This document shows positions 1 through 62,397 of a stretch of 62,397 bases of DNA, piece after piece; positions within the stretch are counted from its first letter, which is position 1; each line of letters starts with the position of its first letter. The notes beneath the pieces were generated by a model that was not told where the DNA came from, did not search any database, and saw nothing but the letters and a program-made list of their open reading frames with translations. Location of the stretch: assembly GCA_964411675.1 (NCBI GenBank), contig CAYPLR010000005.1, positions 1-62,397 on the forward strand. The letters run 5' to 3'. The DNA is from an uncultured Bacteroidales bacterium (GTDB taxonomy: Bacteria > Bacillota_I > Bacilli_A > ML615J-28 > CAG-698). The translations under genes were made by a program, and so were the position numbers.

Positions 1-14
1 ACTTTTTCCAGAGT

Positions 15-50
15 AAAAAAAAGACTATTGACTTACTTTGTCAACAGTCT
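15..50 (-). terminator. Intrinsic terminator for pth-mfd
   Basis: On minus strand AGACTGTTGAC/GTCAATAGTCT stem (one G-U pair), 7-nt loop, then U-tract; lies just past the mfd stop. Confidence 0.75.
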
Positions 51-51
51 G

Positions 52-79
52 AGCATCAGCTTAAACTGATGCTTTTTTT
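52..79 (+). terminator. Intrinsic terminator, probably for a convergent + strand gene left of the window
   Basis: AGCATCAG-CTTAAA-CTGATGCT followed by TTTTTT; overlaps the last codons of mfd. Confidence 0.55.
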
Positions 80-3000
80 ATTGGATTTAATTTTTCTAAT
101 AAACCAGACAATTTATAAATCCAAGATTTGTCATATGGCTTTTTATTTATTTTAATAATAATTTGATGATGACGATACTCAAAAGCAAAATCAGAACTGA
201 TATGATAAGCAGTAATAAACAATTCATCTCCTTTAATATTTAGAGAATCTTTTTCTGGAACAATGATTGTTGTTAGATATTTTGCTTCTAAAATATTAGT
301 GATATTAAACTTTTTAAGGAGAGATTCCAAATACTTTTCTTCAATATATAATAAGATTTCAGGATTCAATTTTCCAAATCGATCAGTAAAATCGTCGATG
401 ATTTTTTGCTTGGTTTCTTTTGAATCAATGTTACTAATTTCTTTATGAATTAAAATTTTGATAGCGTCATCAGATACATAGCTTTCATCAACATGTTTAG
501 AAACATCTATTTGGTAAGAAACTTCTTGTTTTTCAGGAATACCTTTGACTTTGTTTACAGCTTCTTCTAATAATTTCATATACATATCGATACCTACAGA
601 ATTAATAAAGCCTGATTGTTCACTACCAAGAATATCACCAGCACCCCGGATCGCTAAGTCTCGCACAGCAATCCGATATCCGCTACCTAAGCGTGTAAAT
701 TCCTTAATTGCTGAAAGTCTTTTAGAGCCTTGAGAAGTCAACACTTTATTGGGTTTATAGGTTAAATAAGCATAAGCGATACGATCACTGCGTCCAACAC
801 GACCCCGGATTTGATAAATTTGAGATAATCCTAAACGATCCGCATCATCAATGATTAACGTGTTAGTATTAGGAATATCGATACCTGTCTCAATAATAGT
901 AGTACATAGAAGTAAATCAAACTCACGATTCACAAAAGCTTCTATGGTATCTTCTAAATCTTCTCTTGCCATTTTTCCATGACCGATGCATACTCTTATT
1001 TCCGGAACAAGGCGCTTTATGCGACGATAAACTTGTTCTAGGTCGCTAATAGTATTGTGTAGGTAAAAAACTTGCCCACCGCGACTCAATTCGCGATAGA
1101 TTGCCTCTTTAATAATAGCATCATTATATTCTAAAACATAAGTTTGAATTGGATAACGATCTTCTGGTGGAGTTTCAATTAAACTTAGTTGTCTAATTCC
1201 CATGATTGCCATTTGTAGTGTTCGTGGGATTGGCGTTGCTGTTAAGGTAAGAACATTGATGTTTACTTTCAATTTTTTTATTTTTTCTTTGTGAATAACA
1301 CCAAATCGTTGTTCTTCATCAACAATCAATAATCCCAAATCTTTAAAAAGAATATCATCACTTAATAGTCGGTGAGTACCAATAACAACATCAATCGTAC
1401 CAGCTTTTAATCCGTTTAGAACAAGGGATTGTTCTTTTGGAGTAACTAGTCGACTTAACAAAGCAACCTTAATACCGTATTTCTCCAGACGATTTTTAAA
1501 GGTATAGTAATGTTGTCTTGTTAATATTGTTGTTGGAGCTAGATAAGCAACTTGCTTACCACCGAAAACAGTTTTGAAAGCAGATCTGATGGCAATTTCT
1601 GTTTTACCAAAACCTACATCTCCACAAACCAATCGATCAATTAGAACACCAGCTTCCATATCGGCTTTTACTTGATTAATAATTTTGATTTGATCTTCTG
1701 TTTCCTCGTATTCAAAATCTTCTTCAAACATCTTTTGAAAATTATTATCAGGAGGGTAAGTAAACCCTTTTTCTGTTTCTCTTTTTACTTGGACTTCGAT
1801 CAAGTCTTTGGCGATCGTTTCCAATTTTTCTCTAATAGTAGCTTTTTTCTTTTCCCACTCATTAGTACCTAATTTGGTCAATTTAGGAATACTTCCTTCA
1901 CCACCCTGATACTTTTCAAGGAGAACAATTTTCTCTACAGGAATAAAAAGTTCCATGTTTTCATATTGTAACTTTAGATAATCATTACGAAGCCCGTTTA
2001 ATTCGACTGTTTTTAAACCTACATAACGACCAATACCATAATCATAGTGAACAACAAAGTCGCCAATGGTTAAATCTTCCTTTGAATTGATTGCAACAAC
2101 ATTTTGTATGGCACTTCGATATCTTGTCTTTTTTAAAGCTGGAGTTTTAAAAATTTCAGTATCTGTTATTACCTCAATATCATTATAGAAACCATAACCT
2201 AATATCGACTGTGTATGAATCAAATTAATATGACTTTTTTCTAATTGAGAAAAATCTTCAATGATATTAGAAATAAGCGAACGTTCTTTTAAAATGTCAA
2301 ACAATAAACTAACTTTTTCTTTAGATTCAAGCGCTAAAACATAGGTTTTTTGTGGATTAGCAGCTAAATCAGCACATAGAGTGGGAATATCGTTTTGATA
2401 ATTAACAACGGAATAGCCATTAAAATCAAACAAATCATCTAACCTTATATTAGGAAGGGTTTTTTTAAATTCACTGGTGTGAACTTGTTTATTTGCTGTG
2501 TAAAAAATATTTGGTAAATCAAAAAAGTAGAATAAATCTAATCTTTTAGGAACCTGAATTGATTCCAAATAATTATCTAAGTCAGAACTTAATTGTTTAA
2601 AGTTTTCCTCTATTTTTTGATAATCATCGTAAAAAACAATTTTTTGATCAAGATACTCTAAAAAGCAGCAATAATCATTACTAATATATTTGATGTATTT
2701 AGCCATCTTTTCAACATTCTCATAATTTTCCAAATCTTGGATATCATTAGTAACAAAACTAGGGATTTCATCACAGTCTTTCGTGATGGCATCAATGATT
2801 TCTTGTGGTGATTTACTAAAGATGATTTCATTCAAAGGATAAATTTCAAAGGATTCTATTGTTGACGTGGTTTTTTGAGTTGTTAAGTCAAAAAACTTTA
2901 ACGTTTCAATTTCAATATCAAATAAATTGATTCGTATTGGCTGAGAATATCCACTAGAAAAAACATCGATAATCTCCCCACGAACACTAAATTCACCACT

Positions 3001-3510
3001 TGCTGTTGTAGTAGGAGTACGTTTATAACCCATTGTCACTAAATGATTGATGAATTCTTGAGGAATTAAAGGGTCATTAATTTTTAATTTGATTACTGAA
3101 TTAGCCCACAAATCTTTATTGATTAGGGGCTTTAATAAAGCAGCTGTATGCGTTACAATGATTTTTGGTTCATGATTAACAATGCTTTTTAAGGTGTTTA
3201 ATCGTTCTACTTTAAAGTCATTACTGATAGCAGCAACTTCTAATGCGAGAAATTCATCAACCACATAAAGATTGATATTATCTTGTCCGGCAATATGGCA
3301 AAAAGCTTCATAGGCGAGATTTGCTTGATAAACATTATTAGCTACGTAAACGACAAAAGAACCACTTTTTATATAAGTGGCATATGTTAGAAGATAATTA
3401 TGGTTTTTTGCAACTCCTGTTAGAAAAAAGTTGAACTTTTCCTGTTTTGTTGCTTCTAAAAAAGAGGAAACTGTAGGGTTTTTTGTGAAAAGCGAGTAAA
3501 CGTTATTCAT
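61..3510 (-). CDS. mfd: Transcription-repair coupling factor Mfd
   Basis: 1149 aa; UvrB-like region (GEFSVRGEIIDVF), CarD/RID domain (VVHYDYGIGRY), SF2 helicase motifs GDVGFGKTE, DEEQRFG, TATPIPRT, QIRGRVGRS; downstream of pth as in Bacillota. Confidence 0.98.
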   Translation of the reverse strand: MNNVYSLFTKNPTVSSFLEATKQEKFNFFLTGVAKNHNYLLTYATYIKSGSFVVYVANNVYQANLAYEAFCHIAGQDNINLYVVDEFLALEVAAISNDFKVERLNTLKSIVNHEPKIIVTHTAALLKPLINKDLWANSVIKLKINDPLIPQEFINHLVTMGYKRTPTTTASGEFSVRGEIIDVFSSGYSQPIRINLFDIEIETLKFFDLTTQKTTSTIESFEIYPLNEIIFSKSPQEIIDAITKDCDEIPSFVTNDIQDLENYENVEKMAKYIKYISNDYCCFLEYLDQKIVFYDDYQKIEENFKQLSSDLDNYLESIQVPKRLDLFYFFDLPNIFYTANKQVHTSEFKKTLPNIRLDDLFDFNGYSVVNYQNDIPTLCADLAANPQKTYVLALESKEKVSLLFDILKERSLISNIIEDFSQLEKSHINLIHTQSILGYGFYNDIEVITDTEIFKTPALKKTRYRSAIQNVVAINSKEDLTIGDFVVHYDYGIGRYVGLKTVELNGLRNDYLKLQYENMELFIPVEKIVLLEKYQGGEGSIPKLTKLGTNEWEKKKATIREKLETIAKDLIEVQVKRETEKGFTYPPDNNFQKMFEEDFEYEETEDQIKIINQVKADMEAGVLIDRLVCGDVGFGKTEIAIRSAFKTVFGGKQVAYLAPTTILTRQHYYTFKNRLEKYGIKVALLSRLVTPKEQSLVLNGLKAGTIDVVIGTHRLLSDDILFKDLGLLIVDEEQRFGVIHKEKIKKLKVNINVLTLTATPIPRTLQMAIMGIRQLSLIETPPEDRYPIQTYVLEYNDAIIKEAIYRELSRGGQVFYLHNTISDLEQVYRRIKRLVPEIRVCIGHGKMAREDLEDTIEAFVNREFDLLLCTTIIETGIDIPNTNTLIIDDADRLGLSQIYQIRGRVGRSDRIAYAYLTYKPNKVLTSQGSKRLSAIKEFTRLGSGYRIAVRDLAIRGAGDILGSEQSGFINSVGIDMYMKLLEEAVNKVKGIPEKQEVSYQIDVSKHVDESYVSDDAIKILIHKEISNIDSKETKQKIIDDFTDRFGKLNPEILLYIEEKYLESLLKKFNITNILEAKYLTTIIVPEKDSLNIKGDELFITAYHISSDFAFEYRHHQIIIKINKKPYDKSWIYKLSGLLEKLNPIKKASV

Positions 3511-4069
3511 TTTTATTATACCTATTCATGAAGTTTTCAAAAGTATGAGTCAAATATGTATTAATTATTTCACTGGCTTTTTCCATGACCAACGAGATGG
3601 TAATTCCATCCTCTTTAGAAAACTTTCCTAAAACAAAATCAGCTGCATCAAGAGAACCATTTTGATTGATTCCTATTCTTAAGCGTTTCACTTCTGTTGT
3701 TTTTAGAATTTCAAGGATGCTCTTCATCCCTTTTTGACCGCCAGAGGAGCCATTAGGTCTAATTCTAATTTTTCCTAGAGGTAAATCCAAATCATCATAA
3801 ACAACAAGAATATCATTACTATCAATTTGAAAATATTTACTTACTAAATTAACAGCTTCACCAGATAAATTCATATAGGTTTGTGGCTTTATGACTAATA
3901 CTTTTTCATTATTAATCACTATTGTTGCGATTTCTGATTTTAGTGGTTTGTTCAATAAAAACTTTTCCTTGTTTTGTTTTACTAGTTCATCAACAAACAT
4001 AAAGCCAATATTATGCCTTGTTTTTTTATATTTTAAGCCTGGATTTCCCAAACCAACAATCAATTTCAT
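3503..4069 (-). CDS. pth: Peptidyl-tRNA hydrolase
   Basis: MKLIVGLGNPG..Y..TRHNIGF, KPQTYMNLSGEAV, YDDLDLPLG.IR motifs. Confidence 0.98.
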   Translation of the reverse strand: MKLIVGLGNPGLKYKKTRHNIGFMFVDELVKQNKEKFLLNKPLKSEIATIVINNEKVLVIKPQTYMNLSGEAVNLVSKYFQIDSNDILVVYDDLDLPLGKIRIRPNGSSGGQKGMKSILEILKTTEVKRLRIGINQNGSLDAADFVLGKFSKEDGITISLVMEKASEIINTYLTHTFENFMNRYNKNE

Positions 4070-4116
4070 AAGCTAAAGCTCCTTGTATTCATTTTAATAA
4101 TATAGGATATAGAATA

Positions 4117-4959
4117 TTATTTATCTTGTAATTTTTTTTGAATTTGATAACAGATTAAAACATTTTCTAATAAACTAGCAATAGTCATTGGACCAATCCC
4201 TTTTGGAACAGGAGTAATGTAACTTGCGATTGGAGAAACTTCATCATATTTCACATCGCCGATTAGTTTTCCTTCTATTTTATTCATACCAATGTCGATT
4301 ACAACAGCATCTTTTTTAACCATATCAGCAGTGATAAAATTAGGTATTCCAACAGCAACAGCTAAAATGTCAGCTCTTTTTGTAATTTCTTTTAGATTAG
4401 TAGTTTTTGAATGGGCGATGGTAACAGTAGCGTTGTTTTGTAGGAAAAGTAAGGCAAGAGGTTTCCCAACAAGACGACTTCGACCGACCATAACTACATT
4501 TTTCCCAGGAATGTCGATATAATTCTTTTTTAAAATAGAAATGACTCCCTTTGGAGTGGCAGGGACAATCGTCTCCTCACCAGCAAGAAGTTTTCCTTGA
4601 TTGACGATTGTTAGTCCATCAACATCCTTATTAGGATCAATTGTATTTAATATAATATCAGCATCAATATGAGAAGGAAGAGGCATTTGTACCAAAATTC
4701 CATGAATGTTTGGATTTTTATTGCAATCTTCAATTAATTTTATTAGTTCTTTTTGGGTAATTGTGTCGTTTAAAAAATGAGAATCTACCAAGATCCCTGC
4801 ATCATCGCAAGCTTTTAATTTTTTATTGACATAGACAATACTAGCAGGATCTTGCCCAATAAGAAAAATAGATAAAGTTATTTTATCTTCAATATCAGCA
4901 ACTTCTTTTGAAATTCGTAAAGTAATCATATCAGCAGTCTTTTTTCCATCTAAAATCAT
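4117..4959 (-). CDS. folD: Bifunctional methylene-THF dehydrogenase/cyclohydrolase
   Basis: YVNKK, HGILVQMPLP, KDVDGL, PATPKG, VGRSRLVGKP, ITPVPKGIGPMT motifs. Confidence 0.97.
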   Translation of the reverse strand: MILDGKKTADMITLRISKEVADIEDKITLSIFLIGQDPASIVYVNKKLKACDDAGILVDSHFLNDTITQKELIKLIEDCNKNPNIHGILVQMPLPSHIDADIILNTIDPNKDVDGLTIVNQGKLLAGEETIVPATPKGVISILKKNYIDIPGKNVVMVGRSRLVGKPLALLFLQNNATVTIAHSKTTNLKEITKRADILAVAVGIPNFITADMVKKDAVVIDIGMNKIEGKLIGDVKYDEVSPIASYITPVPKGIGPMTIASLLENVLICYQIQKKLQDK

Positions 4960-5067
4960 AAAGCACCTCTTTCAACTATTATCTTATCTACTATATTATA
5001 CAATAAGAATTACAAAAATTCTATTTATTTTTTATCGTTTTTAAGGTATAATGGAAAAGGTAACATC

Positions 5068-5141
5068 GCTCCTATAGTTTAATGGCAAAATAAAGCAATG
5101 GTAATGCTTAGATCCAAGTTCGATTCTCGGTAGGAGCACCA
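5068..5141 (+). tRNA. tRNA-Thr(GGT)
   Basis: Cloverleaf: acceptor GCTCCTA/TAGGAGC, D-loop with GG, anticodon stem AAGCA/TGCTT with loop ATGGTAA, T-loop TTCGATT, encoded CCA end; G1-C72/C2-G71 Thr identity pairs. Confidence 0.95.
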
Positions 5142-5180
5142 TATTTTCAAACGGAAACATTTTTAATTTTAGGAGTTAAA

Positions 5181-6383
5181 ATGAACTACACTCTAACCCA
5201 AAAAGAAGCAAAAAAATTTATGCTTTTAAATCAAGGACTTCTTGGTGACTATTATTTTATTGGTAAACAAGGAATTTTAGAATATCTAGATAAGACAAGT
5301 TGTATTCAATATGATCCTGTTGATGTTTGTGGTAAGAATGCAGAACTCGTTCTTCAAGCTCGAATAAAAGGCTTTAAAAAAGAGATGCTTTATGAGTTGC
5401 TGTATGAGGATCGTAAACTAATTGAATATTTTGATAAGAATCTATCCATTATAAAGATGGAAGACTTACAAAGTTTAAAACGGATTAAACAGTCTTATTG
5501 GGATGAGTCTAGTAATGAAGAGATTGCAAAAGTAAAAGAGCAAATCTTAATTAAGGTAAAAGAACAAGGGTACATTAGCTCTAAAGATCTTGAATTCAAT
5601 CAAAAAATAAATTGGTACTGGATGTCCTCAAGATTATCAAAAGTAGCTTTAGAGGATATGTATTATCATGGTGAATTAGTAATCCACCATCGCAAAGGAA
5701 CAATAAGATACTTTTCTCTTCCTTGTCAAGTGCTACCCTCATCAATTCTTAATGGAAAAGATGAATTTGAAGACGAATTTGCATTTCAAAAATGGCGAGT
5801 GTTAAGAAGAATCAAAACAGTAGGATTATTATGGAATAAACCGAGTGATGCTTTTTTGGGAATAAAAGCGATTAAAGCAGAAGAAAGAAAAAAGATATAT
5901 CAATCTTTACTCGATGAAAATAAAATTTTAGAAATAAAAATTGAAGGAATCAATGATAGTTTTTATATCGATAGAGAAGCTATTACTATTTTAGAAGAAG
6001 CAAAATCAAATACAGAATACAAACAAAGACTCGAATTTTTAGCTCCTCTTGATGGAATGATTTGGGATCGGAAGATTATTAACAAACTTTTTGATTTTGA
6101 TTATCATTGGGAAATTTATACTCCTGAAGAAAAGCGAGTATATGGCTATTACGTTTTACCAATCTTATTAAATGAAAATTTAGTTGGTAGAATTGAAATG
6201 ACGTGTATGAGAAAAGAAAGCAAACTACTAGTAAAAAATATTTGGTTTGAAAAAGGAATTCAACTAAAAGCAAAAGAAAGAAAATTACTATTTGATAGAA
6301 TTGAAAAATTTTCAACTTTTAATGGAATGGAAAAAATAGAATTCTCAGAAAACTTTAACAATAAAATGTTGAAAAAAAGATAA
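5181..6383 (+). CDS. ycaQ: YcaQ/AlkZ-family (HTH_42) crosslink-repair DNA glycosylase
   Basis: QxD motif (IQYDP), FLAPLDGMIWDR..LFDFDYHWEIYTP.EKR.YGYYVLPIL; SD AGGAG. Confidence 0.85.
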   Translation: MNYTLTQKEAKKFMLLNQGLLGDYYFIGKQGILEYLDKTSCIQYDPVDVCGKNAELVLQARIKGFKKEMLYELLYEDRKLIEYFDKNLSIIKMEDLQSLKRIKQSYWDESSNEEIAKVKEQILIKVKEQGYISSKDLEFNQKINWYWMSSRLSKVALEDMYYHGELVIHHRKGTIRYFSLPCQVLPSSILNGKDEFEDEFAFQKWRVLRRIKTVGLLWNKPSDAFLGIKAIKAEERKKIYQSLLDENKILEIKIEGINDSFYIDREAITILEEAKSNTEYKQRLEFLAPLDGMIWDRKIINKLFDFDYHWEIYTPEEKRVYGYYVLPILLNENLVGRIEMTCMRKESKLLVKNIWFEKGIQLKAKERKLLFDRIEKFSTFNGMEKIEFSENFNNKMLKKR

Positions 6384-6402
6384 ATATTTTTGGGGTGATG
6401 GA

Positions 6403-7365
6403 ATGAAAAAAGGAATGTTGTTTTATTTACTTTTTTGTTTGTGTTTCATAATTAGCGGATGCAAAACAAAAGAGACAGAGTATTTCTATCAGGAAGAAAA
6501 TATTGTTGTGACAACAGATGAGTTTGAGTTGCCAGGAATACTTACCATTCCTGAAGTAAAAGGTGTCGTTCCAGCGGTAGTTTTGGTTCACGGTTCTGGT
6601 CCAAGCAATATGAATGAAGCCATTGGAGCGTTAGAACCCTTTGAAGATTTGGCACAAGAATTGGCGAAAAAAGGAATTGCTTCCATTCGATACCACAAAA
6701 GAACCTTTGTTTATGGTTCCACAATAGCTAATGATTATAATTTTACAATATATGATGAAGTGATTGATGATGTACTTTCAGCAATCAATATATTACGAGC
6801 GGATGAAAGAATAGATAGCGATAATCTCTTCCTTATAGGACACTCTATGGGAGGTCAATTAGCACCAATCATTCTTAATATTGATAAGAACATGAAAGGA
6901 GCGATACTCCTAGCAGGAACAACAGAACATATGATTGATGTTGTGATGAGACAACTGCAAGAACAAGAAAGTTCTTATTATGATACTTACTTACCTTATT
7001 ATGAATATTTTAGAAACTTAAAAGAAGTTGTCCCAGGAGAAGAAGGTTACTTTTATATGGGAGCTTATGAAGCATATTGGGCTAGCTATAACAATCTCGA
7101 ATTACAAACAGAGGTTATCGAAGCATCCGAGTATTATTCATTATTGATTATGCAAGGGGGACAAGATCTGCAAGTACCAAAAACAACACTGGATGATTAT
7201 AAAAATTTATTAGTAGGAAAAGAAAATGTTCAATATAAATATTATGAAGAATTGAATCATTGCTTTGTATATGGAGTTGGAGAAAATATCAATACAGCCT
7301 ATCTAATTAGAAGAAAAATACCAACAGAAGTCATTGATGATATCGTAAATTTCATCAAAAAATGA
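6403..7365 (+). CDS. Alpha/beta hydrolase lipoprotein
   Basis: Lipobox IISGC, VHGSGP oxyanion motif, GHSMGG nucleophile elbow, QGGQD acid, LNH His. Confidence 0.85.
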   Translation: MKKGMLFYLLFCLCFIISGCKTKETEYFYQEENIVVTTDEFELPGILTIPEVKGVVPAVVLVHGSGPSNMNEAIGALEPFEDLAQELAKKGIASIRYHKRTFVYGSTIANDYNFTIYDEVIDDVLSAINILRADERIDSDNLFLIGHSMGGQLAPIILNIDKNMKGAILLAGTTEHMIDVVMRQLQEQESSYYDTYLPYYEYFRNLKEVVPGEEGYFYMGAYEAYWASYNNLELQTEVIEASEYYSLLIMQGGQDLQVPKTTLDDYKNLLVGKENVQYKYYEELNHCFVYGVGENINTAYLIRRKIPTEVIDDIVNFIKK

Positions 7366-7374
7366 ATAAAATAC

Positions 7375-7418
7375 AACTGGTAAACGAGAAAACACAAATC
7401 GTAATTACCAGTTTTTTT
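7375..7418 (+). terminator. Intrinsic terminator
   Basis: AACTGGTAA/TTACCAGTT stem plus T-tract after the hydrolase gene. Confidence 0.65.
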
Positions 7419-7436
7419 AATAGTTTCTAGGAAAAA

Positions 7437-7465
7437 TTGTTTTAAAAATGTAAATATGTTATAAT
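7437..7465 (+). promoter_or_regulatory. Sigma-A promoter
   Basis: TTGTTT-17 nt-TATAAT with extended -10 TG. Confidence 0.6.
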
Positions 7466-7487
7466 GAATGCACGATAGAGGAGTTTT

Positions 7488-8027
7488 ATGAAAATTCAAA
7501 TATGTGGTTATTCAGGAAGTGGAAAATCAACTTTTGCAAAGAAATTGAAAGAAATTTACAAAATTGAAATTTTACACCTAGATACGGTTCATTTTTCTGA
7601 AGGATGGGTAGAACGTTCCAATGAAGAAATGGAGATAGATGTTAGGAAATTCATGAATCAAGAAGACTGGATTATTGATGGTAATTATACTAAGGTTGTT
7701 CCTGAGCGATTTGATGAATGTGATCAGTTATTTTATTTTAATTTTAATCGGTTTACATGCTTAATTAATGCAGTAAAAAGATACGTAAAATATCGCCATA
7801 AAACAAGAGAAGATATCGCAGATGGATGTATAGAAAAGCTTGATTTTGAATTTATCAAATGGATTTTATATGAGGGTCGTAAACGAAGACAACAGCTTTG
7901 GAAAAAGAGGATAAAAGAAGTCTACCAAGAAAAAGCAATCTTTTTTAAAAACCAAAAACAAGTGAATGAGTATTTAAAAAAAATAATAGCAGGAGGAAAA
8001 GCGAATGATTGCAGCAATTGTATATAA
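7488..8027 (+). CDS. FlaR-like (topology modulation) P-loop kinase
   Basis: GYSGSGKST Walker A, LHLD...W, WIIDGNY motifs. Confidence 0.8.
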   Translation: MKIQICGYSGSGKSTFAKKLKEIYKIEILHLDTVHFSEGWVERSNEEMEIDVRKFMNQEDWIIDGNYTKVVPERFDECDQLFYFNFNRFTCLINAVKRYVKYRHKTREDIADGCIEKLDFEFIKWILYEGRKRRQQLWKKRIKEVYQEKAIFFKNQKQVNEYLKKIIAGGKANDCSNCI

Positions 8028-8523
8028 ATCTAACACAGGATTTACTGAAAGATATGCAATGATGTTAGCGGAAGCTACAGGATTAAAAGTTGTGGCTTTA
8101 TCAGAAATAAAAAATGTAATAAAACCGAAAGCGGAAATTATTTATTTGGGCTGGCTTTTTGCAGGGATGATTTCAGGGCTAAACAAAGTTCGAAATAAAT
8201 ATAAAATCAAAGCAATAGGAGCCATTGGGTTATCAGGATATAATGAAGAATATCAAGAAATGGTAAAAAAACAAAATAAGATAGATGAAATACCTCTATT
8301 CTATCTACCAGGAGGTATCGATAGGGAAAAGCAAAAAGGTTTCAACAAATGGTTATTTAATCTTGTAGTTCAAATGTCAATCAAGGAAATGAATAAAAAG
8401 CCCGAGTCTGAAATTACAGAAGATGAAATTAAAAGAGTATACTATATGCAACATGGATGTGATTTTGTATCGATTGATCATTTAAAAGACTTCATTCATT
8501 GGTATGAAGAAAAGAAAGAATAG
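8005..8523 (+). CDS. Flavodoxin-domain protein
   Basis: IVYKSNTGFTERYAMMLA FMN-binding loop; YLGWLFAGMISGL. Confidence 0.7.
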   Translation: MIAAIVYKSNTGFTERYAMMLAEATGLKVVALSEIKNVIKPKAEIIYLGWLFAGMISGLNKVRNKYKIKAIGAIGLSGYNEEYQEMVKKQNKIDEIPLFYLPGGIDREKQKGFNKWLFNLVVQMSIKEMNKKPESEITEDEIKRVYYMQHGCDFVSIDHLKDFIHWYEEKKE

Positions 8524-8533
8524 TGACAAAACA

Positions 8534-8555
8534 AAGAGAGGGTGACCCTCTTTTT
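8534..8555 (+). terminator. Intrinsic terminator
   Basis: AGAGGG-TGA-CCCTCT followed by TTTT. Confidence 0.6.
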
Positions 8556-8566
8556 AAATTTTTATA

Positions 8567-8595
8567 TTGAATTAATTGAAAAATAGGAATATAAT
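8567..8595 (+). promoter_or_regulatory. Sigma-A promoter of dapF
   Basis: TTGAAT-17 nt-TATAAT. Confidence 0.6.
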
Positions 8596-8628
8596 ATTTG
8601 ATGGTTTAAGAATAGAAGCAGGTGAAGT

Positions 8629-9444
8629 ATGTATAGTAAATATCATGGGTGTGGAAATGACTTTATTGTTGGAATATATAATGAAAATATCGATTATACG
8701 AAGTTTGCTCAAAAAGTATGTAATCGTAACACGGGGATTGGCGCTGATGGATTGCTAATTGCAAAGACAGATGAAAACAAAGAAATCGAAATGATGTTTT
8801 ATAATGCTGATGGTTCAAGGGCTCCAATGTGTGGAAATGGAATCAGATGTTTTGCTTATTTTTGTTTAAGAGAAAAATTAGTCGACAGCAATGAATTCAA
8901 AATAAATACCTTATCAGGTAAAATGGGAATCAAAGTATTATCCCGCGAGCCATTTATAGGCGAAATTAATTTAGGAAAGCCTAATTTTTCTAGTAAAGCC
9001 CTAGACATCAACACAAGCAAAGAAACATTTCTAAATGAAGTTATTATGATTAACGGTTGGAAAATTAAAGTTGATGCTGTTTACATGGCAACTCATCATT
9101 TAGTGGTTGTTGTTGAAGATTTAAAAGAAATTGTTAATAGTGACTTAGGTGAAAAATTATCTAAGCATAAAATATTTACCAAAGGAATTAATGTAAACTT
9201 CGTACAAGTTGTTAATAGCAAAGAAATTATCATGAGAACATATGAAAGAGGGGTGGGCTGGACTTTGGCCTGTGGAACAGGAGCGTCTGCTTGTTTTGTT
9301 GTCCTGAATCAAAAGGGATTGTGCGACAATAAAATAGAAGTAAACTTAGAACTTGGGAAAATAAAAATCAGTTATAATGAGAATAAAGAAGTTTTAATGG
9401 AAGGTCCTGCCGTTTGTATTGCTCATAATTTTGAAGTAGATTAA
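8629..9444 (+). CDS. dapF: Diaminopimelate epimerase
   Basis: HGCGNDF, GIGADG, NADGS..MCGNGIRC, ERGVGWTLACGTGA; both catalytic Cys present. Confidence 0.93.
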   Translation: MYSKYHGCGNDFIVGIYNENIDYTKFAQKVCNRNTGIGADGLLIAKTDENKEIEMMFYNADGSRAPMCGNGIRCFAYFCLREKLVDSNEFKINTLSGKMGIKVLSREPFIGEINLGKPNFSSKALDINTSKETFLNEVIMINGWKIKVDAVYMATHHLVVVVEDLKEIVNSDLGEKLSKHKIFTKGINVNFVQVVNSKEIIMRTYERGVGWTLACGTGASACFVVLNQKGLCDNKIEVNLELGKIKISYNENKEVLMEGPAVCIAHNFEVD

Positions 9445-9476
9445 ACAATATGTAACAACCATGGAATTGTTTTAGA

Positions 9477-9505
9477 TTGAAAAAAGTAAAACATTGTGGT
9501 ATAAT
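9477..9505 (+). promoter_or_regulatory. Sigma-A promoter of degV-fba
   Basis: TTGAAA-17 nt-TATAAT with extended -10 TG. Confidence 0.7.
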
Positions 9506-9536
9506 GTTTTAGGTTAACAACTAAGGAGGAAAATTA

Positions 9537-10400
9537 ATGAGCAAAATAGCAATAATCTCAGATGTGAATGCTGGACTAGATTATATAGGTTATGATCCTG
9601 AAATTCCTGTTTTAAGGTCCATCATCAATTTTGGTGATGAGCATTATATCGATGGAATAGCTATCAAGGCAGATGAATTTTATGCTAGATTAAAAGCAAA
9701 CGATTCTGTGATCCCTTCGACAAGCGCTCCAACGGTTGGAGAAGCGATGGAATTATTAGAAAAATTAATTGATGAAAAATACACAGATGTTATTATGTAC
9801 TCAATTTCTTATCAATTAAGCTCTATTGGTCAAATGGTCGAAACACTACGCGAAGAATATGAAGATAAAATAAAGATTCATGTGGTAGATACAAAAACTG
9901 CAACATATTTACAAGGGTATTTAGCTGTCACAGCAAAAGAAATGACAAAGCAAGGAAAATCTGTACAAGAAATATTAGATTATTCACAATACCTAATTGA
10001 TAATATGCATGCGTACTTTGTAGTTGATAATTTAACTTATTTAGTTAAAAATGGTCGATTAAGTGGTGCAGCAGGATTTGTTGGAAACATGCTTAAGATT
10101 AAACCTATTTTAGAAATGAATAAACAGGGTAAAATTGTAAGTAAAGAAAAAGTAAAAACACATCGCAAGGCTGTTGAACGAGCATTAGAAATGTTTTTAG
10201 AAGAAATAAAAGACGCTAAAAAAGTTAAGATTTTTGTTTTTCACACTCTTAGGGAAGATGATGCAAAAGAAATTGTAAAGTATTTGAAAGAAAGTTGTCC
10301 AAATGCCTTACCAATTGAAATACATATGGTAACCCCAGCAGTTGGAGCTCACATTGGTTGTGGAATTTTAGGATTTGGATATTTTATATTAGAAAGATAA
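9537..10400 (+). CDS. DegV-family fatty-acid-binding protein
   Basis: PSTSAP, ISYQLSS, VVDTK, YLVKNGRLS, KPIL, AVGAHIG motifs. Confidence 0.9.
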   Translation: MSKIAIISDVNAGLDYIGYDPEIPVLRSIINFGDEHYIDGIAIKADEFYARLKANDSVIPSTSAPTVGEAMELLEKLIDEKYTDVIMYSISYQLSSIGQMVETLREEYEDKIKIHVVDTKTATYLQGYLAVTAKEMTKQGKSVQEILDYSQYLIDNMHAYFVVDNLTYLVKNGRLSGAAGFVGNMLKIKPILEMNKQGKIVSKEKVKTHRKAVERALEMFLEEIKDAKKVKIFVFHTLREDDAKEIVKYLKESCPNALPIEIHMVTPAVGAHIGCGILGFGYFILER

Positions 10401-10422
10401 AAAATAATAAAGGAGAATAAAT

Positions 10423-11289
10423 ATGGCATTAGTAAACATGAAAAAAATGCTTGAAAAAGCAAAAACAGAAAAATACGCTGTTGGTCAATTCAACATTAAT
10501 AATCTTGAATGGACAAAAACTATTTTAACTGTTTCAGAAGAAATGAATTCACCAGTAATTTTGGGTGTATCAGAAGGTGCAGCACGTTACATGGGTGGAT
10601 TTAACACGGTTGTTGGTATGGTAAAAGGATTAATGAAGGATTTAGGAACCACAGTAGATGTAGCAATTCATCTAGATCATGGATCTTCTTTCGAAAATTG
10701 TAAGAAAGCAATCGATGCTGGATTTACATCAGTAATGATTGATGGATCACATCATCCATTAGACGAAAACATCGCAATGACAAAAGAAGTAGTTGATTAT
10801 GCTCACGCCAAAAAAGTTAGCGTTGAAGCAGAATTAGGTACTGTTGGCGGTCAAGAAGACGATGTTATCGGTAAAGGTATTCAATATGCTAATGTAAATG
10901 AATGTGTTCGTTTAGTAAAAGAAGCAGAAATCGATGCATTAGCACCAGCTCTAGGAAGCGTTCATGGCCCATATAAAGGGGAACCAAAACTAGGTTTTAA
11001 AGAAATGTTAGAAATCAAAGAAGCAACAAATAAACCACTTGTATTACATGGTGGAACAGGAATTCCCGATGAAATGATTAAAAATGCGATTAGTCGTGGA
11101 ACTTGTAAAATCAATGTTAATACAGAATGTCAATTGGCATTTGCTCGTGAATTAAGAAAATTATTAGGAAATCCTGAATTTGTTGAATATGATCCAAGAA
11201 AAATTCTTGGCCCAGCAGCAAAAGGAATTGCAGCCGCTGTGAAAGAAAAAATTAGTGTGTTTGGATCTGCTGGTAAAGCTGAGAAATAA
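10423..11289 (+). CDS. fba: Class II fructose-bisphosphate aldolase
   Basis: HLDHG, VMIDGSH, VEAELG, GSVHG, VLHGGTG, KINVNT, YDPRK. Confidence 0.96.
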
Positions 11290-11296
11290 AACTTAT

Positions 11297-11320
11297 GGTA
11301 GATTAACATCTACCTTTTTT
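11297..11320 (+). terminator. Intrinsic terminator after fba
   Basis: GGTAGAT-TAAC-ATCTACC then TTTTTT. Confidence 0.8.
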
Positions 11321-11345
11321 ATAAGGATATAGATGATACTAAAAG

Positions 11346-11927
11346 ATGGTGAAAAACGTGACAAAATGTTTAGTGTGTAATGAAGAAGTAAAAGGAACAA
11401 AAGTTTGCTTTCACTGTGGGAATAGTAATCTAGCTGTTTTTGAAAAAAATAAGGTGCACTATAAAGGACAACAATATTCACAGAGAAAGTGGTACTTATT
11501 TTTAACACCTCGTCCAATCAAAGGAAAAGAACAAATCATTACAAAGCATAAAGAAGAAAAAATATCATATGACTATCTTTGTGATGTTTTTGTGAGAAAT
11601 TGCCAGAAACACACTTTTTTGGGGTTAATTTTACCGTCTGCTTTATTTTTGGTTATGGCTTGTGTTAGTATTGTAATAGCAATAATCGGATTAAATAGGG
11701 CTAATTTTATAATGGAAGGATCAAAAGAAAATGTGGAATATTTTCTTTATTTCTTAGGGACTTTGTATTTCTTGTTTTTTGTAGTAAATTTTTATCTGTG
11801 GGCTATCAAAAAACAAAAGTGCTACCTTACTAAGAGTAAGAATCAAACAAGATATATCCATATAACAAAAGAAAAATATAGTGAAATCATAGAGGATTTT
11901 AAATCTCTAAGAGATAAGAAGGAATAA
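11346..11927 (+). CDS. Hypothetical membrane protein with N-terminal zinc-ribbon-like CxxC pairs
   Basis: CLVC...CFHC then two hydrophobic segments; product unknown. Confidence 0.6.
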   Translation: MVKNVTKCLVCNEEVKGTKVCFHCGNSNLAVFEKNKVHYKGQQYSQRKWYLFLTPRPIKGKEQIITKHKEEKISYDYLCDVFVRNCQKHTFLGLILPSALFLVMACVSIVIAIIGLNRANFIMEGSKENVEYFLYFLGTLYFLFFVVNFYLWAIKKQKCYLTKSKNQTRYIHITKEKYSEIIEDFKSLRDKKE

Positions 11928-11939
11928 GGAGAAATTTAA

Positions 11940-12422
11940 ATGAAAAAAATAATACTATTTATCATAGCAGCAATCAGTTTATTTACATTGATTGGTTGTG
12001 GGTATGAAACGGATATGTCAACAATTAAGAATTTAACTCAACAAGATATATTCGAACAAAAAGAAGAAAAATATTTTATTTTCTTTTATCTTGATGGTTG
12101 TACTGGTTGTGAAGAAACAAAACCATACATCATTAATTATTACAATCTTGTAAAGGGAGATGAGAGTAAACGTCAAATTTACGGAGTTAACCTGAGCAAT
12201 CCTAAAAACAAACAAATATATAAAAAATATACTGGTACTGAAGGACAAGGAACCGATGGTAACTTTTATGTAGATGGAGTTAAGAATTGGGAAGAATTAA
12301 AAATAGGAACAACACCATCCATCATTTCTATTTATAAAGATAAAGATGGTGTAAAAACAGCAAACTATGTAGCCCAAGGAAAAGATGCAATAATCGTTGC
12401 TTTAGAAAAACAATTAAGTTAA
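11940..12422 (+). CDS. Thioredoxin-fold lipoprotein
   Basis: Lipobox TLIGC, YFIFFYLDGCTGC active site, TTPSII cis-Pro motif; SD AAGGAG. Confidence 0.75.
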   Translation: MKKIILFIIAAISLFTLIGCGYETDMSTIKNLTQQDIFEQKEEKYFIFFYLDGCTGCEETKPYIINYYNLVKGDESKRQIYGVNLSNPKNKQIYKKYTGTEGQGTDGNFYVDGVKNWEELKIGTTPSIISIYKDKDGVKTANYVAQGKDAIIVALEKQLS

Positions 12423-12455
12423 AAAAAGATCAAGACTAATCATCTTGATCTTTTT
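12421..12455. terminator. Bidirectional terminator
   Basis: AAAAAGATCAAGA-7 nt-TCTTGATCTTTTT between convergent genes. Confidence 0.85.
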
Positions 12456-12456
12456 A

Positions 12457-13764
12457 CTATTTCATTAAACTTTCAAAAAATGTTGTAATTGTGGTTGTTG
12501 TAAGATTACCATAAAGAGCGATTACAACGCCATCCTTAATATGTAATACGCGTGGAACTTTATATAGTGAAAGCACATCTGAACTTGAAACACCCATTGC
12601 GACTTCTTCTCCAGGGCTATTTTTGTCGAAATTTTCATTCATGCTACGATGAACTGCATATATTGGCGTAGAAGAAGGATGAAGTTTAGTATATCGATCG
12701 TACTGAATTAAAAGAGGTTTTACAGCGTTACATCCTGGACAACCAGTTCTTAGAAAGAAGACGAAGTACTCAGAATCGGAAACATTAAAGATATCATCCC
12801 ATAATAAATAGTTAAATGAACCAGAAATTTTAACATCCACTAGTTTAGAGTCACCTAAATCGTTAAAAATTGTTAGAGAATAACGACCAGGTAAGTAGAC
12901 ACTAAAGAAATCAGCACCAAATGTAAAAGCATTAGATCCTTCAACATAATGAGAGCCAGAACGAAAACTCTTATCGATATCATTACCGACCAATGTGAAG
13001 TTAGTAGGAACAAAATCAATAGCTACAGAGAAAGCTTTTGGATCTTCAATAACAAAATTGATTACATCGATGCTCTTAATTCTTTCTATTTCCTGATTGA
13101 ATACTTCTGCAATAGGAGTAGGACCTGTGTAATATGAGGTAATTACGTTGTTTTCAACAATCAATAAGGTAGGTGTGAATATTTTTGCTTGTTTAAGTAA
13201 ATCTTCATAGTTATCTATACCGGTTAAATCTTCGTTTTCTCCTGTTGAGGAAACGCCTCCCTCAACAACATAAAAATTATGTTTGTAAAGGGAATCATAG
13301 GAAAGAATGAAATCATTATATTTGTAAGAATCAGGTTTTAAAGCTTCACAGCCAGTGCAACCTTCTCTAGTAAGTAAAACATAGAAGAAATCATCCTCTT
13401 GGGTGAAAATTTGGTCTTTCGTTATATAATTGAACGTTTTATTATAACCAACAATAGAAATTTTATAGTTATAAAATTCGTTTTCACTATAAGCTAATTT
13501 TAGTACGTAATCCCCAGGAGATAAATTCATAAATAAGTCGGAAGGAAGGATGACTTCTTTTTCTTTTTGATAAAGAGCTAGATTAGACCATTCTTTATAA
13601 AAATCTTCTCCTGTAATATTCATGAAATTAACTTCTTTTTTTGGATGTAAAACAATTTCCGTAGGGTTATCTTTGTCAAATAGGTAGTTGTTTTCTTTGT
13701 TATCACAACCAATACCCATAGTTGTAATCAGTAATAACAATAATATAATAATATATTTTTTCAT
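12457..13764 (-). CDS. Lipoprotein with duplicated [X2/Ig-like + thioredoxin-fold] modules
   Basis: Lipobox GIGC; two Trx motifs (REGCTGC...TPT; RTGCPGC...VPR), each preceded by a beta-rich ~80-aa domain ending PG(D/R)YxL. Confidence 0.7.
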   Translation of the reverse strand: MKKYIIILLLLLITTMGIGCDNKENNYLFDKDNPTEIVLHPKKEVNFMNITGEDFYKEWSNLALYQKEKEVILPSDLFMNLSPGDYVLKLAYSENEFYNYKISIVGYNKTFNYITKDQIFTQEDDFFYVLLTREGCTGCEALKPDSYKYNDFILSYDSLYKHNFYVVEGGVSSTGENEDLTGIDNYEDLLKQAKIFTPTLLIVENNVITSYYTGPTPIAEVFNQEIERIKSIDVINFVIEDPKAFSVAIDFVPTNFTLVGNDIDKSFRSGSHYVEGSNAFTFGADFFSVYLPGRYSLTIFNDLGDSKLVDVKISGSFNYLLWDDIFNVSDSEYFVFFLRTGCPGCNAVKPLLIQYDRYTKLHPSSTPIYAVHRSMNENFDKNSPGEEVAMGVSSSDVLSLYKVPRVLHIKDGVVIALYGNLTTTTITTFFESLMK

Positions 13765-13779
13765 TTTTTTTACCTCGAA

Positions 13780-14151
13780 TTAGATTTTTGCTATAAACTC
13801 GATTTCAATTAACGAGTCTTTCGGTAATCTTGAAACTTCAATGGTTGATCTTGCGGGTCGATGTTCACCAAAATACTCAGCATAGATTTCATTTACGATA
13901 GAAAAATTACTGATATCTGATAAAAAGATGGTTGTTTTAACAATCGCATTTTTATGACATTTACTTGCTTCAAGAATAGCGGTGATATTTGATAATATTT
14001 GTTTTGTCTGCTCAACAATACCCTCTTTCATGAATCCTGTTTGTGGATCTATTGGTAATTGTCCTGATCCAAAAATAAAATTGTCAATCTTGATTGCTTG
14101 TGAATAGGGCCCAATAGCTGCTGGAGCTTTTGTTGTTTTAATAAAATCCAT
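13780..14151 (-). CDS. ridA: RidA/YjgF-family deaminase
   Basis: APAAIGPYSQA, SGQLPIDP, KTTIFL, PARSTIEVSRLP...IEIE. Confidence 0.93.
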   Translation of the reverse strand: MDFIKTTKAPAAIGPYSQAIKIDNFIFGSGQLPIDPQTGFMKEGIVEQTKQILSNITAILEASKCHKNAIVKTTIFLSDISNFSIVNEIYAEYFGEHRPARSTIEVSRLPKDSLIEIEFIAKI

Positions 14152-14335
14152 AGAAACCTCCTAATAAATGCTTTTAACATTATACCACAATATAACAAAT
14201 AGATGTGTGAAATTTGCAAAAAAAATAACTTATTCTTAACAATTAAGCATTTGTATGTTATAATAGCAAATGATAATGACAAATAATAATTATTTTGAAA
14301 GGAGAAACTCAAATAAATATTGAGTTAAAATATCT

Positions 14336-15682
14336 ATGAAGAAAAAAGCATTTTTACTATTGCTCTTTTTAGCTGTATTCTTGACAGGATGCGCTAATAC
14401 TGAAACGAAAGACGTTTTCCGTTTTGAAGCACATGAGGTAGACCTAATTGTAGGCGAGACTAGAGAAATAAAAGTAATCCTAGGAAGTGTCAATGCAAAA
14501 GAAGAAATTGTTTATGTAGTTGGTAATTCTTCTATTATTGCTTATGAGGAAAATATACTTACTGCTTTGTCTGAAGGAACAACTAAATTAACGGCTTATG
14601 TAAAAAGCGAACCATTAACAAGAGCTGTTGTTAATATAACTGTAGGAAAAGAACCTCTTTCATCGTTAAAAATTAATGGAGTCGATTCAATATTAATAGG
14701 AGAAGAGGTTACATTCACTACACAAGTAACACCAAATCAGCTTGAAAACAATGTTATTTGGAAATCATCAGATACTACAGTAGCAACTATCGATGCTAAC
14801 GGAAAATTAACAGGAAACAAAGCGGGAAGTATTACTATTTCTGCTACTTCTGAATACGATAGATCAATCGTGGCAATTAAAACGGTTGAAGTTAAATATC
14901 ATGATGCAAATGATATAGACATCGCATTCACTAGTGGGAAAGCAACCATGATACTTTCTGAAACAGCGAAAGTAAAAGCAACGATTTCACCAGCACTAGC
15001 AAATCCTAACTATACATGGACTACAAGTGATGCAAAAATAGTTAGTGTGGATGGTGATGGTAATTTAACGGCTATTGCTGTTGGAACTGCAAAAATTACA
15101 GCAACAAGTGCAGATGGATTAGTAAGCGATACCGTTGATATTGAGGTAACTTGGGCTGAAGCTACAGGATTAACAGTGAAAGAAAGTACTACTGATATCT
15201 ATGTTAATGATACATTCAAAATTGAAACAACAGTAGAACCAACTAACGCTAATCAAGAAGTTCAAATTTCTTTCAATAATGAACTATTAGCAAAATTAGA
15301 TAAAGATACCATTACTTTTCTTGCAGATGGAACATTAGAAGTTACGATTAAAACTGCTGATGGAAAAGTAGAAAAGAAATTAACAATTGTTATTAAACCG
15401 ATTCCAGCACCAACAGATATAGAATTTAAAACTACTGATGGAGAAACTACGTTTGATGAAAAGCAAAGCAATATCGCTTTAACAATCGAAGTCAAACCAG
15501 AGCATGCTCTTCAAGAATTCGAAATTACAAGTAGTGATGAGAATGTAGCAACAGTAACCATGAAAGGTGAAAATTACGTTTTAAATACAAAGAATCCTGG
15601 AACAGCAACCATAACAGTTACATCTAAGGTTAACCCAGAATTAAAGAAAAGTATAACAATTACGGTTAATGCTATCGAATAA
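14336..15682 (+). CDS. Lipoprotein with tandem Ig-like (Big_2) domains
   Basis: Lipobox LTGC; repeated WKSSDTTVATIDANG / WTTSDAKIVSVDGDG / ITSSDENVATV...GTATITVT units; no catalytic domain seen. Confidence 0.85.
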   Translation: MKKKAFLLLLFLAVFLTGCANTETKDVFRFEAHEVDLIVGETREIKVILGSVNAKEEIVYVVGNSSIIAYEENILTALSEGTTKLTAYVKSEPLTRAVVNITVGKEPLSSLKINGVDSILIGEEVTFTTQVTPNQLENNVIWKSSDTTVATIDANGKLTGNKAGSITISATSEYDRSIVAIKTVEVKYHDANDIDIAFTSGKATMILSETAKVKATISPALANPNYTWTTSDAKIVSVDGDGNLTAIAVGTAKITATSADGLVSDTVDIEVTWAEATGLTVKESTTDIYVNDTFKIETTVEPTNANQEVQISFNNELLAKLDKDTITFLADGTLEVTIKTADGKVEKKLTIVIKPIPAPTDIEFKTTDGETTFDEKQSNIALTIEVKPEHALQEFEITSSDENVATVTMKGENYVLNTKNPGTATITVTSKVNPELKKSITITVNAIE

Positions 15683-15690
15683 AGAAACGA

Positions 15691-15718
15691 AGACACCAGC
15701 TAAAAAACTGGTGTTTTT
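15691..15718 (+). terminator. Intrinsic terminator
   Basis: ACACCAG-8 nt-CTGGTGT plus TTTT. Confidence 0.65.
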
Positions 15719-15769
15719 AAATCGGAAGTATTATTGTAATTCATTTAAGAAAGTGATAAAATAATAACG

Positions 15770-17644
15770 GTGAAAAATATGTATGATATTATAGTAATAG
15801 GTGGAGGCCATGCTGGAGTTGAAGCAGCATTAGCTAGTGCCAGATTAAAAAATAAAACATTATTAATAGTAGGCAATAAAAAAATGATTGCTAGTATGCC
15901 ATGTAATCCTTCTATTGGTGGACCTGCAAAAGGAATTATAGTAAGGGAAATAGATGCTTTAGGTGGTGAAATGGCAAAAGCAACAGATAAGACTTTGTTG
16001 CAAATAAAAATGCTGAATGTTTCCAAAGGACCAGCGGTAAGAGCATTAAGGGCTCAGTCAGATAAGGTTCAATATCCAAAGTACATGCAAGGTGTCGTTG
16101 ATCAACAAGAAAATTTAGAAGTAAGAGAAATTTATGTTGAAAAACTACTCGTTACTAATAATGAAGTAGTAGGAGTAGAATTAGAAAATAAAGAACAAAT
16201 AAAGGCAAAAATTGTAATCATTGCGAGTGGTACGTATCTTGATTCTAGAGTTCTAGTTGGTTATAAATTTTGGCAAAGCGGCCCAGACAATCAAAGAACT
16301 ACATCCAAGTTGTCACAAAGTTTGAAGGAAATGGGACTAAAATTAATTCGACTTAAAACAGGAACGCCACCGCGTATTAAAAAGAACACCATAGACTTTT
16401 CTAAAACAGTGGAACAACCTGGTGATAATACACCACTACGTTTTAGTGAGACGACAAAATTTGAAGAGATTAGACCAATTGAGCAACAAGAAAAATGTTA
16501 TTTAACCTACACAACAGAAGAAACGCATAGAATCATTAACGATAATTTAACATTATCAAGTATGTATGGTGGAGTAATACAGGGCGTTGGTCCAAGATAT
16601 TGTCCATCAATCGAAGCGAAAGTTGTTCGTTTTTCTGATAAGAATAGACATCAAATTTTTCTTGAACCTGAAAGTTTAGAAATTGATGAAATTTATGTTC
16701 AAGGATTCTCAACAAGCTTTCCTCATGAACTACAAATTGAAATGATTCATACAATTCCTGGATTAGAAAAGGCAGAAATTGCAAAATATGCCTATGCGAT
16801 TGAGTATGACGCCATAGATCCATTACAATTAAAAGCAACTTTGGAGTCAAAATTAATCAACAATTTATTTTTTGCTGGTCAAGTAAATGGAACAAGCGGT
16901 TATGAAGAAGCCGCTTGCCAAGGATTAATGGCTGGAATTAATGCAAGTTTAAAACTAGCAGGAAAAGACCCCCTGATTTTAAGAAGAGATGAAGCTTATA
17001 TTGGTGTTTTAATCGATGATATTATTACAAAAGGAGTGGAAGATCCTTATCGTCTTCTTACGTCGAGGGCAGAATTTAGATTATTATTGCGCCATGATAA
17101 CGCTGAAGAGCGCTTAATCAAACACGGATATGATATCGGTTTAATCAGTGAAGAAAGATATCAAAAATTTTTATTACAAAGACAAAAAATTGAAGAATTA
17201 AAAGGGTTATTGGAAGAGATAATAGTATATCCAAAGAACGAAATCAATGATTACTTATTAGCTAATGGTAAAGCGATAATTAATGAGAAGATAACAGGGA
17301 AAGAGTTTTTACGTCGACCAGAAATCAATTTTAATGATATTGAATTTGCTGCCAAAAAGGAAATCCCCTATTCATTTGATGTGAAAGAACAAGTGACAAT
17401 CGAAGTTAAATATGAAGGATATATTAGTAAAGAATACAAGGAAGCCAAAAAGATGGTAGCGATGGAAATGAGAAAAATTCCTGAGGGGATAGATTATAAA
17501 AAAATAACAAATCTTGCACTGGAAGCAAAAGAGAAGTTAGAAAAAGTACGACCCGCAACCATAGCCCAAGCATCACGAATTAGTGGAGTTAATCCTAGCG
17601 ACATAACCATGCTGCTTGTTTATTTGGAGGCTCATCATGAATAA
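15770..17644 (+). CDS. mnmG: tRNA uridine-5-carboxymethylaminomethyl modification enzyme MnmG (GidA)
   Basis: VIGGGHAGVEAA, MPCNPSIGGPAKG, RLKTGTPPR, GPRYCPSIE, GQVNGTSGYEEAA, YRLLTSRAEFR. Confidence 0.98.
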   Translation: MKNMYDIIVIGGGHAGVEAALASARLKNKTLLIVGNKKMIASMPCNPSIGGPAKGIIVREIDALGGEMAKATDKTLLQIKMLNVSKGPAVRALRAQSDKVQYPKYMQGVVDQQENLEVREIYVEKLLVTNNEVVGVELENKEQIKAKIVIIASGTYLDSRVLVGYKFWQSGPDNQRTTSKLSQSLKEMGLKLIRLKTGTPPRIKKNTIDFSKTVEQPGDNTPLRFSETTKFEEIRPIEQQEKCYLTYTTEETHRIINDNLTLSSMYGGVIQGVGPRYCPSIEAKVVRFSDKNRHQIFLEPESLEIDEIYVQGFSTSFPHELQIEMIHTIPGLEKAEIAKYAYAIEYDAIDPLQLKATLESKLINNLFFAGQVNGTSGYEEAACQGLMAGINASLKLAGKDPLILRRDEAYIGVLIDDIITKGVEDPYRLLTSRAEFRLLLRHDNAEERLIKHGYDIGLISEERYQKFLLQRQKIEELKGLLEEIIVYPKNEINDYLLANGKAIINEKITGKEFLRRPEINFNDIEFAAKKEIPYSFDVKEQVTIEVKYEGYISKEYKEAKKMVAMEMRKIPEGIDYKKITNLALEAKEKLEKVRPATIAQASRISGVNPSDITMLLVYLEAHHE

Positions 17645-18323
17645 TTATCTAGATAGATTCAAACTTAATGAGGAGCAAAAGCAGCAATTCGAACAATATT
17701 TTCAATTTTTAATTGCTGAAAATGAAAAGATTAACTTAACATCGATTATTGAAAAGGATGAAGTATATGGAAAGCATTTCTGTGATTCTTTATCTATAAT
17801 AGAAGCAGGGGTTACTTTAAAAAATAAAAACCTCTGTGATATAGGAAGTGGCGCAGGGTTTCCGAGCATCCCTTTAAAAATACTAGAACCAACACTTCAA
17901 ATTACTATTATTGAACCAATATTGAAAAGAATTAGGTTTTTACAACAATTATGTGATATACTAAAACTAACAGAAGTAACGATTATTAATGATCGTGCTG
18001 AAAACGCAATTAAAAATTATCGTGAAGGGTTTGATATCGTCACAGCAAGAGCTGTCGCTAATTTGCCAATCATTTTGGAATTATCCATTCCTTTTATTAG
18101 GATAGGAGGAAGTTTTATTGCTTATAAAGGGCAATCATATGTGACTGAAATAGAAGCAGCACAACGATGTTTAACAACATTAGATGTAGTTTTAAAATCA
18201 ATATACGAATATGAATTGCCAGCGGATATGGGATCACGAGCCTTACTCGAATTTACTAAGAGTAAAGCAACAAATATAAAATACCCGCGCAAATATGCTG
18301 ATATAAAAAAGAAAACACTATAG
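17637..18323 (+). CDS. rsmG: 16S rRNA m7G527 methyltransferase RsmG (GidB)
   Basis: INLTSI, HFCDS, DIGSGAGFP, VTARAVA; start moved from ORF-track 17616 to ATG 17637 (GGAGG SD, overlaps mnmG stop). Confidence 0.95.
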   Translation: MNNYLDRFKLNEEQKQQFEQYFQFLIAENEKINLTSIIEKDEVYGKHFCDSLSIIEAGVTLKNKNLCDIGSGAGFPSIPLKILEPTLQITIIEPILKRIRFLQQLCDILKLTEVTIINDRAENAIKNYREGFDIVTARAVANLPIILELSIPFIRIGGSFIAYKGQSYVTEIEAAQRCLTTLDVVLKSIYEYELPADMGSRALLEFTKSKATNIKYPRKYADIKKKTL

Positions 18324-18338
18324 TGAGGGACAATTAAT

Positions 18339-19118
18339 ATGGGAATGATTATCGCTATTGCTAACCAAAAAGGTGGGGTAGGTAAGACTACAACAGCAAT
18401 TAATCTCGGTGCAGCACTTGCTCGCGAGAAAAAAAGAACATTGTTAATTGATTTAGATGAACAAGCGAACGCAACGATTGGAATAGGCTTTCCACGAGAA
18501 AATGTTTCAATTAGTTCTTTTGAAGTACTAACTCTTGATATTGATATTAGGGAAGCAATCTGTAACACGAAAGATTCCTATTTTGATATTGTTCCTTCCT
18601 CAAATAAACTAGCAAGTATTGAAGAAACCTTATATGGATGTGAAGATAAAGAGCAAAATCTCATGAAAAAGGTAGAACCAATTAAAAGCAGTTATGATTA
18701 TATTTTGCTTGATTGTCCACCTTCATTGGGAGTTGTTATTGACAATGCTTTATTTGTCAGCGATTCTGTAATTATTCCTGTGGAGTGTGAATTCTTCGCA
18801 TATGATGCATTAACGCAAATGGTTAATAAAATTAATCAAGTGCAAAAAGCAAAAAACAAAATCAATAAATCACTAACAATTGAAGGTGTTCTATTAACGA
18901 AACTAGATAATCGTAATGTTTTTGGCTATAAAATAATGGACAAAGTAAAAGAACTTTTTCCAACAAAAACATTTAATACCATTATCAATCGTTCTAGCCA
19001 TTTACAAGAAGCACCTATGCATGGGAAAACAGTCCTAGATTTTGCTTATAATTCTCGCGGAAGTAAAGAGTACCGGGAACTAGCAAAAGAAATCATAAAA
19101 AATAGCGAGGCAAACTAG
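18339..19118 (+). CDS. parA: ParA/Soj-family ATPase
   Basis: Deviant Walker A NQKGGVGKTT, DCPPSLG, C-terminal EAPMHG...SRGSKEY; follows rsmG. Confidence 0.92.
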   Translation: MGMIIAIANQKGGVGKTTTAINLGAALAREKKRTLLIDLDEQANATIGIGFPRENVSISSFEVLTLDIDIREAICNTKDSYFDIVPSSNKLASIEETLYGCEDKEQNLMKKVEPIKSSYDYILLDCPPSLGVVIDNALFVSDSVIIPVECEFFAYDALTQMVNKINQVQKAKNKINKSLTIEGVLLTKLDNRNVFGYKIMDKVKELFPTKTFNTIINRSSHLQEAPMHGKTVLDFAYNSRGSKEYRELAKEIIKNSEAN

Positions 19119-19119
19119 T

Positions 19120-19935
19120 ATGTGGGAAAAAATAGTAACATTTATCAATGCATCGACGAAAGCAATTATTGAAACAGCAATATTAGTGGGTATTACCTTT
19201 ATTTTGTTTGTTGTCATTTCTATTGTAGGAAATAGAATTATTAAAAGGCAAAGAAACAAAAAGAAAAAAGCAATGACACTAACAAAGATGATTCAAAGTA
19301 TTCTTCGCTATGTGGTATTAATACTAGCAGTCATTATCATATTAAGTTTTTGGGGTGTTCAAGTAGGACCTATTTTAGCGGGAGCAGGTATCATTGGAAT
19401 CGTGATAGGTCTTGGTGCACAAGATTTAATTAAAGACTTGTTAAGTGGTTTTAGTATTATTTTTGAAAATTATTATGATATTGATGATGTTGTTGAAATA
19501 AAAGGATTCAAAGGTAGAGTATTAGATATAGGCTTAAAATCTACTAAATTAATTAATTGGAAAAATGAAGTTAAAGTATTTACCAACGGAGATATTAAGG
19601 ACATCACTAATTTTTCTAAAAATCCTTCGGTAGGAGTTGTAGAAATAGGAATTAGTTACCATGAAAGTATTGATAAGGTAATTGCATTACTTGAGGAAAA
19701 ATTAGTTGTAATAAAAGAATTGTTCCCCCAAGTAATTGAAGGACCTAATGTCATCGGAGTGACAAACTTTACAGATAGTGCAATGATTATCAGAATCACA
19801 GTAAAAACAGAACCAGAAAAGCATTATGATGTTGAGCGAGCAATTAGGAAATATGCAAAAGAAATATTTGATACGAATGGTATTAAAATACCTTTTCCAC
19901 AGATGGTAGTTTATCATGGCGATAGTAAAAACTGA
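19120..19935 (+). CDS. Small-conductance mechanosensitive channel (MscS family)
   Basis: ILAGAGIIGIVIGLGAQDLIKD.LSG, DVVEI...GRVLDIGLKST, IKIPFPQ. Confidence 0.9.
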   Translation: MWEKIVTFINASTKAIIETAILVGITFILFVVISIVGNRIIKRQRNKKKKAMTLTKMIQSILRYVVLILAVIIILSFWGVQVGPILAGAGIIGIVIGLGAQDLIKDLLSGFSIIFENYYDIDDVVEIKGFKGRVLDIGLKSTKLINWKNEVKVFTNGDIKDITNFSKNPSVGVVEIGISYHESIDKVIALLEEKLVVIKELFPQVIEGPNVIGVTNFTDSAMIIRITVKTEPEKHYDVERAIRKYAKEIFDTNGIKIPFPQMVVYHGDSKN

Positions 19936-20122
19936 TTACGCTGATGGCGATATTTTAGAGTTTAAGAAGCCCCATCCTTGTGGTGGAAAAACATGGAAAA
20001 TCATTCGTGCGGGGGTCGATTGTAAATTAGAATGTGAAACATGTAAACGAGTTGTTATTATCCCAAGAATAGAAATAAACAAAAAAATAAAAAAAGTAAT
20101 CAATTCTAGAACACAAAGCTAG
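19916..20122 (+). CDS. DUF951 (YyzM-like) protein
   Basis: KKPHPCG...W...R.GVDCKLEC..CKR; usual neighbor of mscS and parA. Confidence 0.9.
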   Translation: MAIVKTDYADGDILEFKKPHPCGGKTWKIIRAGVDCKLECETCKRVVIIPRIEINKKIKKVINSRTQS

Positions 20123-20133
20123 AATTGATTTTT
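20098..20133 (+). terminator. Intrinsic terminator ending the mnmG operon
   Basis: AATCAATTCTAG-9 nt-CTAGAATTGATT plus TTT. Confidence 0.6.
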
Positions 20134-20164
20134 ATGTGTTAATCTACAAGAAAGGTGGTTTCTA

Positions 20165-21886
20165 ATGGTTAAAAGTTTTATTAAGTATTATCGTCCTCAT
20201 ATAAAACTATTTATATTGGACATGGTTTGTGCACTAACAATATCTTTGATAGATTTACTATTTCCCATGGTTACTAGTAAAGTACTTAGGGAATATATTC
20301 CTAACGGAGCAATACGAACAATCGTTATAGTGGGAGTAGTCTTACTTGTTTTTTATGGAATCCGCTTCTTGTTATCCTATGTAATAGGATATTATGGGCA
20401 CATCATGGGAATAGGATTAGAAACGGATATGCGAACAGATTTGTTTAAAAAGTTTCAAACAATGGACTATCAGTTTTTTGATGATAAGAAAACAGGAGAA
20501 CTGATGACCAATTTAACAACGCATCTGCATGATGTGTCAGAGATGAGCCATCACGCACCAGAAGATTTATTTATTTCTTTTTTGATGCTAGTAGGAAGTT
20601 TTATTTATTTGATGTTTGTAAATGCATACTTAACAATGATTATATTTATTTTCTTATCCTTTCTTATTATTTATTCTATTTCTAGACGTAAAAAAATGAT
20701 GAAAGGCTTTCAAAATGCTAGAAATGCTCAAGGAGAGTTAAACGCAGAAGTAGAAAGTAGCATCAGTGGAATCCGATTAACAAAAGCATTTCATAATGAA
20801 GATTATGAAGAGAAAAAATTCGAAAAAATAAATACGTTATATAAGTCAGCACGAACAGAAACATTTCGCCAAATTGGTTTGTTCGGTTCAGGAAATGATT
20901 TTTTTATTAATCTAGCAAATTTAGCGTTACTTGTTTTTGGAGGATTTTTCGTCTATAAAAAATGGATTGATTATATTGATCTAACGACGTATTTCTTGTA
21001 TGTTAACTTCTTAATTAAACCTATTTCGAGATTAACAAATTCTATGGAGCAATTACAACAAGGATTTTCAGGAATAGAAAAGTTCTATAACATCATGAAT
21101 ATAAATCCTAAAATTGTAAGTTCTGAAAAAGGTATTGAGAAAAAAGATTTCATTGGTAATGTAGATTTTGTTGATGTGAAATTTAGTTATAATCAAAATG
21201 AGGATCAGTATGTATTATCTAATTTTACTCTAAGTATACCAGCTGGTAGAAAAGTAGCATTAGTAGGTGAAACAGGGGTTGGCAAGACAACAATATCGAA
21301 ATTAATTCCTCGTTTCTATGATGTTGAAGAAGGACAAGTAAAAGTTGATGGAATTGATGTTCGTGACTATAATCTATATAATCTTCGAGAAGCGATAGGT
21401 CACGTTCAACAGGATGTTTTCATTTTCTATGGAACCATTAAAGAAAATATCCTCTATGGTAAACCAGAAGCAACCATGGAAGAAGTAATAGAAGCGGCTA
21501 AGAATGCAAGAATTCATGATTTCATTATGACGCTTGAACAAGGGTATGATACCCTTACAGGAGAAAGAGGAATTAGGCTATCGGGTGGTCAACAACAGCG
21601 AATTGCAATTGCTAGACTCTTCCTAAAGAATCCTAAGATTCTAATTTTAGACGAAGCAACTTCTTCATTAGATAATATTACCGAAACCTTGATTCAAAAA
21701 TCATTTGATGATTTAGCGAAGGGAAAAACAACAATTGTAATAGCTCATCGCTTGACAACAATAAGAAATGCAGATGAAATTATAGTAATTGGTAAAAATG
21801 GAATATTGGAACGTGGAAAACACGAGGAATTAATGAATAATAATGGCTATTATTCCTCTTTGTATCATTCAAGTATTACAATATAA
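20165..21886 (+). CDS. ABC exporter, fused permease/ATPase
   Basis: N-terminal TM domain; GETGVGKT, LSGGQQQR, ILDEATS, AHR. Confidence 0.92.
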   Translation: MVKSFIKYYRPHIKLFILDMVCALTISLIDLLFPMVTSKVLREYIPNGAIRTIVIVGVVLLVFYGIRFLLSYVIGYYGHIMGIGLETDMRTDLFKKFQTMDYQFFDDKKTGELMTNLTTHLHDVSEMSHHAPEDLFISFLMLVGSFIYLMFVNAYLTMIIFIFLSFLIIYSISRRKKMMKGFQNARNAQGELNAEVESSISGIRLTKAFHNEDYEEKKFEKINTLYKSARTETFRQIGLFGSGNDFFINLANLALLVFGGFFVYKKWIDYIDLTTYFLYVNFLIKPISRLTNSMEQLQQGFSGIEKFYNIMNINPKIVSSEKGIEKKDFIGNVDFVDVKFSYNQNEDQYVLSNFTLSIPAGRKVALVGETGVGKTTISKLIPRFYDVEEGQVKVDGIDVRDYNLYNLREAIGHVQQDVFIFYGTIKENILYGKPEATMEEVIEAAKNARIHDFIMTLEQGYDTLTGERGIRLSGGQQQRIAIARLFLKNPKILILDEATSSLDNITETLIQKSFDDLAKGKTTIVIAHRLTTIRNADEIIVIGKNGILERGKHEELMNNNGYYSSLYHSSITI

Positions 21887-21893
21887 TAAGATT

Positions 21894-21925
21894 CGTGATG
21901 TTGTATTAGACATCACGCTTTTTTT
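21894..21925 (+). terminator. Intrinsic terminator
   Basis: CGTGATGT-8 nt-ACATCACG then CTTTTTTT. Confidence 0.8.
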
Positions 21926-21959
21926 ATTGTGATAGTGAAACGTTTTCACAAAAAAAGTT

Positions 21960-21987
21960 TTGACATGTACTGAGATAATGATATAAT
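21960..21987 (+). promoter_or_regulatory. Consensus sigma-A promoter of the amino-acid ABC importer operon
   Basis: TTGACA-16 nt-TATAAT with extended -10 TG; predicted TSS near 21994. Confidence 0.85.
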
Positions 21988-22004
21988 GATTGCATACAAA
22001 AAAA

Positions 22005-22085
22005 CGGGTTGAATTTAAAAGATAAAAGAAAAGATTTCTTTTTGAGCATAAATTTAAATTGAACCTATGTTTAATAGGTTTTTTT
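22005..22085 (+). promoter_or_regulatory. Leader attenuator unit 1 (antiterminator arm + conserved core + terminator)
   Basis: Core TTTAAAAGAT-[AAAAGAAA/AGA/TTTCTTTT]-TGAGCAT; terminator AACCTAT/ATAGGTT plus T-run; GGGTT 22006-10 pairs with AACCT 22062-66. Confidence 0.7.
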
Positions 22086-22094
22086 GTTACTAAT

Positions 22095-22181
22095 CCAGGA
22101 TGAATTTTATTTAAAAGATGAGAGAAAAGAATTCTCTTTGAGTATAGGTAAAAAATTTCAATCCTGAGATAGGATTTTTTT
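22095..22181 (+). promoter_or_regulatory. Leader attenuator unit 2
   Basis: Core TTTAAAAGAT-[GAGAGAA/AAGAA/TTCTCTT]-TGAGTAT; terminator AATCCT/AGGATT plus T-run; CAGGAT 22096-101 pairs with ATCCTG 22161-66. Confidence 0.7.
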
Positions 22182-22189
22182 ATTTTTAT

Positions 22190-22291
22190 CCAGGTTATTT
22201 TGTTTAAAAGATAGAAGTGATTCTTGAGCATAGTCTTAAAATACCTCTTGAGTATAAAGCAAAAAGCACCTGGTAAGGTACTTTTTATTTT
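22190..22291 (+). promoter_or_regulatory. Leader attenuator unit 3
   Basis: Core TTTAAAAGAT-[AGAA/GTGA/TTCT]-TGAGCAT plus a second TGAGTAT; terminator-like AAAAAGCACCT/AGGTACTTTTT (one C-A mismatch); CCAGGT 22190-95 pairs with ACCTGG 22268-73. Confidence 0.6.
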
Positions 22292-22305
22292 ACAGGAGGT
22301 TTTTT

Positions 22306-22353
22306 ATGCGGCGGAAGAACTCAAACACAAAAAACAGATTTGTAATCGGATAA
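22306..22353 (+). CDS. Putative leader peptide MRRKNSNTKNRFVIG (15 aa)
   Basis: Perfect AGGAGG SD at 22294-99, 6 nt before ATG; codons 2-3 are CGG CGG; not in ORF track; translation unproven. Confidence 0.45.
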   Translation: MRRKNSNTKNRFVIG

Positions 22354-22407
22354 GCCCTATATTAGGTGACAATGAAAGAAAACAAAATTAAAAAGAGGAG
22401 AAGAAAA

Positions 22408-23226
22408 ATGAAAAAAATTATTTGTTTTATATTATTAGTGATTAGTGTATTTGGATTAGCAGGATGTAAAAAGAATGTACTTAGTGAAATAACAAAAAAA
22501 GGTGAAATCGTAATCGTTACTTCACCAGACTATCCAGCATTTGAATTTATCGATGAGTCAAAAGAAGGACAAGATAAATATGTGGGTGCAGATATAGAAT
22601 TTATGAAATATATCGCTAAGGAATTGGGTGTAACATTAAAAATAGAAGCTACAGATTTTGATACAACATTAGCATTAGTATCAACAGGAGCTGCTGATTT
22701 AGCAATTTCAGGATTTACTTATAAACCCGAAAGAGCAGAAAACTATGAGCTATCTGATCCATATTATCAAGAAGGAACTCAAGGTATTATTATACTAAAG
22801 AGCGATTATGATAAGAATCAATACAACACATTAGCTAAATTAAATGTTGCTGGTGTAAAAGTTGGTGGACAAAGTGGATCATTACAATTTGACTATATTA
22901 CAAATCAACTACAAAACGCTACTGCAGAAGCATTTGCAAAAATTGCTGATGGATTACTATTACTTGACAATGGTACAATCAAAGCAGTTGCATTAGCATC
23001 AAGTGTTGCTGAAAATGTAATAGCCCAACAACCAGATAAATATGTATTCCTAGAAGAAACATTTACCGTTCCAACAGAAGAAACACAGTTGTTTGTTTTA
23101 GTAGCCAAAGGACAAACCGAATTAATCGAAAAGATTAATGAAATCATCGCAAAGATGATTGCTGAAGAAAAATATGAAATTTGGTTCCAAGAAGCAACTG
23201 ATTTAGCTGCAAGCTTAACTGAGTAA
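22408..23226 (+). CDS. Polar amino-acid ABC transporter substrate-binding lipoprotein
   Basis: Lipobox GLAGC, SPDYPAFEF, GADIE, DLAISGFTYKPER; start set to ATG 22408 behind GAGGAG (ORF track begins 22366). Confidence 0.9.
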   Translation: MKKIICFILLVISVFGLAGCKKNVLSEITKKGEIVIVTSPDYPAFEFIDESKEGQDKYVGADIEFMKYIAKELGVTLKIEATDFDTTLALVSTGAADLAISGFTYKPERAENYELSDPYYQEGTQGIIILKSDYDKNQYNTLAKLNVAGVKVGGQSGSLQFDYITNQLQNATAEAFAKIADGLLLLDNGTIKAVALASSVAENVIAQQPDKYVFLEETFTVPTEETQLFVLVAKGQTELIEKINEIIAKMIAEEKYEIWFQEATDLAASLTE

Positions 23227-23235
23227 AAATAAAAG

Positions 23236-23886
23236 ATGTTTGAAAACTTATACAAAATACTGATTAAATATTTTCCGTTATTTATGGAGGGGATGGGCGT
23301 TACCCTTCTCCTTTCTTTAATAACAGTGGTCTTTGGAACGATCCTAGGAACAATCTTTGCTTTGATGAGATTATCAAAAAGCAAAATACTAAATGTTATC
23401 TCCGAAATATATACGGAAATTGTAAGAGGAGTTCCCTTGTTGTTACAATTATGGGTAATTTATTTGTTGTTTAGTTCTACGCTTGGTAAAGTAGTAGCAG
23501 TGTGCTTAGCGCTGTTGTTAAATTCAGCAGCCTATGTTGCAGAAATTATTAGGTCGGGAATTCAAGCAGTAGATAAAGGTCAGGTGGAAGCTTCTAGAAG
23601 TTTGGGAATTAATGCCAATAAAACAATGATAAAAATAGTTCTTCCTCAAGCAATTAAGAATATCTTACCAGCATTGGGAAATGAATTTGTCACAGTAATA
23701 AAAGAAACTTCATTATCTTCAGTATTCTACATTGGAGATTTAATGACAGCCAAAACAATTATTACAACACAAACCTATTTAGCAATTGAACCTTACATTA
23801 TCATAGGAATTATCTATTTCATCTTAACGTATACGCTATCAAAAGTGATTGGTAAGTTTGAAAAGAGGTTGAAACTAAGTGATTAA
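23236..23886 (+). CDS. Polar amino-acid ABC transporter permease
   Basis: [37 protein letters not shown] (EAA motif), [14 protein letters not shown]. Confidence 0.93.
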
Positions 23887-24748
23887 AGTAAAGAATTTAC
23901 AGAAAAAATTTGGCTCTTTAGAAGTTTTAAAGGGAATAGATGAAACAATTGCAAAAGGTGAAGTAGTATCTGTTATAGGTCCTAGTGGTAGTGGTAAGTC
24001 AACATTTTTAAGATGTTTAAATTTGTTAGAAATTCCTACCAAAGGAACAATTGAATTTGATGGAGAAATCATTTATAAGAAAGAATCTTCGCGATACAAA
24101 AAAGCAGTTGATGCTATTAAAGCAAAGAAAAAAGAAATGAATTCTCAGGAATACAAAGAAAAATACGAGGCAGCTGTTTTAGAATATAAAGAGCATCAAA
24201 GCCTTGAAAAGGCACGACTAAAAAAATTAGATAAAACCATTAATGTTCATCGTCAAAAAATGGGAATGGTTTTCCAACATTTTAATGTTTTTCCTCATCT
24301 AAATGTATTAGAAAATATTACTTTAGCACCGATATTAACTAACAAAATGACGAAAGATGAAGCTGAAAAAGTAGCAAAAGATTTGTTGGAAAAGGTTGGC
24401 CTTAAAGATAAGGTGTATGAATATCCTAAAAAACTTAGTGGTGGTCAAAAACAACGTTTAGCCATTGCTAGAGCTCTTGCCATGAATCCTAAAGTTATGT
24501 TGTTTGATGAGCCAACAAGTGCTCTTGATCCGGAAATGGTAAAAGAAGTTTTGGATATCATTAAACAAGTTGTTAAAATGGGAATGACTGTTGTGATAGT
24601 AACCCACGAAATGGGATTTGCAAAAGAAATAAGTGATCGAGTTTTCTTTATGGACGATGGAAAAATTGTTGAAAAAGGAACCCCAAAAGAAGTTTTTGAG
24701 AATCCACAACATCCAAGAACAAAAGAATTCTTAAGTAAAGTGTTATAA
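23879..24748 (+). CDS. Polar amino-acid ABC transporter ATPase (GlnQ/ArtR-like) with ~45-aa insertion
   Basis: [44 protein letters not shown]. Confidence 0.93.
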
Positions 24749-24772
24749 AACTCTAGGCAACTAGAGTTTTTT
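24747..24772 (+). terminator. Intrinsic terminator
   Basis: AAAACTCTAG-GCAA-CTAGAGTTTT TT; GNRA loop. Confidence 0.85.
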
Positions 24773-24835
24773 ATTTGTGTTAGAAAAAAACACAAAGTCT
24801 TTGTTATAATAGTAGAAGAATAACGAGGTGAAGCA

Positions 24836-26128
24836 ATGAAAAAAATATTTTTAATGATTTCATTTTTTTTGTTAATTTTTTTGTTAGTTGGTTGTAAAGA
24901 AAAAGAAATGGAAGACCCAATTGATGAATTTCCTACTGAAACACCTTCTGAAACGCCAGAAACAGAAGATTCTTATGAGGAAAGTCTATCACCAGAAGGA
25001 GTAAAAGGAGAGGTCATTCCTGAAGAAGGAGATAATCCTATAGACTTTACTCCACAAGCAGGACAACTTTCAGTCAGTGAGTGGAGTGATATAAAAAATT
25101 ATGGTTTTTGGCTAGGCCTTTTTACCAGCGGACAAGATTCTAAAGAGGGTTTATTTACTGAGTATTATAATAAGGGATATTTTGATGCTCTAAATATGAT
25201 CGAAGTTGTTATTAAGAATGGTGAAGAAAAAGTTTCGGGAGCTAGAGTAGAGCTTTTAGATGAAAACCAAGAAGTTTTATATAAGGCAATTACTAACGCG
25301 AACGGGAAAGCATATTTATTCCCAGCAAGCAAAGAAACATCGGCGATTAAGCAAATAGGAATAACAGTTAATAATGTAACAATATACCAAGATTACACAT
25401 ATAGTAAAGAAGTAAATACAGTAGAATATAATATAAATACATCAAACACCAAAGAGAAAGTAATTGAAATTATGTTTGTTATCGATACAACAGGTTCAAT
25501 GGGTGATGAAATTTATTACCTAAAAGCAGAAATAGATTATGTAATCGGTTCAGTAAAAGAAAATCATCCAGAAGTTGAAATTCGCTTGGCTCTTCTTTTC
25601 TATCGTGATTTAGGAGATGAATATGTCACAAGATATTTTGATTTTTCTACGGACATCGAAGATCAAAAGAGAAATCTTGCAGCTCAAAATGCTATGGGCG
25701 GTGGAGATTGGGAAGAAGCAGTTGATATCGCATTAGAAGAGGCAGTAACAAAAAATTGGAGTGAACAAAACACAACAAAATTACTTTTCCATGTACTTGA
25801 TGCACCTCCTCACTATCAACAAGACATTATGACTAAATATGCTGATGCAATTCAGATTGCAAGTAGTAAAGGAATTCGGATGATTCCTGTTGCATCTAGT
25901 GGAATTGATAAATATACAGAATATCTACTTCGTAATGAAGCAATGATGACGGGAGGAACGTATACATTCATTACTAATCATTCAGGTATCGGTGGTGAAC
26001 ATATAGAAGCAACTGTAGGCGAGACAGTAGTAGAGTATTTAAATATGATGTTAATTAGGATTATCAACGAATACTATACAGGAATCGAACAAGAAAAAGT
26101 TCCATATTATATCCCAGAACAAAAGTAA
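24836..26128 (+). CDS. vWA-domain lipoprotein
   Basis: Lipobox LLVGC, acidic Pro/Thr linker, beta-sandwich (KAITNANGKAYLF), MIDAS-like DTTGSMG, GGGDWEEA, LDAPPH. Confidence 0.8.
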   Translation: MKKIFLMISFFLLIFLLVGCKEKEMEDPIDEFPTETPSETPETEDSYEESLSPEGVKGEVIPEEGDNPIDFTPQAGQLSVSEWSDIKNYGFWLGLFTSGQDSKEGLFTEYYNKGYFDALNMIEVVIKNGEEKVSGARVELLDENQEVLYKAITNANGKAYLFPASKETSAIKQIGITVNNVTIYQDYTYSKEVNTVEYNINTSNTKEKVIEIMFVIDTTGSMGDEIYYLKAEIDYVIGSVKENHPEVEIRLALLFYRDLGDEYVTRYFDFSTDIEDQKRNLAAQNAMGGGDWEEAVDIALEEAVTKNWSEQNTTKLLFHVLDAPPHYQQDIMTKYADAIQIASSKGIRMIPVASSGIDKYTEYLLRNEAMMTGGTYTFITNHSGIGGEHIEATVGETVVEYLNMMLIRIINEYYTGIEQEKVPYYIPEQK

Positions 26129-26141
26129 TTTATAAAATAAC

Positions 26142-26172
26142 AAGAGCAATTTAACGTTGCTCTTTTTATTTT
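26142..26172 (+). terminator. Intrinsic terminator
   Basis: AAGAGCAA-7 nt-TTGCTCTT plus T-rich tail. Confidence 0.75.
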
Positions 26173-26235
26173 TTCCTTGTTTCTTTGTTTGAGAAATGAT
26201 AGAATAGTACAGTCTATATAAACAAAGGAGTTCTT

Positions 26236-28017
26236 ATGAAGGGTATAAAGAGAACAATAAAATTAGCAAATATGGTTATTAAATTGTGTCCTTTTTATTT
26301 GATTTATAGTCTTTCTGATATTATTTTGGGATTAATCCTAACATTCATTCCAATAGGTATCGTTCAAATAATTATCGATTACTATAACCAAGGCGAGAAA
26401 TTTATTAAAATACTAATCGCTTGTGGAGTGACAACAATTCTATACTATACTATTCAAGTGATATATTATTTCTTTAACAAATTGTATCGACGCTACCAAA
26501 GAAGATTTATTAGTCGCTATGAAATTATGATTTTCAACAAGCTAAAAGAAATAGACTATGAAAAATATCAATCATCAGATTTCTTGAATGATTATAATCG
26601 AGCCATTGATGAAGGTGGTTGGGCATCCATTGAAGCGTTTTGGACGCTATCTGATATTGTCGCTAGTTTTGCAAAAGTAATTATGATATTTACCTTATTT
26701 GCATTGGTAGATTATATTATCATACTTTATGCCTTAGGGGTTGGAATCATCTACTTTTTCTTAGTAAAATATGTTGCTCAAATTAACTGGCAATTAAGTC
26801 AAAAAAATAAAAAGAACATCAGAGAAAGAAGTTATGTAAAACGAATGTTTTATCTAAAGGACGCTTCTTTTGATATTAGAACGAGCGAGATTGATCATCT
26901 TTTATTACAAGCCAATGATGATATAGGGAGTCGCGTTATTAAAAACGTAGATACAACATTATTAAAGAGTTCAATTGTCACCTTTGTTTCAGAAATTTTG
27001 ATTAGAAGCATTTATCCATTAGCTTTAGGCTTTATTTCGTATGTCACGTTAAAATCAATGAATTTTGGTTCATTTGTTGCTTTAACAGTCGCGGCTACAT
27101 CCTTGAGTAATATTGTTTGGAACCTTTCTGACAATCTGGCTTCTTTTGAAGTTGCATCCGTTCGTGGAGAAACGGTGTTTGCAATCATGAATCAAAAGGG
27201 AATTATTGAAATTAGTGGCACAAAAGAAGCAGAAGCATTAGAGAAAATAGAGATCAAGAATCTAAATTTCAGTTATGGAGAAAGAAAGACCTTAGAAGAT
27301 ATCAATCTGACGATTAGAAAAGGCGATAAAATCGCTGTTGTCGGAGAAAATGGAGCAGGGAAAACAACATTTGTAAAGATGCTACTACGACTTTATGACC
27401 CACAAGAAGGAGAGATTGTTTATAATAACGAGAACTATCGGGATTTAAAACCTGATAGCATTAGAAAAAAAATAGGGGCAGTTTTTCAGGATTTTCAAGT
27501 TTATTCGTTCTCAATAACAGAAAATATTCTTTTAAGAAAAAGTAAAAGCGAAGAAGATGAAAAACTGGTCATTGAAGCTTTAAAATTTAGTGGGCTTTAT
27601 GAAAAAGTGATGTCATTTCCTAAACAATTAGATACAGTAATCACCCAAGAATTCGATAAGGAGGGTGTCGAATTGAGTGGAGGAGAAAAACAAAAGTTAG
27701 CAATAGCAAGAGCTTACGCAGGCGATTATGACTTTATTATTCTTGACGAGCCAAGTAGTGCACTTGACCCTATTGCAGAAGCTGAAATTTATGATAAGAT
27801 GATGAAACTGGGAAAAAATAGGACATTGCTATTTATTTCTCACCGATTATCAACAACCATAAAAGCAAATAAAATTTATCTTTTTTCTGCTGGAAAGGTG
27901 ATTGAAGAAGGAACCCATCAGGATTTAATGAAATTGGAAGATGGACAATACCGCTATATGTTCAATATCCAAGCGTTAAACTATGTAAATGGAGTGAAAG
28001 CAAATGAAGACATTTAA
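26236..28017 (+). CDS. ABC exporter permease/ATPase, subunit 1 of a probable heterodimer
   Basis: TM domain; GENGAGKT, LSGGEKQK, ILDEPSS, SHR. Confidence 0.9.
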   Translation: MKGIKRTIKLANMVIKLCPFYLIYSLSDIILGLILTFIPIGIVQIIIDYYNQGEKFIKILIACGVTTILYYTIQVIYYFFNKLYRRYQRRFISRYEIMIFNKLKEIDYEKYQSSDFLNDYNRAIDEGGWASIEAFWTLSDIVASFAKVIMIFTLFALVDYIIILYALGVGIIYFFLVKYVAQINWQLSQKNKKNIRERSYVKRMFYLKDASFDIRTSEIDHLLLQANDDIGSRVIKNVDTTLLKSSIVTFVSEILIRSIYPLALGFISYVTLKSMNFGSFVALTVAATSLSNIVWNLSDNLASFEVASVRGETVFAIMNQKGIIEISGTKEAEALEKIEIKNLNFSYGERKTLEDINLTIRKGDKIAVVGENGAGKTTFVKMLLRLYDPQEGEIVYNNENYRDLKPDSIRKKIGAVFQDFQVYSFSITENILLRKSKSEEDEKLVIEALKFSGLYEKVMSFPKQLDTVITQEFDKEGVELSGGEKQKLAIARAYAGDYDFIILDEPSSALDPIAEAEIYDKMMKLGKNRTLLFISHRLSTTIKANKIYLFSAGKVIEEGTHQDLMKLEDGQYRYMFNIQALNYVNGVKANEDI

Positions 28018-29821
28018 GAATAATTTTATTATGATTAAATATGTTGCTAAGTTTTGTCCATTGTACATTGTTTCTTCATTCTTTGCGATTATTGCTTCCG
28101 CTATTTCAAGTTTAATAGAAATCATGATAGTTGAGAAAATAATCCACTTAGTATTAGAAGAAAAAGCCAGTTTCGATATCATTGTAAAGGAATTAGTTTT
28201 ATTCTTCATTATGCTAATTGCTTGCTTAATTGTACAGAGAATTCATTCTGGATACTTGGTTACTCGTAGTCGTCACTTATGGATGAAAAAAATTCAAAAA
28301 GTGATGTTTGAGAAAGCAGCGAAACTAGATATCGCTAGTTTTGATAATCCGAAAGAATACGACTTGTTCCATCGAGCATTAACACAAGGCGATTTAAGAG
28401 GAATCAATACCTTTGATGCGTTTGTTCAATTTTTACGGAACGTAGCGATTATTCTTACACTGGGAACCTATATTATCTTTAAGGATCCATTACTGTTGCT
28501 AGCTGTAGTTATTCAATCAACAATAGCTTTCATAGTTCAGTATAAAAATAATAAAATGTGGTATAAAACAGACAAAGAAATGGAAACCAATCAACGTCGT
28601 TATGGTTATATCAAACGAGTTTTCTATCTTGAAAAATATACCTGTGATATTAAAACTACCAATCTTCCCAATCTATTAATAGAAAATGAAGAAGAAGTAA
28701 GACTGAGTCTAGATAAAGGATATCGCAGTACGGAAAATAAAGGATTCCTATATAATATTTTTGAAGAAATTGCTTATCAAGTTGTTCGTAATTTTGCTGT
28801 TTATGTCTATTTAATGTGGAAAGTATATCGAAACATCATTGGAATAGCTACTTTTGCTTCCTCTGTCAATGCTATTTTACGAGTTACTAATTATATTTAT
28901 GGTGTTGTTTGGAGTATCGGTAGATTAAGAGATAATGCTCTCTATATTGATGATTTCCTTTGGTTAATGAATTACCAACCCAAAGTTGAAAATAGTGGTG
29001 GAAAAAAACTAGAAAGTACTCATCCAGTGATTGAAATTGAACATGTAGGTTTTAAATATCCAGATCAAGAAGAATATGTTTTGCAGGATATTAATTTAAA
29101 GATTGAACCAAGAGAAAAGATTGCCATTATTGGATATAATGGGGCAGGAAAGACAACATTGATTAAATTACTGTTGAAGTTTTATAATGCTAGTGAAGGA
29201 AACCTGAAAATTGATGGAGAGTCATTCCTCGATATCGATGAAAAAGAGATCAGAAGAATGTATGTTTCTTTGTTCCAAAATTTTCAAATTTATTCAGTTT
29301 CTGTGTTAGAAAATGTGCTTTTACGACCAAGGAAACAGGAAACAGATGATGAAGTTGTTTGGGAAGCTCTTAAAAAAGCAGGCTTGTATGATAAGATCAT
29401 GGCAACTGAAAAGAAACTTGATACCATAATGACCAAAGAATTTGATGACAAAGGACTAGTCTTGTCAGGAGGAGAGCAACAAAAATTAGCGATAGCTAGA
29501 GTTTTTGCTGAAGAAGCTCCTATCATTATTCTAGATGAACCGACATCATCGTTAGATCCGATATCAGAATATGAAATCAATAATAAAATATTAAAATTAT
29601 GTACAGAAAAAACGGTTATTTTAATATCTCATCGTTTGTCAACAGTAGTTGATGCTAACAAGATCTATATGATGGAAAAAGGTAGAATTATCGAGCAAGG
29701 AAATCATAAACAATTAATGAAGAAAAAAGGTAAATATTATGAGATGTTTGAAACACAAGCTCATTTTTACCAAGAAGAAGCACAAGAGCAAGAAAAAGTT
29801 CCTAATGCATCGTTCAATTAG
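28004..29821 (+). CDS. ABC exporter permease/ATPase, subunit 2
   Basis: TM domain; GYNGAGKT, LSGGEQQK, ILDEPTS, SHR; overlaps subunit 1 by 14 nt. Confidence 0.9.
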   Translation: MKTFKNNFIMIKYVAKFCPLYIVSSFFAIIASAISSLIEIMIVEKIIHLVLEEKASFDIIVKELVLFFIMLIACLIVQRIHSGYLVTRSRHLWMKKIQKVMFEKAAKLDIASFDNPKEYDLFHRALTQGDLRGINTFDAFVQFLRNVAIILTLGTYIIFKDPLLLLAVVIQSTIAFIVQYKNNKMWYKTDKEMETNQRRYGYIKRVFYLEKYTCDIKTTNLPNLLIENEEEVRLSLDKGYRSTENKGFLYNIFEEIAYQVVRNFAVYVYLMWKVYRNIIGIATFASSVNAILRVTNYIYGVVWSIGRLRDNALYIDDFLWLMNYQPKVENSGGKKLESTHPVIEIEHVGFKYPDQEEYVLQDINLKIEPREKIAIIGYNGAGKTTLIKLLLKFYNASEGNLKIDGESFLDIDEKEIRRMYVSLFQNFQIYSVSVLENVLLRPRKQETDDEVVWEALKKAGLYDKIMATEKKLDTIMTKEFDDKGLVLSGGEQQKLAIARVFAEEAPIIILDEPTSSLDPISEYEINNKILKLCTEKTVILISHRLSTVVDANKIYMMEKGRIIEQGNHKQLMKKKGKYYEMFETQAHFYQEEAQEQEKVPNASFN

Positions 29822-29837
29822 GAGTTAATTCAAAATT

Positions 29838-29869
29838 AAAAACGTAGTTAGAAACAACTACGTTTTTTT
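29838..29869. terminator. Bidirectional terminator
   Basis: AAAAACGTAGTT-AGAAAC-AACTACGTTTTT between convergent genes. Confidence 0.85.
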
Positions 29870-29948
29870 AATGTTATAAACAAAATGTCATGTATGCTGG
29901 AATACAAATAATTCCATTTATTCTAAAAAATACTACTAATCAGAGTTT

Positions 29949-30698
29949 TCATAAATCAATAATAATCTCAATAGGGCAGTGATCACTACCGAAAACTTGA
30001 TCATGGATAATCACATTCTTTATGTTGTCTTTTAATCTTGAAGAAGTAACAAAGTAGTCAATTCTCCAGCCGATGCCTTTTTCACGAGCAAATAAACGGT
30101 AACTCCACCAGGTGTATTGGATTTTTTCTGGATATAGATATCGAAATGCATCTAAATATCCTTCTTGAAGCAGTGTTGAAAATTTAGTACGCTCTTCAAT
30201 GGAATATCCTGGATTTCCTTCGTTAGATTTTGGATTTTTTAAATCAATTGGTTGATGAGCAACATTTAAATCCCCACATAAAATGACAGGTTTTGTTTTG
30301 TTTAATGCATTAAGATAAGCTTTCAAATCATCTTCAAATTGCATTCGATAATCAAGACGCGCAAGTTCTGGCTGGGCATTAGGAGTGTAGATCGTAACAA
30401 AATAAAAATTTTCATACTCTAGTGTTATAGCTCGACCTTCATCATTATATTTACCATCAAGCCCATAAACAACAGAAAGAGGTTTTCTTTTAGTATAGAT
30501 TAAAGTACCTGAATAACCCTTTTTATCAGCGGAATTCCAATATTCATAATAGCCGGGGAAAGCAAATTCTTTTTGGTCTTCTTGCATTTTGGTTTCTTGA
30601 ATAGCAAAAAAATCAGCATCAATTTCAGTGAAAAACTCTTTAAAGCCTTTGTTCATACAAGCACGAAGCCCGTTGACATTCCAAGATATTAGTTTCAT
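29949..30698 (-). CDS. exoA: Exodeoxyribonuclease III / AP endonuclease
   Basis: MKLISWNVNGLRA, IQETK, KKGYSG, GDLNVAH, GWRIDY, SDHCP; start set to ATG 30698. Confidence 0.95.
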   Translation of the reverse strand: MKLISWNVNGLRACMNKGFKEFFTEIDADFFAIQETKMQEDQKEFAFPGYYEYWNSADKKGYSGTLIYTKRKPLSVVYGLDGKYNDEGRAITLEYENFYFVTIYTPNAQPELARLDYRMQFEDDLKAYLNALNKTKPVILCGDLNVAHQPIDLKNPKSNEGNPGYSIEERTKFSTLLQEGYLDAFRYLYPEKIQYTWWSYRLFAREKGIGWRIDYFVTSSRLKDNIKNVIIHDQVFGSDHCPIEIIIDL

Positions 30699-30867
30699 AG
30701 TGATACCACGCTTTCTTTTATTTACCTTTTTATTATACAAAAAAGTCAGTTTAAAATCTATAAAAATGATTTAAAAGTGACAAATGCAATTCTAAATGTT
30801 AGAGTAAACAAGAATTAGTTTAAAAATAATTGCTAAAAGAAAGAAAAAATTGTTATAATAAGTATAT

Positions 30868-31560
30868 ATGGTGATACAAATGAAAAATGAATTTACGATA
30901 AAAAAAGAAAAAATAAAAGATATTCTTTCCCACAAAATATATCATGTTCTCTTCGATGAAGAAAATAAGGAGGAGTTTCAATCCTTTCGATTTCTTGTTT
31001 TAAATATTGATAAAGAAGAAGCAAGGGAGAAGATTGTAGATATTTTTGTTGAACTTTTTGGGGAATCAGCAGTCCTTTATATAAACGAAAGACCTGTTAT
31101 ATTTTATTTTGATAATCAAGGGTATGAAGTTAAAAATTTTTTATGGTCTATTATTGATGACTTTGGAATTAAGGTATCTATTTTTAATAGTGGAAAAATT
31201 AACTCAAAAGAAGCGTTCTTTACTATTTACCATTTATATGAAACATATATATCACCTAAAAAATTCCACTATTTTAGCGTGGGAGACTTAGTGTTAGAAA
31301 TTATAAAGAAAGACATGCAGGATTTGGAAAAATATCGAAAGATTTTATTGAACAATGTAGAAGATGACCAACAACTAGAAAAGCTAATCCTTGCCATGTT
31401 TGATAATAATTTGAATATTACAAAAACAGCTCATGATGTGTATATGCATCGTAATACCATCAATAATAAATTAGAGTATATTAAAAAAGAAACAGGAATG
31501 AATATTCAAGAGTTTAAAGATGCAGTCAGTATGTATTGGTTAATTAAATCAAAATCATAA
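30868..31560 (+). CDS. PucR/CdaR-type regulator with C-terminal HTH (YxkF-like)
   Basis: NNLNITKTAHDVYMHRNTINNKLEYIKKETG HTH signature; adjacent to msmX as with B. subtilis yxkF-msmX. Confidence 0.85.
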   Translation: MVIQMKNEFTIKKEKIKDILSHKIYHVLFDEENKEEFQSFRFLVLNIDKEEAREKIVDIFVELFGESAVLYINERPVIFYFDNQGYEVKNFLWSIIDDFGIKVSIFNSGKINSKEAFFTIYHLYETYISPKKFHYFSVGDLVLEIIKKDMQDLEKYRKILLNNVEDDQQLEKLILAMFDNNLNITKTAHDVYMHRNTINNKLEYIKKETGMNIQEFKDAVSMYWLIKSKS

Positions 31561-31561
31561 T

Positions 31562-31605
31562 TGTGCACTTTGCACATTGTATAAACAGGGTATTTTTAGT
31601 ATAAT
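31562..31605 (+). promoter_or_regulatory. msmX promoter with upstream inverted repeat
   Basis: TGTGCA-CTT-TGCACA (31562-76) directly abutting TTGTAT-17 nt-TATAAT. Confidence 0.7.
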
Positions 31606-31637
31606 TTTTACGTAAATGCACATTAGGAGGTAAATTA

Positions 31638-32759
31638 ATGGCAACTGTAACACTTACAAATTTGAATAAAGTTTATGATGGCAATGTTCATGCTGTTGTT
31701 GACTTTAATTTAAAAGTAAAAGACAAAGAATTTATTGTATTCGTAGGTCCATCTGGTTGTGGTAAAACTACAACATTAAGAATGATTGCGGGTTTGGAAG
31801 AAATTACTTCAGGCGAATTAAGAATTGATGATGAAATTGTTAATGATGTAGCACCAAAAGATCGTAATATAGCGATGGTTTTCCAAAGCTATGCTCTATA
31901 CCCACATATGACAGTATACGATAATATGGCTTTCGGATTAAAACTTCGTAAATTTGCTCGTGATGAAATTGATCGAAGAGTAAAACATGCTGCTGGTATC
32001 TTAGGATTGAATCAATATTTGGATCGTCGTCCTAAAGCTTTATCAGGTGGTCAAAGACAACGTGTTGCCTTAGGTAGAGCAATCGTTCGTGATGCTAAGG
32101 TTTTCTTAATGGATGAACCACTATCTAACTTGGATGCAAAACTACGTGTACAAATGAGAGCGGAAATTATCAAGATTACTGAGAGTTTGGGAATTACTAC
32201 TATTTATGTAACTCATGACCAAATTGAAGCCATGACTATGGCGTCAAGAATTGTTGTTATGAAAGATGGTTACATTCAACAAGTAGGAACACCAAAAGAT
32301 ATCTATGATAATCCTAATAATATTTTCGTAGGTGGTTTCATAGGAACACCTCCAATGAACTTTATCGAAGGTGTAGTTAATGATGATGGATTCTTCCAAT
32401 GTGGAGATCATAAATTAGGTGTTTCTAGAATTAAAGTAGCTGAGTCAAAAATGAAATTATTACAAGCTCAAAACTTTATTGAAAAACCTATCATTTTAGG
32501 AATTAGACCTGAAGATATTCATGACGAGCCAGAATTCTTAGAAAAACATCCAAATGAAACAGTTAAATTAAAAGTTGATGTTGCTGAATTATTGGGCGCA
32601 GAAACTAATATTTATGCTATTATGAATGGTCAAAACTTAGCAGCTAAAGTTGCAGCTAGAGTTGATATTCGTATGGGTGATGATATCGTATTAGGTTTCA
32701 ACATGGAAAAATGCCATTTCTTTGACCCAGAGACTGAGCAAAGAATCAAGAGAAATTAA
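31638..32759 (+). CDS. msmX: Multiple-sugar ABC transporter ATPase (stand-alone)
   Basis: GPSGCGKTT, PKDRNIAMVFQSYALYPHM, LSGGQRQRVALGRA, DEPLSNLDAKLR, C-terminal TOBE region; no cognate permeases nearby. Confidence 0.92.
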   Translation: MATVTLTNLNKVYDGNVHAVVDFNLKVKDKEFIVFVGPSGCGKTTTLRMIAGLEEITSGELRIDDEIVNDVAPKDRNIAMVFQSYALYPHMTVYDNMAFGLKLRKFARDEIDRRVKHAAGILGLNQYLDRRPKALSGGQRQRVALGRAIVRDAKVFLMDEPLSNLDAKLRVQMRAEIIKITESLGITTIYVTHDQIEAMTMASRIVVMKDGYIQQVGTPKDIYDNPNNIFVGGFIGTPPMNFIEGVVNDDGFFQCGDHKLGVSRIKVAESKMKLLQAQNFIEKPIILGIRPEDIHDEPEFLEKHPNETVKLKVDVAELLGAETNIYAIMNGQNLAAKVAARVDIRMGDDIVLGFNMEKCHFFDPETEQRIKRN

Positions 32760-32764
32760 TCAAT

Positions 32765-32790
32765 AAGCAGTCTTTCGGGACTGCTTTTAT
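32765..32790 (+). terminator. Intrinsic terminator after msmX
   Basis: AAGCAGTCT-TTCG-GGACTGCTT plus TT. Confidence 0.8.
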
Positions 32791-32814
32791 GCATTAAGAA
32801 TAAGGAGGGGGAAA

Positions 32815-33828
32815 ATGAAAGTTTTTATTATTGGTGGAACAGGATTGTTAGGAAGCCAAGCAGCAGAAGAATTAATTAAAAGGGGACACAAAGTGTCATC
32901 CATTGCACTACCGCCAATACCTGAGGGAGCAAATCTACCGAAGGATATGAAAATACATTTAGGTAACTATTTAGAAATGTCAGATGAAGAATTACTATTT
33001 CATCTCGAAGGTTGTGAAGGATTTGTATTTGCAGCAGGAGTGGATGAGAGAATCGAGAGACCACCATCGATATATCAATTCTTTAAGAAATATAATATTG
33101 ATACAGTAAAAAGGTTGTTGGGACTTGCAAAAAAAGCAGGTGTTAAACATACCGTTATTCTTGGTTCATATTTTTCTTATTTTGCAAAGAAAAACCCAGA
33201 ATTAGAACTTACAAAATGGCATCCATACATTCGTAGCCGAGTAGAACAAGAAAACGAAGCCTTTAAATTTGCAGATGGTGATTTTAATGTAGCTGTTTTA
33301 GAGCTACCATATATTTTTGGGACACAGGCAGGACGTAAACCAGTTTGGACTTTTTTAGTAGAAAATTTATTAGCAATGAAAAGAATAACTTTCTATCCAA
33401 AAGGTGGAACAGCCATGTTAACAGTAAGGCAAGTAGGGGAAGCAATTGCAGGAGCATTGGAAAAAAATCTTGGAGCAAGGGCTTATCCAATTGGTTACTA
33501 CAATATGGAATGGAAAGAAATGATTTCGATATTTAATAAATACATTGGACGAGAAAAAAACAAAATTATAACAATACCTAAATTTATGTATCGAATGTCA
33601 ATGAAAAAAATAATGAAAGATCAAATAGAAAACAATATTGAAGGTGGTCTTCATATGGTAAAGTTTACTGATCTTCAATGTTCAAATTTATTTATTGATA
33701 AAGATTTGGGTTGTGAACTATTAGGTGTTAGGGATGACAACATTGATGAAGCAATTGGACAATCTGCAAAATTAAGTATAGAGGTTATTACAAATAAAAA
33801 AAGAGTTGTGGAAATGAAAGAAGAATAA
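32815..33828 (+). CDS. NAD-dependent epimerase/dehydratase (extended SDR)
   Basis: GGTGLLG Rossmann motif, YIRSR (YxxxK-like), LELPYIFG. Confidence 0.8.
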   Translation: MKVFIIGGTGLLGSQAAEELIKRGHKVSSIALPPIPEGANLPKDMKIHLGNYLEMSDEELLFHLEGCEGFVFAAGVDERIERPPSIYQFFKKYNIDTVKRLLGLAKKAGVKHTVILGSYFSYFAKKNPELELTKWHPYIRSRVEQENEAFKFADGDFNVAVLELPYIFGTQAGRKPVWTFLVENLLAMKRITFYPKGGTAMLTVRQVGEAIAGALEKNLGARAYPIGYYNMEWKEMISIFNKYIGREKNKIITIPKFMYRMSMKKIMKDQIENNIEGGLHMVKFTDLQCSNLFIDKDLGCELLGVRDDNIDEAIGQSAKLSIEVITNKKRVVEMKEE

Positions 33829-33832
33829 AAAG

Positions 33833-33864
33833 AAAAAAGCATAATTTAAAGTTATGCTTTTTTT
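33833..33864 (+). terminator. Intrinsic terminator
   Basis: AAAAAAGCATAA-7 nt-TTATGCTTTTTT. Confidence 0.8.
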
Positions 33865-33873
33865 GTTTCGTTA

Positions 33874-33927
33874 TAGACAAGCGCTTTCATATATGCTATA
33901 ATTTAATTGTATCGGTCGCTTGACCGA
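33874..33927 (+). promoter_or_regulatory. Promoter of the TetR operon with palindromic operator
   Basis: TAGACA-17 nt-TATAAT (extended TG) followed by TCGGTC-GCTT-GACCGA at 33912-27. Confidence 0.75.
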
Positions 33928-33942
33928 CAAAGGAGTTTATAT

Positions 33943-34518
33943 ATGGCCAAAAAAATGAACATAGATATGCGCAATGAAATTCTAAAAAGTGTAGAGAGTT
34001 TAATCTCTATGTCTGGCGTAAATTCTATTTCTTTGAAGGATATAGCTAAGACTTGTAACATCAGTAAAGGAACCCTTTATTATTACTATACAACCAAGGA
34101 TGAGATTATTTTCGATGTCATTGTCAAGCATGTACAAGAATTACATAAGGAATATCTTGATTGGATTGAGCGTCATCAACAAGATTTGACAATCGAAAGA
34201 TTCTTAAGTGTTATTTTATACAAAGGAGTTAAATTGTTTAATCGAGCGAAATTACATATTTTTTTAGTGAATGAATGTATCAAGGGGAATGATGTTCTTC
34301 GCAATAAATTTAACGAATTATGGAATGAATGGCATAAAATTTTACAATTAGGTATCAAAAAAGCATTTAATAACGAACAGGAATCTGAAGATATTGCTTA
34401 TTTGTTGATGCTAATTATTGATGGCTTAGCAATCCAAGAAGTCCTACAAAATCAAACAATAAGCGAACAAAGAATCATAGGATTAATGAAAAAGATAGGT
34501 GAATGGGATGCTAGATAA
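33943..34518 (+). CDS. TetR/AcrR-family transcriptional regulator
   Basis: SLKDIAKTCNISKGTLYYYYTTKDEI HTH; start set to ATG 33943 behind AAGGAG. Confidence 0.92.
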   Translation: MAKKMNIDMRNEILKSVESLISMSGVNSISLKDIAKTCNISKGTLYYYYTTKDEIIFDVIVKHVQELHKEYLDWIERHQQDLTIERFLSVILYKGVKLFNRAKLHIFLVNECIKGNDVLRNKFNELWNEWHKILQLGIKKAFNNEQESEDIAYLLMLIIDGLAIQEVLQNQTISEQRIIGLMKKIGEWDAR

Positions 34519-36226
34519 AATTGTTGAAAGATTGAATAGGAAAATTCATTTGATCAATCCAAATGTCAATCTTTCCTTGAAAGAGGATTGCGCTTTATTA
34601 ACTGGTTCTAGCAATACTTGGGATGAAATTGTTGATCTTGGAAGAATGGTAGCAAGAACTAAAAAGTTCTACGGTGTGATTAACGATATAAAGTTAAAAA
34701 ATTTTGTTGAACCGAAGATGAGAATTTCTAGTACAATAGATCATGCCTATGAGGGGTTGAGGGTGGATGTTCTTGTTATTGGCGGGGGGATTGTTGGAGC
34801 AGCCATAGCAAGAGAATTGACGAAGTATAATTTGAAAATAGCACTTGTTGAAAAAGAGGATGATTTAGCTTTACATGCAAGCAGCCGTAATGATGGATGT
34901 ATTCATGTAGGAATCGATTTAAATAGTAAAACGAAGAAACTAGAATATTTACGTCGTAGCGTTCTTGTTTATGAAGAACTTGCAAAGAACTTGGATGTTG
35001 ACTACGACAAAATGGGACAGATTATAGCGTTTAAAAGCAATTGGGAACGATTTATTTATTTGATTTTAAAACTAAGAATCAAAAAAAATGGAATTCAGGA
35101 AACTAAGTTTTTGAATCGTGAAGAATTGTTTAAACGGGAACCCAATTTAAATAAAATTGCAAAATTTGGTATTTTATTTGGCACTGGAGCTTGTATTTGT
35201 CCTTATAATATGACGATTGCTCTTGCTGAAAATGCAGTTATGAATGGGGCAAAAGTTTTATTATCTACAGCGGTATTATCAATGGAAGTAAAAAACAAAG
35301 AAATTATCAGTGTAGAAACGAATCGAGGAAGAATATTCCCGAAAGTTGTCATTAATGCTGCGGGAGTATTTAGCGATATCGTGGCAGAAATGGCAGAAGA
35401 TAGATTTTTTTCTATCCATCCAAGAAAAGGGACTAATGCGATTTTAGATAAAAAAGCAAAAGATAAATTAATGTTTCAATCAACAACAATTTATGGAGGG
35501 CTGAAAAAAGCAGCGAAGGCTCACACAAAAGGGGGAGGAGTCATTCCTACTGTAGATGGAAACACTTTAGTGGGACCTACTGCAATTGAAACTCCTTATC
35601 GCGAGGACTTTACAACTAGCAGTGAAGAAATAAAACAAGTTTTTTCTAAGCATAAAAATAACGCTCCTAATCTACATCAAAGAGATATCATTACCTATTT
35701 TAGTGGGATAAGAGCAGCAACTTATGAAGAAGATTTTATTATTCAAAAAGGAAAATGGACAAAAAATATCATTCATGCTGCTGGAATACAATCACCAGGC
35801 TTAACGGCAGCTCCCGCAATAGCTGAAGATGTGGTAAAATATACTTGTGATATTTTAGGGGACATGACTAAAAACGAACATTTCAATCCTATTAGAAAAG
35901 GAATAATTAGAGTGAATAAACTTCCTTATGAGGAAAGAAACAAATTAATTTTAGAAAATCCCGATTATGGTCAAATTGTATGTCGTTGTGAAGAAATCAG
36001 CAAAGGTGAAATTATTGATGCATTACATCGACCGATTGCCGTATCAACAGTTGATGCAATTAAAAAAAGAACAAGAGCGGGAATGGGACGATGCCAAGGA
36101 GGATTTTGTCAACCATTAGTAATGGGGATTATTGCAAAAGAAATGAAATTAAATATAGAAAATATTAACAAAAAAGGGGACGGAAAAATTTTGTTACATC
36201 GGACAAAGGGTGATTATCTTGAATAA
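34499..36226 (+). CDS. GlpA/L2HGDH-like FAD-dependent dehydrogenase with N-terminal BON-like domain and C-terminal BFD-like [2Fe-2S] motif
   Basis: [45 protein letters not shown]...[12 protein letters not shown]; start may be ATG 34508. Confidence 0.85.
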
Positions 36227-37463
36227 ATATGATGTGGTTGTTATTGGTGGCGGACCTGCAGGGCTGGCAGCCAGTAAAAGTGCGCATAAGAATGGAGCAA
36301 AAACCCTATTAATTGAACGAGAAGGTCAACTTGGGGGAATCTTAAAACAATGTATTCATGATGGATTTGGGCTGGAGCGTTTTAAAGAAAAACTAAGTGG
36401 ACCTGAATATATTCATAAAGAAATAAAAGAATTACCAATAGAGTTAGAAATCAGTTTATTAACTTATGTAACAAAAATTACAAAAGTAGAAAAAGGATTT
36501 GAACTTGTTTTAGTGAATCGTCAAGGGATTAACATCATCGAAACTAGAAAAATAATTCTAGCAACAGGGTGCCGAGAAAGAACATCCAAACAAGTATCTA
36601 TCCATGGAACAAGTCCAGCAGGGGTGTTAACAGCGGGAACCGCTCAATACTTTATCAACATTTTAGGAGAAATGCCAACGAAAACTTGTATAATTTTAGG
36701 TAGTGGTGATATTGGCTTAATCATGGCAAGGCGGATTACTCTTGAAGGTGGGAAAGTTATTGGAGTTTATGAAGCAAAAAGCACACCAAGCGGATTGACG
36801 AGAAATATCGTACAGTGTTTAGAAGATTATCAAATTCCTTTATATTTAAGCCATACTGTTACTAAAGTGTTTGGTACTAATCGCCTTGAAGCAGTAGAGA
36901 TAAGCAAGGTAGATGAAAATATGCAGCCTATTAAAGGAACTGAAGAGACATTAGCTTGTGATGCATTAATCTTATCGGTAGGACTTATTCCGGAGAATGA
37001 AATAGCAGATAGTATTGGAGTAAAAATCAATGTTAAAACAAAAGGACCTCTATGTGATCAGACACTGATGACTAGTTTGTCTGATGTTTATTGTTGTGGC
37101 AATGCCTTGCATGTAAACGATTTGGTGGATTATGTTTCAGAAAGCGGAGAAATCGCAGGAGAAAACGCAGCAAAAATTGAGAAAAATAGGGAAAGAAAAC
37201 TAATAGATGTGAAGGCAAATCAAAAAATCATGTATACAGTACCTTCTTTGATTGATTTGAATTGTGAAACAAAGAAAACTATTCTATATTTTCGTTCAAC
37301 AGAAGTCTTCGAAAAGCAAAAATTAGTAATTTATGGTAATGATGAAATTGTTTTTTCAAAAAAATATAACTACATTAAACCTCCAGAAATGGAAAGAGTG
37401 GAAATAGATCTATCAAGCGTAAAAAATCTTCAAGAAATTAAAGTGGTTCTTGAAGATGAATAA
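36210..37463 (+). CDS. NAD(P)/FAD-dependent oxidoreductase (usual partner of GlpA-like enzymes)
   Basis: [57 protein letters not shown]. Confidence 0.85.
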
Positions 37464-37560
37464 AGATATATTGCTAGATAAAAATATTACTAATCAAGTT
37501 AAATGGATAAATAATGAATTGACAAGGAATAAAAATGAATTATATAGGAGAAAAATGTGA
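37456..37560 (+). CDS. Putative 34-aa small ORF ([34 protein letters not shown])
   Basis: ATG overlaps the upstream stop; its TGA overlaps the GTG start of the kinase; no recognisable domain. Confidence 0.35.
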
Positions 37561-39128
37561 AAAAAAAGACATTAATTTTAACATTCGATTGTGGTACACA
37601 AAGTATTAGAGGTTTAATTTTTGATCAAGAGGGAAATATTTTAGCGAAAGAACAAGAATATTTTGAGCCTTATTTTTCTCGCGAACCAGGATTTGCTGAG
37701 CAAAAATGGGAAGTTTATTGGAATGCATTTACAACTGTTTCTAAGAAAATTCATCAAAACAATCCAGAATTAGTAGAAATGATTGCAGCAGTTACTACAA
37801 CAACCATTCGAGATACCAATATTTGCATTGATCAAGAGGGGAATCTACTACGAGACATTATTGTTTGGATGGATCAACGAAAAGCAAAATGTGAAAAGCC
37901 ATTACCTAAAAAAAATGCTCTTATTTTCAATTTAGTTGGAATGGGAGAAGCTTTAGAAGGGCAAAGAAAGGTCACGAAAAGTAATTGGTTGCAAGAAAAT
38001 GAACCCGAAATATGGAATAAAACGTATAAATACATCTTATTTAGTGGATACTTAAACTATGTATTGACAGGGAAAATCGTAGATTCTTATGCTAATCAAG
38101 TAGCCCACATACCATTTGATTATAAAAATAAAACATGGCAAAAAGAAAACGGATTGACATTCCCTGTATTTAATGTTCCCCTAGACAAACTTCCTGATTT
38201 AGTAAATCCAGGGGATATCTTAGGAACAATCACAAAGAAAGCAAGTCTTGAAACAGGTATTAAAGAAGGAACACCACTGATTGCTACAGGATCAGATAAA
38301 GGTTGTGAGACATTAGGTAGTGGAGTATTAAGCGAAAATGTCGCTTCGCTTAGTTTTGGAACAACAGCAACCATTCAATTTGCAACGAAAAGGTATATAG
38401 AGCCAGATACTTTTTTACCAGCATATCCAGGAATTGTAAAAGAATACTACAATCCTGAAGTGCAAATTTATCGTGGCTTTTGGATGATTAGCTGGTTTAA
38501 ACAAGAATTTGCTCAAAGAGAAGTTGTTGAAGCAAAAAGACTAGGAATAGCACCAGAAATAATACTAAATAAAATGTTGGCTGAAGTAGCACCAGGCTCA
38601 GAAGGATTGATTTTACAGCCGTTCTGGGATCCAATGCTTAAGAATCCGGAAGCAAGAGGTTCTATTATAGGCTTCACATCTGATCATACAAGAAAACATA
38701 TTTATAGAGCCATTATTGAGGGAATAGGCTATGCTTTATATCATGGTATGAAAGCAGTAGAAAAGCGAATGAAGACAAAAATAGAGTACTTAACTGTTTC
38801 AGGCGGGGGTTCACAAAGTGATGAGATATGTCAAATAACAGCTGATTTGTTTGGACTACCAGTAAAGAGAATCCAGACATATGAAGCTTGTGGGTTAGGA
38901 AGTTCTATGGTTGGTTTTGTAACACTTGGAATTTATAAAGACTATCATGAAGCGATTGATCATATGGTTAGATATGTGAAAGTGTTTGAACCTAATCCTA
39001 AAAATTATGAAATTTACCAAGAAATTTATCATGAAGTATATAATAAAATATATAAACAATTAAAACCACTATATTCGAAAATGAAAACAATGGCAAAAAA
39101 GAAGGAGGACAAGCATGAAACCATATAA
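37557..39128 (+). CDS. FGGY-family carbohydrate kinase (YgcE-like)
   Basis: DCGTQSIRG, WMDQR, GSDKGCE, SFGTTA, ARGSIIG, IYRAIIEG, GGGSQSD. Confidence 0.88.
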   Translation: MKKKTLILTFDCGTQSIRGLIFDQEGNILAKEQEYFEPYFSREPGFAEQKWEVYWNAFTTVSKKIHQNNPELVEMIAAVTTTTIRDTNICIDQEGNLLRDIIVWMDQRKAKCEKPLPKKNALIFNLVGMGEALEGQRKVTKSNWLQENEPEIWNKTYKYILFSGYLNYVLTGKIVDSYANQVAHIPFDYKNKTWQKENGLTFPVFNVPLDKLPDLVNPGDILGTITKKASLETGIKEGTPLIATGSDKGCETLGSGVLSENVASLSFGTTATIQFATKRYIEPDTFLPAYPGIVKEYYNPEVQIYRGFWMISWFKQEFAQREVVEAKRLGIAPEIILNKMLAEVAPGSEGLILQPFWDPMLKNPEARGSIIGFTSDHTRKHIYRAIIEGIGYALYHGMKAVEKRMKTKIEYLTVSGGGSQSDEICQITADLFGLPVKRIQTYEACGLGSSMVGFVTLGIYKDYHEAIDHMVRYVKVFEPNPKNYEIYQEIYHEVYNKIYKQLKPLYSKMKTMAKKKEDKHETI

Positions 39129-40842
39129 AGATTTTGAACCGCACTGGTTTGAAGAACCTGCTCCGAAGAAAAGTTATCGCTCTATTTTTAAGTGGGGAGA
39201 TCCTAGTTTTCGTAAAATACCCCGTGAAAATTTATACAAATTAATCAAGGAAAGTTTTCAAATGACAGATGAGGATTTCAAACAATATGATGGAGACTTG
39301 GGACTTGACGAGGTAAAGTTTGATATTCCCGTGGGACTAGCCAAGGAGCACATTGTTTTTTTAGAAAGTGTTGTGGGGAAAGAATTCGTAAAATCCGATG
39401 ACTATTCACGATTGAGTGTAGCGTATGGAAAAACAATGTATGATTTACTAAGGTTGCGTAAGAAGATAATTGAGAATATTCCTGATGTAGTTGTCTATCC
39501 AGATAAAAAAGAAGAAATTGAAAAAATTATTGCTTATGCATCAGAGCACAAAATACCGATTTATGTTTATGGTGGAGGCAGTAGTGTCACTCGGGGAGTA
39601 GAGTGTATGCAAGGCGGAATTTCCTTGGATATGCGTCTACGATACAATAAAGTAATTGATTTTAATGAAAAAGACCAAACGATTACTGTACAAACGGGAA
39701 TGAGTGGTCCTAAATTAGAGGAAACTTTGAATCAGGCTCAATCACTTTTTAAAGCAAAAAGAGCATATACTTGTGGACATTTTCCTCAGTCTTTTGAATA
39801 TAGTTCTGTAGGAGGTTGGGTAGTGACAAGAGGTGCTGGGCAAAATAGCACTTATTATGGAAAAATTGAAGATTTAGTTTTATGTCAAAAATATGCTACT
39901 CCAAAAGGAAATATCATTACCTCTAATTATCCAAGAGAAGCTACGGGGCCCTCAATCAATCATATTATGATGGGATCAGAAGGAACCTTTGGTGTCCTAA
40001 CCGAGGTGACCTTACGGATATTTAGATATATGCCAGAGAATCGTGTTCGCTTTTCATATATGTTTAAAAATTGGGAAATAGCTCGAGAAGCAGCACGGGA
40101 AATGATGCAAAGCGAGGCAGGAAACGCATCTGTGTTCCGTTTATCAGATCCGGAAGAAACAAACATAATGATGAGGTTATATGGAGTAGATCAAAGCCCA
40201 TTAGCAAAACTATTTAAAATCATGGGACTAAAACCGATGGAAAAATGTTTATTTTTAGGATTTACGGATGGCGAAAAAGGATTCTCTCATAATGTAGCTA
40301 GAAACATAAGAAGAATAGCACGAAAATATAAGGGAATGAATTTAACTGGTGTGGTTACTAAAGCATGGGAAAAAGGAAGATTCAATGATCCATATTTGCG
40401 CGATTCCATGCAAGACTTTGGAATTATGACCGATACATTGGAGTGCTCTGTTAATTGGTCAAATATGCAAGAAGTGTATGAGAAAGTAAGAACTTATTGT
40501 AAATCAAGACCGAATACGATTTGTACAACTCACATGTCTCATGTATATCCACAAGGAGCAAATCTTTATTTTATTTTTATTGCGAAAATGAATGAAATAG
40601 ATGACTTTAAAACTTATCATAGTGGAATCCTAGATGCCATTCAAAGTTCAGGAGCAGCGATGAGCCATCACCACGGAATAGGGAAAATGTTTGGTCCTTG
40701 GTTAGAGGGGCAATTAGGTAAAAATGAATATGAAATCATCAAAGTTTTAAAAAAACACTTTGATCCTGATAATATCATGAATCCTGGAGGCACGTTAGGT
40801 TTAGATACTAGAAGTGAAGATAAAAGATTTCTAAAAAAATAA
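39115..40842 (+). CDS. FAD-binding oxidoreductase, alkyl-dihydroxyacetonephosphate synthase (ADPS/YgcU)-like
   Basis: PDVVVYP, YGGGSSV, GHFPQSFEYSSVGGWVVTRGAG, GSEGTFGV, GANLYF, SHHHGIG. Confidence 0.85.
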   Translation: MKPYKDFEPHWFEEPAPKKSYRSIFKWGDPSFRKIPRENLYKLIKESFQMTDEDFKQYDGDLGLDEVKFDIPVGLAKEHIVFLESVVGKEFVKSDDYSRLSVAYGKTMYDLLRLRKKIIENIPDVVVYPDKKEEIEKIIAYASEHKIPIYVYGGGSSVTRGVECMQGGISLDMRLRYNKVIDFNEKDQTITVQTGMSGPKLEETLNQAQSLFKAKRAYTCGHFPQSFEYSSVGGWVVTRGAGQNSTYYGKIEDLVLCQKYATPKGNIITSNYPREATGPSINHIMMGSEGTFGVLTEVTLRIFRYMPENRVRFSYMFKNWEIAREAAREMMQSEAGNASVFRLSDPEETNIMMRLYGVDQSPLAKLFKIMGLKPMEKCLFLGFTDGEKGFSHNVARNIRRIARKYKGMNLTGVVTKAWEKGRFNDPYLRDSMQDFGIMTDTLECSVNWSNMQEVYEKVRTYCKSRPNTICTTHMSHVYPQGANLYFIFIAKMNEIDDFKTYHSGILDAIQSSGAAMSHHHGIGKMFGPWLEGQLGKNEYEIIKVLKKHFDPDNIMNPGGTLGLDTRSEDKRFLKK

Positions 40843-40857
40843 AAAAACAATGAAAAG

Positions 40858-40883
40858 AAAGAGCTAAATTTCAGCTCTTTTTT
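40858..40883 (+). terminator. Intrinsic terminator ending the TetR operon
   Basis: AAAGAGCT-7 nt-AGCTCTTT plus TTT. Confidence 0.75.
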
Positions 40884-40952
40884 CTATCTTTTTTCAAAGA
40901 TAAGAACTAGGATAAAATCCTATAATTTGTTAGAATAATAGAGGGGGAGTTT

Positions 40953-41354
40953 ATGAATGAATTCACGTTATATTTCTTTGAGGAAAGAGAAAAAACTATT
41001 ATTTGGGACTTTAATGGGGTTAAAATAAAAAATAATCATTATAAGAAGATTCTAAAAGAGATTTGTGAAAAAGAAGTAACTACATTATATGCAAGAATGG
41101 AAATTGTTAAAAAAATAACAAAAAGACGGAACAATGTTCCTTTGTACATTAATAATCAATTATTACTTTTTAAGATTAAAGCAATACCGAATATTTGGAT
41201 TAATTACTTTAATGTACTAGAATATGAAAGTGAAAATAAAAAAACAAGGGTAATATTTAAGAATGGAACTACATTATTAATTAATAAAAGAATAAAATAT
41301 TTGCGAGAGACGATAAAAGTTATAAAAAAGATAACGTTTTACACACGAAAATAG
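40953..41354 (+). CDS. ComK-family-like protein
   Basis: Pattern ILKEIC..TTLYAR..VKKI...NVPLYI..LLF..IWINYFNV..TRVIFKNGT.L resembles ComK by eye; SD GGGGAG. Confidence 0.6.
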   Translation: MNEFTLYFFEEREKTIIWDFNGVKIKNNHYKKILKEICEKEVTTLYARMEIVKKITKRRNNVPLYINNQLLLFKIKAIPNIWINYFNVLEYESENKKTRVIFKNGTTLLINKRIKYLRETIKVIKKITFYTRK

Positions 41355-41494
41355 TAATGTAAATATATACTTTCATAGAAAAATGTGGTATACTAATATA
41401 GTAAAAGGTGTGATCGATACTGGGTGCTATATTACTAAAAATAGATTTTTCTAGTTTCTTTGAGTATTGGACAGAACTAGCAAACAATAATGTT

Positions 41495-42055
41495 TTGTTA
41501 ACCATTTTAATTGCTTTATTCCTTCCAATATTAGAAGCAATTCTACCATTTCTACCATTGGTGGTAATCGTTAATTACAATCTTGTTATGTTTAATGCCA
41601 TTTTCTCATTTGCGGGGAATTGGATTCTGGCAATATTAGTATCATCATTGGGAGCAATTATTGGTGCATCCCTTGTTTTCTTTGCTTTAAAATATTCTAT
41701 TGGGAAATGGTTTCGTAAGAAAGTGGAAGGAAATGAGAAAGTTGTTCAAGCGATGCAGTGGATTAATAAGGTAAATACTTCATACTTAATTTTAATCTTA
41801 TCAAATCCTTATGCACCAACATCAATATTTAATTATGCAATGGCAGTTTTGGGGTTTTCAACAAAAAAATATTTGTTGATAATTTCGATTACTAGAATCA
41901 TAGAGATTTCATTATTAGGTTTATTGGGGGTTGTTTTCCAAGTAGGAGACAGCATAGTATCATTTGTTTGGATTACATTAACATATATTATTGTGTATAT
42001 GCTGATATGGCTTTGTAGAAAATGTTATTTGAAAAGGAGAAAAAAAGATGAGTAA
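41495..42055 (+). CDS. TVP38/TMEM64 (VTT/DedA) membrane protein; true start probably 41417/41420
   Basis: [37 protein letters not shown] motifs; frame open upstream to 41414. Confidence 0.8.
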
Positions 42056-43265
42056 AAAGACAATTAAAGATGTTGAATTAAAAGGAAAAGTTGTTTTAAT
42101 CAGAGTTGATTTTAATGTACCAATGAAGGATGGGGTAATTACTGATGATAATCGTATCGTTCAAGCGTTACCAACAATCAAGTATGCAATTAATCAAGGG
42201 GGTAAAGTAGTACTATTCTCGCACTTAGGAAGAGTGAAAGAGGAAGCAGATAAAGTAGATAACAGCTTAGCTCCAGTAGCAAAAAGATTGTCAGAATTAT
42301 TAAATAAACCAATTGTTTTTGTTAATGAAACAAGAGGTGAAAAGTTAGAAAAAGCAATTAAAGCAATGAAAGACAGCGAAGTTGTTATGTTTGAAAACAC
42401 ACGATTTGAAGACATAAATGGCAAGAAAGAATCTAAGAATGATCCAGAATTAGGAAAGTATTGGGCTTCTTTGGGTGATGTTTTTGTTAATGATGCTTTC
42501 GGTACAGCTCATAGAGCTCATGCTTCTAATTCTGGAATTGCTGCTAACATGAAGGATGTAGTTGCTGGTTTCTTAATGGATAAAGAGATTAGATTCATTG
42601 GAAATGCTGTTGACAAACCAGTGCGACCATTTATAGCTATTTTAGGTGGAGCTAAGGTAAGTGATAAGATTTCAGTTATCGAAAATTTAATTAATAAAGC
42701 AGATAAGATCTTAGTGTGTGGGGCAATGGCTTATACTTTCTATAAAGCGTTAGGATACGAAGTAGGAACAAGTAAATGCGAGAATGATTTCGTTGAATTC
42801 GCAAAAGGATTGTTAGAAAAAGCAAATGGGAAAATTATTTTACCAACGGATACAGTTGTAGTAAAAGAATTTAGTGAATTTGCTGAAAGCCGTGTTGTTA
42901 CTTCTGATCAAATTCCTGCCGATGAAATGGGCATGGATATTGGTCCAAAGACTATCGAATTATTTGAAAAAGAATTGCAAGGAGCAAAAACAGTTGTTTG
43001 GAATGGTCCTGCAGGTGTATTTGAATTTGATAAATTCGCTGTTGGAACAAATGGTATTTGTAAGATTCTTGCCAATTTAACAGGAGCTACAACAATCATT
43101 GGTGGTGGTGATAGTGCTGCTGCTGCAATCAAATTAGGATACGAAGAAAAATTCAGTCATATTTCTACTGGTGGTGGAGCTAGCTTAGAATATCTTGAAG
43201 GTAAGGTATTACCAGGAGTAGAAATTATAAATGATAAGCATTGCGGTTGTAGCAATTGTAAGTAG
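42048..43265 (+). CDS. pgk: Phosphoglycerate kinase
   Basis: [60 protein letters not shown]. Confidence 0.98.
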
Positions 43266-43277
43266 GAGAGTATAATT

Positions 43278-44033
43278 ATGAGAAAACCTATTATCGCGGG
43301 AAATTGGAAGATGTTTAAAACTCGGGATGAAACATTACAATTTGTATATGCTGTTTCTAATAGCATACCAAGTGTTGATAAAGTCGACAGTGTAATTTGT
43401 GCTCCATTCCCCGTATTAAGATGCTTAGTAAAACGTCAAGGTGAAAATTTAAGAATCGGTGCTCAAAATATGCATTTTGCTGAAGAGGGCGCATATACAG
43501 GAGAAGTAAGCGCAGCAATGCTTACTAGCATTGATGTTACCTATGTAATTATTGGCCATAGCGAAAGACGAGCCATGTTCAATGAAACAGATGAAAGTGT
43601 AAATGCAAAACTTCATCAAGCGTTTAAACATCGATTAAAACCAATTCTTTGTGTAGGCGAGACTTTAAAACAAAGAGAAGCTGAACAAACAGAAAAAGTA
43701 ATTAGTAAACAAATTAAAAAAGACTTAGCGGGATTAACCGAAGCACAAGTAAAAGATTTAGTGATTGCTTATGAACCTATTTGGGCAATTGGAACTGGTA
43801 AAACAGCCACTAGCCAAATTGCCGATGAAACATGTGGTTTTATCCGTCAAACAATTCAAAAATTATATAACAAGGAAACTGCAGATGCAATTAGAATTCA
43901 ATATGGTGGAAGTGTAAAACTAAGTAATATTGATGAATTAATGAGAATGCCTAATATTGATGGTGCATTAATTGGAGGCGCTAGTTTAGTCGCTGAAGAT
44001 TTTGTTAAATTAGTTAATGCAGCTATAAAGTAG
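43278..44033 (+). CDS. tpiA: Triosephosphate isomerase
   Basis: AGNWKM, GHSERR, AYEPIWAIGTG, YGGSVK, LIGGASL. Confidence 0.98.
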   Translation: MRKPIIAGNWKMFKTRDETLQFVYAVSNSIPSVDKVDSVICAPFPVLRCLVKRQGENLRIGAQNMHFAEEGAYTGEVSAAMLTSIDVTYVIIGHSERRAMFNETDESVNAKLHQAFKHRLKPILCVGETLKQREAEQTEKVISKQIKKDLAGLTEAQVKDLVIAYEPIWAIGTGKTATSQIADETCGFIRQTIQKLYNKETADAIRIQYGGSVKLSNIDELMRMPNIDGALIGGASLVAEDFVKLVNAAIK

Positions 44034-44058
44034 AACGCTGAAAAGCGTTCTTTTATTT
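44032..44058 (+). terminator. Intrinsic terminator after tpiA
   Basis: AGAACGCT-GAAA-AGCGTTCT plus TTT. Confidence 0.85.
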
Positions 44059-44097
44059 AATATAAAGAGTAAAAATGTTATAATTAGTAGAAGGAAG

Positions 44098-45474
44098 GTG
44101 AGTAAAATGAATATAAGAGAAATTGTTGCAAATCAAAGAACATATTTTAATACGGGGGTTACAAAAGATTTAAAATTCCGATTAAAAGCACTGAATGATT
44201 TACAGGACTCCATTCTTTTTCATGAACAAGATATTTTACTGGCGTTAAAAAAAGACTTAAACAAATCAGATATTGAAGCATATATGACAGAAATCAGTTT
44301 ATTACTAGAAGATTTGAAATATATAAAAAGAAAATTACCGAAATGGGGAAAGCCTACCAGAGTAAAAACAGCTTTAATGCAAACACCTGCTCGTTGCTAT
44401 GTTGTGAAAGAGCCTTATGGAGTTAGTCTAATTATGTCGCCCTGGAATTACCCACTACTATTGGCATTAAGTCCCCTAATAGGCTCTATTGCTGCAGGTA
44501 ATTGTGCAGTAGTGAAACCCTCTGCTTATGCTCCTGCAACCTCTTTGGTAATCGAGAAAATCATTACAAAAATTTATAATCAAGAATATTGTGCCGTTAT
44601 TCAGGGTGGTAGAGCAGAAAACACTGAACTATTAAAGCAAAAGTTTGACTATATATTTTTTACTGGAAGTGTTGAAGTAGGAAAACTTGTGATGGAATCA
44701 GCAGCAATAAATCTAACTCCAGTAAGCTTAGAACTAGGGGGAAAAAGTCCGGTTATTATCGAGAAATCTGCAGATATTGATATGGCAGCTAAAAAGCTTG
44801 TTTTTGGAAAGTATATCAACGCTGGACAAACATGCATTGCCCCTGATTATGTATTAGTCCATAAAAGTCAGGAAGATCAATTAATAACCTCACTCCAAAA
44901 ATATATTAAAGAGTTTTACCCCGAAGATAATGAGGGAAATGTGGTTGATTACCCAAGAATTGTAAACGAAAGACATTTCGAGCGATTAAAAAATTTGATT
45001 GAGATTGAAAAAGTTGTAATTGGAGGTAAAACAAAGACACAAAGCTTATCAATCGTTCCTACTGTCATGAAGGATATCGATTACAATAGTCCTATCATGC
45101 AAGAAGAAATATTTGGACCTATTTTACCAATCATTACCTATGATGATTTAGAGGAAGTTATTAAAAAACAGCAATCCTTACCAAAACCACTAGCACTTTA
45201 TTTGTTCACAAATAACAATGAAATTAAAAAGCGTATTCTGAATGACATCTCTTTTGGTGGTGGGTGTATTAATGATGTAATTTTACATATAGCAACTCCA
45301 TATATGGGATTTGGTGGTGTTGGTAATAGTGGTATGGGAAGCTATCATGGGAAATCGAGTTTTGATACATTTACTCATGAAAAGAGTATTGTTGATAAAG
45401 GAAAAGGAATTGATTTATCGATTAGATATCGCCCATATACAGATAAAAAGAAAAAATGGCTTAAGAAGATTTAA
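44098..45474 (+). CDS. Aldehyde dehydrogenase, ALDH3/YwdH-like
   Basis: PWNYP, VKPS, FTGS, LELGGKSP, NAGQTCIAPDY, EEIFGP, GGVGNSGMGSYHG. Confidence 0.92.
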   Translation: MSKMNIREIVANQRTYFNTGVTKDLKFRLKALNDLQDSILFHEQDILLALKKDLNKSDIEAYMTEISLLLEDLKYIKRKLPKWGKPTRVKTALMQTPARCYVVKEPYGVSLIMSPWNYPLLLALSPLIGSIAAGNCAVVKPSAYAPATSLVIEKIITKIYNQEYCAVIQGGRAENTELLKQKFDYIFFTGSVEVGKLVMESAAINLTPVSLELGGKSPVIIEKSADIDMAAKKLVFGKYINAGQTCIAPDYVLVHKSQEDQLITSLQKYIKEFYPEDNEGNVVDYPRIVNERHFERLKNLIEIEKVVIGGKTKTQSLSIVPTVMKDIDYNSPIMQEEIFGPILPIITYDDLEEVIKKQQSLPKPLALYLFTNNNEIKKRILNDISFGGGCINDVILHIATPYMGFGGVGNSGMGSYHGKSSFDTFTHEKSIVDKGKGIDLSIRYRPYTDKKKKWLKKI

Positions 45475-45483
45475 CGAAAAAGA

Positions 45484-45511
45484 TTGACAAACAAGCAAAA
45501 AAGTGTATAAT
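45484..45511 (+). promoter_or_regulatory. Sigma-A promoter of rpsD
   Basis: TTGACA-16 nt-TATAAT. Confidence 0.8.
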
Positions 45512-45518
45512 AATAAAG

Positions 45519-45686
45519 GCATCAACAAAAGATGCTGTGTGATATAGCAGCACTTGAAAAACCAAAATAGAAATAGAAGTACCTGTAGAGGAGTAAGTAA
45601 CCTAGCTGCAAGTGGCGAAAACTGTTTTCAAATCTATCATTTTAGTTATGTTCAAGTCCTAGCAAGAAAATATAAGGAGGAAAAAT
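45519..45686 (+). promoter_or_regulatory. Structured rpsD leader, probable S4 autoregulatory element
   Basis: ~170-nt leader; GCAGC (45547-51) pairs with GCTGC (45605-09) adjacent to GTAA, as in the Bacillus rpsD leader; also CACTTG/CAAGTG and TTGAAAA/TTTTCAA pairings. Confidence 0.6.
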
Positions 45687-46286
45687 ATGTCACGTTTTAC
45701 AGGATCAGACTGGAAAGTATCAAGAAGATTGAAATATTCAGTATCTGAAACAGGAAAAGAATTATTAAAGAGAAATTATGCACCAGGACAACACGGAAAA
45801 CGTCGTGCAAAACTGTCTGAGTATGGTACACAATTACAAGAAAAGCAAAAAGTTCGTTTCACTTATGGAATGAGTGAAAAACAATTTAAGAAAGTATTTG
45901 CCTTTGCTTCAAAATTACAAGGTAAACAGGGCGACAACTTCTTAAAATTATTAGAATCAAGATTAGACAATTTAGTTTACAGAGCAGGATTTGCTTCAAC
46001 AAGACGCCAAGCTCGTCAATTAGTAAATCATGGTCACATTACTGTAGATGGCAAGAAATTGGATATTCCATCATTCTTAGTAAAACCTGGTCAAAAGATC
46101 AGTGTTAAGGAGAGCTCTCGAACTTTAACAATTATTCAAGAAGCTCTTGATTCATTAGTTGCAAGAAAAGAATATGTTTTCTTTGATGCTAATAGTATGG
46201 AAGCAACATTTGTTCGCTACCCTGAAAGAGAAGAATTCTTAGAAGAAATCAAAGAAAATCTTATCGTTGAATTTTATAATAGATAA
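45687..46286 (+). CDS. rpsD: 30S ribosomal protein S4
   Basis: MSRFTG...[37 protein letters not shown]. Confidence 0.99.
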
Positions 46287-46319
46287 AAATAAAAAAGGAG
46301 ATATCTCCTTTTTTTATTT
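46287..46319. terminator. Bidirectional terminator
   Basis: Palindrome AAAAAAGGAGAT/ATCTCCTTTTTT between rpsD and msrC. Confidence 0.85.
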
Positions 46320-46781
46320 GCTTGTTTTTTCTAATGCAGAACCGATTTTCTTTGCGATTTCTTCTAAAAATATTTGATCAGTTTTAGTAAAACGAGAAAA
46401 TCTTGTGCTATCAAGATCGAGAACGCCATAGATATTTTGGTTAACAAAAATAGGAATAACAATTTCAGAATTGGTGGTACTATCACAAGCGATATGATCT
46501 GAAAATTCATGGACATTTCTCACAAGAATCGTTTGTTTTAAAAGAGCACTTTTTCCACAAACACCACGTCCTAAAGGAATATTGGTACAAGCAACTTTAC
46601 CCTGAAAAGGACCTAAAATTAAATTTTGATTTTGCAAAAGGTAGAATCCTACCCAATTGATGCTTGGAAGCGCCATTTTTATAGCTGCTGTTGTATTCGA
46701 TAATAAACTAATGGCATTTGTTTCGTTTTCGTTTAAGGAATGTAACGTGGATAATAAAACTTGATATTTATTTTTTTTCAT
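46314..46781 (-). CDS. msrC: GAF-domain free methionine-(R)-sulfoxide reductase (YtsP-like)
   Basis: NWVGFY, LGPFQGKVAC, GRGVCG, DHIACD, SEIVIP, VLDLDS; start set to ATG 46781. Confidence 0.88.
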   Translation of the reverse strand: MKKNKYQVLLSTLHSLNENETNAISLLSNTTAAIKMALPSINWVGFYLLQNQNLILGPFQGKVACTNIPLGRGVCGKSALLKQTILVRNVHEFSDHIACDSTTNSEIVIPIFVNQNIYGVLDLDSTRFSRFTKTDQIFLEEIAKKIGSALEKTSK

Positions 46782-47028
46782 CAAGAGCACCTTGAATGGC
46801 AAGTGCTAATTGATCAGCACAGCTTGTTAGACGAAGACCACATTTGTTACCTTTTAATAATTTTGCAATATCTTTTGCATCATGACCATTAACTAATTTG
46901 CTGATAGCTAGTAAATTACCAGCACAGCCACTATAAAATTTTAAATTGGTAATTTTTTGGTCATCAGTTAAATCAAACTCAATTTTTTTACTACAGGTAT
47001 TAATCGTATCATAGACAATATGTTTCAT
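46768..47028 (-). CDS. Small stand-alone TSCPD-domain protein (TIGR03905-like)
   Basis: TCSKKI, SGCAGNL.AIS.LV.G, KCG...TSCADQLA. Confidence 0.85.
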   Translation of the reverse strand: MKHIVYDTINTCSKKIEFDLTDDQKITNLKFYSGCAGNLLAISKLVNGHDAKDIAKLLKGNKCGLRLTSCADQLALAIQGALDEKK

Positions 47029-47145
47029 AATTTCACCATCATTTTAATTTATTGCTAATTTTATCATAATAATGGTAAAAATTCAAGTACGATAAAACTT
47101 TATTTTTAATAGCGAGTGATGTATAATATGAAAAGGTGAAGATTT

Positions 47146-48261
47146 ATGAGATATTTTGATTACATTGCAACAACCCCTATAGATAAAGAAGTATTAGAAA
47201 CATATATAAGGGTACAAGAGAATTACTTTGCAAATACAAGTTCTCTTCATAGTTTAGGGCAAAAAAGTAATGATCTTTTTGAACAAGCAAGCACAGAAAT
47301 AAAAGATTTGTTTCATCTGAAAGAACATCATATTGTTTATACGAACAACGCAACAGAAGCAAACAACTTAGCAATCTATGGAATTGTAAAGAAACACTCT
47401 CGAGGGAAACTAATCACTAGTAAAATAGAACACCCTTCTGTATTTGAAGTCTTTAAGAACTTAGAACAAGAAGGTTATGAGGTTGTTTATTTAGACGTTG
47501 ATGAAAAAGGAATCATTGATACCGAGCAATTACGAAGACAGATTGATAAAAACACGATTTTAGTATCGATTATGTGGATAAATAATATTGTGGGTTCGAT
47601 ACAACCAATCAAAGAGATTATAAAAATTGTTAGAGGGTATCCAAAAACAAAACTACATGTTGATGCAGTTCAAGGAATTGCAAAAATAAATTCTGATTTT
47701 AATTTCAAGGATGTTGATTTGTTTACGATTAGTGCTCATAAGATATATGGTCCAAAGGGAATCGGAGCATTGATTTATAACCAAAATATCGATTTATGTA
47801 AGAGATTGTATGGCTCTAATGCTCAATATGGAGTCAAACCAGGAACAATTGACTTAGCGTCAGTTGTATCATTCTGTAAAGCGCTTAAAAAATATATTCC
47901 ACTAACAGAAGAACATTATCAATATGTATTATCGCTAAATCGGAGATTCCGTAGTCAATTAGAGAATAGAGAAGGAATTATTTTTAATAGTAGTTTAGAA
48001 GCAAGTCCTTATATTATCAATATTTCTCTTCCTCATGTGAATGGGGAAACAATAGTACATATTCTTGAAAAAAAAGAGATTTATGTATCAACGGGATCAG
48101 CTTGTTCTTCTAAATTAAGGAAGCCTGAGAAGACAGTTTATAATATGACTAAATCTGAGTTGCTAGCAACAACAACAATTAGAATAGGTTTGTCGCATCT
48201 ACTATCACAAGCGGATGTAGATTATTTGGCTCAAGAAATAGGAGAAATTGCCGATGTATGA
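47146..48261 (+). CDS. iscS: Cysteine desulfurase (IscS2/NifZ-like)
   Basis: SKIEHPSV, HVDAVQ, SAHKIYGPKG (PLP Lys), STGSACSS (catalytic Cys); upstream of thiI. Confidence 0.9.
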   Translation: MRYFDYIATTPIDKEVLETYIRVQENYFANTSSLHSLGQKSNDLFEQASTEIKDLFHLKEHHIVYTNNATEANNLAIYGIVKKHSRGKLITSKIEHPSVFEVFKNLEQEGYEVVYLDVDEKGIIDTEQLRRQIDKNTILVSIMWINNIVGSIQPIKEIIKIVRGYPKTKLHVDAVQGIAKINSDFNFKDVDLFTISAHKIYGPKGIGALIYNQNIDLCKRLYGSNAQYGVKPGTIDLASVVSFCKALKKYIPLTEEHYQYVLSLNRRFRSQLENREGIIFNSSLEASPYIINISLPHVNGETIVHILEKKEIYVSTGSACSSKLRKPEKTVYNMTKSELLATTTIRIGLSHLLSQADVDYLAQEIGEIADV

Positions 48262-49471
48262 TTTAATTATGGTTAGATATGGAGAAATGACGTTAAAAAA
48301 GAAAAATTATCGTCAATTTTTAAATAAAATTGTTGAAAATATAGTCAACAAATGTAAAATTTATTCTGAATTAACGTTTAGAAAAACAGATTATCGTTTT
48401 TATATCAATTTAAATGGGGTTGATTATAATAAAGTGATTGATATTCTAGACACAGTTGTAGGGCTTTGGTCTTATAGTCTATGTAAAAAGACAGAACCAA
48501 ACTATGATAGTATTGCCGAGGAAGCAATAAAATTGATTCAAGAGGAATCTTACGGCTCACAAAAGACATTTAAAGTAGCAACAAATCGAGGGAACAAATC
48601 GTTTCCAGCAACTTCTATTGAGATATCACAAGAGATTGCTCGCCGCATTTTACCAAATATTGAGGGACTAAAGGTTGATGTTCATAATCCCGAGATTGTG
48701 TTAAATGTGGATTTACGTTATGAAGGTACCTATATATTCTTAAAGACAATAAAAGGATTAGGGGGCTATCCTTCTGGAATTGCTGGTAAAGGATTACTGA
48801 TGATGAGTGGAGGAATTGACAGTCCTGTAGCGGGCTTTCTAACCTTGAGAAAAGGAGTAAATTTAACTGCCATTCACTATGCTTCTCCCCCTTATACAAG
48901 TGAAAAAGCATTACAAAAAGTAGTTGATTTGTTAGAGGAATTGGCAAATTATACTACTTGTGGAAACATTACTTTACTTGTTGTACCGTTTACTAAAATT
49001 CAAAATACGATTCATACACAAGCAAACCAAACTTATATGGTAACATTAATGCGCCGTGCTATGTACAAAATTGCCAGTGAGGTTTGTTACAAGCAAAACA
49101 TTGATGTTATTATTAATGGCGAAAGCATTGGTCAAGTTGCTTCACAAACATTGGAAAGTATAAAAGTAGTGAATGAAGTTACTAACATTCCGATTATTCG
49201 TCCATTAGCAACCTATGATAAAGAAGAAATTGTTGAGGTAGCACGAAAAATCAAAACTTATGATATTTCAATTCGACCTTATGAAGATTGCTGTACAGTT
49301 TTTGTTCCTGAACACCCCATTATTAAACCAAGAATTGATCGTGTTGTTTTTGAAGAAAGAAAATGTAATCTTGAACCGCTTATAGCAGAAGCAATTGAAA
49401 ACATAGAAAAAATTGAACTTAATTGTTTTAAAAAATATTCTGTTTATCAAGAAGAGAAATTCGAAATATAA
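48248..49471 (+). CDS. thiI: tRNA 4-thiouridine synthase ThiI (THUMP + PP-loop, no rhodanese domain)
   Basis: VRYGEMTLK, SGGIDSPVA, GESIGQVASQT, RPL, PYEDCC. Confidence 0.95.
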   Translation: MPMYDLIMVRYGEMTLKKKNYRQFLNKIVENIVNKCKIYSELTFRKTDYRFYINLNGVDYNKVIDILDTVVGLWSYSLCKKTEPNYDSIAEEAIKLIQEESYGSQKTFKVATNRGNKSFPATSIEISQEIARRILPNIEGLKVDVHNPEIVLNVDLRYEGTYIFLKTIKGLGGYPSGIAGKGLLMMSGGIDSPVAGFLTLRKGVNLTAIHYASPPYTSEKALQKVVDLLEELANYTTCGNITLLVVPFTKIQNTIHTQANQTYMVTLMRRAMYKIASEVCYKQNIDVIINGESIGQVASQTLESIKVVNEVTNIPIIRPLATYDKEEIVEVARKIKTYDISIRPYEDCCTVFVPEHPIIKPRIDRVVFEERKCNLEPLIAEAIENIEKIELNCFKKYSVYQEEKFEI

Positions 49472-49481
49472 GGAGCTTTTT

Positions 49482-50054
49482 ATGGAAAAAGAAAAAAATA
49501 CAATAGTAAACGAAAAAATTGAATCCACGAATGAAGAACAAGAGAATTTGGAAGCTAAATCAAGAGAAGAGCAAATTGTAAGAAGAATTCATGAATTAGA
49601 TATCATTTTAGAAGGGCTTGAAGATCAATTATACAATCAAGAAATTGCTACACTTGAAGAAACTGAATATAAGAATTACAAGAAAGAATGCAGCGAATTA
49701 CGAAAAGAGTTAAAAGAAATTAAAAAATTAAATAAAAAAGAAGGAACATTAGAAAGTTTACCGATTTGGATACCTATTTATGCTTTAATTATTTGTATTC
49801 TAAGCGCATATCCAATTGTTCCGATGCTTCCGCTTAATTTTATACAAAGCATTTACCCAGCATTGCCAGCTGTATTACAAACAAATTTTATGTTCTATTT
49901 GTTGATGATTAGCTATTCGTTACTATTAATTTTAATTAGCCTTTTCATTTGGCTATATGCCTTTAAAAGCAAAGCAACAAAAAAAATGTTTATGTATGTG
50001 ATGTTTATCCAAATCCTTGTAGCAATAATTTCTTGCTTGGTCGCTTATTTATAA
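49482..50054 (+). CDS. Hypothetical protein: N-terminal coiled coil plus 3 C-terminal TM segments
   Basis: E/K-rich helix then hydrophobic segments; start set to ATG 49482 behind AAGGAG. Confidence 0.6.
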   Translation: MEKEKNTIVNEKIESTNEEQENLEAKSREEQIVRRIHELDIILEGLEDQLYNQEIATLEETEYKNYKKECSELRKELKEIKKLNKKEGTLESLPIWIPIYALIICILSAYPIVPMLPLNFIQSIYPALPAVLQTNFMFYLLMISYSLLLILISLFIWLYAFKSKATKKMFMYVMFIQILVAIISCLVAYL

Positions 50055-50055
50055 T

Positions 50056-50793
50056 ATGAAAAAAATAACATCTGTTAATAATGAGTATATTAAAGAACTT
50101 GTAAGGTTACACGAGAAAAAATATCGTGATGAGCAGAAAAAGTTTATTGTTGAAGGATATCATCTAGTTTCAGAAGCAAAGGGCTTATTAGAAACAGTCT
50201 TAATCGTCGATGAAAAGGACGAGGTAATGGGAATTGAAAATGTCCTGGTTACCAATGAAATTATTAACAAAGTTGGATTCACCAAAACACCACAGCAAAT
50301 CATAGGTGTTTGCCATTATTTTCCTGAATATACATTAATAGGAGAAAGATTTCTTTTACTTGACCATCTTCAAGACCCAGGTAATATAGGAACTTTAGTT
50401 CGTAGTGCGGTAGGTTTTGATATCGATATGATTGTTCTAAGTAATGATAGCGTAGATTTATACAATGATAAATTCATTCGAGCAACACAGGGAGCCTTAT
50501 TTAAGGCTAGGATTATCATAGACCAATTAGAGAAAATCGTTAACGAACTAAAAAAACAGAAAATAAAAATAATAGGAACATCGCTTGAATCTTGCAAAAA
50601 TCTAGAAGAAATTGCAGGAGAAAAGAAATATGCAATTATCTTAGGGAATGAAGCTAGTGGTGTAAGTAAGAACTTATTAGAAATAACCGATGTTAATGTT
50701 AAGATTAAAATAAATCCTGCTTTAGAGTCGTTAAATGTAGGTGTTGCTGGTGGAATCATCATGCATTATTTAGCAGCAAAGCTAGAAAAATAA
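50056..50793 (+). CDS. TrmH/SpoU-family RNA methyltransferase
   Basis: IVEGYHLV, LQDPGNIGTLVRSA, ILGNEASGVS, ESLNVGVA. Confidence 0.9.
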   Translation: MKKITSVNNEYIKELVRLHEKKYRDEQKKFIVEGYHLVSEAKGLLETVLIVDEKDEVMGIENVLVTNEIINKVGFTKTPQQIIGVCHYFPEYTLIGERFLLLDHLQDPGNIGTLVRSAVGFDIDMIVLSNDSVDLYNDKFIRATQGALFKARIIIDQLEKIVNELKKQKIKIIGTSLESCKNLEEIAGEKKYAIILGNEASGVSKNLLEITDVNVKIKINPALESLNVGVAGGIIMHYLAAKLEK

Positions 50794-50810
50794 TTATTTA
50801 GGGAAAATCT

Positions 50811-50838
50811 TTGACTTTTTTTAGATTTGTGATATAAT
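50811..50838 (+). promoter_or_regulatory. Promoter of the rimP-nusA-infB operon
   Basis: TTGACT-16 nt-TATAAT with extended TG. Confidence 0.75.
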
Positions 50839-50861
50839 ATAACTAGAAAGTGTACTAATTG

Positions 50862-50886
50862 AGGAGTGAGGATATCTCACTCCTTT
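50862..50886 (+). promoter_or_regulatory. rimP leader hairpin / weak-U-tract attenuator
   Basis: AGGAGTGAG-GATAT-CTCACTCCT followed by only TT, between promoter and rimP. Confidence 0.65.
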
Positions 50887-50900
50887 AAAAATGGTGTTGT

Positions 50901-51365
50901 ATGGAAATTGTTGAAAAAGCTTTAATCCTTGCTAATAAATGTGCAGAAAAACTGAAACTAAAGATTGTTGAAGTAGAATATGCAAAGGAAAACAATAGGA
51001 ACATTTTACGGATTATTGCGATTGATGACGAGACTTTAGATATCGATCAAGCAACAGATTTGAATAATTTGATTAGTGAGGAATTGGATAAAGAAGACTT
51101 TATTGATGAAGAATATTATCTAGAAGTTTCTTCTCCTGGAATAGAACGAGAGTTAAAAACAGAGGGAGAAATTAGTAAAGCTCAAGATAAGTATGTGTGT
51201 ATAAACACTTATGAAAAAATTGAAGGGCTTAAAGAAATATATGGGTATTTGCGAGAATATCTAAATAAGATTATTAAAGTAGAAACAAACATTAAAGGTA
51301 GAATTAAAACGATAGAAATTCCCTTTGAAAAAATTAGTAAAATAAGATTAGCTGTAAAATTTTAG
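50901..51365 (+). CDS. rimP: Ribosome maturation factor RimP
   Basis: LRII..D...ISEELD...EYYLEVSSPGIEREL; first gene of nusA operon. Confidence 0.93.
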   Translation: MEIVEKALILANKCAEKLKLKIVEVEYAKENNRNILRIIAIDDETLDIDQATDLNNLISEELDKEDFIDEEYYLEVSSPGIERELKTEGEISKAQDKYVCINTYEKIEGLKEIYGYLREYLNKIIKVETNIKGRIKTIEIPFEKISKIRLAVKF

Positions 51366-51374
51366 GAGGATGTT

Positions 51375-52454
51375 ATGATAAGTAAAAACTTTTTTGAATC
51401 GTTAGAAAGTGTAGCGTTTGATCGGGGATTAGATATCCACGATGTTTTGGATAAAGTAGAAATTGCAATCGCTGTTGCTTGTAGAGATACAGAGTACAAA
51501 GGTGAAATAAAAATGGAATGTGATTTCGAAAAGAAGAAAATCAAAGTATATGATTATCGCTATGTTGTTGAAGAATTAACAGAAGGCAATAAAGGGGAAA
51601 TCCTTATAGAAGAGGCACAATTCCTAAAGCCCAAAAGCAAAGTAGGAAGTGTTATTAAAAGAGAAGTTGATTTAAACAAATTTGGAAGAAAATCAGCTAG
51701 TAAATTTAAACAAACCTTGTTAAGTGGATTAAAAGAATTAGAGCGAGAAGAAGCATTCAATTTCTTTAGTGAAAAAATTGGAGAAATTATTAATGTAAAG
51801 ATTATCAATAATGCAAATGGCTTTATTACATTTGCAATTGGTAAGAATAGTGAAGCCACTATGCCTGAAACAGAAGGACTACCAGGCGAAGAATTTGTTG
51901 TTGGTGAAAGCAAAAAAGTATACATTACTAAAGTGGAAAAAACAACAAAAGGCCCAAAGGTGTTCTTAACTCGTTCAAACAAAGAAATCGTAAAAAGATT
52001 GTTTGAACTAACGATCCCAGAAATTGCAGATGGCTCAATTGAAATTATGGGAATTTCTCGTGATCCAGGAAGCAGAACAAAAGTTGGAGTACAATCACTA
52101 AAACCTAATCTAGATCCGAAAGGAGCTTGTGTAGGACAAGGTGGATTGCGTATTAAGAGCATTAATGAAGATCTAAATAATGAAAAAATAGATATATTCA
52201 CATGGAAGGATAATCCAGTTGATTTAATAGCAGAAGCATTACTTCCTGCAAGATCACTAAGCGTAATTGTTGATGAAAAAGCAAAGAAAGCAACAGTGGT
52301 CGTTCGAGATGACCAATATTCACTAGCGATTGGTAAGAATGGGCAAAATGCTCGTTTAGCTGCTTATGCAACTGATTGGCGCATCGATATTAAAAAACTA
52401 TCAGATGCAACCAAAGAAGGTATTGAATTTCAATATAACGTAATTCAAAAATAA
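51375..52454 (+). CDS. nusA: Transcription termination/antitermination factor NusA
   Basis: S1 domain, RDPGSRTKV, GACVGQGG.RI..I, EKIDI, SLAIGKNGQNARLA. Confidence 0.97.
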   Translation: MISKNFFESLESVAFDRGLDIHDVLDKVEIAIAVACRDTEYKGEIKMECDFEKKKIKVYDYRYVVEELTEGNKGEILIEEAQFLKPKSKVGSVIKREVDLNKFGRKSASKFKQTLLSGLKELEREEAFNFFSEKIGEIINVKIINNANGFITFAIGKNSEATMPETEGLPGEEFVVGESKKVYITKVEKTTKGPKVFLTRSNKEIVKRLFELTIPEIADGSIEIMGISRDPGSRTKVGVQSLKPNLDPKGACVGQGGLRIKSINEDLNNEKIDIFTWKDNPVDLIAEALLPARSLSVIVDEKAKKATVVVRDDQYSLAIGKNGQNARLAAYATDWRIDIKKLSDATKEGIEFQYNVIQK

Positions 52455-52465
52455 GGAGGTGTAGT

Positions 52466-52744
52466 ATGAACAAAACTAAAAAAGTTCCACTTAGAAAATG
52501 CGTTGCAACTAATGAACAATATCCAAAGAAAGAGATGTTTAGAATTGTTCGCACACCTGAGGGAAATGTTATTCTTGATGAGAAAGGCAAGGCAAATGGT
52601 CGCGGAGCCTATCTTAGTAAAAATGTAGAGGCCATTACACAAGCAAAGAAAAAGAAAATACTTGATAAACATTTAGAAGTTGTAGTCCCTGAAGAAATCT
52701 ATGAACTTTTACTATCAAAGTTAGGTGGTACTGGTGACGAATGA
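52466..52744 (+). CDS. ylxR: YlxR (DUF448, RnpM-like) RNA-binding protein
   Basis: PLRKCV, EMFRIVR, GRGAYL. Confidence 0.93.
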   Translation: MNKTKKVPLRKCVATNEQYPKKEMFRIVRTPEGNVILDEKGKANGRGAYLSKNVEAITQAKKKKILDKHLEVVVPEEIYELLLSKLGGTGDE

Positions 52745-53060
52745 TGAAAGAGTGTTAAATTTATTAGGATTGGCGTATAAAGCACGTAAAGTTATTACGG
52801 GAGAAGAAAATGTAATAAAACTTCTTCAGAATCAGAAAGCAAAGATTGTTTTTGTGGCTAGTGACGCTTCAAGTAGAACGATAGACAATTTTAAAAGAAA
52901 ATGTTTTTTCTATAAAGTAAACGTTAATTTTAGTTTTAATACGGAAAAATTGACAAAGGCACTGGGAAAAACATTAGTAAAAATATTGGCGATTACTGAC
53001 CAAGGATTTTATGAATCTTTGCAAGGACTTTTAGAACGAGGTGATAATTATGAAAGTTAA
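52725..53060 (+). CDS. ylxQ: L7Ae-family protein YlxQ
   Basis: [37 protein letters not shown]. Confidence 0.9.
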
Positions 53061-55353
53061 AGATATATTAGAGATATTAAAAATTCCTCAAGAAAAATTA
53101 TTGAAGGATTTAAGCAACATTGATATTGAAGCTGATTTAGAAACAGATATACCAAGTGATGTTGTTAAGAAACTGAGTAAGAGATATGGGGTAGAGCTTA
53201 AACCAATAAAAGCAAAAAAAGAGTCGGTGGTTAAGATTGCAACATCAGAGGAAAAACCAGCCGAAAAAGAGAAAATCGAAGAGAAACCAGCGGAAGAAAA
53301 GTTGGTTGAAGTAAAAGAAGAAAGCAAACCTGAAGTAAAAGAACAACCTGTTATAGTAGAAGAGGCCAGCGAAAAGAAAAAGGTTACTAAAAAACAAGAA
53401 ACACAAAAACAAGCACCTATTGTAGAAGTAGAAGATCAAGGAAAAAAAACCACTTCTGAAATCGATGTAGAATTAACTAGAGTTTATGATGATTCCTATA
53501 ATGATTATGTTCAAGAAACAAAAGAATACACGCGATTAAAAAATATTAAAAAGAAACAAAAAAATCGTCAACAAGGACGTCAAAGTAATATTGAGGAAAA
53601 AAAAGAAAAAGCAAATGTATTATATTTTATTCCCGGTATGACTGTTGCTCAAATAGCTGATGGTCTTGGCTTAGGATATAGTGAAATTGTTCGTAAATTA
53701 ATTGATCTTGGATTTATGGTTTCAGCAACTCAATCTATCGATCGAGATGTTGTGGAATTATTAGCAGAAGATTCTGGATTTACATTAAAGAATAAAGTTT
53801 CTGAAGATATTACTAAATTTGAAGAAATTGTAATTGAAGATGAGGAAGAAACATTAATACCACGCCCAGCAATTGTTACAATCATGGGACATGTTGACCA
53901 TGGAAAAACTACTTTACTAGATACTATACGTAATACCAAAGTGGTTGCTGGCGAAGCGGGAGGAATTACACAACATATTGGTGCTTATCAAGTAAAGAAA
54001 AAAGGTAAAATAATAACATTCATTGACACTCCTGGCCATGCTGCATTTACAGAAATGCGAGCACGAGGCGCTCAATTAACCGATATCGTTATCTTGGTTG
54101 TTGCTGCCGATGATGGAGTTATGCCACAAACTAAAGAAGCAATCGAGCATGCCCAAGCAGCAAATGTACCAATCATTGTTGCTATTAATAAAATGGACAA
54201 GCCGTCAGCAAATCCTGAACGGGTAAAACAAGAGTTAACAGCCTATAATCTTATTCCAGAAGAATGGGGTGGATCAACAATCTTTGTTCCGATTTCTGCC
54301 TTAACTGGAAAAGGAGTAGATGATTTATTAGAAATGGTTGTTTTAACAGCTGATATTGAGAATTATCGCGCAAATCCGAATCGCCTTGGAATTGGAATCG
54401 TTATTGAAGCTAAGTTAGACAAAGGCCGCGGACCTGTTGCAACATTCCTTGTAAAGAACGGAACCATTAAAGTTGGAGATCCAATTGTTGTAGGAAATAC
54501 ATATGGTAAAATTAGAGCTATGCAAGATGAGACCAAAGCTAGTTTAAAATCAGCAGGTCCATCAAAAGCAGTTGAGGTTACGGGATTAGTTGATGTTCCT
54601 CAAGCAGGTGATAGTTTTATGGTATTTGAAGATGAAAGAACAACAAGATTAATTAGTGAAGAACGTAGTAGCCGTGCTTTCGATATTGAAATGGGTGTAG
54701 GTAAAGAAATTAATCTAAAGACTATTTTCGATAAGCTAGATGATTCACAAAAAGAATTAAATTTAATCATTAAAGGCGATGTTCAAGGTTCTATTGAGGC
54801 TTTACGTAATTCATTAGAAAAAGTAGAAGTTGAAGGTGTGAAAATAAATGTTGTTCGTGGTGGTGTAGGAGCCATTACAGAAACAGATATTACTTTAGCG
54901 GTTGCTTCTAGTGCAATTATCATTGGATTCAACATTCGTCCAAATGCAGCAACGTTTAAATTAGCAAGCGAAAAGAAAATTGAAATTAGATTATATAATA
55001 TTATTTATAAAGTCTTAGAAGATATTCAAGCAGCAATGGTTGGTATGCTTGATCCGGTGTTTGAAGAAAAGATTACTGGAGAAGCAGAAATAAGAACAAT
55101 CTTTAAAGCTTCAAAAGTTGGAACCATCGCAGGATGTTATGTAACGAATGGATATATCACACGAAATTCTGATATTCGTTTAATTAGAGATAGTATTGTA
55201 ATATATGAAGGAAAACTTTCATCATTAAAGAGATTTAAAGATGATGTAAAAGAAGTGAAACTTGGTTACGAATGTGGAATGACAATAGAAAACTATAATG
55301 ATATCAAGGAAGGCGATATCATTGAAGCTTATATTATGGAAAAGGTAAAGTAA
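53050..55353 (+). CDS. infB: Translation initiation factor IF-2
   Basis: [31 protein letters not shown]; start set to ATG 53050. Confidence 0.98.
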
Positions 55354-55355
55354 AA

Positions 55356-55685
55356 ATGAAACATCGTCAAGTTAGATTGGAAAAAATTATTGAGAGGGAA
55401 TTAGGTCGGATACTCTTAACAGAAGTAAAAGATGAACGATTACGATATGTTACTATTTTTAGAGTTGATTTGAATAACGATTATTCTGTTGCGAATGTCT
55501 ATTTTTCAGTAATGGGTAGCGAAGAGCAAAAACAGTCTACTGCAAGAGTATTAGAAGAAGCCAAAGGATTCATAAGAAGTTCTTTAGGAAAAGTTCTAGA
55601 AATTAGAAAAGTTCCAGAACTACGATTTAAGTACGATAAGTACGGAGAAAAAATCGAAGACATTCTACAAGGCTTGAAAAAATAG
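55356..55685 (+). CDS. rbfA: Ribosome-binding factor A
   Basis: KDERL..VTI.RVDL..DYSVANVY, KGFIRS.LG..L..RKVPELRF.YD. Confidence 0.95.
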   Translation: MKHRQVRLEKIIERELGRILLTEVKDERLRYVTIFRVDLNNDYSVANVYFSVMGSEEQKQSTARVLEEAKGFIRSSLGKVLEIRKVPELRFKYDKYGEKIEDILQGLKK

Positions 55686-55705
55686 CCACTAGTGGCTATT
55701 TTTTT
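55677..55705 (+). terminator. Intrinsic terminator after rbfA
   Basis: AAAAAATAGCCA-CTAG-TGGCTATTTTTTT. Confidence 0.8.
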
Positions 55706-55727
55706 AGATGAGGGGGAGGTGAATAAT

Positions 55728-57461
55728 ATGGATAAGGAAAAACTAAATAATTTACCGAAACAGCCTGGTTGTTATCTTATGAAGAATAAAGATGGCGAGA
55801 TTATTTATGTTGGAAAAGCTAAAAACTTATTTAATCGGGTAAGAAGTTATTTTATTGGAAGTCATGATGGGAAAACAACAGCATTAGTTTCTCAAATAGA
55901 TGATTTTGAATACATCATTACTAGTAGCGAAACAGAAGCGTTTGTATTAGAAATGAACCTAATTAAAAAACATCAACCCCATTATAATATAAAGTTAACG
56001 GATGATAAAAGATATCCATACATTTGCCTTACTTTAGAGGAACATCCTCGTGTTTTTTATACAAGAGAATTAAATAAAAAGGCGAAGTACTACGGTCCAT
56101 ATCCTAATGCGACAGCAGCAAGAGAAGTAGTAGATATCTTAAATAAAGTATATCCATTAAGAAAATGTTATAAACTTCCCAAAAAAGAATGCTTATATTA
56201 TCATTTGGGACAATGTCTTGGTCCTTGCATTAAAGAAGTAACAGCTCGAGATTATGAAAATATCTTACTAGAAATTAATGCTTTTCTGAAAGGAAATAGT
56301 AATGAAAGAATTAAAAATCTTGAGAAAAAAATGAGGCAAGCAAGTGATATTTTAAACTTTGAAAAAGCAAAAGAATATCGAAACATGATTAGAAATCTTG
56401 AGGCGGTTACTGAAAAACAAAAGATGGAATTATCGATTGATGATACAGATGTTTTTGGTTATGTAACAACCGAGAATTATATCAGTGTACAAATATTTCA
56501 TATTAGAGATTATAAAATGGTCGAAAGAACAGGCTTTTTATTAGACCTAATTGATAATTCAGAGGAAACATTTGTCAACTTTATTAACCAATTCTATTTG
56601 GTTGCAGGAAATCCCCTACCTAAAGAAATTTTGTTACCAAAAATAAGTTTTTTGGAACTTGCTGAAGAAATAAAAAATATTAGTTTTATTCCTCAACGTG
56701 GTAAAAAGAAAGAAATGGTTGATTTGGTTATTGTAAATGCTCAAGAAAAAATTGACCTGCTGATCAAAAAAGAAATGAGAAAATATGAAAAGAGCGAAGG
56801 AGCCATGGTTGAATTAGCAAAAATTTTAGAGCTAGATTCCATCAGCAATATTGAAGCTTTTGATAATTCTAACATTCAAGGATCGAGTAGTGTTAGCGCA
56901 ATGGTTTCCTATAAAAATGGATTACCAAATAAAAAAGAATATCGTAAATATAAAGTAAAGACAGTTATTAATGCGGATGATTATCATACCATGGAAGAAG
57001 TAATTGGGCGAAGATATTCAAGACTACAAAAAGAAGGAAAACAATTTCCTGATTTGATTATTGTCGATGGAGGAAAACCACAAGTTACTGCTGCTGAGGA
57101 AGCGCTAAACCATCTTAGTTTACAACTTCCTGTCTTAGGCTTATTTAAAGATGATAATCACAAAACACAAGGTTTGTTTTACAAAAACAAAGAGATTATG
57201 ATAAATAAAAAAAGTGGATTATTCTTATTTCTAACAGCATTACAAGATGAAGTCCATCGATATGCAATTACTTTTCACCATGTAGTTCATACCAAAAACA
57301 TATTTGTTTCTGGACTAGAGAAAATTAAAGGAATTGGTGAAGTAAAGAAAAAACAAATTTTACAGATTCTAGGCAGTGAAAACTTTCTTGAAGAGCTGAA
57401 TGAACTAGCGTTAACTGAGAAGCAAAAGCAAGAGATTGTTAAATTATATGGGGATGAATAA
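55728..57461 (+). CDS. uvrC: Excinuclease ABC subunit C
   Basis: GIY-YIG (PGCYLM..IIYVGKAKNL.RVRSY), Cys cluster, IEAFDNSN, DGGKPQ, DEVHRYA, HhH; start set to ATG 55728 behind GGAGGTG. Confidence 0.97.
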   Translation: MDKEKLNNLPKQPGCYLMKNKDGEIIYVGKAKNLFNRVRSYFIGSHDGKTTALVSQIDDFEYIITSSETEAFVLEMNLIKKHQPHYNIKLTDDKRYPYICLTLEEHPRVFYTRELNKKAKYYGPYPNATAAREVVDILNKVYPLRKCYKLPKKECLYYHLGQCLGPCIKEVTARDYENILLEINAFLKGNSNERIKNLEKKMRQASDILNFEKAKEYRNMIRNLEAVTEKQKMELSIDDTDVFGYVTTENYISVQIFHIRDYKMVERTGFLLDLIDNSEETFVNFINQFYLVAGNPLPKEILLPKISFLELAEEIKNISFIPQRGKKKEMVDLVIVNAQEKIDLLIKKEMRKYEKSEGAMVELAKILELDSISNIEAFDNSNIQGSSSVSAMVSYKNGLPNKKEYRKYKVKTVINADDYHTMEEVIGRRYSRLQKEGKQFPDLIIVDGGKPQVTAAEEALNHLSLQLPVLGLFKDDNHKTQGLFYKNKEIMINKKSGLFLFLTALQDEVHRYAITFHHVVHTKNIFVSGLEKIKGIGEVKKKQILQILGSENFLEELNELALTEKQKQEIVKLYGDE

Positions 57462-57470
57462 GGAGAAAAT

Positions 57471-58325
57471 ATGCGAATTTATGGAAAAGTTTTAAAAGTC
57501 TTTCCAGAAGAAAGAGTTTTAAAAATTGAATATAAAAATAGGTTGTTTTGTCTATACATGACAAGAAAAACCTTTAAAGATTTTGGGCCTTATTTTTACA
57601 AGAAACCATATATATTTGTTGATGTAAAACCGGAATTAAAAAAATATGGGCAATATTATGGCTATGAAATCATTAATTTCATTAAAGTGGTTGAACCAAA
57701 TTTCCGTGAAAAAAGAATATATTATGATATTATAGAAATAAAAAAAGATATTAAAAAATTGATTAACAAAACGAAAAATAAATTATTCATCGATTTGGAA
57801 TTCACACTTCCTGCTTATTATCAATCAATACCCCATGTTGCAGAGATTGTACAATATGGTATTATTGTTGAAAACAGCGAAGGAGAAGTACTTTTTCAAG
57901 ACAGTAATTTAGTAAAACCACTTCGCAAATATGGATTGAATTCAAGAACACTTTCTTTTATTTCTCGTAAAAGAGAGGAATTTGATGAAGCCATCGAGTA
58001 TGAAGAGTTTTACAATTTATTGGAATCTTGCATAAAAAAATACAACTCTAAAATTATTGCTTGGGGTAAAAGTGATATTTTGACACTAGAGCAATCATTT
58101 ATCCTTAATAAAGTTAAACCTTTAGATTTACGAAAAAGTCATATCAATTTAATGCAAGTGATTAAAAATTACTATAATTTAAAAGAGGACTTAGGATTAT
58201 TTAATACCTATCAAGAATATACAAATTCTATTTTAGAGGAACAGACTCACGATGCATTAGAAGATGCAGTAATCACAAGTAGGATCTATCAATTGTTTAA
58301 AGAAAAAATAAATAATGAAAAATAA
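57471..58325 (+). CDS. DEDDh 3'-5' exonuclease (KapD-like) with extra ~100-aa N-terminal domain
   Basis: FIDLEFT, EIVQYG, WGKSD, HDALEDA. Confidence 0.7.
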   Translation: MRIYGKVLKVFPEERVLKIEYKNRLFCLYMTRKTFKDFGPYFYKKPYIFVDVKPELKKYGQYYGYEIINFIKVVEPNFREKRIYYDIIEIKKDIKKLINKTKNKLFIDLEFTLPAYYQSIPHVAEIVQYGIIVENSEGEVLFQDSNLVKPLRKYGLNSRTLSFISRKREEFDEAIEYEEFYNLLESCIKKYNSKIIAWGKSDILTLEQSFILNKVKPLDLRKSHINLMQVIKNYYNLKEDLGLFNTYQEYTNSILEEQTHDALEDAVITSRIYQLFKEKINNEK

Positions 58326-58350
58326 AAAAAGTCGAAATCGACTTTTTTTT
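58324..58350. terminator. Bidirectional terminator
   Basis: AAAAAAAGTCG-AAAT-CGACTTTTTTT between the exonuclease gene and guaA. Confidence 0.85.
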
Positions 58351-59884
58351 ATTCCCATTCTATTGTTCCAGGAGGTTTCGATGTGATATCAAACACAATA
58401 CGATTACATCCGGTTACTTCGTTTACAATACGATTACTAATTTTTGCAAGAATTGGGTAAGGAATTCTTGCCCAATCAGCAGTCATTCCATCAATACTAG
58501 TAATTACTCTAATTGCAACAACATAGTCATAAGTCCGCTTGTCTCCCATGACACCAACACTTTTTGTATTAGTTACCACGGTGAAGGCTTGCCAAACCTC
58601 AGTTTCTAAACGATTGTTTTGAAGTTCTTCTTGTAAAATAGCATCACTTTCTCGAGCGATTCTTAGTTTTTCTTCGGTGATTTCACCAATGACACGAATG
58701 CCTAATCCTGGACCAGGAAATGGTTGACGATTGACAATAAAAGGATGAAGACCTAAAGAAAGACCTAATTGACGTACTTCATCTTTAAATAAATCCTTTA
58801 ATGGTTCTATGACTTTAAACTTCATATCTTTAGGGAGTCCACCAACATTATGATGAGATTTAATGGTTGTAGCTGTTTTTGTTCCTGATTCTATAATATC
58901 TGTATAAAGAGTGCCTTGACCAAGGAAAGAGAAGTCTCCTAGTTTATTCGCTTCGAAATCAAATGTATCGATAAATTCTTTACCAATAATTTTTCGCTTC
59001 TGTTCAGGGTCTGTAATGCCTGATAAAACTTTTAAAAAACGGTCTTTTGCATCAATTTTAACAACATTGATATGATAATATTCATCAAACATTTTCATTA
59101 CTTGATTCGCTTCATTTTTTCTCAATAATCCATGATCAATAAACATACAAGTTAGGTTAGAACCAATCGCTTTATGAATTAATAGAGCAGCAACACTGGA
59201 ATCAACTCCACCAGAAATTCCCATTAGGACTTTTTCCTGACCAACAATTTCTTGTATTTCTTTTATTTTTTCTTGGACATAATTTTTCATATTCCAATTT
59301 GCTTTTGCATGGCATATTTGAAAAACAAAGTTTTTTAAAATCTGTGTTCCATATTCTGTGTTTTGTACTTCAGGATGAAATTGTACTCCGAATAGATTGG
59401 CTTTTGTATCTTCAAAAGCTGCAATACTACATGTTTTTGAAGAAGCGGTAACAGTATAATCTTGAGGGAGAAATACAACTTTATCACCATGACTCATCCA
59501 TACTGTTTGCTTCAATGATGTATCCTGAAATAATGTGGACTCCATATTGGTGGTAATTTCTTGATAGCCATATTCTCTCACGGAAGATTCTTCAATTTTA
59601 CCATTATGATGTTGTGCAATATATTGCATTCCATAACAAATTCCTAAAATAGGAACATTCATTTGAAAGATAGCTTCATTACAAGCAAAAGAATTATTTT
59701 CATATACGGAATGAGGACCACCGCTCAAGATAATTCCTTTGATATTTTTTATTGATTGTAATCTTTCAAGAGAAACATCATAAGGTAAGAGCTCTGAATA
59801 AACTCCCATTTCACGAATTCTGCGAGCAATTAATTGGTTATATTGACTACCAAAATCAAGAACGATTATTATATTTGTCTGCAT
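58349..59884 (-). CDS. guaA: GMP synthase (glutamine-hydrolysing)
   Basis: [47 protein letters not shown]. Confidence 0.98.
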
Positions 59885-59891
59885 AATTCAC

Positions 59892-61403
<1,512 letters not shown>

Positions 61404-61439
61404 ATACGAAAAAGAGATTGAAATAATCTTGCTTTGTAT

Positions 61440-61504
61440 GTCTTAGTACCTATTTTTTGGTTAGGTGTAGAAACGATTGAACCATATTATCAATCATATA
61501 AGAC
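61440..61504 (-). ncRNA. Purine (guanine) riboswitch aptamer
   Basis: GUCUUA UAU GAUUGAU AAUAUGG UUCAAUC GUUUCUAC ACCUAA CCAAAAA AUAGGU AC UAAGAC; C at position 74 indicates guanine; GACAUAC/GUAUGUC antiterminator present. Confidence 0.95.
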
Positions 61505-61514
61505 TTTTTTATGT

Positions 61515-61523
61515 ATTATATCA
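61515..61523 (-). promoter_or_regulatory. Extended -10 promoter of riboswitch-guaBA
   Basis: TGA-TATAAT on minus strand about 10 nt upstream of aptamer P1; -35 weak. Confidence 0.6.
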
Positions 61524-61544
61524 CTAAAAGTAAAAAAAGTATAT

Positions 61545-62324
61545 CTAATTTTGTTTTTGATATTCTTTTATTGAAAAACTTGCAGTTACTTCTAGACAAT
61601 CAACAGCTAGTAGTTTTTTAAAATCTGATGGCTTGGTTTTATAATAATATGGCGTCATTTTAAAAAGATTCATTAAGTCATTTTGAGTTAATATCATTTT
61701 ATACTCTAGAATATTTTCATTGATAAGTTTGAAAGAAGGAAGAAAATAGAATTTATCGATATTGGTATGAGGAACATCATAAATAAGCGCTTTTAATTCC
61801 TGTAAATGATTCATATTTGCACTTACTGTGATTAGCTTTCCCCTGGTGTTGAGGATTCTAGCAAATTCTTTGTCACTATAAGGAGCAAAGATATTCAATA
61901 AAATATCACAAGATGTATCAGCTAAGGGAATACTATTATTAGAAGCTACAAGATAAAGCACATCTTTATTTTTCTTTGCTGCAAAATCAATGGCGATTTT
62001 TGAGATGTCAATACCGATATATTTGCCTGGAATCATTTGTGATAAGTGATTGGTATAATATCCAGTCCCACAGCCACAATCAACAACAATAGGATGATCA
62101 TAGGAAAACCTTGAGGCTATCTCTTTGATCATTGGTAAATAAAAATCTTGTTTTAAAAAGCAGTCACGTGCAACTAGCATTTCTTTGGTATCACCAGCGT
62201 TAAAACGGGAGAGTAAGAGGTTCAAATAACCACTCTTAGCTATATCATAATTATGATTGTTGATACATTTATAGGTATAATCCACTTTATTTAATTCTAG
62301 TTTACATTTAGGACAAATTATCAT
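61545..62324 (-). CDS. RlmA-like SAM-dependent methyltransferase with N-terminal Zn finger
   Basis: CPKC...C.NNHNYD.AKSGYLNL, AR..F, DCGCGTGYY, GIDISK, MTPYY. Confidence 0.8.
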   Translation of the reverse strand: MIICPKCKLELNKVDYTYKCINNHNYDIAKSGYLNLLLSRFNAGDTKEMLVARDCFLKQDFYLPMIKEIASRFSYDHPIVVDCGCGTGYYTNHLSQMIPGKYIGIDISKIAIDFAAKKNKDVLYLVASNNSIPLADTSCDILLNIFAPYSDKEFARILNTRGKLITVSANMNHLQELKALIYDVPHTNIDKFYFLPSFKLINENILEYKMILTQNDLMNLFKMTPYYYKTKPSDFKKLLAVDCLEVTASFSIKEYQKQN

Positions 62325-62341
62325 AGGACACCTTTTTGCTT

Positions 62342-62370
62342 ATTATATCATAAAAAAAGAAAAAGGCCAA
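62342..62370 (-). promoter_or_regulatory. Promoter of the methyltransferase gene
   Basis: TTGGCC-17 nt-TATAAT with extended TG; -35 lies within a terminator hairpin. Confidence 0.55.
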
Positions 62371-62380
62371 TAGGCCTTCT
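62352..62380 (-). terminator. Terminator of a minus-strand gene right of the window
   Basis: AGAAGGCC-TATT-GGCCTTTT followed by TCTTTTTTT on minus strand. Confidence 0.65.
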
Positions 62381-62397
62381 AATAAGTCATAAATATA

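Follow-up and report, generated by a model that had tools for sequence, protein, structure and literature searches.

Antiterminators that are stabilised by a protein are known from several systems, LicT and SacY acting on the RAT sequence, HutP on the hut mRNA and GlpP on glpD. In the T-box the specifier codon directly precedes a conserved purine and the closing helix. Genes for arginine are known to be under the control of ArgR-type repressors and of some T-boxes, and we know of no natural riboswitch or RNA-binding antiterminator that serves arginine supply. The bulge of the T-box pairs with the NCCA end of tRNA (PMC7583486). AND gates in which a T-box is combined with a ppGpp riboswitch, both with ON logic, have been documented upstream of amino-acid genes, and triple tandem riboswitches have been documented as well (PMC9481103).

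The window described here (the whole stretch of DNA that was analysed, 62,397 nucleotides) carries three consecutive RNA units in the leader of an operon for an amino-acid ABC importer. These units are a previously undescribed leader-RNA family that uses the known terminator/antiterminator principle, and either a new riboswitch or a new protein-dependent antitermination system is a genuine candidate for what they represent.

Three units between the promoter and the importer operon

The leader lies in a non-coding region of 520 nt between the gene for an MsbA-like ABC exporter (20165-21886), which has its own terminator (21894-21917), and the genes of the importer. A sigma-70 promoter on the forward strand at 21960-21987 (TTGACA-16-TATAAT with a TG extension) matches the consensus at 12 of 12 positions, in agreement with the original prediction of a consensus promoter at this site, and its position is kept in the orthologous leaders; the predicted transcription start falls in an A-rich stretch at about 21994-21996. 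Approximately 10 nt 5' of the -35 element, also on the forward strand, is a palindrome, GTGAAACGTTTTCAC (21935-21949), whose core (AAACGTTT) recurs 5' of the promoter in every orthologous leader read. This palindrome may be an operator of the LacI-family or cre-like type, which would provide a DNA-level input to the same promoter. The regulated operon (22408-24748, forward strand) consists of the genes for an SBP_bac_3 lipoprotein (22408-23226), a permease (23236-23886) and an ABC ATPase (23879-24748), as shown by Pfam and NCBIfam matches, and ends at a terminator at 24747-24772. NCBIfam places the transporter at the level of the polar amino-acid systems as a group (Cys, Gln, Arg, His).

The same plan is folded three times in the leader, always on the forward strand. 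From the outside to the inside it consists of an outer helix (P1b), with a 3' strand that doubles as the terminator's 5' arm; an inner, AU-rich helix (P1a); an internal loop in which 5'-M-A-A-G-A-U (J12) faces 5'-U-G-A-G-Y-R (J21); and an apical hairpin (P2) that is variable in sequence and in length. Unit 1 (22006-22085) was identified by folding and by a match of 52.6 bits (E=3e-11) to R1, a covariance model built from 14 cores. The arms of its P1 lie at 22006-22017 (5') and 22049-22066 (3') and enclose J12 (AAAGAT, 22018-22023), P2 (22024-22042) and J21 (TGAGCA, 22043-22048), and its terminator and T-run occupy 22061-22085. In unit 2 (22095-22181; 52.3 bits) P1 (5' arm 22095-22113, 3' arm 22145-22166) encloses J12 at 22114-22119, P2 at 22120-22138 and J21 (TGAGTA) at 22139-22144, with the terminator and T-run at 22160-22181. 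Unit 3 (22190-22291; 39.7 bits, and again recovered by folding) has its P1 arms at 22190-22206 and 22255-22273, J12 at 22207-22212 and the terminator with T-run at 22261-22291, and here the 3' half-site of the core, YUCUUGAGY, is duplicated. P2 of this unit can close on the near copy, giving a proximal P2 (22213-22224) followed by TGAGCA (22225-22230), or it can close further out, on the copy adjoining P1, in a longer domain whose extended P2 reaches to 22248 and is followed by the second half-site, TGAGTA (22249-22254). The duplication is kept in the last unit of nine leaders, those of the window (W) and of L001, L099, L103, L007, L011, L108, L109 and L101; the last units of L107 and L113 have a single TTGAG and no duplicated half-site.

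Three homologous units with a core recurring at 22014, 22110 and 22203 had been proposed for this leader, each ending in a terminator hairpin with a T-run and each with a 5' segment complementary to its own terminator arm, so that the antiterminator helix would enclose the invariant core. The exact-match count bears out the first point, since TTTAAAAGAT occurs exactly three times in the 62 kb, at these positions and always on the forward strand. The complementary arms are all present: GGGTTGAATTTA(AA) with TTTAAATTGAACCT in unit 1, CCAGGATGAA with TTCAATCCTG in unit 2 and CCAGGT..TTTTG with CAAAA..ACCTGG in unit 3. The folds likewise place the conserved core within the antiterminator. A terminator was found at the end of each unit, though all three are weak, with 2-3 G-C pairs and energies of -6 to -7.5 kcal/mol, which is why a simple terminator scan of the forward strand detected none of them. 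A repeat finder returned a three-copy family of 36 nt with spacings of 96 and 86; the units were not called as an array by Tandem Repeats Finder because they are less than 70% alike.

The units have what characterises attenuators in general, namely a hairpin plus U-run whose 5' arm alternatively pairs with an upstream segment. The overlap with the terminator is limited to the outer 5-6 bp of P1, the inner part of P1 being free of it. Compared with shuffled sequences, the aptamer part folds more stably in units 1 and 2 (z=-4.4 and z=-3.5, respectively), and in unit 2 the antiterminator is the minimum-free-energy fold. When the terminator was forced, or its 3' arm blocked, most units showed a difference of no more than about 0-3 kcal/mol between the two conformers; such nearly isoenergetic conformers are as expected for a switch.

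Conservation and distribution of the units

Conservation was assessed in 29 distinct cores, a whole-unit MAFFT alignment (A3) having been left out of the analysis since it mis-aligned the cores. Ten bases of the internal loop are invariant (A6, A8, A9, G10, A11, U65, U66, G67, A68 and G69) and an eleventh, U12, is kept in 28 of the 29. Pairing in P2 stands at 96%, with compensatory changes on both sides in four of the five pairs; the covariation score of this helix was reached by none of 500 shuffles and its pairing was halved when the partner was slid by one column. The presence of G-U pairs in P2 identifies the forward strand as the RNA strand. In the first three pairs of P2 the purine is always on the 5' strand. 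The 29 cores thereby show the combination by which riboswitches are recognised, co-varying helices around an invariant unpaired core. Compensatory changes between orthologs are also seen in the helices of unit 2, which read CAUAGUUAA/UUAGUUUAUG in L011 as against CAGAUUAA/UUAAUUUGUG in L108. Beside the loop, P1a is 66% paired in a fixed register. By comparison of flanks P1 is nevertheless judged to be real, although it has no fixed register adjoining the loop, because each flank pairs far better with its own terminator arm (-11.9 kcal/mol) than swapped flanks do (-6.3 kcal/mol; Mann-Whitney p=9e-12), and for 23 of 30 units the pairing of the own flank is equalled by less than 10% of the foreign ones. 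That the kept pairing argues for selection on structure had been proposed from the three units alone, and the compensatory changes in P2 and the specificity for the own flank agree with this; on such comparative evidence the leader units are a real, selected RNA structure.

Homologs of the binding protein are found only in uncultured Bacilli-type metagenome bins. Leaders of orthologs were read from a binding-protein identity of 93% down to 42%, and units are present in at least 10 lineages of uncultured Bacilli in which the binding protein is 43-93% identical. The most frequent arrangement is that of the window, three units followed by a short open reading frame (the mini-ORF discussed below), and it recurs in L001-L006, L099, L100, L102, L103/L104, L007-L009, L011-L014, L108 and L109. 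In L113 at least two units and the mini-ORF are present in a leader that reaches the contig end. Two units with nothing further are found in L101 and L107, a single unit followed by a T-box in L015 and L017/L064, a divergent unit followed by a T-box in L114 (where the core was seen by eye and was not detected by R1) and one unit plus another hairpin-terminator in L019. Neither element is present in L111/L112, whose binding protein is 42% identical. Units 1, 2 and 3 are orthologous between lineages in position and order, the flank of unit 3, for instance, being CYAGGUUAUUUUGWUUUA in the window and in L011 alike; the triplication therefore dates far back and has since been preserved.

Within the window R1 matches the three units at 40-53 bits, the next best match scoring 14 bits with E of about 1, and it finds no further copy, either there or among other loci amounting to about 0.9 Mb; the gene downstream of its matches always belongs to the same transporter family. 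A GTDB-wide scan with the pattern ACAAGATAGGTN{2,32}ACCTTGAG, which represents one variant of P2, gave 78 matches, one of which is genuine (L064, from a Bacilli MAG of the L017 type), the others being coding or chance matches. Of nine matches to the unit-3 signature in a metagenome scan, five are genuine leader loci that had not been seen before and that add three lineages, one repeats a known contig and three are chance matches in coding sequence, and no new gene context was found for the motif. Across the window, the related loci and both scans it was thus observed solely in front of this transporter family.

These data bear on the reading that the leader holds no functional RNA at all, the units being repeats that arose by chance, elements of a mobile or repetitive kind, operators in the DNA or a stretch of a gene on the other strand. 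The count of the 10-mer in the whole window is indeed not above chance (1.8 expected), the unusual feature being the clustering of the copies within 190 nt on one strand, and a mechanically called minus-strand ORF of 120 codons (21869-22231) overlaps the leader. This ORF is absent from the orthologous leaders and was rejected. Taken with the lack of other copies, the strand-specific covariation with G-U pairs and the orthology of unit position and order, this makes the absence of a functional RNA extremely improbable.

The window leader and the L011 leader were searched against Rfam 15, and neither gave a match at the gathering score or at E<=10 that stands apart from noise, the best score for the window leader being 21 bits against a threshold of 60. 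The searches were evidently working, since they recovered a purine riboswitch and tRNA elsewhere in the window as well as the T-boxes of L015, L017, L064 and L114, the latter at 134-138 bits as a positive control. There is thus no significant match to a characterised family, orphan Bacillota motifs included. No T-box was matched in the window at the gathering score or at E<=10, and the T-box bulge GGUGGNACC (searched as GGTGG.ACC) is absent from the leader. Pattern scans of the leader also found no strings of the RAT core consensus, no HutP signature (UAG-N4 three times), no PyrR signature and no run of the TRAP type (at least nine (G/U)AG triplets spaced by 2-3 nt). A single loose NAG-N4 triplet repeat is seen in unit 3 only and is not kept in L011. 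The Rfam and pattern scans agree with the original prediction that signatures of the T-box, PyrR, RAT, L-box, S-box and glycine classes are lacking here, and a description of the motif was not found in literature searches. The wider proposal, an uncharacterised antiterminator switch stacked three times, is upheld by these negative results together with the orthologs and the pairing.

The link to arginine and the putative effector

The T-boxes of the relatives offer a view of what the operon may respond to. Their specifier loops read GAA-C-CGC-A in L015, GAA-G-CGC-A in L017 and GAA-U-CGC-A in L114. As read from the alignment, the specifier would be CGC, an arginine codon, because this codon directly precedes the conserved purine and the closing helix; the base before it varies among the three T-boxes, as a base outside the codon should. 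The T-box bulge in these orthologs is UGGU, which pairs with an ACCA end and therefore agrees with tRNA-Arg, bacterial tRNA-His being excluded by its C73. A link to histidine and HutP, suggested by hutH-hutU downstream in L015 and L017, was considered and rejected; the hut genes form a transcription unit of their own behind a separate terminator, and both the specifier, CGC followed by A, and the bulge, which fits A73, speak against it.

In the window the corresponding place is taken by a strong Shine-Dalgarno sequence (AGGAGG, 22294-22299) and a mini-ORF of 15 codons (ATG CGG CGG ... TAA, MRRKNSNTKNRFVIG, 22306-22353), the two together spanning 22294-22353 on the forward strand. The Shine-Dalgarno sequence and ATG CGG are kept at the nucleotide level in nine lineages, the remainder of the peptide and its length being free, and the codons after AUG CGG often include CGG or AGA. 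CGG is the rarest arginine codon in the window (22 of 587, 3.7%). The mini-ORF is thus a candidate for a ribosome-based arginine sensor that would replace the T-box as the sensor of arginine limitation. The operon presumably imports arginine, because of the arginine T-boxes of its orthologs and the AUG-CGG mini-ORF, and the link to Arg, Lys, Gln or a starvation signal suggested earlier is narrowed to arginine by the same two features. The mini-ORF cannot act by classical attenuation because it starts after the last T-run (which ends at 22291), and no ORF of the leader-peptide kind was found inside units 1-3; that a stalled ribosome might protect or unmask the downstream mRNA is only a guess. 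Two further candidates were set aside, an arginine-rich mini-peptide that binds RNA, as the peptide is not conserved beyond M-R, and pairing of the tRNA-Arg anticodon with AAGAU (through its AGA codon), for which no complementarity or acceptor-binding element was seen by eye.

With a palindrome at 21935-21949, a T-box in relatives and a mini-ORF all available as inputs, and with unit terminators as weak as those described above, it could be argued that the units sense nothing, being constitutive partial terminators or elements of RNA stability or processing that set a low basal level, and that all regulation comes from the upstream operator and the T-box or mini-ORF. We regard this as improbable. 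A plain terminator needs no conserved unpaired loop, no co-varying P2, no overlap between P1 and terminator and no balanced energies, and these are kept in at least 10 lineages.

We propose instead that the units are switches with ON logic. The nascent RNA of each unit would fold either as the long hairpin or as the weak intrinsic terminator; an effector that recognises the invariant loop would hold the long hairpin shut, the terminator could then not form and RNA polymerase would read on. Three units in series would multiply the probabilities of read-through, giving low leak and a steep response, and the switch would act together with a separate sensor of arginine limitation, the arginine T-box in relatives and the AUG CGG CGG mini-ORF here. 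Stabilisation of the antiterminator in this sense, taken alone, is probably correct, and ON logic is best supported because the loop and P2 form the apex of the antiterminator and there is no separate anti-antiterminator. Logic of the opposite sign would have the antiterminator as the default, with a factor, either a TRAP-like protein with arginine as co-repressor or a ligand, opening or blocking P1 and thereby letting the terminators fold under ample arginine. An importer would be well served by feedback repression through arginine, which would also agree with the logic of the T-box, and for many units folding in the absence of an effector already gives the antiterminator as the minimum-free-energy structure, so that negative control is possible and the ON reading is to that extent weakened. 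The conserved P2 and both strands of the loop are, however, the apex of the antiterminator itself, holding the strands of the loop together should favour P1, and the energies are balanced and do not strongly favour the antiterminator. The OFF arrangement, including its arginine-bound factor, therefore has little probability in our judgement.

For the ON switch, the lineages with a single unit constrain when the effector must be present. In these the polymerase has to pass the terminators of both the unit and the T-box, so the effector should be there when tRNA-Arg is uncharged, and free arginine is accordingly disfavoured as the inducing ligand. By analogy with the AND gates of T-box and ppGpp riboswitch, this timing fits a starvation signal, or else a protein that is active at low arginine. 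The occurrence of one unit with a T-box and of two or three without suggests that the two modules serve related purposes.

Several observations point to a small molecule bound directly by the RNA, one that would rise under a shortage of arginine or of amino acids, for example an alarmone of the (p)ppGpp type. The loop has stayed invariant even where identity of the binding protein falls to 43%, and this is easier to explain if the effector is itself not subject to evolution. In none of the roughly 12 lineages examined does the operon have a conserved regulator gene beside it (DUF951, which adjoins the leader in some loci, was discarded as a partner; its position reflects the synteny of the origin region and it is absent in L015 and L017), and no known antiterminator domain is encoded within the 62-kb window, none of its 59 ORFs encoding a CAT/PRD, ANTAR, HutP, TRAP (MtrB) or PyrR protein. 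The tandem and T-box-coupled arrangements are typical of riboswitches and count in the same direction. Against a small molecule, what is conserved is compact, some 6x6 nt of internal loop flanked by two helices of which P1a is incompletely paired beside the loop, and the loop resembles the K-turn or box C/D signature (G.A, A.G, U.U), which is typically a platform for proteins. A sensor of a global alarmone would moreover be expected to serve more than a single transporter family from a narrow lineage of uncultured bacteria, the confinement seen here resting for the present genome on the approximately 62 kb searched. The full statement, an ON attenuator whose loop binds a small molecule directly, is accordingly put forward as a tentative reading whose chances fall somewhat short of even.

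The same loop is the chief reason to consider a trans-encoded RNA-binding protein, which would bind the K-turn-like loop and P2, stabilise the antiterminator and have its activity set by arginine status. The element is a hairpin of simple build whose purine-rich internal loop (GA/UGA plus U.U) does not vary, the purine is kept 5' in the first three pairs of P2, the P2 loops of units 1 and 2 repeat AAGAU/AAGAA in the window's lineage and the motif precedes one operon only. A gene of the L7Ae family (YlxQ) is present in the window at 52725-53060, and C/D-box matches, weak, sub-threshold and at the level of noise, were seen in two lineages. The points already made for a small molecule, that is the missing regulator gene and antiterminator domain and the invariance of the loop over deep divergence, count against a protein, as does the absence of RAT, HutP, TRAP and PyrR signatures; furthermore, three attenuators following directly on one another are not known to us from any system that depends on a protein. 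A protein effector is a serious possibility, if on balance a doubtful one.

More specific still is the idea that the small-molecule switch is a new riboswitch class and the first dedicated to arginine homeostasis, in which the loop 5'-AAGAU/5'-UUGAG would directly bind a signal of starvation or of the arginine pathway, either a metabolite so far lacking a known riboswitch or an alarmone, (p)ppGpp for instance, and which would be used either as a single copy before an arginine T-box or as a pseudo-cooperative set of two or three beside a ribosome sensor of one codon (CGG). In this complete form the idea is rather unlikely. Should the effector be a small molecule, a riboswitch class would be added, possibly with a new ligand; should it be a protein, a new antitermination system would be defined.

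Comparison with known systems

What sets these leaders apart is the combination, by lineage, of a compact conserved RNA module in up to three copies with an arginine T-box or an AUG-CGG mini-ORF, which amounts to a natural experiment in the swapping and stacking of leader modules. The hosts are uncultured and the motif is apparently confined to one transporter family; with a core of about 45-60 nt it should be easy to test in vitro and might serve as a genetic part.

The T-box (RF00230) is close to the units in function. Like the units it opposes an antiterminator to an intrinsic terminator, controls genes of amino-acid supply in Bacillota and may occur in series (thrZ/thrS), and the T-box-controlled arginine transporters of the art/yqiXYZ type have their parallel in the arginine T-boxes on the orthologous transporters described here. 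The units have no Stem I, specifier loop or T-box sequence and gave no match in cmscan, their core is about 45-60 nt as against about 220 nt for the T-box, and in relatives the unit precedes the T-box as a separate module. Such a series, an ON attenuator and a T-box each with its own terminator, is also formed by the ppGpp riboswitch (ykkC subtype 2a; PMC9481103). The units match ykkC-type RNAs in neither sequence nor structure, and ppGpp as their ligand would be an analogy alone.

A short hairpin with an internal loop that overlaps a terminator and gives operon-specific control is shared with the RAT elements of BglG, SacY and LicT and with the HutP, GlpP, PyrR and TRAP systems. The hairpin of those systems is the target of a regulated RNA-binding protein, which either stabilises or blocks it. 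In the units the signatures of RAT, HutP, TRAP and PyrR are absent, and genes for PRD/CAT, HutP, MtrB or PyrR proteins were not found nearby. The loop itself resembles the K-turn or box C/D motif bound by L7Ae, YbxF and YlxQ, with 5'-NNN-GA-U facing 5'-U-GA next to the regular helix P2, possible G.A, A.G and U.U pairs and a three-base stretch on the 5' strand. The other strand, however, has three unpaired bases (G-Y-R) where the C-stem should start, and a K-turn register for the flank of the loop was rejected as no better than the alternative, the C-stem register being 58% paired against 66%.

Leader-peptide and stalled-ribosome systems (his, trp and phe, or the ermC type) resemble the window's leader in having a short ORF with rare cognate codons, here AUG CGG CGG, but the mini-ORF lies 3' of all three terminators and no overlapping alternative hairpin was found. 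In overall architecture the leader is like the triple tandem riboswitches (c-di-GMP-I, glycine singlets, FMN, TPP and SAM-I), which have three sensor-plus-terminator units in one leader and for which a pseudo-cooperative, more digital response is expected. Those are built from known aptamer classes, whereas the units described here would form a new candidate class, with an extra half-site in the last unit.

Half-sites and P2 hairpins of the attenuator units

The 3' half-site YUCUUGAGY occurs twice in unit 3 of the leader (22213-22254), with the copies approximately 20 nt apart, and the same doubling was found in the last unit of the orthologous loci L001, L099, L103, L007, L011, L108, L109 and L101 from other uncultured Bacilli lineages. 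The second copy is missing from the last unit of L107 and L113. The presence of two copies means that two alternative closures of P2 are possible; of the two, the far copy alone lies next to P1. In units 1 and 2 of the window lineage (22030-22035 and 22127-22131) and of the L007 lineage (3574 and 3678), the loop sequence AAGAU/AAGAA recurs in the P2 loops, and in unit 1 of L103 both copies read AAGAG. No such repeat was seen in the P2 loops of the L011 lineage. In the closest relatives, L001 (3687-3742) and L003 (3686-3741), P2 of unit 2 holds a 20-nt internal duplication, GATAAGAGAAAAGAATTCTC present twice, which is absent from unit 2 of the window.

Divergent forms of the motif were also found. 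That of L114 (2125-2195), CCACAAGAAGAGGAAACTCTGAGCATAG, carries AAGAA, lacks the closing A-U pair and was not detected by R1, the covariance model built from 14 unit cores, while that of L113 (1-135), ACAAAGAT, has a single additional A. The motif family is therefore broader than R1 picks up.

Mini-ORF and importer operon

Downstream of unit 3 lies a strong Shine-Dalgarno sequence with a mini-ORF, MRRKNSNTKNRFVIG (22294-22353). Its ATG CGG start is conserved at the nucleotide level in nine lineages, often with CGG or AGA as the next codon, and the peptide beyond this start is unconstrained among lineages. CGG is the least used arginine codon within the window (3.7%). The mini-ORF is confined to leaders without the Arg T-box.

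The ABC ATPase of the importer (23879-24748) is 289 aa in length, an insertion of approximately 45 residues interrupting the ABC_tran match; its orthologs in other lineages have 245-267 aa. In L015 (6362-8822) and L017 (6363-8503) genes for histidine ammonia-lyase and urocanase lie 3' of the transporter after a separate terminator, whereas L113 and L111 have an M20 peptidase downstream instead.

Other features of the window

YlxQ (52725-53060), a K-turn-binding type protein of the L7Ae family, is the sole window-encoded candidate for binding a GA-type loop; its gene belongs to a standard rimP-nusA-ylxR-ylxQ-infB-rbfA operon (50901-55685). A purine riboswitch (61424-61523, minus strand; 64 bits) precedes minus-strand genes for IMP dehydrogenase (59892-61361) and GMP synthase (58349-59884).

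Promoter region and transcript start

The transcript has an A-rich 5' end, ACAAAAAAAC (21996-22005), complementary at 10 of 10 positions to the stretch around the U-tract of terminator 1 (22078-22087), and an A-rich start is retained in the orthologs. It could lengthen the first antiterminator, or could mirror control by an A-initiating promoter. Approximately 10 nt upstream of the -35 element is a palindrome, GTGAAACGTTTTCAC (21935-21949), the core of which, AAACGTTT, is retained on the upstream side of the promoter in all orthologous leaders. As this candidate operator looks like those of the LacI family (cre-like), the importer operon is probably also under a regulator acting at the level of DNA.

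Follow-up and report, generated by a model that had tools for sequence, protein, structure and literature searches.

To our knowledge there is no natural riboswitch for arginine or for most other amino acids, and arginine is sensed at the RNA level only via T-boxes. Serial attenuation is known from the Bacillus pyr operon, in which three PyrR-controlled attenuators each have a terminator, an antiterminator and a conserved purine-rich protein-binding loop, and in which PyrR stabilises an anti-antiterminator and so switches expression off. Other regulators have RNA targets of different kinds: dual hexaloop hairpins for ANTAR, a 29-nt element for RAT (CAT-PRD) and 9-11 spaced GAG-UAG triplets for TRAP/HutP. 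Tandem riboswitches have also been described, including triple ones, with the c-di-GMP-I, glycine, FMN and SAM-I classes among them, as has an ON/ON gate composed of T-box(Leu) and a ppGpp riboswitch (PMC9481103).

The leader analysed here, in a 62,397-nt stretch of contig CAYPLR010000005.1 (the window), resembles tandem riboswitches in that two to three complete sensor and terminator units stand serially in one 5' UTR, from which a pseudo-cooperative, more digital response is expected, but the sensor domain of the motif belongs to no described class. With the pyr attenuators it shares the number of three in one operon, the conserved purine-rich loop and a terminator and antiterminator in each; it differs in that the PyrR binding consensus is unrelated to the motif, its conserved loop is part of the antiterminator and its three units follow one another within a single leader. 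The hairpin loops are variable and have no conserved bases, and no triplet array occurs in the units, so that the features of ANTAR, RAT, TRAP and HutP targets are absent. General hallmarks of riboswitches are present, namely covarying helices, invariant junction nucleotides and an antiterminator that encloses the core and overlaps the terminator 5' arm as an expression platform. In Rfam 15 no family matched the leader at gathering score, the best matches at E<=10 having 12-21 bits (E >= 1.9), far below the gathering scores, and the literature searched, including large motif surveys, yielded neither an arginine riboswitch nor a matching motif. By this measure the element is a previously undescribed motif, a new class among terminator/antiterminator riboregulators.

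The leader of ~410 nt has a perfect extended -10 sigma-70 promoter, located 3' of the terminator of an upstream MsbA-like ABC gene and kept in position in orthologous leaders, and holds three units, each closing with a hairpin and a U tract (Table 1). The operon that follows encodes a polar amino-acid ABC importer, with an SBP_bac_3 lipoprotein, a permease and an ATPase. The window SBP has its nearest solved homologues in 4i62, 4ymx, 4h5f/4h5g, 6svf and 4prs, all of which we take to be arginine-binding proteins. Together with the Arg T-boxes found on orthologues and the short uORFs with tandem Arg codons (both below), this indicates that the operon is most likely an arginine importer induced under arginine limitation. 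The ATPase (289 aa) is matched by ABC_tran models in two stretches and is ~22 residues longer than its 267-aa orthologue in locus L011, suggesting an insertion in its N-terminal half. The flanking genes differ among lineages, with MsbA-like ABC, DUF951 or MscS genes upstream and VWA or Big_2 proteins downstream, and no linked candidate regulator gene was seen at the loci examined. In L004 (2326-3000) the upstream MsbA-like ABC gene is deleted, with just its 3' end remaining. Across the whole window the only Rfam 15 matches are a purine riboswitch aptamer (64 bits, 61424-61523, minus strand) and a tRNA-Thr(GGU) gene (5068-5141, plus strand).

Table 1. Features of the three-unit leader and of the operon behind it (positions are those of the window).
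Feature	Position	Strand	Basis
Leader promoter TTGACA, 16 nt, TG-TATAAT	21960..21987	+	12/12 consensus, extended -10
Unit 1 antiterminator 5' strand: GGGUU 22006-22010, AAUUUAAA 22012-22019	22006..22019	+	nascent fold
Unit 1 whole core	22017-22049	+	sequence
Unit 1 5' core AAAAGAU, AAGAU part invariant	22017-22023	+	sequence, alignment
Unit 1 variable hairpin P2, loop AGA	22024-22042; 8-bp stem 22024-22031/22035-22042	+	fold, covariation
Unit 1 3' core UGAGCAU	22043-22049	+	sequence, alignment
Unit 1 intrinsic terminator GAACCUAU/AUAGGUUU + U tract	22061..22085	+	
Unit 2 antiterminator 5' strand, CAGGAU with AUCCUG 22161-22166	22096..22113	+	nascent fold
Unit 2 whole core: AAAAGAU + hairpin + UGAGUAU	22113-22145	+	sequence, fold
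Unit 2 5' core AAAAGAT	22113-22119	+	sequence
Unit 2 hairpin, loop AAGAA	7-bp stem 22120-22126/22132-22138	+	G.U at stem base
Unit 2 3' core TGAGTAT	22139-22145	+	sequence
Unit 2 intrinsic terminator AAUCCUG/UAGGAUU + U tract	22160..22181	+	
Unit 3 antiterminator 5' strands	22190..22205	+	nascent fold
Unit 3 core through first 3' half (nested alternative)	22206-22231	+	sequence
Unit 3 5' core AAAAGAT	22206-22212	+	sequence
Unit 3 short hairpin, loop GUGA	4-bp stem 22213-22216/22221-22224	+	sequence
Unit 3 first 3' half TGAGCAT	22225-22231	+	sequence
Unit 3 long-range P2' 3' strand UACCUCU + second 3' half UGAGUAU	22242..22255	+	
Unit 3 extra TGAGTAT (second 3' half)	22249-22255	+	sequence
Unit 3 intrinsic terminator AAAAAG.ACCU/AGGU.CUUUUU + U-rich tail	22261..22291	+	
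SD AGGAGG + short uORF ATG CGG CGG (MRRKNSNTKNRFVIG*)	22294..22353	+	
Regulated operon, polar amino-acid ABC importer	22408..24748	+	domain matches
SBP_bac_3 lipoprotein gene	22408-23226	+	
Permease gene	23236-23886	+	
ATPase gene	23879-24748	+	

The preliminary description of this DNA had reported three units of the form AAAAGAT-hairpin-TGAGYAT, and all of the positions that it gave for them match the window sequence. The compensatory change that it noted is also real, with A-U (22026/22040) as the third stem pair of unit 1 and G-C (22122/22136) as that of unit 2, and the basal pair changes from A-U in unit 1 to a G.U (22120/22138) in unit 2 that is workable on the plus strand only. The composite pattern AAAAGATN{8,30}TGAGYAT has three matches in the window, all in the leader and all on the plus strand, compared with a mean of 0.17 and a maximum of 1 in shuffled sequence. 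Neither half-site is enriched in the window on its own (TGAGYAT, 18 observed against 17.4 expected; TTAAAAGAT, 3 against 4.8). The non-random feature of the window is the combination and clustering of the half-sites.

Homologues of the SBP were gathered and their contigs read for leader units. In orthologue leaders at 92, 88, 83, 80 and 58% SBP identity three units are found in the same order; one or two units are kept at 54, 43 and ~38-41% identity, and the core is also present before SBPs merely 27-28% identical to the window protein. The consensus of the core, as found in leaders of SBP_bac_3 amino-acid ABC transporter genes, is MMAAGAUA-[P2]-UUGAGYAUA, and it is borne by many lineages of uncultured Bacilli, Acholeplasma/Anaeroplasma-like and others. 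In an alignment of 28 units, AAGAU and UGAG are invariant, and pairing is complete (100%) at the first four positions of the hairpin stem, each of which shows compensatory changes. The final alignment has 54 matches representing 47 distinct units, of which all 47 have AAGAU and UGA and 46 have the G that follows; the two bases preceding AAGAU are never G or U. P2 is 100% paired in this alignment with 58 double-sided changes, and its covariation score is 0.70 against 0.25 in shuffles, none of 500 shuffles scoring as high and the score collapsing when the partners are slid. Over these 47 distinct units, which come from distant lineages, nothing in the element but the two loop strands is thus invariant; the hairpin varies freely in length and in the sequence of its loop (loops of 2 to ~30 nt).

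A 20-nt tandem duplication lies within the unit 2 hairpin of L001-L006 (~2688-2735) and a 13-nt insertion within the unit 1 hairpin of L017 (2102-2142), and that both are tolerated shows that the tip of the hairpin is unconstrained. Indels that are not multiples of three, together with the G.U pairs, exclude a coding role on both strands and show that the element acts as plus-strand RNA. Two coding readings were considered and rejected: a minus-strand ORF at 21869-22231, since orthologue hairpins carry the 13- and 20-nt indels, and a possible UUG-started ORF in unit 1, on account of the hairpin indels and the immediate stops of unit 2. The AGA triplets in the window's hairpin loops, which had been offered as possible Arg codons, are not conserved (orthologous loops are UA, UUAAU, GAAA and similar) and are attributable to chance.

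These data bear on the possibility that the units sense nothing, being the product of recent neutral duplication, operators at the DNA level (ARG boxes) or simple attenuators that act constitutively. A TGAAT upstream in units 1 and 2 is faintly like an ARG half-site, and the lack of enrichment of the single half-sites in the window also counts in favour of such a reading. The units are nevertheless conserved orthologously across lineages whose SBPs share as little as ~28% identity, with an invariant core, compensatory changes in the stems and strand-specific G.U pairs, and each unit pairs with its own terminator. We therefore regard this reading as largely refuted and give it next to no weight; neutral duplication had been tied in the preliminary description to a core that homologous leaders do not conserve, and they do conserve it. 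The ARG-box operator was rejected separately, because TGAAT is found only in units 1 and 2 of the window's lineage and is absent elsewhere.

When the transcript of each window unit is folded only up to the terminator loop, as a nascent RNA, all three units show a duplex between the sequence immediately upstream of the core and the 5' arm of the terminator, namely GGGUU/AACCU in unit 1, CAGGAU/AUCCUG in unit 2 and CCAGGU/ACCUGG in unit 3. In unit 1 the 5' strand pairs with 22053-22066, which the terminator 5' arm overlaps, and the duplex has -11.1 kcal/mol against -3.1 in shuffles (z -4.7); in unit 2 the z is -4.8, with none of 200 shuffles as good. Unit 3 has CCAGGU (22190-22195) paired with ACCUGG (22268-22273) and the helix P1 formed by UUUUGUUU (22198-22205) and AAGCAAAA (22257-22264). 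We compared the 28 nt upstream of AAGAU with the terminator 5' arm in 34 units from 19 loci, with shuffle controls: the mean z was -2.4 and 20 of the 34 units fell within the best 5% of shuffles, those failing being mostly last units with more elaborate platforms from other lineages. These predicted folds show each unit as a long AU-rich antiterminator helix, the 3' strand of which is in part also the 5' arm of an intrinsic terminator. The pairing of the upstream segment with the terminator arm means that the conserved loop caps the antiterminator, and whatever stabilises this cap would favour read-through. Having invariant strands, a covarying hairpin and this position, the loop is the obvious candidate for an effector-binding site.

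L020 (975-1100) and, past their second unit, L077/L206, L099, L129, L158 and L202 have a conserved extra hairpin, AUAGUAUCA ... UUAUUGAUACGU, and their last units allow several mutually exclusive GUAUC/GAUAC pairings before the final terminator. By prediction these last units are a more elaborate expression platform or a three-way junction.

The closest relation of the motif is to T-boxes. RF00230 matches of 110-137 bits precede the orthologous SBP gene in 10 loci, from Holdemania, Merdibacter, [Eubacterium] hominis, Turicibacter, Acholeplasmataceae and others. In the three displayed alignments to the model, CGC (Arg) stands at the specifier, and when read by eye in L022, L030, L036 and L065 it is CGC or CGU, being CGU (Arg) in L036. 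In Merdibacter and Erysipelotrichaceae the T-boxes before this gene themselves stand in tandem pairs (L028 1977-2428, L036 797-1248, L038 1908-2358). An Arg T-box follows one motif unit, which has a terminator of its own, in L021/L164 and L037/L204, a heterologous tandem with a T-box, like the T-box(Leu) and ppGpp gate. Motif and T-box thus share the gene, the position, tandem occurrence, a GA-type motif at the base of a helix and the output, an antiterminator stabilised against an intrinsic terminator by an effector (which for the motif is proposed here). They differ in size (~50-70 nt against ~210 nt), and the motif is without the specifier loop, distal platform, stem II/III and T-box sequence and contains nothing able to read the tRNA 3' end.

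The substitution of the motif for Arg T-boxes at the same gene could be explained if it were a miniature tRNA-Arg sensor, T-box-derived or analogous, in which the AGA of AAGAU is read by the anticodon of tRNA-Arg(UCU). An Arg codon is indeed invariant in the core, whose flanks, CAAGA...CUUGAG, look like the base of T-box stem I. Yet the same invariant pentamer also holds the overlapping codons AAG and GAU, the AGA is followed by U and not by a conserved purine, and the unconserved hairpin loops leave no elbow platform. There is also no T-box sequence to read the acceptor end: the UGG of the UGGN bulge of the T-box antiterminator was sought in the units and is absent. RF00230 has no match in 21850-22450 even at E<=10, and none in the window at gathering score. 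We consider this explanation very improbable. The CAAG/CUUG pairing that would correspond to the stem I base was rejected on two grounds: it would disrupt the basal pairs of P2, which covary, and the AAAAG units of the window lack it.

Our best reading is that the leader is an effector-stabilised ON transcription-attenuation switch, three in series, whose preferred effector is a small molecule such as an alarmone-type starvation signal; we put its probability at roughly 0.45. A trans-acting effector would dock at the invariant purine-rich loop (tandem G.A plus U.U, K-turn-like) and lock the antiterminator, so that RNA polymerase reads through, and in its absence the terminator would win. With three serial units the read-through probabilities would multiply, giving a tight OFF state and a steep, near-digital response. 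The signal would be something that rises under arginine or amino-acid limitation, as should be expected for a probable arginine importer whose orthologues are driven by Arg T-boxes; because the motif replaces or adjoins T-boxes, it must be compatible with uncharged tRNA-Arg, that is, with starvation. A small molecule would parallel the ON/ON tandems of T-box and ppGpp riboswitch. That the effector is of this kind is a guess as to effector class, to which we would give slightly less than even odds. Among the points against the best reading, an ON ligand is not obvious for an uptake system that relatives switch on by starvation, and the conserved core is very small (~15 nt).

The opposite polarity is also conceivable. 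Arginine, or a TRAP-like arginine-loaded protein, might bind single-stranded AAGAUA/UUGAG and melt or block the antiterminator when arginine is plentiful. The logic of such an OFF switch matches that of the orthologues' Arg T-boxes, which are expressed only under starvation, and the nascent RNA on its own, with no factor, folds by default into the antiterminator. The conserved strands, on the other hand, lie in a loop closed by covarying helices rather than in a helix that needs melting, inspection showed no conserved alternative pairing of these strands with the terminator arms, and TRAP/HutP-type triplet repeats are lacking. An OFF switch is for us improbable.

To search more widely, a covariance model (R1) was built from the 28-unit alignment and metagenomes were scanned with ACAAGATARN{6,30}YTTGAGYATAG, a narrow pattern that is biased to one sequence variant. 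The model recovers only motif units in 481 kb (the window and genome loci) and likewise in 745 kb of scan matches. Among the at least 120 stretches listed by the scan, ~100 are chance matches by the model and inspection, mostly in coding DNA, and 11 true units were found among the matches listed (L099, L129, L135, L158, L164, L202, L204, L205, L206). Wherever the gene downstream of a true unit could be read, it encodes an SBP_bac_3 lipoprotein; the remaining units are on truncated contigs, and in this small sample no second gene class was seen behind the motif among the matches listed. L135 (reverse strand, 868-924 and downstream) has an HTH-type gene inserted after unit 1, in place of unit 2, and is a disrupted copy.

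The preliminary description had likened the loop to a kink-turn, with GAU opposite UGA forming tandem sheared G.A pairs and a U.U inside a 7x7 internal loop. At the sequence level GA opposite GA with the U.U is present in 47 of 47 units, but the loop is not always 7x7: the 3' side is often longer or has an extra hairpin. The invariant G after the second GA (46/47), with helix P2 beyond the U.U, is compatible with a K-turn sequence. A C able to close the C-helix as C-G occurs in 25 of the 47 distinct units, while all three window units have A.G. Among the units of the 28-unit alignment, 14 have a C before AA-GAU that is able to pair with the invariant G, leaving a 2-nt bulge; ACAAGAU units would have a bulge of 2 nt, and a 3-nt bulge arises only with GCAAAGAU. 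The proximal helix UUUAC/GUAUA, 51% paired in that alignment, was omitted from the model. In comparison with the kink-turn/GA motif of box C/D RNAs and of T-box, S-box and L-box leaders, the loop therefore has the same GA/GA, U.U, regular helix and G after the second GA, but a bulge mostly of 2 rather than 3 nt, an A.G rather than a C-G closing pair in the window and a C-helix just 51% paired. The K-turn of known riboswitches serves as an architectural elbow, whereas in the present motif nothing else would be conserved. Judged by its sequence it is plausible that the loop is a K-turn; we describe it as GA-motif platform-like and do not file it as a K-turn.

If the loop is such a platform, the effector could be a protein, either of the L7Ae family (YbxF/YlxQ type) or arginine-responsive, that binds it and stabilises the antiterminator. 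The agreement of GA/GA, U.U and the invariant following G with K-turn sequence rules and the 25 units with a closing C are consistent with this, as are the narrow regulon of a single operon type (among the matches listed) and the precedent of the pyr operon, where one protein serves repeated attenuators. A further indication comes from the base before AAGAU, which is A in the window (22018, 22114 and 22207) and in all units of L001, L003 and L017-L019; outside the window's lineage it is C (ACAAGAU), or the units are of the GCAAAGAU type. The three orthologous units of L011 and of L007 all have C, which implies three parallel C-to-A changes in one lineage, and a co-evolving macromolecular partner would seem to account for these better than a fixed small molecule. 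Against a protein stand the lack of a linked candidate regulator gene beside flanks that differ between lineages, the weakly paired C-helix, a bulge of 2 nt in most units where 3 is canonical, and the apparently small genomes of these organisms, with few regulators, as inferred from taxon names. We consider protein-dependent antitermination rather unlikely.

Unit 3 is nested. As the preliminary description had proposed, it offers two alternative 3' partners: its 5' strand AGAAGUG can pair with the UACCUCU (22242-22248) that precedes the second UGAGUAU, and P1 has AAAAGAU beside its 5' strand and the second UGAGUAU beside its 3' strand. In all seven loci tested (the window, L017, L018, L019, L007, L011 and L205) the helix of the second copy with the 5' strand is of equal or greater length, and the sequence changes among them preserve pairing; wherever a lineage has this second copy, P1 adjoins it and not the first. 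Directly 3' of the third terminator are a strong SD and a uORF of 15 codons (22306-22353) that begins with tandem CGG, a rare codon in this AT-rich DNA. Similar RR-containing uORFs are found in L011, L017, L019, L029, L045, L062 and L202, and one T-box-type leader, L025, also has one (MESDRRI*), so that uORFs with tandem Arg codons recur 3' of the last terminator in motif-type leaders and in one T-box-type leader. The RR uORF is a separate recurrent layer of the leader and may be a ribosome-stalling arginine sensor that adds further control. It lies downstream of all three terminators and no conserved ORF occurs inside the units, which does not fit leader-peptide (ribosome-mediated) attenuation. 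Around the terminator hairpin, 22243-22250 (ACCUCUUG) pairs with 22293-22300 (uORF CAGGAGGU) at -23.3 kcal/mol (z -3.8). The CCUCUUG segment is in this way a predicted anti-SD for the uORF, and the SD would be freed only when the segment is engaged in the motif, so that unit 3 may couple read-through to uORF translation. Sequestration of the SD of the SBP gene by the uORF region was also looked for, and no significant structure was found (z +0.8).

Returning to the effector-stabilised ON switch, we tentatively propose, at odds of well under even, that the motif is a new class of riboswitch. It would be a junction of two or three helices, ~50 nt long, with invariant AAGAU/UGAGYAUA strands that bind a small-molecule signal of arginine or amino-acid starvation, an alarmone or an arginine-pathway metabolite being candidates, and in one branch of wall-less or reduced Bacilli it would have taken the place of Arg T-boxes. 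If so, this would be the first RNA sensor of arginine status that works without tRNA. A compact element has taken over the job of an Arg T-box at the same gene, in two or three copies and sometimes beside a T-box. Should the effector be a small molecule, this would mean a new riboswitch class together with a new signalling metabolite in poorly known uncultured Bacilli; should it be a protein, a new K-turn-based antitermination system. In either case the element is small, modular and, as proposed here, ON-acting, so that it is easily tested and might serve as a genetic part.

Follow-up and report, generated by a model that had tools for sequence, protein, structure and literature searches.

A recurrent anaerobe operon combines a kinase, a glycerol-phosphate dehydrogenase homologue and an ADPS-type flavoprotein and may direct oxygen-free cleavage of a radylglycerol

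A five-gene operon of an uncultured Bacteroidales bacterium encodes a TetR-family repressor, an FngA–FngB dehydrogenase pair, an FGGY-family kinase and a flavoprotein of the alkyl-DHAP synthase (ADPS) type. The operon is tentatively read as the basis of an inducible route that converts a 1-O-substituted (radyl) glycerol, most probably an ether-lipid-derived 1-O-alkyl- or alk-1-enyl-glycerol, in which the ether bond would be cleaved without O2; this reading is plausible but stands at less than an even chance. The observed features are the gene set, its arrangement as an operon, the fold and catalytic residues that the flavoprotein has in common with ADPS, a gene trio shared across phyla and several non-orthologous swaps. 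The host is an anaerobic bacterium from wastewater digesters. No prior published function of the cassette was found in the literature.

The operon (33874-40893, + strand) is located in a 62,397-nucleotide stretch of DNA that was analysed as a whole (the window) and forms a single transcription unit with a strong promoter, a palindrome at the start site and a terminator (Table 1). A sequence-only reading had described a tightly packed five-gene operon with one promoter and one terminator, and both this layout and its gene boundaries were reproduced. All five genes lie on the + strand, with overlaps of 20, 17 and 14 nt between neighbours and a single gap of 93 nt. The promoter is positioned 3' of the terminator of the preceding gene. 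The inverted repeat begins 10 nt 3' of the -10 box, is GC-rich amid an AT-rich spacer and covers the expected transcription start. The TetR HTH (PF00440) in the first gene scores 36 bits against a cut-off of 24, and matches of this gene to BetI and Bacillus FadR are weak and sub-threshold. The terminator hairpin (40855-40883) starts 13 nt past the last stop codon. The pgk and tpiA genes are found 1.2 kb downstream of the operon.

Table 1. Features of the operon, in window coordinates
Feature	Coordinates	Strand	Evidence
Promoter, sigma-70-type, TAGACA-17 nt-TATAAT, TG extended -10	33874..33902	+	11/12, best match of the region
Perfect inverted repeat TCGGTC-GCTT-GACCGA, candidate TetR operator	33912..33927	.	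Read in sequence
TetR-family repressor, 191 aa, first gene of the operon	33943..34518	+	TetR_N E 5.9e-09, TetR_C_6 E 4e-04
FngA/GlpA-type FAD + [2Fe-2S] glycerol-3-phosphate-dehydrogenase homologue, 575 aa	34499..36226	+	DAO E 5e-61, Fer2_BFD (BFD-like [2Fe-2S]) E 5e-13
BON-like N-terminal extension of FngA, ~90 aa	34499-34774	+	Pfam BON (PF04972), weak match
FngB-type NAD(P)/FAD oxidoreductase subunit, 417 aa	36210..37463	+	Pyr_redox_2 E 8.5e-28
34-codon Cys-free ORF at the FngC/DUF1667 position of relatives	37456..37560	+	Read in sequence
FGGY-family kinase, 523 aa	37557..39128	+	FGGY_N E 6e-38, FGGY_C E 1e-27
ADPS/AGPS-like flavoprotein, 575 aa, with ADPS-specific N-terminal domain	39115..40842	+	FAD_binding_4, FAD-oxidase_C
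Intrinsic terminator, 11-bp stem + T-rich tail	40855..40893	+	Sequence

The flavoprotein encoded by the last gene consists of a PCMH/VAO-type FAD domain (PF01565, E 1.3e-30) and a C-terminal cap (PF02913, E 5.1e-28). Its closest matches are Dictyostelium ADPS (2uuu; E 4.4e-71, residues 30-558) and guinea-pig ADPS (4bby; E 8.6e-58), and the next family is D-lactate dehydrogenase (D-LDH; E 4e-19). The 2uuu alignment begins at residue 30 of the query and includes the ADPS-specific N-terminal domain, which comprises a sheet and a gating helix; the N-terminal 120 residues are conserved across the family. The correspondence of an SHHHG motif and a GAxxYF tyrosine to the catalytic His and Tyr of ADPS, proposed in the sequence-only reading, was recovered by alignment: the His and Tyr residues of the motifs MSHHHGIG (residues 516-523) and GANLYFIF (residues 481-488) align with guinea-pig His615-617 and Tyr578, respectively, and with their Dictyostelium counterparts. 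Moreover, all known catalytic residues are retained, with R342, R429, Y485 and H518-520 aligned to Dictyostelium R352, R447, Y508 and the HHH loop, whose catalytic roles have been described (guinea-pig R419 and Y578; PMC3509576). These residues are invariant in 77 homologues and also in a set of 34. The family retains 56-78% identity across phyla together with the full catalytic set and the gating domain.

The AF2 model of the flavoprotein (pLDDT 85.5) agrees with the sequence comparison. The best 37 PDB matches in Foldseek are all ADPS chains (TM 0.78-0.82), which align over ~540 columns with TMt values of 0.81-0.82, and D-LDH, which lacks the N-terminal domain, reaches a TMq of 0.67. Domain order, the two Arg residues, the Tyr and the HHH loop are common to the window protein and ADPS/AGPS (EC 2.5.1.26; 2UUU, 4BBY; M. 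xanthus Agps), and the structural alignment (TM ~0.8 over ~540 residues) has an identity of just 26-27%. By sequence and predicted structure, the flavoprotein is of the ADPS type and not of the GlcD/D-LDH type. Unlike in ADPS/AGPS systems, its gene lies beside a repressor, a kinase and a glycerol-3-phosphate (G3P)-dehydrogenase type rather than GNPAT and FAR, and the cassette carriers are strict anaerobes. Neither a DHAP acyltransferase nor a fatty acyl reductase was found in the cassette or among the recurrent neighbours of 80 loci.

FngABC is the ferredoxin- and NAD-dependent bifurcating G3P oxidoreductase of P. furiosus, and polyol variants (FnpABC) have been proposed (PMC13689815, 2026). 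The operon encodes an FngA-type protein, with a DAO-type FAD domain and a BFD-like [2Fe-2S] domain, followed directly, with the 17-nt overlap, by a Pyr_redox_2 protein that corresponds to FngB, the subunit role of which follows PMC13689815. FngB comes directly after FngA in related cassettes without exception (68 loci). The FngA protein scores 225 bits against type 2 G3P oxidase (cut-off 460) and 132 bits against GlpA (cut-off 553) and, on sequence grounds, is a G3P-dehydrogenase homologue but an equivalog of neither. Unlike canonical FngA, it contains an extra N-terminal domain that is present in 64 of 64 cassette FngAs and missing from the canonical 492-aa FngA of locus L083. This extension matches BON below the cut-off (E 0.007, 17 bits; cut-off 27). 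Its AF2 model (pLDDT 93) displays the alpha-beta-beta-alpha-beta order of the ~60-aa BON fold, and its best PDB fold matches (DolP, OsmY, DolP and BonA) are weak (E 7e-3 to 0.1, TMq 0.53-0.59).

Most relatives also contain FngC (DUF1667; 47 related loci), the iron-sulfur subunit required for bifurcation (PMC13689815). In the window, tblastn with 47 DUF1667 proteins as queries gave no match and the 93-nt slot holds no FngC gene; the 34-codon ORF at this position is possibly only a translational-coupling spacer. FngAB without FngC probably cannot bifurcate and would favour ketone reduction over oxidation (PMC13689815). Because FngC is absent, NAD-linked glycerol-phosphate oxidation is energetically doubtful in the organism of the window (PMC13689815).

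The FGGY kinase falls below the cut-offs for XylB, GntK, LsrK and GlpK, with XylB as the nearest model. GlpK identity was rejected (145 bits; cut-off 590). Of the residues that line the GlpK glycerol pocket (R83, E84, W103, Y135, D245 and F270), it shares R83, W103 and D245 and has Asp at position 84, with Q/L/I/V in place of Y135 and Thr in place of F270. Across 48 other cassettes, the corresponding kinases are 41-57% identical to it. Only soluble substrates are known for the FGGY family, and we know of no lipid substrate for any member. The GlpK/GlpA parallel drawn in the sequence-only reading was retained only for the dehydrogenase, which is GlpA-related and of the FngAB type (PMC13689815).

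A conventional glycerol pathway (through G3P to DHAP), assisted by a GlcD/D-lactate-type dehydrogenase that might dispose of methylglyoxal-derived D-lactate, would accommodate the GlpA/FngA homology, the kinase–dehydrogenase logic and the downstream pgk and tpiA genes. This explanation is very improbable, given the kinase score, the absence of GlpF and a flavoprotein that is 50 orders of magnitude nearer ADPS than D-LDH. Moreover, L083 has its own canonical FngABC, devoid of the N-terminal extension, as a separate set beside the cassette.

The same cassette occurs at at least 65 of ~80 genome loci from several anaerobic phyla, with Clostridia, Bacilli-like MAGs, Treponema, Brachyspira, Thermotogae, Anaerolineae and Caldisericota among the carriers; at this number of independent loci, the gene set is far from chance. 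Clostridium cadaveris, Extibacter muris and Faecalicatena contorta are carriers available in culture. Over 85 sources, the ADPS-like gene was counted 79 times, FngB 68, FngA 65, FGGY 56 and DUF1667 47 times. The genome-neighbourhood analysis suggested in the sequence-only reading thereby revealed a trio conserved across phyla, in which the ADPS-like gene is fixed beside a G3P-dehydrogenase-type enzyme and a kinase. At least 26 related loci have a TetR gene adjoining the cassette. No kinase was seen next to the cassette in ~15 related loci.

Individual members of the cassette are replaced by unrelated proteins. In close relatives, a YegS/Rv2252/BmrU lipid kinase (TIGR00147, 121 bits, above cut-off) takes the place of FGGY; in L005, L009, L088 and L089 it is encoded 3-29 bp 3' of the ADPS gene, and the ADPS-like proteins of these four loci share 74-77% identity with that of the window. 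These lipid-kinase variants may represent one clade only. In six Anaerolineae loci, FngAB(C) is replaced by GlpD with DAO_C. Two unrelated G3P-dehydrogenase types thus occupy one slot, and the substrate should therefore carry a glycerol-3-phosphate moiety. Elsewhere, TetR is replaced by a GntR regulator with FadR_C, an acyl-CoA-binding-type domain (127 bits), and DegV fatty-acid-binding proteins adjoin the cassette in two loci. No transporter family is recurrent among 110 co-directional neighbours of related cassettes. The lipid-kinase and FadR-type swaps, DegV, the BON-like domain and the lack of a conserved transporter point to a lipid rather than a sugar, and the lipid-kinase, GlpD and FadR swaps, together with the missing transporter, favour a 1-O-radylglycerol substrate.

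GntR/UTRA regulators, whose usual ligands are small phosphorylated metabolites, are found at ~8 related loci and are consistent with breakdown of a soluble polyol or a small derivative of glycerol by an 'FnpAB(C)' route. In such a route, the FGGY kinase would phosphorylate a polyol or ketose, FngAB would generate a DHAP-like ketose phosphate, as EryA/EryB do on erythritol, and the ADPS-like enzyme would act as a dehydrogenase or, through a C1 carbanion and flavin, isomerise the product or remove a short alkyl, acyl or glycosyl group. FGGY kinases are indeed known for soluble substrates, with XylB, GntK and LsrK as the best models here, and 32% of FngABC, located beside sugar kinases and without glycerol genes, were inferred to use other polyols (PMC13689815). 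That study groups such FngABC clusters under "polyol" but does not mention the ADPS-like gene that always accompanies them in the cassette. The Brucella erythritol pathway applies the same logic of an FGGY kinase (EryA) and a FAD-dependent G3P-dehydrogenase homologue (GlpD-like EryB) to a polyol phosphate, but continues with isomerases, has transporters and lacks an ADPS-like flavoenzyme (PMC3245297). The related loci share no sugar transporter, isomerase or aldolase alongside the cassette. This absence, the lipid kinase in close relatives, the FadR_C regulator, DegV and the BON-like domain, and the full ADPS catalytic set and gating domain kept across phyla make a polyol pathway rather unlikely.

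The orphan ygcN-ygcE cluster of E. coli also bears on the polyol question. The sequence-only reading had likened the operon to ygcE/ygcU, and the pairing of an FGGY kinase with an HHH-loop flavoprotein is indeed shared. The relationship is distant (YgcU 29% and YgcE 28% identical to the window proteins), and YgcU (484 aa) has neither the N-terminal domain nor the second catalytic Arg. Where the cassette has FngAB, E. coli carries ETF/FixCX genes, an SDR and two sugar-type MFS transporters, which suggests a redox use of the distant homologue and lends some weight to polyol catabolism.

For radylglycerol cleavage, we infer the substrate, every reaction and their direction as follows. A lipophilic substrate would enter without a transporter and lift TetR repression at the start-site palindrome. 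Its free primary hydroxyl would be phosphorylated by the FGGY kinase, or by the YegS/Rv2252-type lipid kinase in close relatives, to 1-O-alkyl-sn-glycerol-3-phosphate, the C2 of which would be oxidised by FngA–FngB, docked to the membrane through the BON-like domain, to 1-O-alkyl-DHAP. The ADPS-type flavoenzyme would then carry out the half-reactions of ADPS backwards: the C1 proton would pass to the catalytic Tyr, the carbanion would join flavin N5 and the alkoxy group would depart as a fatty alcohol, or as an aldehyde from a vinyl ether. Addition of water or a fatty acid would yield DHAP or acyl-DHAP, and DHAP would enter glycolysis, so that the glycerol ether bond would be cleaved without O2. 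A detour through kinase, dehydrogenase and ADPS-type enzyme would be needed only for an ether substituent, which hydrolases cannot remove. Repressor control, a kinase that spends ATP and an FngABC type that is catabolic (PMC13689815) suit a pathway of degradation.

The proposed first step equals the reaction of ACAD10, the animal alkylglycerol kinase (PMC13596139), and the outcome, ether cleavage into a fatty alcohol or aldehyde and a glycerol unit, equals that of AGMO, described in PMC9192799 as the sole known enzyme that cleaves the 1-O-alkyl bond. Both belong to enzyme families unrelated to those of the cassette, and AGMO requires O2 and tetrahydrobiopterin, whereas the proposed route is O2-independent. 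In M. tuberculosis, Rv2249c (glpD1), Rv2250c (regulator), Rv2251 (flavoprotein) and Rv2252 (DAG kinase) are adjacent and co-induced, according to a table in PMC4564863. Their combined functions match those of the cassette, with GlpD, a G3P dehydrogenase, and a lipid kinase of the YegS/Rv2252/BmrU type in place of FngAB and FGGY. We take Rv2251 to be ADPS-like, and Rv2250c is presumably a TetR-type regulator.

Several observations speak against radylglycerol cleavage. These are the soluble substrates of FGGY kinases, the GntR/UTRA regulators at some loci, the ~15 loci that lack an adjoining kinase and the sugar-type MFS transporters of the distant E. coli cluster; in addition, ADPS expels a carboxylate, and an alkoxide leaves less readily. 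The FngC-free FngAB of the window, expected to favour ketone reduction, also counts against cleavage (PMC13689815). The ether-lipid catabolism put forward in the sequence-only reading is accordingly upheld in its ADPS-type enzyme, conserved trio and lipid-pointing context and weakened in its oxidation step.

Alternatively, the operon could serve ether-lipid synthesis or remodelling without GNPAT. Lysophosphatidic acid, formed by PlsY or by the kinase from monoacylglycerol, would be oxidised by FngAB to 1-acyl-DHAP, the ADPS-type enzyme would exchange acyl for fatty alcohol on DHAP in its normal direction, and FngAB with NADH would reduce alkyl-DHAP to 1-alkyl-G3P for membrane ether lipids, a redox-neutral sequence overall. 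Many cassette carriers belong to lineages known for ether lipids or plasmalogens, which counts for synthesis. The flavoprotein has the catalytic residues of the synthase. The lipid kinase, the FadR-type regulator, DegV and the BON-like domain are equally compatible with synthesis, the FngC-free FngAB of the window would favour the required ketone reduction (PMC13689815), and M. xanthus Agps contributes to ether lipids, as cited in 10.64898/2026.06.23.733905. Synthesis is nevertheless unlikely: neither a fatty acyl reductase nor any other source of fatty alcohol was found in the cassette or its surroundings, housekeeping synthesis of membranes seldom involves a repressor or a kinase of its own, and the majority of cassettes contain FngC, the catabolic bifurcating form. 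Furthermore, clostridial labelling counters a DHAP route to plasmalogens, and the PlsA/PlsR route already explains these lipids (PMC9702350).

In this operon, a kinase and a glycerol-phosphate dehydrogenase homologue stand beside a protein closely related to the ether-lipid-forming enzyme of animals. The gene set recurs in many anaerobes and may allow lipid ether bonds to be broken or made without oxygen.

The operon on the plus strand of the window consists of five co-directional ORFs, which encode a TetR regulator, an FngA-type dehydrogenase, an FngB-type oxidoreductase, a kinase and a flavoprotein resembling alkyl-DHAP synthase (ADPS). The genes overlap by 20, 17 and 14 nt, and the single gap (93 nt) is located between the oxidoreductase and kinase genes. 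The ORFs, overlaps, promoter, terminator and Pfam domains bear out the five-gene operon that had been described in the sequence-only reading. An upstream SDR-like gene was rejected as a cassette member; it has its own terminator, is non-homologous to the gene at the equivalent place in the sister locus L087 and is not conserved in other loci. Directly 3' of the operon terminator, a short, monocistronic ComK-like gene is observed.

Features of the operon and its surroundings in the window
Feature	Position (nt)	Length	Characteristics
SDR-like gene	32815-33828
Predicted promoter	33874-33902		TAGACA-17-TATAAT with TG extension; 11/12, best match of the region
Perfect inverted repeat	33912-33927		TCGGTC-GCTT-GACCGA; 10 nt 3' of the -10 box
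TetR	33943-34518	191 aa	TetR_N; counted from the ATG behind AAGGAG
Dehydrogenase (FngA-type)	34499-36226	575 aa	DAO + BFD-like [2Fe-2S]
N-terminal extension of FngA	34499-34774	~90 aa
Oxidoreductase (FngB-type)	36210-37463	417 aa	Pyr_redox_2
Small Cys-free ORF	37456-37560	34 codons
Kinase	37557-39128	523 aa	FGGY_N + FGGY_C
Flavoprotein (ADPS-like)	39115-40842	575 aa	FAD_binding_4 + FAD-oxidase_C
Hairpin with T-tail	40855-40883		after the final stop codon of the operon
ComK-like gene	40953-41354		PF06338, E 2.6e-08
Aldehyde dehydrogenase (class-3-type)	44098-45474	458 aa	MdlD-like, 476 bits, below cut-off

The source bacterium is Bacilli-like and has a low GC content of about 31%. Window positions 33900-40900 recur in near-identical form in wastewater, bioreactor, anaerobic-digester, biogas and lagoon metagenomes. 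The sequencing runs with this stretch are DNA metagenomes only, and no RNA run containing it was found.

Both its sequence and its predicted fold identify the flavoprotein as a genuine member of the ADPS type. In a search of all PDB sequences, its residues 30-558 match Dictyostelium ADPS with an E value of 4.4e-71, followed by guinea-pig ADPS (E 8.6e-58), and the next family, D-lactate dehydrogenase (D-LDH), reaches only 4e-19. In the PDB, the AlphaFold model (pLDDT 85.5) is matched best by 37 chains of ADPS (E about 1e-33, TM 0.78-0.82), and D-LDH follows with a TMq of 0.67. The alignment to the ADPS chains spans ~540 columns and thus includes the ADPS-only N-terminal domain. The Dictyostelium residues R352, R447 and Y508 and the HHH loop are reported to be important for ADPS catalysis (PMC3509576). 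Identical residues (R342, R429, Y485 and H518-520) are aligned with them in the flavoprotein and are invariant in 77 bacterial homologues, which retain 56-78% identity across phyla. The earlier assignment as an ADPS-like protein with the catalytic His and Tyr residues kept is therefore upheld, and the comparison with ADPS agrees at the level of the global fold. E. coli YgcU is a more distant protein; it is 29% identical to the window flavoprotein, lacks the N-terminal domain and contains Ala at the second Arg position. Its partner YgcE shares 28% identity with the window kinase.

The window kinase is an FGGY-family member, yet its scores stay below all curated cut-offs, including those of XylB (244 against 380), GlpK (145 against 590), GntK and LsrK. 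When the kinases of the cassettes are aligned to E. coli GlpK, R83, W103 and the catalytic D245 are conserved, and position 84 remains acidic. The residues Y135 and F270, which close the GlpK pocket, are replaced by smaller residues. These replacements would fit a diol substrate that is larger than glycerol, although they do not prove one. A plain glycerol operon was rejected on the basis of the GlpK score of the kinase and the ADPS and D-LDH scores of the flavoprotein, and plain glycerol use is highly improbable.

The dehydrogenase pair resembles FngA and FngB of the bifurcating glycerol-3-phosphate (G3P) oxidoreductase FngABC. Approximately one-third of FngABC enzymes have "sugar kinases" and not glycerol genes as neighbours, and other polyols were assumed to be their substrates; ADPS-like genes are not mentioned in that paper (PMC13689815). 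A tblastn search of the window yielded no match to FngC (DUF1667), a subunit that is carried by 47 related loci. Following PMC13689815, its absence probably abolishes bifurcation in the window. The small ORF that spans the FngB stop codon to the GTG start of the kinase lies exactly in the slot of the relatives' FngC.

FngA carries a conserved N-terminal extension that is present in 64 of 64 cassette FngAs and absent from the one canonical FngA (492 aa), found beside the cassette in locus L083 from an Anaerolinea MAG. The extension is modelled with a pLDDT of 93 in the order alpha-beta-beta-alpha-beta. It matches Pfam BON below threshold (E 0.007), and its top PDB fold matches are the BON proteins DolP, OsmY and DolP, with BonA lower down, at weak statistics (E 7e-3 to 0.1, TMq 0.53-0.59). 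BON domains are usually periplasmic; the BON-like domain of FngA is cytoplasmic and fused to an FAD dehydrogenase.

When one genome per species was scanned, more than 579 loci with a relative were identified, and the ORFs of the best 80 loci were called, clustered and annotated by cluster. In high-GC loci, the crude ORF caller generated antisense shadow ORFs (clusters c6, c15, c20, c31 and c32), so that the numbers of neighbours represent minimum values. On this basis, the 85 sources contain ADPS-like (79), FngB (68), FngA (65), FGGY (56), DUF1667 (47) and TetR (at least 26) genes. A core of kinase, dehydrogenase and ADPS-like genes is thus conserved. The cassette is observed in Clostridia, Bacilli-like and Acholeplasma/Anaeroplasma-like MAGs, Treponema, Brachyspira, Thermotogae, Anaerolineae, Caldisericota and others, and the cultured species Clostridium cadaveris, Extibacter muris and Faecalicatena contorta are among its carriers. 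Six Firmicute-like cassettes (L044, L035, L050, L043, L053 and L055; 63-70% identity) are found in records titled Escherichia coli, Corallococcus, Hallerella, Alloprevotella or Bacteroidaceae. These are probably mis-binned MAG contigs, and taxon labels of the matches consequently need caution.

Three positions of the cassette (kinase, dehydrogenase and regulator) are subject to informative non-orthologous replacement. In four loci (L005, L009, L088 and L089) with ADPS-like proteins 74-77% identical to that of the window, the FGGY gene is absent, and a 302-304-aa DAGK_cat/YegS_C protein is encoded 3-29 bp after the ADPS gene. The L088 protein scores above the cut-off of the NCBIfam model for YegS/Rv2252/BmrU lipid kinases. 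The FGGY version is present in L087 (75%), a sister locus. In six Anaerolineae loci, a GlpD-type G3P dehydrogenase (DAO + DAO_C) takes the place of FngAB, and the regulator is a GntR protein with a FadR_C domain (127 bits), a type that binds acyl-CoA in E. coli. L083 combines such a cassette (FadR, GlpD, ADPS and FGGY) with a separate canonical FngABC downstream, which indicates that the cassette dehydrogenase is not simply the glycerol enzyme of the cell. A related arrangement occurs in M. tuberculosis, where glpD1, a regulator, Rv2251 (presumably ADPS-like) and Rv2252 match the functional set of the cassette. In a table of PMC4564863, these four genes, with Rv2251 given as a flavoprotein and Rv2252 as a DAG kinase, are adjacent to one another and induced together.

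Other neighbours vary. DegV fatty-acid-binding proteins are encoded 3' of the cassette in two loci, and no recurring transporter family was found among 110 co-directional neighbours. AMP-binding (acyl-CoA-synthetase-like) genes within 10 kb (L022, L031, L053, L075, L077 and L082) and MBOAT acyltransferase genes in four loci (L014, L017, L019 and L053) are weak additional lipid hints. A pair of GDPD and MFS transporter genes lies 2-5 kb from the cassette in L087 (11089-13420) and L088 (13062-15096) in differing orientations. An aldehyde dehydrogenase gene is located 3 kb downstream of the window operon, and an Aldedh gene immediately precedes the L087 cassette (1-239); their proximity may be accidental or may reflect a connection to the handling of fatty aldehydes or alcohols.

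Three enzymes form the invariant unit of the cassette: a kinase, one enzyme of the G3P dehydrogenase type and one of the ADPS type. Because two unrelated G3P dehydrogenase families occupy one slot, the substrate should carry a G3P moiety with a free C2 hydroxyl. ADPS-type enzymes act on DHAP with a substituent at O1, and a 1-O-radylglycerol is thus the simplest common denominator. The kinase would convert it to 1-O-radyl-G3P, the dehydrogenase would oxidize this product to 1-O-radyl-DHAP, and the ADPS-type enzyme would exchange or remove the radyl group. Acting in reverse on alkyl-DHAP, the ADPS-type flavoenzyme would cleave the ether bond without O2.

A long-chain radyl group is favoured by the swap to a lipid kinase, a regulator of the FadR type, DegV, the BON-like domain and the absence of a conserved transporter. 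A pathway for a soluble polyol or a small glycerol derivative is unlikely; it would accord with the known substrates of the FGGY family, with regulators of the GntR/UTRA type at some loci and with the sugar-type transporters encoded in the distantly related ygc cluster of E. coli. A degradative role is favoured by the control through a repressor, by a kinase that consumes ATP and by the FngABC type, which is catabolic. Such a detour would be needed only for an ether substituent, since plain hydrolysis would suffice for an ester. The FngC-less state of the window rather favours GNPAT-independent ether-lipid synthesis or remodelling with the ADPS reaction run forward, an option that we regard as less probable still. 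On the lipid and degradative hints and the detour argument, oxygen-independent alkylglycerol cleavage is placed first, as a tentative reading that agrees with the one derived from the sequence alone. Somewhat doubtful is the further proposal that the module represents the first O2-independent route for cleaving the 1-O-alkyl (and alkenyl) ether of glycerolipids, with the FGGY- and YegS-type enzymes as alkylglycerol kinases.

No published function for the cassette, and hence no different one, was found in the literature searched (ygcU/ygcE; bacterial ADPS/AGPS homologues), and a C. perfringens paper in which DUF1667 is mentioned was of no relevance. The enzyme families are already known; the pathway would be new. 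Ether lipids account for approximately one-fifth of the phospholipids of animals, and archaea and many anaerobes are rich in them. AGMO, described in PMC9192799 as the only known alkyl-ether-cleaving enzyme, needs O2, which leaves the fate of ether lipids in anoxic habitats unexplained. Alkylglycerol cleavage by the cassette, if true, would fill this recognised gap, and gut, rumen and digester anaerobes could consume or recycle ether lipids that are closed to hydrolases. Alternatively, the cassette could provide bacteria with a way to ether lipids that is independent of GNPAT. With a result, much of the "non-glycerol" group of FngABC enzymes from the 2026 paper would receive a role, as would the many gut Firmicutes proteins annotated as "FAD-binding oxidoreductase", and the glpD1-Rv2251-Rv2252 locus of M. 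tuberculosis might be explained as well. For the missing anoxic chemistry, this widespread operon with its genuine ADPS-type enzyme offers a concrete, testable candidate.
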